A DNA stretch of 11,846 nt from Prasinococcaceae sp. CCMP 1430 (Eukaryota > Plantae > Prasinodermophyta), in the NCBI GenBank assembly GCA_013416795.1, contig RQSC01000011.1, positions 381,738 to 393,583 of the forward strand, written 5' to 3'. A program made the position numbers and the translations under genes. Position 1 is the first letter of the stretch. The number at the start of each line of letters is the position of its first letter. The notes beneath the pieces were generated by a model. That model was not told the origin of the DNA. It made no database searches and saw only the letters and a list, made by a program, of their open reading frames with translations. Shown piece after piece: positions 1 through 11,846 of the stretch.

Positions 1-2
1 GA

Positions 3-565
3 GGACGCGGAGGCGCGGCTGCGGCCGCGAGCGCCGCGAGCGCCGCAGGGCTGCTGCCGTTGCTCGCGCTGCTCCTGCTCGCGCTCGCGCAGGCGCAGGC
101 GGTGCTCGTGTCGGCAGAGGCAGGCGCCGCCGCGGACGTGTCGGCGCGCGAGTCTGGCGCCCCTCAGCATGCGGGTGAGCTGCCGGACGTGAGCGAGCGT
201 GGCATCCCTCTCAAGTGCGTGCGCGTGGCCACCCATGTGCGCGCGCGAGCGAGCGATCGTTCGTCGCATCTGCGCGTGCGCCCGCGCTGACCGCGCCCGC
301 CGCGCGCCGCGGCTGCAGGTTCGGCGAGAAGGTCGCTCTCACCGAACTGGGGCCCATCATTGTCAACACGGACTGCTCGATGCGGCGCATTGACAACTGG
401 GCAGAGATGACCGAGCGCGAGCGGCAGGCGACCCAGGCGCGCGTGTCCAAGCGCAACGCGGCGCGCCTCGAGAGGTGCCGAGCGCTCGAGGCTGCCGGCG
501 AGCTCGGGGGGGCCGGGGGGGGCGGCCTGATGGAAGCAGAGGCAGACGCGCGCGGCGAGCTCTGA
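3..565 (+). CDS. 5'-truncated two-exon gene (exons <3-214 and 319-565); small uncharacterised protein with a signal-peptide-like hydrophobic segment
   Basis: The frame is open from the window start (..GLLPLLALLLLALAQAQAVLVSAEAG..). Splicing out 215-318 joins AA|G to give ..GIPLK-FGEKVALTELGPIIVNTDCSMRRIDNWAEMTERERQATQARVSKRNAARL..ARGEL*. Exon 2 has high GC3. TGTAA lies 65 nt after the stop. Confidence 0.6.
215..318 (+). other. Spliceosomal intron, 104 nt
   Basis: GTGCGT donor at 215, CTGAC branch-like motif at 286-290, CTGCAG acceptor ending at 318. Removal joins ORF 60..290 in frame to ORF 215..565. Confidence 0.65.
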
Positions 566-629
566 CTGGCACCCGCACCCGGCGGCCTCGCGTGCGGCTT
601 GTACTTCTGCGTGTGCGTGCCACACACCA

Positions 630-634
630 TGTAA
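630..634 (+). promoter_or_regulatory. Candidate TGTAA polyadenylation signal of gene 1
   Basis: TGTAA 65 nt downstream of the stop at 565. UGUAA is the established poly(A) signal of Chlamydomonas-type green algae. Confidence 0.4.
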
Positions 635-918
635 CACGACCATTCAACGCCTTCCCGCTGTGGCGGGCCTCTTGCGAGTGCTAGCGAGCGAGGGCCGTCG
701 TTGCTGGGCGCGCGCGCGCCAGCAGTGCGCGGGCGGCGTCCGGGCGACATCGTTCGAATGATACACGAGCATGTTACATATCCGTTGCGCGGCCGTCAGA
801 GTATGCCAGCCTCGCGCAGCGCTGCGGAGGGAGCCAAGGCGTCGCGGCGGGGCGAGGCGGGCGCTCGCGCGGGCGGAGGCACCGGAAGGTCGTGGGTGGG
901 TGCGAGGTGGGGCGGGTT

Positions 919-3528
919 ATGCCAGCGACCGCGACGGCGACCGCATCCGACGCTGCGCTGGCGCGACGCGGGACCGCCGCGTCCGCGGCTACGCAGGGCG
1001 CCGGCGCCAGCACGACCCCGCTCGGGAAGGCGCACGCCGAGCCCGCTGGGCGCATGTGGGCGCAATGGGCGTTGGTGGCGCTCGGTGCGTCGCTCCTCCT
1101 GGCCGGCGCCGTGGCAGCCGCGGGGGCGTCGGGCGCCAGGCACGACATCGTGCGCGTGACAAGCCGCGTGGGGGGCGCGCCGGCGACGACCGATGTGCGC
1201 CGGCACGCCGAGGGCGCCGCGCGCGCCGAGCGCGCGAGGGAAGGGGCTCCGAAGGAGGCAACCGCCGCCGCCGCAGACGCCCGTCCCGAGCCCCTCGACG
1301 GCGCCGAGGCGCTCCGCTCGTGGCGCGCGGCCGCGCAGACGGACTGGGGCGCCGTCCCGCCCGGCGGGGGCACCGAGCGCTCGTGGGCGCACTACGAGCG
1401 CGTGCGCTCGCGGTGCGAGTGGCACGCGCGCGCGCCGCGCCGCGAGGTGTCGTCCTACCAGCACTACCTGAACGACCACGACTGGGAGGTCGCCGACCTC
1501 TCTCGCGCGCGCATTGAGGGCGGGGCCAACTCCTCGTCGTCGGTGCGGGAGCAGGTGTGCGACGTCGTCGCGCCGGGCGCGGCGGACTCCCCCGAGGGCG
1601 AGGCGCCGCACGTGTGGCACTTCACGCGCTTCGGGCCCTTCGTGAGCACGGGCGGCCACGACTGGCACCTGGCGGAGACGCACGACCTCGGCGGCTTCGG
1701 CGCCCGGCTCGCGGCGGCAAGCGCGGGCGAGCCGCCCGTCTTGCACGCGGGGGACGCCGCGCGCGCCGCGCGCGCCGACAGCCGCGCCCGCGAGGTGCCC
1801 GTGCCGGTGCTTTGCGGGGCCGAGCCGACCCCCTACGGCCGCGTGCGCTGCTTCTCCTCGCTCGCGGGCGCGCTCGGCGATCCGCGCGCCGTCGCGCGCG
1901 TGCGCCACGTGGGCGCCCTCGCCCTCGAGAACAAGACGGAGCAGGCGCTGACCGCCGCGAGGCTGGCCGTCCTGGGGAGGCCGGACGTGGCGACGCTCGT
2001 GGCGAGCGCCTCATCGGCCGCCGTCCGGTGCAGGGAGCGCCTGACGGAGCAGATCGCGCGCCTGGCGGGCAGCCGCCAAGGCGGCGCGGCGCTCGTGCAG
2101 ATGGCCGACGGCCTGCGCGGCGCGGTCGCCGTGACGGGCGTCATGAGCGGGGCCGTCGACGCGACGAGCGGCGCGCTGCTGGGCTCCCCGCCGGTGCACA
2201 TGCACCACTCGCACGTGTACGACGGCCACATCGGCCTGTTCGCCGAGTGGCACGCCGACTCGCACTGCACGTCGGCCGAGGGTGGGCCCAGGTGCTACCT
2301 GCTGCTGCTGCCGGAGGGCGTGCGCATGTCGCCCAGGTACGCGCTCGCGTACGAGGCCGAGCTCAACGACATCCGCCCCGCGGGCTCCCCGCCGCTGGAG
2401 TTCTACGTCGAGGCGATGGTGAGGTACCGCTGGGCGTGCGGCGAGGGCGAGGGCGAGGGAGGGGGGGCGAGTCCTCGCGAGGGGCTTGTTGAGGGGGGTC
2501 ATGAGGGTGCTCATCACGATGGGGCTCTCGAGGGGGCGCCTTCGGCGTGCCCCTCGTCGTCGGGGGGGGTCGACGGGGCCGCGGTGGAGCCGCCGCTGCC
2601 GGAATTCGGGGGCGGGAGGCGGGGCGGAGTTGGGGCCGGCAAGGACCTCGTCAACGAGCACCCGGTCAACTCCCCCAAGGGCGAGGTCGCGGCCAAGCCC
2701 CCACGCGCGATCGCGCTGATCAACTCGAACAATCCCAAGGACGTGGTCGGCGCGATGGCCCCCGACAAGCTGCGCAACCGCGTGGCCGTCTACAAGCTCC
2801 CCCAGAACTACAGCGCGCTCTGGTTCGCGCAGCCCATGGCGCGCGGCGGCGTGTTCGTGACCAACATGATGCACACGCACCAGCGCGCCCTCCACGGCAT
2901 GCTGGCGTTCCTCGCCACGCCGGGGCAGCTCGGGCTGGAGGCCGCCCTGGACTCCAGCCCAAGCCCCCCTCGTCCTCCTCTGCGAGGGGGGGGGGCTCAG
3001 AGCCCCCCGCGGTCGGGCGTCGCGCATCGCTTCAAGTACAACCGGGAGGCGCTCGAGGACGGCTTTGGCGCCACGCGCGCGCGCAGGGCGAGGGACCGCC
3101 TGGGCGACGCCATCAACTGGCGGTCGTCGCCGTACGGCTTCAGGGTCCTCCCCGGGGGCGCCGAGGAGGCGGACGCGGTGCGCGCGCGCCTGCTGGCGAA
3201 TCTCGCGGCCGCCGCGGACGCGTTCCTCTCGCCCGATGGCGGCCGCGGGCGGCCCCCGCGCCTGCTGTGCGAGGCGCACGCGCCCAACGCGAGCGCAGGC
3301 GGCGAGGAGACGCTGGCGGACGGCCGCGCGTACGCGCGCCGCCCGAGCCTGCGCTGCCCGGGCGCGTCCCGGGACTTCGAGCAGGGCGAGACCCTCACCA
3401 CGGTGTGGTTCAACAAGGGGAGCGCCTTCGGACGGTACCAGCACTCCATATTCAGGGGGCTGTACGCGGGGGCGCCGGGGGAGGGCGTGCCGGCGGCGCT
3501 CTGCATGACGCTCGAGAACTGCGGGTAA
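919..3528 (+). CDS. Uncharacterised secreted or membrane-anchored protein (~870 aa) with His motifs; possible copper type II monooxygenase (PHM/DBH)-like fold
   Basis: Long ORF with high GC3. First ATG at 919; alternative ATG at 1054 precedes a hydrophobic segment (MWAQWALVALGASLLLAGAVAAA). Motifs WHFTRFGPF, PVHMHHSHV, WHADSHC, MMHTHQ, YQHSIF. The function is inferred from motifs only. Confidence 0.7.
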   Translation: MPATATATASDAALARRGTAASAATQGAGASTTPLGKAHAEPAGRMWAQWALVALGASLLLAGAVAAAGASGARHDIVRVTSRVGGAPATTDVRRHAEGAARAERAREGAPKEATAAAADARPEPLDGAEALRSWRAAAQTDWGAVPPGGGTERSWAHYERVRSRCEWHARAPRREVSSYQHYLNDHDWEVADLSRARIEGGANSSSSVREQVCDVVAPGAADSPEGEAPHVWHFTRFGPFVSTGGHDWHLAETHDLGGFGARLAAASAGEPPVLHAGDAARAARADSRAREVPVPVLCGAEPTPYGRVRCFSSLAGALGDPRAVARVRHVGALALENKTEQALTAARLAVLGRPDVATLVASASSAAVRCRERLTEQIARLAGSRQGGAALVQMADGLRGAVAVTGVMSGAVDATSGALLGSPPVHMHHSHVYDGHIGLFAEWHADSHCTSAEGGPRCYLLLLPEGVRMSPRYALAYEAELNDIRPAGSPPLEFYVEAMVRYRWACGEGEGEGGGASPREGLVEGGHEGAHHDGALEGAPSACPSSSGGVDGAAVEPPLPEFGGGRRGGVGAGKDLVNEHPVNSPKGEVAAKPPRAIALINSNNPKDVVGAMAPDKLRNRVAVYKLPQNYSALWFAQPMARGGVFVTNMMHTHQRALHGMLAFLATPGQLGLEAALDSSPSPPRPPLRGGGAQSPPRSGVAHRFKYNREALEDGFGATRARRARDRLGDAINWRSSPYGFRVLPGGAEEADAVRARLLANLAAAADAFLSPDGGRGRPPRLLCEAHAPNASAGGEETLADGRAYARRPSLRCPGASRDFEQGETLTTVWFNKGSAFGRYQHSIFRGLYAGAPGEGVPAALCMTLENCG

Positions 3529-3644
3529 TAACTTTTTGCAGCAGGGGCGCGAGCAGCTCCGCGCGCTCGCAGGCTTTGCGCGCGCGCGCCCGCGCGACCC
3601 AAACGCGCCTGCTGCACCGTCAGATTGTACGCCGGAGTGACTCT

Positions 3645-3676
3645 CTAGCTAGCAAGCTAGCTAGCTAGCTAGCTAG
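3645..3676. repeat. (CTAG)n self-complementary tetranucleotide array (8 units, one CAAG variant)
   Basis: ctagctagcaagctagctagctagctagctag, between the convergent stops at 3528 and 3820. Confidence 0.9.
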
Positions 3677-3819
3677 CGAGTGTACTATGTAGCTGAAGTG
3701 CGGGCGGGAGCCGATGGCAGAGTGGGAGGCGATTCGAGTGTGGTGATTTGTCCGCGCCAGTAGCGCGCGCTCGGGCGAAGCGTGTGCGCCGACCGCCTCT
3801 CGACGGCCCTCCTCCTCAC

Positions 3820-6414
3820 TCACTTGGGCGTGCACACGTTCTTCTTGAATGTGCAGAGCTTCTTGGCGTCGCCCTGCTTGCACTCCTTCTTGTTCTTGGC
3901 GGCCTTGCAGAGCTTCTTGATGGCCTTTTTGGAGAGCTCGGACTGGTCGGTCTTCTTCGACTTCTTGTTCTTGTTGTTCTTCTTCTTCTTCATGCCGGTG
4001 GGCTCCTCGCCCTCCTCGGGAGGAGGCGACGGGGCGCCGGAGAGCTTGTCGGACTTGCCGGCCTTCTTCTTCTTCTGCTTGCCGGTGGGCTCCTCGCCCT
4101 CCTCGGGAGGAGGCGACGGGGCGCCGGAGAGCTTGTCGGACTTGCCGGCCTTCTTCTTCTTCTGCTTGCCGGTGGGCTCCTCGCCCTCCTCGGGAGGAGG
4201 CGACGGGGCGCCGGAGAGCTTGTCGGACTTGCCGGCCTTCTTCTTGCTCTTCTTCTTGCTCTTTTTCTTGTCCTTGCCGGTGGGCGACGACGCGCCTGGC
4301 AGAGTGATGTCGAGGGCACCTGCGCTCACCGAGGACCACGCGCCCACGCCGCTCGGCGCGTCCGCCTGGCCGTCGTCGTTGGATCCCCAGCAGTGCATCC
4401 AGGCCTGCGCGACGCCGCAGGTGTGGTAGTATCCGGCGCTCACGGAGGACCACTCGCCCACGTCGCTCGGCACGTCCGTCTGGCCGTAGGAGCTGCGTCC
4501 CCAGCAGTGCAGCGCGCCGTCGGCCAGCGCGACGCCGCACGTGTGGAAGGACTGGCCGTAGGAGCTCCGTCCCCAGCAGTGCAGCGCGCCGTCGGCCAGC
4601 GCGACGCCGCACGTGTGGAAGGTTCCGGGCGAGTGCCTCCTGGTGCGCGAGTGTCACGACCCGTGCAGCGAGACCGGCTTCTCATTCCACCCCCAGCAGT
4701 GGAGCGCGCCGTCGGCCCGCGCGACGCCGCACGTGTGGGCCCCTCCGGCGCTCACGGAGGACCACGCGCGGACGGCGCCCGGCACGTCCGCCTGGCCCGC
4801 GTAGTTGGACCCCCAGCAGTGGAGCGCGCCGTCGGCCCGCGCGACGCCGCACGTGTGGAAGAGTCCGGCGCTCACGGAGGACCACGCGTTGTCGCGCCCT
4901 GCATCGTGCGGCACGTGCACGTAGCCGTCGCGGCCCCAGCAGCGCAGCTCGCCGTCGGCGTGCGCGAGGCCGCACGTGTGCGAGCGCCCGGCGCTCACGG
5001 ATCGCGACGAGTCGTCCACAGCGAGGGGCGGCGGAGATTGGGGGTTGTTGGGCGGCGGGCTCGGAGGCAGGCTCGGAGGAGGCGGGCTCGGCGGAGGCGG
5101 GCTCGGCGGAGGCGGGCTCGGAGACGGGCTTGGAGGAGGCGGGCTCGGCGGAGGCGCGCTCGGAGGAGGCGGGCTCGGAGGAGGCGCGCTCGGAGGAGGC
5201 GGGCTCGGAGGAGGCGGGCTCGGCGGAGGCGAGCTCGGCGGAGGCGGGCTCGGAGGCGGGCTCGGAGGAGGCGGGCTCGGCGGAGGCGGGCTCGGAGGCG
5301 GGCTCGGAGGAGGCGGGCTCGGAGGAGGCGGGCTCGGAGGAGGTGGGCTCAGCGGAGGCGGGCTCGGCGGAGGCGGGCTCGGCGGAGGCGGGCTCGGCGG
5401 AGGCGGGCTCGGAGGAGGCGGGCTCGGAGGAGGCGGGCTCGGCGGAGGCGGGCTCGAGGGGTTAAGGTTGAGCATGTACGCGGCGCCTCGACCACCGGAG
5501 CAGCGAAAGTCGTCGTAGTCACAGGTGTATTCGACGTCGGGATCTTTGGCGTCAGGAGCGCCCACCAGCGCGTAGTCGCCCGAGAGCGCCACGCCGGCGC
5601 CGAACTCGTCACCCCCCGCGCCGTCGCTAGCCACCAGCTTGGCCTGCTGCGACCACGACGTCCCCGAGCGGGAAAACACGTACGCGCTGCCGCTGTCGGT
5701 GCCGCCGTCGTCGTCCTTCCAAGCGCCCACCAGCGCGTAGTCGCCCGAGAGCGCCACGCTGAAGCCGAAGTAGTCACCGAACGCGCCGTCGCCGGCCACC
5801 AGCTTGGCCTGCTGCGACCACGACGTCCCGTCGCGCACGAACACGTACGCGCTGCCGCTGGCGGCGCCGTTGTCGCCGTCCCCATAAGCGCCCACCAGCG
5901 CGTAGTCGCCCGAGAGCGCCACGCTAAAGCCGAAGTTGTCACCCGCCGCGCCGTCGCTGGCCACCAGCTTGGCCTGCTGCGACCACGACGTTCCCGACCG
6001 AAAGAACACGTACGCGCTGCCGCTATATGAGCCGTTGTCTTCGTCCCCATAAGCGCCCACCAGCGCGTAGTCGCCCGAGAGCGCCACGCTGGTGCCGAAG
6101 TTGTCATTGTCCGCGGCGTCGCCGGCCACCAGCTTGGCCTGCTGCGACCACGACGTCCCCGAGCGGAAAAACACGTACACGCTGCCGCTGTCGGTGCCGT
6201 CGTCGTCGTCCCCATAAGCGCCCACCAGCGCGTAGTCGCCCGAGAGCGCCACGCTGTTGCCGAAGTCGTCACCCTCCGCGCCGTCGCCGGCCACCAGCTT
6301 GGACACTTGCACCGGGGCGGCATGCGTCATGCGCACCGCCATGGTCGCCAGCATCGCAGCCCATGCAAGCGGGACGGACGTTTTGGGGCGACGCTTTGCG
6401 GGGGTCGACGACAT
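3820..6414 (-). CDS. Mosaic secreted or cell-surface protein: signal peptide, 5 FG-GAP repeats, Ser-Pro4 stalk, ~6 RCC1-like repeats, Lys-rich repeat tail (864 aa if the 4629-4680 anomaly is corrected)
   Basis: ATG at 6414 (MSSTPAKRRPKTSVPLAWAAMLATMAVRMTHA). ORFs 4654..7272 and 3820..4473 share one frame and are separated by a single TGA (4656-4654) that lies inside the complemented segment. Domain motifs: FGxSVALSGDYALVGA..GxxYVF; SPPPP; WSSVSAGxxHTCG..CWG. Confidence 0.85.
3994..4245 (-). repeat. 87-bp coding tandem repeat, 3 copies (29 aa: GKQKKKKAGKSDKLSGAPSPPPEEGEEPT)
   Basis: Copies start at 3994, 4081 and 4168 on the + strand. Copies 1 and 2 are identical; copy 3 is identical over 78 nt. 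Confidence 0.95.
4321..5000 (-). repeat. RCC1/BLIP-II-like repeat region (basic period 120 bp / 40 aa)
   Basis: Six HTCG...CWG cores with SVSAG motifs plus a partial seventh. tccggcgctcacggaggaccac recurs at 4744 and 4864. Confidence 0.85.
4480..4622 (-). repeat. 72-bp tandem duplication of a truncated RCC1 repeat (FHTCGVALADGALHCWGRSSYGQ x2)
   Basis: 4480-4550 matches 4552-4622 with one mismatch (ctgcgt vs ctccgt). Confidence 0.9.
5031..5458 (-). repeat. Extensin/pherophorin-like (Ser-Pro3-4)n stalk, mostly 15-bp units
   Basis: About 27 SPPPP/SPPP units encoded by near-identical ggcggaggcgggctc/ggaggaggcgggctc repeats on the + strand. Confidence 0.9.
5470..6300 (-). repeat. Five FG-GAP repeats, 165-bp / 55-aa period
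   Basis: ccaccagctt recurs at 6291, 6126, 5961, 5796 and 5631 (exact 165-nt spacing). Consensus KLVAxDGAxGDxFGxSVALSGDYALVGAYGDxDxGxxSGSAYVFxRSGTSWSQQA. The fifth copy diverges, with a Cys-containing loop. Confidence 0.92.
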
Positions 6415-6420
6415 CTTGTT

Positions 6421-6426
6421 TTGTTG

Positions 6427-6458
<32 letters not shown>

Positions 6459-6468
6459 GGTGGTGGTG
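6421..6468 (-). repeat. Compound microsatellite (CAC)8(CAA)8 immediately 5' of the start codon
   Basis: + strand (TTG)8 at 6421-6444 and (GTG)8 at 6445-6468, followed on the minus strand by AACAAG-ATG. Confidence 0.92.
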
Positions 6469-6628
6469 GGGGTACCGCCCCGCCGACCGGGGCCCCGCCG
6501 CCGATCGGCGCCGGCCGCGCGGGGGAACCACCGCAGCGTGCTCTCCCGTTCCCGTTCCCCCACCGCGCACAGCGGCATCGCCGCGCGTGCCCTTGCTTTT
6601 GTTCCTGTCGGTGCGCGCTGCGCGAAAA

Positions 6629-6648
6629 CGCGCGCGCGCGCGCGCGCG
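6629..6648. repeat. (CG)10 alternating tract flanked by A-tracts
   Basis: aaaa-cgcgcgcgcgcgcgcgcgcg-aaaagaattttt in the intergenic region upstream of the FG-GAP gene. Confidence 0.9.
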
Positions 6649-7320
6649 AAAAGAATTTTTCCCGCCCTCTTCGCCGCAGCCGCGGCTGCTCCAGTAGCGA
6701 CCATGCTGGGACGCACGCGCGCCGGGGCGAGCCGAGCGAGGGGTGACGTCGCCCGAGCGCGACCGCGACGCGACCCCGAGAACCGAACCGACACACCGAG
6801 TGGCGGATGATGGTAATCTGGGTGGGTGGGGCGGGGGGGGGGAAAGTTTGCGGGGCAGGCGAGCGCGCCCTCCACCCTCTTTCGTCCGCCCCCATCGATA
6901 CCACGGCTGCGAAAGCGCGGGCGTGCGCTCGTTCGGCGCGCGTTTCCGTTCCCGTCCCCATTTCGTTGTGCCCGCTCCGCCAAATGGCCGCGCGTCTCTC
7001 CCATCGGAGAGCATCCGTATCGCCGTGTGCCCCATCCACGTCTGAAATGGCCGCGAAAAAACGCGGGCGAACCCGCGGAAACGGCGCGGAAAGGGGCCCC
7101 CGTGGGTGCGCGGGGCGGGCGCGCGCGCGCGCGCACACGGGAGACGTCGTGTCGGGGCGCCCACCCACCCCGCCGGCAACATCCCGCGGAGCGGGGGCGC
7201 GGCGGGAAATCCATGCGCACCCGAGAAAGCCCACGGAACACTCCGGTCAGCCGGTCCGCCCGCGCCCGCCACGCGCGTGTTTCGGTGGAGTAGACCCCCC
7301 CCCTCGTCTCCCCCTCCCCC

Positions 7321-7702
7321 NNNNNNNNNNNNNNNNNNNNNNNNNNNNNNNNNNNNNNNNNNNNNNNNNNNNNNNNNNNNNNNNNNNNNNNNNNNNNNNN
7401 NNNNNNNNNNNNNNNNNNNNNNNNNNNNNNNNNNNNNNNNNNNNNNNNNNNNNNNNNNNNNNNNNNNNNNNNNNNNNNNNNNNNNNNNNNNNNNNNNNNN
7501 NNNNNNNNNNNNNNNNNNNNNNNNNNNNNNNNNNNNNNNNNNNNNNNNNNNNNNNNNNNNNNNNNNNNNNNNNNNNNNNNNNNNNNNNNNNNNNNNNNNN
7601 NNNNNNNNNNNNNNNNNNNNNNNNNNNNNNNNNNNNNNNNNNNNNNNNNNNNNNNNNNNNNNNNNNNNNNNNNNNNNNNNNNNNNNNNNNNNNNNNNNNN
7701 NN
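7321..7702. other. Assembly gap (382 N)
   Basis: Run of N, flanked by C-rich sequence on the left and G-rich sequence on the right. Confidence 1.
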
Positions 7703-7926
7703 GGGGCGGGCGCGCCCCGGCGAGTGCGCAGGGGGACGACCGCGGGTCCGCTCGCCCGCTGACGCGCGCCCTGAATCCCGCCACGCGCGACGCCCGCCTC
7801 GCCTCCGCCCCCCGCTACGCGCGATCACCGCCGCCACGCACACCTCACCCTCTCGCCGCTCCCCTTTCTCGCGCCCCGCGGTCCCCGCTCGCGGCCCTCG
7901 CCTCCCGTCGCGCCCCACCCAAACAG

Positions 7927-8276
7927 GCGCGCAGCAGGGCCCGGGCGGCACGGTGAAGCGACACCGCTACAGGCCGGGCACGGTCGCGCTGCGCGAGATC
8001 AGGAAGTACCAGAAGAGCGTCGACCTGCTCATCCGCAAGCTGCCGTTCGCGCGCGTGGTGCGCGAGATCGGCAACAACTTCGGCCCGGGGGGGGGGATGC
8101 GCTGGACGGCCGAGGCGCTCCTGGCGCTGCAGGAGTCGACCGAGGACTTCCTCGTCAAGCTCTTCGAGGACTGCAACCTGTGCGCCATCCACGCCAAACG
8201 AGTCACCATCATGCCCAAGGACCTGCAGCTGGCGCGGCGCATCAGGGGCCCCGTCTACGGCGTCGCATCTAACTGA
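7927..8276 (+). CDS. CENH3: Centromere-specific histone H3 (CENH3/CENP-A), histone-fold terminal exon; N-terminal tail unresolved
   Basis: [105 protein letters not shown]. It carries the known CenH3 hallmarks: A instead of H3 Q68, W instead of F84, C instead of T107, and loop 1 longer by 2 aa. A candidate acceptor AAACAG ends at 7926 after a pyrimidine-rich tract; the exon start is tentative. Confidence 0.9.
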
Positions 8277-8351
8277 GCGCAGGGCAGCGTGCGTCTGCCC
8301 GCCGGCCGGCGGGCAACGCACAGTGCAGTGGGCGCCGCCGCCCGCGCGCTT

Positions 8352-8356
8352 TGTAA
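8352..8356 (+). promoter_or_regulatory. Candidate TGTAA polyadenylation signal of CENH3
   Basis: TGTAA 76 nt after the stop at 8276. Confidence 0.45.
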
Positions 8357-8498
8357 ATGAATAGTCGTAGGAATGCAGCGGCGGCGCTGGCGCGGGGCCG
8401 CGAGGGAGGGTGGAGGGAGGGAGGCGACCGCATGCGCCGCCGACGACCAACGTGTGGGGGCAGCGCGCGCGGCGAGCGAACACAAGAGGGCAGGAAAA

Positions 8499-8503
8499 TT
8501 ACA
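8499..8503 (-). promoter_or_regulatory. Candidate TGTAA polyadenylation signal of the SMP gene
   Basis: TTACA on the + strand, about 215 nt downstream of the minus-strand stop at 8718. Confidence 0.35.
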
Positions 8504-8627
8504 GGGATTGTTGGACCGTGGGATGGCCGTGCGACGGCGGCGTCGCCTGGCCAGCCGCCTCTGGGGCGAGGCCCCACGCGGCGAGGCGAGCCCCCGGGGG
8601 CACCGGCCGGCGAGGTCGCCGAGACGT

Positions 8628-8666
8628 GTTTCGGTTTGGTTTGGTTTGGATTGGATTGGATTCGAT
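8628..8666. repeat. Degenerate pentanucleotide array (GGTTT)3(GGATT)3
   Basis: gtttc ggttt ggttt ggttt ggatt ggatt ggatt cgatc, in the probable 3' UTR of the SMP gene. Confidence 0.8.
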
Positions 8667-8717
8667 CGGAGCAGGGGGGTCGCGCGCCCGCGCCGCCAGC
8701 GTCGCGCGCCGGCCGCG

Positions 8718-10628
8718 TCACTCGCGGTCTTGTGCGATGAGCTTGCGCACCCTCTTGGAACCGTCGCGCAGCTGGCGACCCTTGTCCCGCACGCTGCGGG
8801 GCCTGGCTGCGCGAGGGTCGCCGAGCCCGACGGCGCGCGCGCCGTCCTCCCCCTCGAACGACGACCTGGCGCGCATGAAGAGGGGCGACTGCTGCAGCGC
8901 CACGTTGCTGCGGCTGGCGCCGGTGAGCGCGGCCATCCAGCGGTCGCGCTCGGCAGCGCTGTGGGCGATCATCAGCAGCGTGCCGTTGGAGAGCATGGGC
9001 CGGCCCGGCGGCGCGAGGCCGAACGCGTACGTGCCGAACCTCTCCGGCGGCGCGGGGGCGCCCGACCGGCGTATGTCGGCGATGGTGAGCACGCTCACCT
9101 CGGACGCCACCGTGAGCGCCTCCGTGCCGCGCTTGTTCTCGCAGGACGAGTCGCGGTAGTACATCAGCACGCCGCCGTCGTCGCCGCCCAGGCCCTGGCG
9201 CACGGTGGCCGGGCTCTTGAGCGCGCCCACGCCGCCGCTGCTCGCGGGCGTGAGCACGAAGTACCTGCGCTTCCAGGCGCTCATGTAGCCGAAGCCGTGC
9301 CGCACGTCGTCCTTCACGTGCACCTTGGCGAGCCAGCCGGAGGTGGACTCCTCGGCGGGGCGCAGCCGGCCGAGCCCCGCGCCCGGCGCGGAGGTCACGA
9401 GCCCCGCGAGGCTCGGCGCGTGCATCAGCACGCGCACCTTGAGGCGCCCGCAGCCCTGCGGCGCCAGGTCGATCCACAGCACGCGCGAGCGCTGGGGCGG
9501 CTGGCCCTTCTCGGCGCGCGCGACCTCCATCTCGGCGTTCTTCAGGAAGTGCGCGGCGTGGATGATGCAGCTGCCCACCGAGCGCACGGGCGTGACGTCC
9601 GACTGGTACACCTCCACCTCCACGCACGCGTCCTCCAGCCACTGCACCACCTCGAAGGTGGCCGGCGAGGGCACCGCCCACGAGCAGCGCCCCCTGTGCG
9701 CCTCGGCGGCCGGCGTGGTGCACGTGGTGCGCCGCGCGGTGCCCACCGCGTGCGCCAGCCGACAGCGCACGTCGCCGTCGAGCTGCCCGCCGCCCAGGCC
9801 CTCGGCGGCCTCCAGCGAGACGGCCAGCCACGCGGTGGCGTCGACCGACACGCCCCTGGCGTCGACGGCGTCGTAGCCCGACTCGCGGCGCTTGGCGACC
9901 GTGCTGCTCGCGAGCACGCCCTCCGGGGGGCGCCGCTGCGAGGCCCACATGACGGGCAGCCGGCGGCGCCCCCAGAAGGCCTCCGCGTCCCACGTGACCT
10001 CGTTGGGCGCCACCAGCGTGGAGCGCACCAGCCTGTCGATGGCGCCGCGCAGCCACGCCTCGACGCCCGGGATGTCGGTCGCCCCCGACACGCTGAAGTT
10101 GATCTGCGGCGGGCCGAGGAACTGCACGCCCAGCAGGCGCATGTGCGGCGGCCAGGGCAGCCACTCGAGGCGCACGCGCACGCGGCCGCGCACGCACGCG
10201 CCGGAGAGCACCAGCTTGACGGGGATGCCCAGCTTGGCCTCGCGGCCGCTCAGCTCGACGCGCAGGTCGGGCATGTCGGCCACCATCTCGATGTCCACCA
10301 CGGTGCAGTGCTGCAGGTTGGGCAGGTCGGGCTTCTCGTCCTTGGGCCCCCGGCCGTGGAGCACGTGCACGTCCACGAGCGCGGGCGGCGCGCTGCCCAG
10401 CCGGAACTTGGCCAGCCTGAGCTCGGCGAGCATCTTGGGCGGCGGCCTGCGCGCGAGCGCGTCGCCCACCTGGCGCGACGTCAGCCGGCTCAGGAAGGGG
10501 CTCAGCCAGCCGGGCCACATGTCCTCCAGCAGCGCCTGGACGGCGGGCGCGCCGCCGCCGAGGGGCCCGCCGCCCGCGCCGCCCGCGGACTTGACCAGGC
10601 GGCGCAGCAGCGCGGCCTCGGCGGACAT
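8718..10628 (-). CDS. SMP domain - C2 domain - PH domain protein (synaptotagmin-like membrane contact site tether), main reading frame
   Basis: SMP-like ~10540-9990 (QALLEDMWP..LRLAKFRLGSAPP..FLGPPQINF..IPGVEAWLRGAIDRLVRSTLVAPN). C2-like ~9830-9545 (WLAVSLEAAEGL..VEVEVYQSD..VGSCII). PH-like ~9340-8915 (SGWLAK..WKRRYFVL..LMYYRD..AERDRWMAAL). Confidence 0.8.
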   Translation of the reverse strand: MSAEAALLRRLVKSAGGAGGGPLGGGAPAVQALLEDMWPGWLSPFLSRLTSRQVGDALARRPPPKMLAELRLAKFRLGSAPPALVDVHVLHGRGPKDEKPDLPNLQHCTVVDIEMVADMPDLRVELSGREAKLGIPVKLVLSGACVRGRVRVRLEWLPWPPHMRLLGVQFLGPPQINFSVSGATDIPGVEAWLRGAIDRLVRSTLVAPNEVTWDAEAFWGRRRLPVMWASQRRPPEGVLASSTVAKRRESGYDAVDARGVSVDATAWLAVSLEAAEGLGGGQLDGDVRCRLAHAVGTARRTTCTTPAAEAHRGRCSWAVPSPATFEVVQWLEDACVEVEVYQSDVTPVRSVGSCIIHAAHFLKNAEMEVARAEKGQPPQRSRVLWIDLAPQGCGRLKVRVLMHAPSLAGLVTSAPGAGLGRLRPAEESTSGWLAKVHVKDDVRHGFGYMSAWKRRYFVLTPASSGGVGALKSPATVRQGLGGDDGGVLMYYRDSSCENKRGTEALTVASEVSVLTIADIRRSGAPAPPERFGTYAFGLAPPGRPMLSNGTLLMIAHSAAERDRWMAALTGASRSNVALQQSPLFMRARSSFEGEDGARAVGLGDPRAARPRSVRDKGRQLRDGSKRVRKLIAQDRE

Positions 10629-10653
10629 GAGCCGAGCACACTCGCGTTGTTCG

Positions 10654-11382
10654 CTACGGCCTCGCGCGCTTCGTCGACGACCCGCCGGCCGCGGACGCCT
10701 TGGACGCGGCGAACGAGCGCTTGCGCGTGGCGCGGTAGCGCAGCGTCGAGCCCGCCTCGAACACCTCGGAGGCGCCGCTCGAGGCGCCCTCGTGGCCCAG
10801 CGCGCCCAGGCCCGAGCCCATCGCGCCCGAGCCGCCGCCCGCCGACTGCAGCAGGCGCTTGCACGCGAGGACGGAGCACACCAGCGCGGCCTCCTCGCGG
10901 CTGCTCGCGTTGCCGCTCCGCATGAGGCGCTCGACGGCGCGCACGCCGGTGAGCGGGGCGTCGCGCGGGGTCTGAGAGGCGCGCAGCGCCTCGAGCGCCG
11001 CGGCGAGGTCCGCGAGGTCATCGCTTTCTTGTTGCGAGTCGACGGCGGCTTGTGAGCCTCCGAGGTGTTGTTGGGGGTCGAGGTCGTCGCCGTTGGCGGT
11101 GGCGGCGGTGGCGGGAGCTGTGCCCTTGTGCGGGCGCCTCGAACGCCGGGATCGGCGGCGGCGAAAGCGGCGCGCGGCGGCGAGCAGCGCGCGCGGCAGC
11201 GCCCACAGCAGCCCGACGGTCAGCGCGGTCCCGGGGTCGCTGAGCGGGTTGGATGGGGCCGGGAGCAGATGTAGAGGGGGGCGACGACCGAGCGTTAGGG
11301 GGGGGCGTCGTCGTCGGGGTGGGGCGTGCGAGGCGCTCGGCTCGCTGGCTAGCAAGCCAAGTGCCGCGTCGTCGGCGGGCAT
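10654..11382 (-). CDS. Upstream ORF (242 aa), probably the N-terminal membrane-anchor part of the SMP gene in a different frame
   Basis: ATG at 11382 preceded by CAACAACAACAAAAC. High GC3. Hydrophobic stretch TALTVGLLWALPRALLAAA followed by an Arg cluster. Ends at TAG 10656-10654, 25 nt before the next ATG. Confidence 0.6.
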   Translation of the reverse strand: MPADDAALGLLASEPSASHAPPRRRRPPLTLGRRPPLHLLPAPSNPLSDPGTALTVGLLWALPRALLAAARRFRRRRSRRSRRPHKGTAPATAATANGDDLDPQQHLGGSQAAVDSQQESDDLADLAAALEALRASQTPRDAPLTGVRAVERLMRSGNASSREEAALVCSVLACKRLLQSAGGGSGAMGSGLGALGHEGASSGASEVFEAGSTLRYRATRKRSFAASKASAAGGSSTKRARP

Positions 11383-11585
11383 GTTTTGTTGTTGTTGGGG
11401 GTGGTTTGTTGCTGTTGTTGGGCGAGGGGGGGTGCGGGGGGGGTGTGCACGGTGGGTGTGCGGGGCAGACGCCGCCGCGGCGCGCGCGCGCGCTCCGTGG
11501 CACGCCTCGCTCCCCGCACGCCACCGCCGCGCGCAATCTGGCCAACCAAATCGATTTTTGAATCTTGCCTGACGCGGGTCCCCGG

Positions 11586-11692
11586 AATGTTTTTTTTTCC
11601 AAACTCTTTTAAATTTCAATATTATCTTGTTTGAAATATTTATGTCAGCATTTTTGTTTTTCTTTAGTTATAATTTATTTTTATTTTTTATT
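11586..11692. other. AT-rich telomere-adjacent spacer
   Basis: Abrupt switch from very GC-rich DNA to T-run-dominated sequence. Confidence 0.85.
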
Positions 11693-11846
11693 TTCAGGGC
11701 AGGGTTTAGGGTTTATTGTTTATTGTTTATTGTTTAGGGTTTATTGTTTATTGTTTAGGGTTCAGGGTTTAGGGTTTAGGGTTTAGGGTTTAGGGTTTAG
11801 GGTTTAGGGTTTAGGGTTTAGGGTTTAGGGTTTAGGGTTTAGGGTT
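11693..11846 (+). repeat. Telomere, plant-type (TTTAGGG)n, with a proximal variant zone (TTCAGGG, TTTATTG)
   Basis: 11 perfect TTTAGGG units at 11768-11844 running to the sequence end. The G-rich strand runs 5'->3' towards the end, as expected for a right chromosome terminus. Confidence 0.97.

What the first reader, a model, noticed from the sequence alone, without database searches (positions are those of the whole stretch)
4629..4680. 52-nt segment that is complemented but not reversed inside an RCC1 repeat
Observed +: gcgagtgcctcctggtgcgcgagtgtcacgacccgtgcagcgagaccggctt. Its base-by-base complement, cgctcacggaggaccacgcgctcacagtgctgggcacgtcgctctggccgaa, matches the neighbouring repeat exactly 120 nt away (4749-4800) at 40/52 positions, with the first 21 identical. 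After in-place complementing, the minus strand reads CWGWNE-FGQSDVPSTVSAWSSVSA-GTFHTCG, a complete RCC1 repeat; the sole TGA becomes ACT and the ORF is continuous from 6414 to 3820. A natural inversion yields the reverse complement, and no established replication or repair mechanism yields complement-only DNA. The leading explanation is therefore a software error (gap filling, polishing or editing). If raw reads support it, it would be a parallel-strand (mirror) copying event and very unusual. The boundary at 4680 could be 4681.
Basis: seen in the sequence. Interest (0 to 1): 0.85.

Follow-up and report, generated by a model that had tools for sequence, protein, structure and literature searches.

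The report
Complement-only sequence error in algal gene
A 52-55 base stretch inside a repeat-protein gene of the marine green alga Prasinoderma coloniale is written as its base-by-base complement without being reversed; this is almost certainly a software or data-handling error in the sequence record, not a feature of the organism's DNA.

Summary
Window 4629-4680 (right edge may be as far as 4683) matches its neighbouring RCC1-like repeat units only after in-place complementing: 43/52 with 4437-4488 and 40/52 with 4749-4800. No other 52-nt window exceeds 36/52. Three independent ocean-metagenome contigs of homologous genes match the block only in that same transformed form (45, 41 and 40 of 52, against 29 or fewer for raw, complement or reverse complement). 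Complementing removes the only internal stop of an otherwise intact 864-codon gene (FG-GAP repeats, Ser/Pro linker, RCC1-like repeats, lysine-rich tail) and restores the canonical repeat motif.

The window is the end of a Prasinoderma coloniale chromosome. It carries a TTTAGGG telomere, and its CenH3 exon is 100% identical to PRCOL_00004986.

No polymerase or repair pathway makes complement-only DNA, but reversing a minus-strand piece without complementing it gives exactly this result. The window also has a second gene-breaking oddity that ten independent contigs lack. First-stage readers of this scan noted at least 15 similar blocks elsewhere in this genome and none in any other genome; I did not check those notes.

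I found no independent sequence of this exact locus, so the artefact reading is a strong inference, not proven. Read mapping or PCR would settle it. Biological interest is low, but the point matters for data quality.

The parts
4629..4680 (.). Block written as the complement without reversal. The right edge could be anywhere from 4680 to 4683, so the block is 52-55 nt long.
   Evidence: The complement-only form matches paralogous units at 43/52, 40/52 and 40/52 against a background maximum of 36/52. It matches natural homologues L024, L002 and L025 at 45, 41 and 40 of 52 only in this form.
4654..4656 (-). The only in-frame internal stop (TGA on the minus strand) of the gene. It lies inside the block.
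   Evidence: stops occur only at codon 587 (4654-4656) and at the terminal codon (3820-3822). The stop disappears when the block is complemented.
3820..6414 (-). Modular gene of 864 codons plus stop: N-terminal hydrophobic leader, 5 FG-GAP repeats, Ser/Pro-rich linker, RCC1-like repeats and a lysine-rich tail.
   Evidence: Translation. Pfam FG-GAP_2 E=1.4e-101 and RCC1_2 E=9e-18 on the N-terminal piece; RCC1_2 E=7e-14 on the C-terminal piece.
5557..6302 (-). FG-GAP repeat array: 165-nt period, 4.5 copies, 87% identity.
5063..5456 (-). SPPPP-type Ser/Pro-rich (extensin-like) linker: 15-nt period, about 27 copies.
4300..5061 (-). RCC1-like repeat region with a 120-nt period. It contains the block and an aberrant 72-nt tandem duplication at 4480-4622.
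4437..4488 (.). Best in-window paralogous counterpart of the block, in normal orientation.
   Evidence: 43/52 to the complemented block.
4749..4800 (.).
   Evidence: 40/52, with a 21-nt exact seed.
3977..4245 (-). Lysine-rich 87-nt tandem repeats (3.1 copies, 98% identity) in the C-terminal tail.

Best explanation
The block is an error in the sequence record, not in the organism's DNA. Somewhere in assembly, polishing, patching or later handling, a 52-55 nt piece of this locus's own sequence that came from the opposite strand was reversed without being complemented (or, equivalently, complemented without being reversed) and written back in place. For a minus-strand piece R = rc(S), rev(R) = comp(S), which is exactly what is seen: same position, same register, every base swapped for its partner. 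The real gene is most likely an intact 864-codon secreted or surface protein whose fourth RCC1-like unit reads ...CWGWN(E/D/V/L)FGQSDVPSTVSAWSSVSAGTFHTCG.... Shown: the transform, its statistical significance, the restored ORF and motif, and the normal orientation in natural homologues. Inferred: that reads from the strain would show the normal orientation, and which software step caused the error.
For: (1) The clean in-register complement is far beyond chance: 43/52 against a background maximum of 36/52 over about 1.4e8 comparisons, with a sharp left edge. (2) The block is the locus's own sequence. The decoded block differs from every paralogue at 9-12 positions, so it was not pasted in from a neighbour. 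(3) It carries the only stop in an otherwise intact 864-codon ORF with strong FG-GAP and RCC1_2 domain hits. Decoding raises the local RCC1_2 score from 23.7 to 38 bits. (4) Homologous genes in three independent metagenome contigs (L024 from TARA, L002 and L025 from ERZ842040) match the block only in the transformed form, at 45, 41 and 40 of 52 against 29 or fewer for the other forms. Protein P0127 has DVPSNVSAWSSVSAG where the decoded block has DVPSTVSAWSSVSAG. (5) The same window has another gene-breaking discrepancy: 25 nt at 10635-10659 stand where ten independent contigs carry 249-250 nt, which shifts the frame of a 960-aa ORF. The record is therefore locally unreliable. (6) Established knowledge: every known DNA polymerase and repair pathway makes antiparallel strands, so rearrangements give the reverse complement and never the complement alone. 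(7) Unchecked lead: first-stage notes list at least 15 complement-only or reverse-only blocks elsewhere in this genome, including beta-tubulin, EFL and H2A/H2B, and none in other genomes.
Against: I found no independent sequence of this exact locus, so no read-level or second-assembly evidence shows the normal orientation here. Three protein searches, one DNA-pattern scan and one protein-based scan of metagenome contigs, and one scan of prokaryotic genomes all came back blank for near-identical sequence. The published pipeline for this species (NextDenovo, Arrow, NextPolish; PMC7455551) has no documented bug of this kind, and two literature searches found no description of such an artefact. 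The block edges do not coincide with repeat/unique junctions, so I cannot name a specific graph or window mechanism.
Confidence: 0.9

Rival explanations
1. The complement-only block is physically present in the alga's chromosome. It would be a recent parallel-strand ('mirror') copying or repair event that inactivated a subtelomeric gene.
For: Nothing positive. It is not formally excluded, because no reads or second assembly of this locus could be obtained. The gene is subtelomeric, about 7 kb from a TTTAGGG array, and no annotated or transcript-derived protein for it turned up in the searches, so a pseudogene would be tolerable.
Against: No known enzyme synthesises parallel-stranded DNA in vivo (established knowledge). 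The rest of the gene is intact. Natural homologues all have the normal orientation. Similar blocks reported by other readers in essential single-copy genes would be lethal if real, though those notes are unchecked.
Confidence: 0.01
2. The alteration was introduced after deposition, in the copy of the genome used by this scan (for example a processing step or a planted control), and the public record is normal.
For: The window also contains a 382-N run that hides a CenH3 exon present in the species' annotated protein PRCOL_00004986, so this copy differs from whatever was annotated. Complement-only notes occur in this one genome only.
Against: I could not fetch the public record to compare. A single affected genome fits an assembly-specific bug at least as well. 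Either way the block is not biology.
Confidence: 0.1
3. The resemblance is chance: the block is simply a diverged or degenerate repeat unit, and the complement match is a coincidence of GC-rich sequence.
For: The genome is about 75% GC, and the first 21 nt of the repeat are partly mirror-symmetric (13/21 by my count from the sequence), which raises background similarity somewhat.
Against: 43/52 in exact register against a maximum of 36/52 in about 1.4e8 comparisons. A 21-nt exact seed. Independent homologues match at 45/52. Both the reading frame and the motif are restored.
Confidence: 0.003
4. The block is an ordinary natural inversion, that is, a reverse complement.
For: Inversions are the usual way for a short segment to change strand.
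Against: The reverse complement of the block matches nothing in the window (30/52 or less) or in natural homologues (28/52 or less). Only the unreversed complement matches.
Confidence: 0.002

Closest known systems
Strand-handling errors in sequence processing (reversing without complementing, or the converse)
   Same: The outcome is identical: the segment stays in place and in register with every base replaced by its Watson-Crick partner. For a minus-strand piece, rev(rc(S)) = comp(S).
   Different: I found no published description of an assembler or polisher that does this. The tool and the step are unknown, and the block is embedded cleanly inside a contig rather than being a whole mis-oriented record.
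Natural chromosomal micro-inversion
   Same: A short internal segment has apparently changed strand and breaks an ORF.
   Different: An inversion gives the reverse complement. Here the reverse complement does not match (30/52 or less) and only the unreversed complement does (43/52).
Mirror repeats / H-DNA-forming tracts
   Same: There is a same-strand mirror relationship between two sequences: on the coding strand the block reads as the reverse of the expected unit.
   Different: Natural mirror repeats are low-complexity homopurine/homopyrimidine tracts. This is complex coding sequence that encodes a canonical protein motif only after the transform.
RCC1-like repeat (RLD, Pfam RCC1_2) beta-propeller proteins fused to FG-GAP repeats
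   Same: The host gene has 5 FG-GAP_2 repeats and about 7 RCC1_2-type units. Homologous RCC1-like repeat genes occur in ocean metagenomes, one of them (P0123) with the same lysine-rich C-terminal tail.
   Different: This concerns only the host gene, not the anomaly. The combination with an extensin-like SPPPP linker and a polylysine tail is unusual but was not studied further here.

Membership tests
Complement-only (unreversed) record artefact | The segment matches its expected sequence (paralogues or homologues) only after base-by-base complementing, at the same position and in the same register. | tested here: met
   43/52, 40/52 and 40/52 to in-window paralogues against a background maximum of 36/52. 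45, 41 and 40 of 52 to natural homologues, against 29 or fewer for the other forms.
Complement-only (unreversed) record artefact | The transform restores the reading frame and the protein motif of an otherwise intact gene. | tested here: met
   The single internal stop lies in the block. The decoded stretch has no stop. The RCC1_2 score rises from 23.7 to 38 bits.
Complement-only (unreversed) record artefact | Raw reads or an independent assembly of the same locus show the normal orientation. | not testable with these tools
   No near-identical sequence of this locus was found in the protein or contig collections searched.
Complement-only (unreversed) record artefact | The artefact recurs elsewhere in the same assembly, including in essential genes. 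| not tested
   This rests only on unchecked first-stage notes. Within this window, no further block was found by the paralogue scan or by comparing 7703-11554 with ten independent contigs.
Natural inversion | The segment equals the reverse complement of the ancestral or paralogous sequence. | tested here: not met
   The reverse complement matches at 30/52 or less in the window and 28/52 or less in homologues.
RCC1-like repeat protein (Pfam PF13540 RCC1_2), host gene | Repeated RCC1_2 units score above the curated cut-off. | tested here: met
   64 bits on the N-terminal piece and 51.5 bits on the C-terminal piece, against a cut-off of 22.
Prasinoderma coloniale nuclear genome (source of the window) | A window gene is identical to a protein annotated in that species. 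| tested here: met
   CenH3 exon 2 is 116/116 identical to PRCOL_00004986 / UniRef100_A0A7R9TGW0. The window has about 75% GC and a TTTAGGG telomere.

The most novel reading that the evidence does not exclude
The complement-only block, and the similar blocks reported elsewhere in this genome, are physically present in Prasinoderma DNA. That would mean a previously unknown parallel-strand copying or repair process.
Probability: 0.01. Interest if true: 0.95.

Novelty: not a real feature. Interest (0 to 1): 0.12.

Why it matters
The block most likely has no biological meaning. As a data-quality matter it is worth flagging. Prasinoderma coloniale is the reference genome for a proposed third phylum of green plants. 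If its record carries scattered complement-only blocks, as first-stage readers of this scan report for tubulin, EFL, histones and others, then gene models are being broken or mis-spliced, pseudogene counts are inflated, and read-mapping or mutation studies that use this reference lose sites. A simple genome-wide screen would find and fix them: test whether mismatching segments become matches after complementing. If reads did support the block, it would be an unprecedented kind of mutation.

Tried and rejected
1. I looked for independent sequence of the locus and found none.
- Three protein searches were run: N-terminal piece, C-terminal piece and a 126-aa RCC1 piece. None gave a near-identical protein. 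The best was P0128 at 92%, and its contig L002 leaves the homology about 10 codons before the block and runs into sequence of about 50% GC, probably a chimera.
- A flank-anchored DNA pattern with 55 N found nothing in metagenome contigs or prokaryote genomes.
- A protein-seeded scan of metagenome contigs gave only relatives of 40% identity or less.
- I tried walking from the neighbouring CenH3 gene. Its 107-aa product occurs on 24 or more contigs, but all stop 0.2-0.7 kb upstream of CenH3 and never reach the RCC1 gene.

2. An exact look-up of the 767-aa SMP/PH ORF found nothing on record.

3. I tested whether the block edges coincide with repeat/unique junctions, which would fit a de Bruijn-graph edge. 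They do not: the first 21 nt of the decoded block are shared with paralogues.

4. I tested whether the 25-nt filler at 10635-10659 is a complement, reverse or reverse complement of the missing 249 nt. It is not: the best match is 15-17 of 25, which is chance level.

5. Two literature searches for a known software artefact of this kind found nothing relevant. The two P. coloniale papers do not mention it.

6. A paralogue-based scan of the whole window for further complement-only or reverse-only blocks found only low-complexity hits.

Full report
**Observation**

The 52 bases at 4629-4680 are as quoted. Their base-by-base complement, left in place and unreversed, matches the neighbouring repeat units on the same strand:
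- 43/52 with 4437-4488
- 40/52 with 4749-4800, exactly 120 nt away, with the first 21 bases identical
- 40/52 with 4323-4374

The raw block, its reverse and its reverse complement find nothing better than 30/52 anywhere in the window.

An exhaustive scan of every 52-nt window against every offset (about 1.4e8 comparisons) gives a complement-only maximum of 36/52 outside this block. Only pairs that involve the block reach 37-43. A 13-mer seed scan for complement-only and reverse-only matches finds nothing else in the window except low-complexity runs.

Column-by-column comparison with three paralogous units shows a sharp left edge. Position 4628 matches raw, and 4629 onward matches only after complementing. 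The right edge falls between 4680 and 4683, because the paralogues diverge there. The block is therefore 52-55 nt long. The four possible edges give E, D, V or L at one variable repeat position, and all keep the frame.

**Context**

- The window is about 75% GC. It ends in 21 copies of AGGGTTT, which is the plant-type TTTAGGG telomere.
- A histone-fold gene at 7926-8273 (+) is 116/116 identical to the Prasinoderma coloniale protein PRCOL_00004986 / UniRef100_A0A7R9TGW0. The window is therefore a chromosome end of that alga or a near-identical strain.
- Ocean-metagenome contigs (TARA, plus one Logan assembly) match window 7703-10634 at 97.4-99.4% and 10660 onward at 91-98%.

The block lies in a minus-strand gene running from 6414 to 3820. 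In order, the gene encodes:
- a hydrophobic N-terminal leader
- five FG-GAP_2 repeats (Pfam E=1.4e-101)
- an SPPPP-type linker of about 130 residues
- about seven RCC1_2-type repeats (E=9e-18 and 7e-14 on the two pieces)
- a lysine-rich tail built partly of 87-nt repeats

In that frame the only internal stop is the codon at 4654-4656, which is inside the block.

**What decoding does**

With the block complemented in place, the coding strand reads ...ADGALHCWGWNEFGQSDVPSTVSAWSSVSAGTFHTCGVAL.... This is a complete unit of the same type as its neighbours, with no stop. A 49-residue peptide around it scores 38 bits on Pfam RCC1_2. The same stretch with the record's reading and X at the stop scores 23.7 bits.

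**Independent natural sequences**

I found no independent copy of this exact locus. Homologous genes do exist in metagenome assemblies:
- P0127, on the TARA scaffold L024
- P0128, on L002
- P0123, on L025, which shares the lysine-rich C-terminal tail at 93% nucleotide identity over 3820-3990

These loci are oriented with the gene on the plus strand. Against them, only the reverse-only form of the window's plus-strand block matches, and that form is what the coding strand would read after in-place complementing. It scores 45/52 (L024), 41/52 (L002) and 40/52 (L025). The raw, complement and reverse-complement forms score 24-29. P0127 carries DVPSNVSAWSSVSAG where the decoded block has DVPSTVSAWSSVSAG. 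The family's natural orientation is therefore the decoded one, and the record's orientation occurs in no natural homologue.

**Interpretation**

All known DNA synthesis and repair produces antiparallel strands. Any natural strand change yields the reverse complement, and that was tested here and excluded. A complement without reversal is, however, exactly what results when a piece taken from the opposite strand is reversed but not complemented, since rev(rc(S)) = comp(S).

Four further points bear on this:
- The decoded block differs from every paralogue at 9-12 positions. It is the locus's own sequence mishandled, not a neighbour pasted in.
- The rest of the gene is intact, which argues against an old pseudogene.
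- The same window has a second gene-breaking discrepancy. At 10635-10659, 25 unrelated bases stand where ten independent contigs (nine ENA/TARA, one Logan) all carry 249-250 very GC-rich bases.
- As a result, a 960-residue SMP-domain ORF is split between frames -3 and -1 in the window. Residues 1-239 are 97.5% identical and residues 323-960 are 100% identical to the metagenome protein.

The record is therefore locally unreliable, or else the strain carries lesions there.

First-stage readers of this scan have noted at least 15 other complement-only or reverse-only blocks in this genome. Several are said to be exactly 55 nt, and they include beta-tubulin, EFL, H2A/H2B and others. No such note exists for any other genome. 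I could not check those notes. If they hold, blocks inside essential single-copy genes would rule out biology.

**What I could not do**

I could not obtain reads, the public assembly record, or a second assembly of this locus. All of the following were blank for near-identical sequence:
- three protein searches
- a flank-anchored DNA pattern in metagenome contigs
- a protein-seeded metagenome scan
- a scan of prokaryote genomes
- walking from the neighbouring CenH3 gene

No annotated or transcript-derived P. coloniale protein for this gene appeared in the length ranges searched, so the gene may be unannotated. The published pipeline (NextDenovo, Arrow, NextPolish; PMC7455551) has no documented bug of this type, and literature searches found none. 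I therefore cannot name the responsible step. I also cannot exclude that the alteration arose after deposition, in the copy scanned here.

**Verdict**

The best explanation, at about 0.9, is a record-level strand-handling artefact and not a biological feature. The real-lesion reading keeps about 1%. Interest is low as biology. The finding is worth passing to whoever curates this assembly, together with the simple genome-wide complement-only screen described under next steps.

Noticed in passing
window 10635-10659 (minus-strand gene about 8721-11382): 25 unrelated bases replace 249-250 GC-rich bases that are present in all ten independent metagenome or Logan contigs of this locus (L014-L023). 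A 960-aa SMP_MUG190-like/PH-domain ORF is thereby split between two frames in the window. This is either an assembly error or a strain-specific deletion with filler.
   Followed up: partly
window 7321-7702: A run of 382 N. The TARA scaffold L014 shows that exon 1 of the CenH3-like gene (MARTKTSQPSKLGGLKHKKKSAQSAPG, as in P. coloniale PRCOL_00004986) and the start of its intron of about 460 nt lie in this stretch. The 60 nt of L014 beyond where a 382-nt gap would end (L014 1-60) do not match window 7261-7320, so the N run may not reflect the true distance.
   Followed up: partly
window 7926-8276 (+): A centromeric-type histone H3 variant (CenH3-like, with a long loop 1 and a divergent tail) is encoded only about 3.5 kb from a telomere. 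It is conserved at 100% in 24 or more ocean-metagenome contigs.
   Followed up: partly
window 11701-11846: A terminal array of 21 AGGGTTT units (TTTAGGG plant-type telomere). It is only 146 nt long.
   Followed up: no
window 4480-4622: A 72-nt tandem duplication (98% identical) inside the RCC1 region creates a truncated 24-residue unit (GRSSYGQSFHTCGVALADGALHCWG) that lacks the DVPS..WSSVSAG half. This may be a recent unequal crossover or a repeat mis-assembly. The unit at about 4380-4400 (GVAQAWMHCWG) is also a few codons short.
   Followed up: no
L002:553-1285 (ENA ERZ842040 NODE_184922): This contig is 93% identical to window 4700-5111. It then leaves the homology about 10 codons before the block and continues in sequence of about 50% GC. 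It is probably a low-coverage (2.3x) chimeric join and gives no information on the block.
   Followed up: partly
window 3645-3677: A (CTAG)x8 microsatellite, a perfect palindromic tetranucleotide run, lies about 150 nt downstream of the gene's stop codon.
   Followed up: no
window 3820-6414 (-): The domain combination is unusual: FG-GAP propeller repeats, an extensin-like SPPPP stalk, RCC1-like repeats and a polylysine tail ending in a Cys-containing motif. The tail is shared with metagenome protein P0123. No annotated or transcriptome protein of P. coloniale for this gene turned up.
   Followed up: partly
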